Source of the DNA: Naegleria gruberi
Taxonomy: Eukaryota
Length of the DNA stretch: 1,104 nt
Reading direction: 5' to 3' (one strand)
NCBI GenBank assembly: GCA_000004985.1
Contig: GG739560.1
The notes below the pieces were generated by a model. The model saw only the letters and a list, made by a program, of their open reading frames with translations, searched no databases and had not been told where the DNA came from. Below are positions 1 through 1,104 of the stretch, in pieces. Each line of letters opens with the position of its first letter. The stretch's first letter is position 1. The position numbers and the translations under genes are program-made.

Positions 1-2
1 AA

Positions 3-224
3 GAACTACAAATTAATCAACAAACAATTCAACCAAAGGAAAAAGAAAATACAGAAAATACTACCGTCATTACTAATTCTGTGGAAAAGAAAAATTATGA
101 TTGTGTAAATTGTGGCAAACCTAACTCTAAAAAGAAGTGTGGAGCATGTCAAGCAGTTGTTTATTGCTCTAAAGAATGCCAAAGCAAGCATTGGAAGGTG
201 CATAAATTAACATGCAATAAGTAA
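3..224 (+). CDS. 3' terminal part of a gene encoding a MYND-type zinc-finger protein (5'-partial; stop codon TAA at 222-224). Translation: ELQINQQTIQPKEKENTENTTVITNSVEKKNYDCVNCGKPNSKKKCGACQAVVYCSKECQSKHWKVHKLTCNK*
   Basis: The frame is open from the window edge (pos 3) with no in-frame stop until 222-224. The Cys/His spacing C(102)-x2-C(111)-x8-C(138)-x2-C(147)-x5-C(165)-x3-C(177)-x7-H(201)-x3-C(213) matches the MYND consensus. CVNCG...C..C....YCS..CQ.K.W..H...C closely resembles the DEAF1/ETO/BS69 MYND fingers. Third codon positions are A/T-biased (caa, gaa, aat), consistent with the genome composition. The provided ORF track omitted it only because it lacks an in-window ATG. Confidence 0.85.
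   Translation, partial: ELQINQQTIQPKEKENTENTTVITNSVEKKNYDCVNCGKPNSKKKCGACQAVVYCSKECQSKHWKVHKLTCNK
102..215 (+). other. MYND zinc-finger domain (8 zinc ligands: Cys codons 102,111,138,147,165,177,213 and His 201; additional conserved H-W at 189-194)
   Basis: Direct translation: CVNCGKPNSKKKCGACQAVVYCSKECQSKHWKVHKLTC. The canonical MYND spacing and the conserved C-Q-x-K-[DH]-W-x-x-H-x-x-x-C tail are both present. Confidence 0.85.
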
Positions 225-338
225 ACTACTGTTATATTTCATCTGTTTGTAATTCTCAAGGTTTGCATTGAGGGAGTGTTTTGCTTATGGAAAATATTCA
301 AAAGAACGTACACAGTTTGTTCTTAAATAATATGCTAT
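225..338 (+). other. Probable 3' UTR / downstream flank of the MYND gene (AT-rich, no ORF)
   Basis: It lies immediately after the stop codon and is non-coding in all frames. It contains A/T-rich stretches (ttaaataatat at 322-332) that could act as polyadenylation signals, but there is no canonical AATAAA. Confidence 0.3.
327..338. repeat. Left arm of a 12-bp perfect inverted repeat (ATAATATGCTAT) bracketing the GC-richer island
   Basis: ATAATATGCTAT at 327-338 is the exact reverse complement of ATAGCATATTAT at 612-623. Three further A:T pairs are possible inward (340-342 / 608-610) after one G/T mismatch. Confidence 0.6.
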
Positions 339-611
339 GAAACGAAAGATTGGGACGCCTTCTCTCAGAAATTTAGCCTTAACAAGATTCGTTTTCCTCC
401 TGATATCTCAGAATCCTCAGTGTGGTAACCGTCCCAATGCAAGCTTCACTATTAACAGGAGGTACCTCTCTGCCTACCACAGGCAGGCTCAGTCTAACCA
501 ACCACTTAGTGTCAACCCATAACTCTTAAACGCTGAACCGAAACTTACTGGTTGTAGACCTCGTCTCTCAGGTCTTTACGATACAAGAGGTAATATTACA
601 ATTTAATTTTT
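339..611. other. Non-coding, compositionally distinct island (~45% GC vs ~28% in flanks) enclosed by the inverted repeats. Candidate MITE-like element or structured Pol III-type ncRNA of unknown family.
   Basis: There is a sharp GC shift at ~344 and ~590. Stop codons occur in all frames apart from the weak 61-aa track ORF. Internal hairpins are CTGCCT-accac-AGGCAG at 470-486 and AGACCT-n8-AGGTCT at 556-575. The octamer TCTCTCAG is repeated at 361-368 and 564-571. CTCAG occurs 5 times on the + strand and never on the - strand. A T5 run at 607-611 lies directly 3' of the island. Confidence 0.35.
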
Positions 612-623
612 ATAGCATATTAT
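612..623. repeat. Right arm of the 12-bp perfect inverted repeat (ATAGCATATTAT)
   Basis: Exact reverse complement of 327-338 (checked base by base). Confidence 0.6.
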
Positions 624-685
624 CAGTATACAACAACTCCGAATAACAGTCATCTTGTTGGTGTAGATCAAACATGATAAAACAA

Positions 686-753
686 TTGAAAATTGTTGTG
701 TTGAGTTGTTGTGAATCAAGGTTGAAAATAAGCAAGATTTCCGACCTTGAAAT
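686..753 (+). repeat. Short direct repeats: TTGTTGTG x2 (693-700, 706-713; 13-bp period) and TTGAAAAT x2 (686-693, 722-729) plus TTGAAAT (747-753). Also the 6-bp inverted pair TCAAGG (716-721) / CCTTGA (745-750).
   Basis: Counted directly from sequence. Confidence 0.45.
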
Positions 754-851
754 TTACCATTACTTACTTTTATTAATACTTTTATTGGTGGTGTGATTCA
801 TTTACCTTAATGATATGATGTTATTAATGATACTATGTTGATGAAATTCAC

Positions 852-863
852 TCATCATGATGA
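852..863. promoter_or_regulatory. Perfect 12-bp palindrome TCATCATGATGA (two inverted TGATGA half-sites, no spacer)
   Basis: The sequence equals its own reverse complement. It sits in a cluster of TGATGA motifs. Palindromic hexamer pairs are typical dimeric transcription-factor sites. Confidence 0.3.
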
Positions 864-956
864 AAATATAGGGTGAATGATGATTTTACCTTGCAGACTA
901 CAATACTTTTGATTGAAAGTTTTCCAAATTACCATATGAATCTGGCAGTAATGATG

Positions 957-988
957 ATTTTAGTGAAAATATTAAATTTCACTAAAAT
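957..988. repeat. Hairpin / inverted repeat: perfect 12-bp stem (ATTTAGTGAAAA / TTTTCACTAAAT) with 8-nt loop ATATTAAA
   Basis: 957-968 pair base-for-base with 988-977. The left arm begins at the last base of the TGATGA at 952-957. Confidence 0.55.
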
Positions 989-1104
989 ATTACTATTATC
1001 AGATTTAAAAATTACTATTAATGATGATAAATAACAATGATGATGGTTGGTAGTTGTTCCGATGATGATGTACCAACTTGAATTTTTCCAAATAATAAAA
1101 TTAT

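What the first reader, a model, noticed from the sequence alone, without database searches (positions are those of the whole stretch)
327..623. ~300-bp GC-richer non-coding island bracketed by perfect 12-bp terminal inverted repeats: candidate MITE or structured ncRNA
In an otherwise ~28% GC context, ~250 bp jump to ~45% GC with no convincing ORF. The inverted repeats ATAATATGCTAT (327-338) and ATAGCATATTAT (612-623) coincide almost exactly with the boundaries of the island. TIR-flanked, small, non-coding, internally structured elements fit the definition of MITEs. Alternatively the arms could form a long-range closing stem of a structured RNA. I could not match the island to tRNA, 5S, U1-U6, U3, SRP, RNase P/MRP or telomerase RNA motifs, so it may be an undescribed element. 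No unambiguous target-site duplication is visible (flanks ...CTTAA| and |CAGTATA), which weakens the transposon reading.
Basis: seen in the sequence. Interest (0 to 1): 0.6.

Follow-up and report, generated by a model that had tools for sequence, protein, structure and literature searches.

The report
Inverted-repeat-bounded GC-rich insert, probably a MITE
A 297-bp non-coding, GC-rich block closed off by a perfect 12-bp inverted repeat sits just downstream of a MYND zinc-finger gene; it looks most like a small non-autonomous DNA transposon, not a folded RNA gene, so it is probably ordinary.

Summary
ATAATATGCTAT (327-338) and its exact reverse complement (612-623) bracket a GC island, and the match extends to 16 nt with one mismatch. 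The best-fit island is 352-590, at 46.4% GC against 28.0% elsewhere. A perfect repeat of 12 bp or more somewhere in the window arises in 11% of shuffles. One that brackets the island arises in only 2 of 3000 flank shuffles, so arms and island form one unit.

The claim of internal structure fails. Without the arms the core folds no better than shuffled sequence (z -0.2 to -0.5, both strands), and 100-nt windows inside it give z from about -0.7 to +2. Rfam (4227 families, permissive mode) and ARAGORN find nothing. No open frame exceeds chance, and no six-frame peptide matches Pfam.

My best reading is a MITE-like terminal-inverted-repeat element of foreign base composition, inserted about 100 bp after the stop codon of a MYND-finger gene (confidence about 0.45). 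An unstructured, lineage-specific RNA gene remains possible (about 0.2).

The decisive test, copy number in the source genome, could not be run. No accessible collection holds this genome or a close relative. Interest is low.

The parts
327..342 (.). Left terminal inverted-repeat arm, ATAATATGCTATGAAA. The first 12 nt are perfect.
   Evidence: the repeat finder I3. Exact 12-mer found once on each strand.
608..623 (.). Right terminal inverted-repeat arm, TTTTATAGCATATTAT. The last 12 nt are perfect. On the minus strand it contains TATAAAAA (612-605); on the plus strand it follows a T5 run (607-611).
328..329 (.). Possible left copy of a TA target-site duplication. This applies if the true terminal repeat is 330-338 / 612-620.
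   Evidence: Read directly from the sequence. It cannot be told apart from part of the repeat.
621..622 (.). Possible right copy of a TA target-site duplication.
   Evidence: Read directly from the sequence.
352..590 (.). GC-rich core: 46.4% GC, C 68 / G 43 on the plus strand. It has no ORF, no Rfam match and no excess folding.
   Evidence: boundaries, C-vs-G skew p = 0.022; Rfam; folding; ORF.
364..571 (+). Five same-orientation copies of CTCAG at 364, 407, 416, 488 and 567 (CUGAG on the minus strand). No explanation found.
   Evidence: 5 found, 1.24 expected, 0 of 200 shuffles reach 5; 0.47 expected in island shuffles, 0 of 2000 reach 5. Probability that any 5-mer reaches 5 copies: 0.024.
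343..351 (.). AT-rich spacer between the left arm and the GC core.
591..607 (.). AT-rich spacer between the GC core and the right arm.

Best explanation
The unit 327-623 is a miniature, non-autonomous cut-and-paste DNA transposon (MITE-like). It could also be read as 330-620 flanked by a TA duplication.

Proposed mechanism: a transposase encoded elsewhere binds the 12-16-bp terminal inverted repeats, excises the unit and reinserts it. Here it landed about 100 bp downstream of the TAA stop (225-227) of a MYND zinc-finger gene, in its 3' flank or 3' UTR. The 46% GC core is passenger sequence that still carries the composition of its source. Together with the perfect termini, that suggests a fairly recent insertion that mutation has not yet eroded towards the 28% GC of the host DNA.

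Shown:
- the repeat;
- that it coincides with the compositional boundaries;
- the absence of coding capacity, of known RNA-family signal and of RNA structure.

Inferred:
- mobility;
- the transposase;
- the age of the insertion;
- the TA duplication.
For: - Perfect 12-bp terminal inverted repeat, 16 nt with one mismatch, at the stated coordinates.
- Arms and compositional island are one unit: only 2 of 3000 flank shuffles give a bracketing perfect repeat of 12 bp or more. Island boundaries 352-590 lie 10-20 nt inside the arms.
- Size is 297 bp. No open frame beyond chance, and no Pfam domain in any frame.
- The only ATG-started ORF (337-522) has GC3 0.49 and CAG 4 / CAA 1. The neighbouring MYND exon has GC3 0.24 and CAA 6 / CAG 0. 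The composition is therefore foreign to the host gene.
- Not a structured RNA: no Rfam hit in permissive mode, no tRNA, core z about 0 on both strands.
- A TA duplication is compatible (sequence).
- Position just downstream of a gene (MYND finger, PF01753, 47.1 bits) is typical of MITEs (general knowledge).
- The surrounding intergenic DNA holds several further palindromic elements. This fits a region colonised by repeat-forming elements.
Against: - Copy number, the defining property, is untested. No second copy or relative turned up in anything I could search, but none of those collections holds the source genome.
- MITEs are usually AT-rich, and many fold end to end. This core is 46% GC and does not fold.
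- No subterminal inverted or direct repeats beyond the 16-nt arms.
- The repeat sequence does not resemble any superfamily terminus I know of.
- The TA duplication cannot be demonstrated. The 4-bp (TTAA) and 8-bp duplication lengths I checked against the flanks do not fit the sequence.
- The C-over-G skew (p = 0.022) and five same-orientation CTCAG motifs point to a strand-specific property that plain passenger DNA does not predict.
Confidence: 0.45

Rival explanations
1. An orphan, lineage-specific non-coding RNA gene. In AT-rich genomes a GC-rich island often marks a stable RNA.

Two versions are possible:
- The AU-rich arms form a terminal helix of the transcript or its precursor (16 bp, -15.9 kcal/mol). 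That helix clamps or marks for processing a largely unstructured core of about 265 nt.
- The arms lie outside the transcript and carry TATA-like promoter sequence.
For: - GC contrast of 46% vs 28% with sharp edges.
- Strand asymmetry: the minus strand is G-rich, 68 G / 43 C, p = 0.022.
- The minus strand folds more stably in absolute terms (-83.4 vs -68.6 kcal/mol).
- One local hairpin, 495-556 on the minus strand, uses four G-U pairs and has z = -2.5.
- TATAAAAA (612-605, minus strand) ends about 12 nt upstream of the start of the GC-rich sequence. No run of four or more T occurs on the minus strand from 612 down to 303.
- The plus strand ends in a T5 run at 607-611.
- Five oriented CUGAG/CTCAG motifs.
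Against: - No Rfam family at E up to 10 on either strand.
- Core z-scores of about 0 on both strands, and local windows from -0.66 to +2.0.
- The one favourable hairpin was picked after looking at the fold.
- The would-be terminal helix has only 2 G-C pairs in 12 and is separated from the core by AT-only spacers. That is unlike the terminal helices of known RNAs.
- In AT-rich DNA a TATA-like sequence and the absence of T runs are expected by chance.
- The plus strand has an internal T4 run at 392-395.
- The strand cannot be assigned.
- No box C/D or H/ACA layout (sequence).
Confidence: 0.2
2. A Pol III-type telomerase RNA on the plus strand. The proposed elements are:
- a template-like 10-mer AACCCAUAAC (513-522), which is one 7-nt unit plus a 3-nt repeat;
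- GUCA directly upstream of it, the template-boundary motif of ciliate telomerase RNAs;
- helix 463-469 / 586-592, which would enclose the core;
- a T5 terminator at 607-611.
For: - The sequence itself.
- T5 run at 607-611.
- Telomerase RNAs are notoriously missed by family models, and Pol III-transcribed types exist in ciliates, plants and Hymenoptera (PMC12133305).
Against: - No organism with a (TTATGGG)n telomere turned up. The only literature hits were the 12-nt Allium repeat.
- By my own rough estimate, not a computation, a 3-nt repeat at 7-nt spacing is expected several times by chance in 250 nt.
- No support for a pseudoknot or any structure.
- No significant similarity to dictyostelid telomere repeats.
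- Internal T4 run at 392-395.
Confidence: 0.03
3. A fixed fragment of foreign or formerly functional DNA with no present activity. Examples are a decayed piece of a larger transposon, a horizontally acquired scrap, or a regulatory block. In this reading the flanking repeat is one more of the palindromes common in this intergenic region.
For: - The window is rich in palindromes besides this one: 629-713, 716-750, 957-988 and 852-863.
- 11% of whole-window shuffles hold a 12-bp perfect inverted repeat.
- The core is featureless by every test.
Against: - The repeat brackets the island on both sides far more closely than chance allows (2 of 3000).
- Its arms lie 265 nt apart, unlike the other palindromes, which are local hairpins with loops of 45 nt or less.
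Confidence: 0.15
4. A small protein-coding gene. ORF 337-522 encodes 61 aa (MKRKIGTPSLRNLALTRFVFLLIS...) with an N-terminus that resembles a signal peptide.
For: ATG-started ORF listed. A basic then hydrophobic N-terminus (by eye).
Against: - An open frame of this length is expected by chance: 86.5% of shuffles reach it.
- Codon usage is unlike the neighbouring gene.
- No homologue in the 5.8-billion-protein index, no Pfam family, and no record of this product in the assembly index.
Confidence: 0.04

Closest known systems
Tc1/mariner-derived MITEs (Stowaway-like elements of plants, mimp of Fusarium and similar)
   Same: Length of about 200-300 bp. Short terminal inverted repeats at the exact ends. 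No coding capacity. Compatible with a TA target-site duplication. Inserted close to a gene.
   Different: - The core is GC-rich (46%) in an AT-rich host, not AT-rich.
- It does not fold into an end-to-end hairpin.
- The termini (ATAATATGCTAT or ATATGCTAT) do not resemble the terminal sequences I know for these families (my own knowledge, not tested).
- Copy number and a parent element are unknown.
GC-rich stable-RNA islands of AT-rich genomes (for example Dictyostelium DUSE-driven ncRNA genes, Plasmodium RUF RNAs)
   Same: A sharp island of about 45% GC in a background below 30% GC, with no ORF.
   Different: - No covariance-model match.
- No folding signal.
- The single DUSE-like octamer ACCCATAA (515-522, plus strand) lies inside the island and is not significant: 38 of 200 shuffles hold one (DUSE as described in PMC7919456).
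RNase MRP / RNase P RNA
   Same: On the minus strand:
- ACACUGAGGAUUCUG resembles the human MRP P3 loop as I remember it;
- three GAGAG runs recall the GARAR loop of P8;
- a 9-bp helix, AUUGGGACG / CGUCCCAAU, has P4-like sequence.
   Different: - The P4-like strands are in the wrong order on both strands. The GGGAC strand lies 5' of the GUCCC strand, whereas the consensus is 5' gaaAGuCCCC ... acnnnanGGGGCUnannnu 3' (PMC1796607).
- No CR-IV motif.
- The GAGAG runs are not pentaloops.
- Rfam RNase_MRP and RNaseP_nuc do not score even at E = 10.
Ciliate or plant-type Pol III telomerase RNA
   Same: GUCA followed by a C-rich 10-mer built as one unit plus a 3-nt repeat. A long-range helix around it. 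A T5 run at the end.
   Different: No known matching telomere repeat. No pseudoknot or stem-loop signal. An internal T4 run. All of these matches were picked after looking at the sequence.

Membership tests
MITE (non-autonomous terminal-inverted-repeat DNA transposon) | Terminal inverted repeats at both ends of the unit | tested here: met
   12 bp perfect, 16 nt at 94%. The arms bracket the compositional island in only 2 of 3000 flank shuffles.
MITE (non-autonomous terminal-inverted-repeat DNA transposon) | Target-site duplication directly outside the terminal repeats | tested here: inconclusive
   Outside the 12-bp arms nothing matches: the left flank TTAA has no partner on the right, and the 8-bp flanks GTTCTTAA vs CAGTATAC do not match. 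A TA duplication (328-329 / 621-622) around a 9-bp repeat is possible, but it cannot be told apart from the palindromic repeat itself.
MITE (non-autonomous terminal-inverted-repeat DNA transposon) | Small size and no coding capacity | tested here: met
   297 bp. The longest open frame, 64 codons, is matched or exceeded in 86.5% of shuffles. No Pfam hits. No protein homologue.
MITE (non-autonomous terminal-inverted-repeat DNA transposon) | Many dispersed copies in the same genome, with variable flanks | not testable with these tools
   The source genome is not in any accessible collection. There was no match for the island, and only distant MYND-domain matches (36-70% identity over the domain) for its neighbouring gene, in viral, metagenome, prokaryote-genome, phage or plasmid collections or the protein indexes. 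There is no second copy within the window or in the 70 loci fetched by that point.
MITE (non-autonomous terminal-inverted-repeat DNA transposon) | AT-richness and potential to fold into a stable hairpin (usual, but not obligatory) | tested here: not met
   Core is 46.4% GC. Core folding z is about 0. No subterminal inverted similarity beyond the arms.
Any Rfam 15 RNA family (snRNAs, SRP, RNase P/MRP, telomerase RNAs, snoRNAs, riboswitches, ribozymes) | Covariance-model match | tested here: not met
   No match overlaps the GC core except a 16.4-bit chance hit to PhotoRC-II (gathering score 39, E = 4.4) and a 14-bit hit to snoR64a that reaches only its right edge. Both were found at E up to 10 with relaxed filters.
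Structured ncRNA in general | Folding energy lower than shuffled controls, or covariation | tested here: not met
   Energy: core z is -0.2 to -0.5; sliding windows give -0.66 to +2.0. Covariation could not be tested because no homologues were found.
RNase MRP RNA | 5' P4 (gaaAGuCCCC) followed 80-500 nt downstream by 3' P4 (acnnnanGGGGCUnannnu); CR-IV; GARAR loop on P8 | tested here: not met
   The GUCCC and GGGAC strands occur in reverse order on both strands. Consensus taken from PMC1796607.
Box C/D snoRNA | Box C (RUGAUGA) near the 5' end and box D (CUGA) near the 3' end, with a terminal stem | tested here: not met
   No TGATGA on either strand between 1 and 838. CUGA is present five times on the minus strand of the island, but with no box C.
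Box H/ACA snoRNA | Hairpin, ANANNA hinge, hairpin, then ACA 3 nt from the end; boxes 14-16 nt from the pseudouridylation pockets | tested here: not met
   Checked by eye on the plus strand. The only ANANNA (ACAGGA, 455-460) lies 17 nt after the 5' hairpin (348-438), about 25 nt from its pocket. The second 'hairpin' is branched. The minus strand has no ACA in a suitable position.

The most novel reading that the evidence does not exclude
The island is a single-copy, lineage-specific non-coding RNA gene that no Rfam family describes. Its core of about 265 nt would be largely unstructured, carry five oriented CUGAG/CTCAG motifs, and be clamped or marked for processing by a 16-bp AU-rich terminal helix. 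In the most interesting version it would be a Pol III-type telomerase RNA with the template AACCCAUAAC.
Probability: 0.15. Interest if true: 0.55.

Novelty: new member of a known kind. Interest (0 to 1): 0.2.

Why it matters
If it is a MITE, it matters little. It would be one more small transposon in a gene's 3' flank, useful mainly as a marker of recent transposon activity and perhaps of horizontal arrival, given its foreign base composition.

If the minority reading is right, it would add an undescribed RNA class from an AT-rich eukaryote. Nothing measured here favours that reading.

The practical lesson concerns the screen. A GC-rich island bounded by an inverted repeat was scored as 'structured', but all of the apparent structure came from the repeat itself.

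Tried and rejected
Identifying the source genome or an orthologous locus: all attempts failed.
- Word-index protein search with the MYND fragment found nothing.
- The full HMMER scan of 1.84 billion representatives returned only generic MYND-domain hits, at most 67% identity over the domain. Their cluster names were uninformative.
- Back-translated scans of viral, metagenome and prokaryote-genome contigs gave no hit above 70% identity over the domain.
- Exact DNA scans found nothing.
- Exact-product look-ups found nothing.
- Blastn against plasmids and phages found nothing.
- Blastn and nhmmer against the 70 loci fetched by then found nothing.
- Literature searches for island and repeat-arm sequence strings found nothing relevant.

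RNA families considered and rejected: RNase MRP/P, SRP, U1, U2, U4, U3, 7SK, H/ACA, C/D, TPP riboswitch and hammerhead. Each was rejected on motif order or content by eye, and on the Rfam result.

Other readings rejected:
- Dictyostelid reading. One DUSE-like octamer, not significant and in the wrong place. No similarity to the dictyostelid telomere repeats GGGGAGAGACA and GAGGAGAGAGTCCCTTTTTTT.
- Telomerase template. No known TTATGGG telomere.
- Alternative genetic codes (TGA = Trp; TAA/TAG = Gln). None gave a credible ORF downstream of 227. All six Gln codons of the MYND exon are CAA, and the exon ends at TAA, which argues for the standard code.
- Bacterial promoter and terminator scan: nothing above background.
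- Solo LTR and the TTAA and 8-bp target-site duplication classes: flanks do not fit.
- Spliced-exon reading (YCTCAG as splice acceptors): the would-be intron is as GC-rich as the would-be exons, and no frame is credible.

Full report
**What the window is**

The first 227 bases encode the C-terminal end of a protein ending in a MYND zinc finger (...[40 protein letters not shown]). It matches Pfam PF01753 at 47.1 bits. All six glutamine codons are CAA and the frame stops at TAA, so the standard genetic code applies. Downstream of 227 there is no credible ORF in the standard or two alternative codes. The DNA looks like AT-rich eukaryotic nuclear sequence. I could not identify the organism; the searches are listed near the end.

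**The observation**

ATAATATGCTAT at 327-338 and its reverse complement at 612-623 match perfectly. The match extends to 16 nt with one mismatch, 327-342 / 608-623.
- The GC island is real. A two-change-point likelihood fit places it at 352-590, with 46.4% GC against 28.0% for the rest of the window (profile).
- The island is strand-asymmetric: 68 C against 43 G on the plus strand, p = 0.022.

**Is it more than chance?**

- A perfect inverted repeat of 12 bp or more somewhere in the window is unremarkable. It appears in 11% of dinucleotide shuffles, and the window has a second one at 957-988.
- The position is what matters. With the core held fixed and the flanks shuffled, a perfect repeat of 12 bp or more with both arms within about 30 nt of the island edges appears in 2 of 3000 trials.
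- Real AT-rich DNA is richer in palindromes than shuffles are, so the true probability is somewhat higher.
- I still treat the arms and the island as one unit of 297 bp.

**Is it a structured RNA? No evidence.**

- Rfam 15, run in permissive E-value mode on the whole window and again on 300-650 alone, gives no meaningful hit on either strand.
- ARAGORN finds no tRNA or tmRNA.
- The full unit has z = -2.1 (minus strand) and -2.8 (plus strand) against shuffles. This comes entirely from the arms. Their duplex is worth -15.9 kcal/mol, and removing them changes the MFE by -14.9 / -12.8 kcal/mol.
- The core alone has z between -0.2 and -0.5 on both strands.
- Sliding 100-nt windows inside 326-600 run from -0.66 to +2.0.
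- One hairpin on the minus strand (495-556, four G-U pairs) has z = -2.5, but I selected it after seeing the fold.
- By eye I found several helices on the minus strand, including a 9-bp perfect one (438-430 / 357-349) that crosses a 7-bp one (462-456 / 402-396). I also saw resemblances to RNase MRP/P motifs. The P4-like strands are in the wrong order relative to the published consensus (PMC1796607), and no model supports the match.
- Box C/D is excluded: there is no TGATGA anywhere before position 839.
- Box H/ACA fails the box-to-pocket spacing rule.

**Is it coding? No.**

- The longest open frame touching the unit is 64 codons. In shuffles, 86.5% do as well.
- The ATG-started ORF 337-522 has GC3 0.49 and prefers CAG. 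The MYND exon has GC3 0.24 and uses only CAA.
- That ORF has no homologue and no Pfam family. No other six-frame peptide hits Pfam.

**What remains**

The unit has these properties:
- about 300 bp long;
- sharply bounded by terminal inverted repeats;
- non-coding;
- not detectably structured;
- base composition foreign to its surroundings;
- about 100 bp downstream of a gene's stop codon.

That is the operational description of a MITE-type non-autonomous DNA transposon.

TA is self-complementary, so TA|ATATGCTAT...ATAGCATAT|TA reads as a longer inverted repeat. The TTAA and 8-bp duplication classes I checked are excluded by the flanks.

Points against the MITE reading:
- the unusual GC-richness;
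- no subterminal repeats;
- the C-over-G skew;
- five same-orientation CTCAG pentamers at 364, 407, 416, 488 and 567. About 0.5 are expected, and the probability that any pentamer reaches five copies is 0.024. I cannot explain them.
- above all, copy number is unknown.

I put this reading at about 0.45. An orphan, largely unstructured RNA gene gets about 0.2. Inert foreign or decayed DNA with a fortuitous palindrome gets about 0.15. A small ORF gets 0.04. A telomerase-RNA reading (GUCA followed by AACCCAUAAC at 513-522, then T5 at 607-611) gets 0.03. No (TTATGGG)n telomere is known from the literature I could search, and the island does not resemble dictyostelid telomere repeats.

**Searches for relatives**

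- The MYND fragment has no close relative in the word-indexed 5.8-billion-protein set.
- The HMMER scan of 1.84 billion representatives returned only generic MYND-domain hits.
- Viral, metagenome and prokaryote-genome contigs gave the same result.
- Exact DNA scans, product look-ups, phage and plasmid BLAST, and literature string searches were all empty.
- Covariation, synteny and copy number therefore could not be examined. They are the decisive tests.

**Outside the finding**

The truly structured parts of this window lie to the right of the island.
- 626-756 on the plus strand folds into two hairpins (629-713 and 716-750) at -38.0 kcal/mol, z = -5.5, with MFE equal to centroid. The minus strand gives z = -4.2, and five G-U pairs favour the plus strand. 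Rfam gives only sub-threshold box C/D and miRNA hits there.
- 957-988 is a perfect 12-bp hairpin, z -4.9 / -6.0.
- TGATGA occurs eight times between 839 and 1068 against 1.4 expected, and 0 of 200 shuffles reach eight. No CTGA lies on the plus strand, which carries seven of the eight, anywhere right of 623, so these are not canonical box C/D snoRNAs.

**Verdict**

The feature is real but probably ordinary. The 'MITE' half fits but is unproven.

Noticed in passing
window 3-227 (+): C-terminal coding end of a protein with a MYND zinc finger (PF01753, 47.1 bits), stopping at TAA 225-227. All six Gln codons are CAA, so the standard code applies. No close homologue was found in any protein or contig collection searched.
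   Followed up: yes
window 626-756 (+): A two-hairpin element (629-713, 29 bp with small symmetric loops; 716-750, 13 bp) lies immediately right of the right repeat arm.
- MFE -38.0 kcal/mol, z = -5.5 (0 of 200 shuffles), MFE equals centroid; the minus strand gives z = -4.2.
- Five G-U pairs favour the plus strand.
- It is followed by T4 runs at about 768 and 780.
- No H or ACA boxes, and only sub-threshold Rfam hits.
It could be a hairpin RNA (miRNA-like precursor) or a foldback repeat.
   Followed up: partly
window 957-988: Perfect 12-bp hairpin with an 8-nt loop (ATTTTAGTGAAA / TTTCACTAAAAT). z = -4.9 (plus) and -6.0 (minus). It is the second perfect 12-bp inverted repeat in the window.
   Followed up: partly
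window 839-1068: TGATGA occurs eight times, seven of them on the plus strand, against 1.4 expected (0 of 200 shuffles reach eight). This includes four copies of AATGATGAT and the 12-nt palindrome TCATCATGATGA at 852-863. No CTGA lies on the plus strand right of 623, so these are not canonical box C/D snoRNAs. The Rfam snoRNA hits here are far below threshold (snoU18 19.7 bits vs 47).
   Followed up: partly
window 807-839: 17-bp tandem duplication (TTAATGATACGATGTTA, 1.9 copies, 87% matches, TRF score 52).
   Followed up: no
window 364-571 (+): Five same-orientation CTCAG pentamers inside the island, each preceded by pyrimidines (for example ttctCTCAG, gtctCTCAG). About 0.5 are expected. Corrected for all pentamers, p = 0.024. 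No explanation found.
   Followed up: partly
window 515-522 (+) and 509-522 (+): ACCCATAA matches the Dictyostelium DUSE consensus WCCCAYAA, but it is not significant (38 of 200 shuffles) and lies inside the island. The same stretch reads GUCA-ACCCAUAAC, which resembles a ciliate telomerase template boundary plus template. No matching telomere repeat is known.
   Followed up: partly
window 44-61 (+): Exact 9-bp tandem duplication (AGAAAATAC x2) inside the coding region, giving the low-complexity peptide EKENTENT.
   Followed up: no

Follow-up and report, generated by a model that had tools for sequence, protein, structure and literature searches.

Cryptically simple sequences and proto-microsatellites were reportedly described by Tautz, Trick and Dover in 1986, and the SIMPLE algorithm used on such sequences is said to be that of Hancock and Armstrong. 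In sequence of this kind short motifs are locally over-represented in AT-rich non-coding DNA in a scrambled, non-tandem arrangement, and the same was found for the hexamer TGATGA in the 3′ part of the 1,104-nt stretch of DNA analyzed here (the window), where the motif is a trinucleotide repeat of 2–3 units and lies alongside other small duplications. The locus differs from the described class in that one hexamer is strongly dominant, on one strand, and in that its tracts are very short (6–10 nt) and up to 70 nt apart. Degenerate (ATG)n micro- or minisatellites are comparable in that the word consists of two TGA units, period-3 arrays are called at permissive settings and a 17-bp tandem is present (Table 1), whereas the period-3 arrays of this locus fall below the standard thresholds of Tandem Repeats Finder (TRF), with 57–65% matches and 12–19% indels, and its copies are out of register.

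Clusters of C/EBP-ATF sites or of homeodomain TAATGA sites presumably also hold several copies of one short word within ~250 bp, as this locus does; the difference from homotypic transcription-factor clusters is that no fixed spacing or phasing is found here. The contexts TGATGAAAT (copy at 839) and TGATGAAAA (copy at 858) are similar to what we take to be the C/EBP-ATF composite element (CARE), TGATGNAAN, and both copies fit TGATGAAAN, whereas most copies read TGATGAT(T/A/G), a misfit to the 3′ half of CARE. The word TTAATGAT, found three times (807, 824, and 1018), presumably resembles homeodomain/POU sites, and a resemblance to Pbx-Hox sites is likewise assumed. The sequence AATGATGATTGAT is present in a Hox-TALE EMSA probe (PMC3957477); as the TGATTTTA of the window does not fit TGATNNAT, this probe is related, not identical. 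Literature on TGATGA and AATGATGAT was found to consist mostly of primers and unrelated motifs. Box C/D snoRNA clusters share with the locus the RUGAUGA words on one strand, some of them ~70–74 nt apart, and a position in what could be transcribed non-coding sequence; they differ in that the locus is without a CUGA D box, convincing terminal stems or a near-threshold Rfam model. The TGATGA cluster is an already known kind of sequence feature, and its most probable identity (roughly 55%) is that of cryptically simple non-coding DNA which arose by slippage and duplication and has no motif-specific function.

The window begins within an ORF that encodes the final 73 residues of its protein, with a C-terminal zinc finger at residues 34–71 which was matched to Pfam PF01753 (zf-MYND) at an E-value of 2.5e-12 and a score of 47.1 bits (cut-off, 22.7). 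When 1.84 billion representatives were scanned in full with HMMER, 3779 proteins were returned, all of them domain-level matches (~50% identity over ~45 aa) with no close relative of the ORF among them. In several of these the finger lies at the extreme C-terminus with the same end residue (e.g., 2196–2244 of the 2244 residues of P0017), and since these relatives stop where the ORF stops, its TAA is the true stop codon and all sequence beyond it is 3′ flank or 3′UTR. The MYND gene is of eukaryotic type and may have a giant-virus-like origin. The top matches are proteins with 6–13 tandem MYND fingers (ENA assemblies), and one match was identified by cluster look-up as a sponge protein. A word-indexed protein search with the 73-aa fragment gave no candidate, and exact-protein look-ups of four ORFs of the window gave no match. 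A genetic code with TGA as the only stop, under which the ORF would extend to position 533, was rejected, as a scarcity of TGA is common to all three plus frames of 1–674, the extension is not protein-like and the homologues end at the TAA. TGA triplets are unevenly distributed on the plus strand, with 5 in 1–674 against 30 in 675–1104 (the complementary TCA numbers 15 and 9); the plus frames are TGA-poor across 1–674 and in the 5′ part all three are without TGA for 130–237 codons.

The 880 nt beyond the stop codon are AT-rich (19–33% GC) apart from a block of 45–49% GC at ~343–607. They contain no ORF above 65 aa and no tRNA or Rfam family at or near threshold, and a tRNA reading of the window as a whole found none. 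The TGATGA cluster lies 615–845 nt 3′ of the stop codon, followed by the only plus-strand AATAAA of this region, which is possibly a poly(A) signal and in that role would place the whole cluster within the 3′UTR. A poly(A) signal at this position would imply a 3′UTR of ~880 nt; on the minus strand the same hexamer (TTTATT) occurs at 160, 769, and 781.

Table 1. Positions of the features of the window discussed in the text.
Feature	Position	Strand	Remarks
MYND-finger ORF, 3′ end	3–224	+	Translation and Pfam; stop TAA 222–224
17-bp tandem TTAATGATAYGATGTTA, 1.9 copies	807–839	+	TRF score 52, 87% matches
TGATGA copy 1, context TTGATGAAAT	839–844	+	
12-bp perfect palindrome TCATCATGATGA	852–863		Minus-strand copy 852–857 and copy 2 (858–863)
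13-mer AATGATGATTTTA, first copy	876–888	+	Holds TGATGA copy 3 (878–883); blastn-short E 0.015
Imperfect 71-nt inverted repeat (hairpin), 31 bp	937–1007	+	Perfect 12-bp core 957–968/977–988
13-mer AATGATGATTTTA, second copy	950–962	+	Holds TGATGA copy 4 (952–957)
Tandem AAATATTACTATTA x2, 22–23 bp, low-grade	983–1031	+	Permissive TRF score 66, 78% matches
AATGATGATG, (ATG)3 tract	1036–1045	+	Holds TGATGA copy 6 (1038–1043)
GATGATGATG, (GAT)3.3 tract	1061–1070	+	Holds TGATGA copy 7 (1063–1068)
AATAAA	1094–1099	+	Sole plus-strand copy 3′ of the MYND stop

On the plus strand TGATGA starts at 839, 858, 878, 952, 1022, 1038, and 1063 (n = 7), and a single minus-strand copy lies at 852–857, giving seven of eight copies in one orientation; no further copy occurs in the remaining ~870 nt. 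The seven exact copies between 839 and 1068 that were listed in the preliminary description are all in place, as is the 13-mer AATGATGATTTTA repeated 74 bp apart. The density of the hexamer is beyond chance and is the sole claimed feature that is clearly so. Dinucleotide shuffles of the whole window, counted on both strands, gave a mean of 1.36 copies and a maximum of 5, with eight reached in 0/200; shuffles of the AT-rich half (625–1104) also had a maximum of 5, with seven reached in 0/500. When corrected for any hexamer, at least eight copies in 230 nt were seen in 12/500 whole-window and 1/500 local shuffles. The first-order Markov expectation is 0.8–1.4 copies, and the ~0.2 expected copies first given were therefore too low. 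In 292 kb from unrelated MYND-bearing metagenomic contigs the densest cluster was 5 in 230 nt (contig L061), which proved to be a contiguous poly-Asp coding tract, and no dispersed non-coding TGATGA cluster was found in these fetched MYND loci; judged against this rough background, a dispersed non-coding cluster of seven is not commonplace.

The secondary features do not withstand the statistics. The 12-bp perfect palindrome stands, but it is at chance level, since 37% of the shuffled whole windows and 23% of the locally shuffled sequences contain one, and an exact direct repeat of at least 13 nt is marginal (~4% of whole-window and 2.4% of local shuffles). The spacings from copy to copy (19, 20, 74, 70, 16, and 25 nt) are irregular; the 19–20 bp phasing proposed earlier holds for the copies at 839, 858, and 878, but no helical phasing was found over all seven (periods of 10–11 bp, Rayleigh p 0.07–0.9, uncorrected). 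A common triplet register is also absent, with R = 0.14 for period 3 and starts modulo 3 of 2, 0, 2, 1, 2, 0, and 1, which excludes the decay of one microsatellite by substitution only. The plus-strand copies occupy all three frames, in every frame a stop is only a few codons away from each copy, and no ORF of the cluster region is longer than 57 codons. Coding in any frame was rejected on the grounds of the mixed frames and nearby stops, and the cluster region is therefore non-coding.

The flanks of the hexamer extend the ATG repeat in register: six of the seven copies have A at −1 and five have T at +1, and the real unit is (A)ATGATGA(T), i.e., 2–3 units of (ATG)n. ATGATGA occurs six times and AATGATGAT four times, and the longest tracts are ATGATGATG (1037–1045) and GATGATGATG. 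Several small duplications that are unrelated to TGATGA were found within the same 300 nt, the low-grade ones having periods of 13, 17, 18–19, and 22 bp. The motif-rich zone is bounded on its 5′ side by the 17-bp tandem, within which degenerate TAATGAT words start at 808 and 825; further downstream an 18–19-bp unit is duplicated at 957–992, and AAATATTACTATTA is found at 985 and 1007 in a duplication which extends into TGATGA copy 5 (1022–1027). Shorter words recur at 822/1016 (TATTAATGAT), 949/1019 (TAATGATGAT), 861/964 (TGAAAATAT), 917/1081 (AAGTTTTCCAAAT), and 912 and 1077 (TTGAA.GTTTTCCAAAT).

A SIMPLE-like measure of tetranucleotide recurrence peaks at 841–1070, with 0.93 against 0.62 ± 0.11 in the best 230-nt window of the shuffles, and cryptic simplicity, taken as a local excess of short motifs over shuffles with no regular tandem, was found at 841–1070. 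At standard scores (≥50) only the 17-bp array passes TRF, and no period-3 call over the TGATGA cluster reaches a score of at least 30; at very permissive settings degenerate period-3 ATG arrays are reported at 810–884 and 1021–1070 (with scores of 25–31). The suggestion of a decayed (ATG)n/(TGA)n repeat is partly supported, by the flanks and the permissive arrays, but not by the standard TRF result or by any common phase. The silence of standard TRF, the lack of phase and the unrelated sequence between tracts together indicate scrambled cryptic simplicity and not one decayed array.

We infer the following origin. Proto-microsatellite seeds of the (ATG)n type, in most cases (A)ATGATGA(T) with 2–3.3 units, would have arisen in the AT-rich 3′ flank or possible 3′UTR, and replication slippage, together with local duplications of small size, may then have dispersed and multiplied these seeds and neighboring words. 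The hexamer excess would then be due to the duplication of the same few words in direct orientation and not to recognition by a factor, and the palindrome and the 19–20 bp spacings would be incidental. The shared orientation of seven of the eight copies is expected under direct duplication and is counted for this origin; the ATG-register flanks, the co-located duplications, the recurrence peak, and the permissive TRF arrays count for cryptic simplicity, as do the non-coding and unphased state of the cluster, its lack of constant geometry and the lack of a shared RNA structure. Counted against it are the silence of standard TRF, the poor quality of the period-3 calls, the missing triplet register and the rarity of such clusters in the 292 kb, and also the length of the tracts, since 6–10 nt is shorter than usual for efficient slippage. 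The cluster is probably functionless, which is an argument from absence.

A cluster of cis-regulatory sites, whether read in DNA or in RNA, is unlikely. More narrowly, it is rather unlikely that the (A)AUGAUGA(U) words and the 937–1007 hairpin form a cis-regulatory module in the distal 3′UTR of the MYND gene, or an equivalent homotypic DNA enhancer; in the 3′UTR, where it would lie just ahead of the putative poly(A) signal, such a module may offer multiple sites to an RNA-binding protein or to a kink-turn/snoRNP-type protein that binds C-box-only motifs. On the DNA side the copies would be a homotypic binding-site cluster, in an enhancer or promoter, for a factor reading (A)ATGATGA(T) or TAATGAT, which would control either the MYND gene or one lying outside the window. 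The copies are significantly enriched in a strand-specific way and all eight fall inside 230 nt, as such a cluster would have it, but there is neither helical phasing nor fixed spacing, the flanks merely extend the ATG repeat, and the window ends at 1104 ahead of any downstream gene, so that this explanation is doubtful. The more specific proposal of an array for a dimeric factor is unsupported, since its bases, the palindrome and the phasing, are both at chance, only one pair of copies is inverted and the spacings are irregular.

It is similarly improbable that the segment belongs to a dispersed repeat (a foldback element, MITE, other transposon fragment or satellite relic) with the motif lying in inherited subrepeats. 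Inverted repeats abound in the non-coding part of the window (327–342/608–623 around the GC-rich block, 630–648/694–712, and 937–968/977–1008), which suggests mobile-element content nearby, and short direct repeats are numerous. Against this, 800–1100 is not bounded by terminal inverted repeats or a target-site duplication, and no related copy was found among the 70 fetched loci (one viral and 69 metagenomic), whose likeness to the window is confined to the MYND finger. Exact-word scans with 30–32-mers of viral, metagenome, and prokaryotic genome collections were empty, and of two viral contigs that match the paired 13-mer pattern, one does so in coding sequence and the other in a tandem repeat of another kind, neither of them related. 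A blastn search of the window against phages also gave no match.

The GC-richer block at ~343–607 has more C than G on the plus strand and lies between two 16-nt inverted arms (327–342, ATAATATGCTATGAAA; 608–623, TTTTATAGCATATTAT) that are complementary at 15/16 positions. A 22-nt direct repeat lies near its ends (354–375 and 557–578, 73% identity), and no long ORF, Rfam match or tRNA was found within it. It folds better on the minus strand (−85.2 against −69.3 kcal/mol) and looks like a MITE/SINE-like insertion or a minus-strand ncRNA.

An element acting at the RNA level, in which UGAUGA/AAUGAUGAU motifs and the 937–1007 hairpin would work in the MYND 3′UTR or in a non-coding transcript, is decidedly improbable; in its variants an RNA-binding protein would recognize the motifs, or the hairpin would be a small-RNA precursor. 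All seven plus-strand copies are in sense orientation to the upstream MYND gene, and the only AATAAA after the stop lies just beyond the cluster. The hairpin is unusually stable, at −23.6 kcal/mol (z −6.3) on the plus strand and −19.7 kcal/mol (z −4.7) on the minus strand, and every one of the five non-Watson-Crick pairs in it is G.U on the plus strand. The segment 800–1104 folds at −59.3 kcal/mol on the plus strand against −50.4 kcal/mol on the minus strand, but a local excess of G over C explains this advantage. No structural context is shared by the copies, which lie in a 5′ or a 3′ arm, in a loop or in unpaired sequence, and no Rfam family comes close to threshold. The second AATGATGATTTTA lies within the 5′ arm of the 937–1007 hairpin, and GATGATGATG within the 3′ arm of a weaker one at 1045–1078 that is not significant (z −1.6).

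The 937–1007 hairpin is pre-miRNA-like in size and matches no Rfam family, and a miRNA reading was rejected with the Rfam miRNA models far below threshold. A SECIS element at this position was also rejected: the hairpin does have AUGA (954–957), a helix of 11 bp and a loop rich in A, but the 3′ strand reads UAUUAC without GA, and Rfam SECIS_1 scores 14.6 against 35. A hammerhead (CUGAUGA) was dismissed because none of the copies is preceded by C. A second plus-strand hairpin is predicted at 629–713, with arms ACAACAACTCCGAATAACA/TGTTGTGTTGAGTTGTTGT and −25.8 kcal/mol (z −3.6), compared with −18.8 kcal/mol on the minus strand.

Very improbable is a relic of a former exon, rich in Asn/Asp or in Ser/His, whose GAT GAT or TCA TCA codons would be left as TGATGA: the GAT-GAT frame does read NDDF, NDDF, NDDK, NDDG, and DDDV, and the only comparable control cluster is the coding poly-Asp tract, but the copies stand in all three frames, each with nearby stops, and the sequence between them is not protein-like. 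Least credible of all is the TGATGA hexamer as the C box of clustered box C/D snoRNA genes or snoRNA-like RNPs, for although six RTGATGA words lie on the plus strand (857, 877, 951, 1021, 1037, and 1062), some of them 70–74 nt apart, and ~20 Rfam C/D families match weakly, no CTGA D box occurs on the plus strand at 537–1104, so that the first four candidates are certainly without one (for the copies at 1022, 1038, and 1063, which only 36–83 nt follow, this is a partial test, as a D box could lie past 1104), terminal stems of 4–6 bp form only with relaxed NTGA boxes and G.U pairs at the chance level of AT-rich sequence, the GA partner for the sheared pairs of a kink-turn is missing, and the best Rfam score is 19.7 bits for snoU18 against a gathering threshold of 47 (other C/D families, 8–18 bits against 35–85), with the guide region mismatched in the U18 alignment. 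The rejection of a snoRNA cluster in the preliminary description, for want of D boxes and terminal stems, was therefore sound.

It follows for the reading of such loci that a hexamer cluster which is highly significant against shuffles can result where non-coding, AT-rich DNA undergoes slippage and duplication of an ordinary kind, and that TGATGA by itself is no evidence for snoRNAs. If the copies were conserved or occupied, they would constitute a multi-copy (A)ATGATGA(T) cis-element beside a MYND-finger gene.
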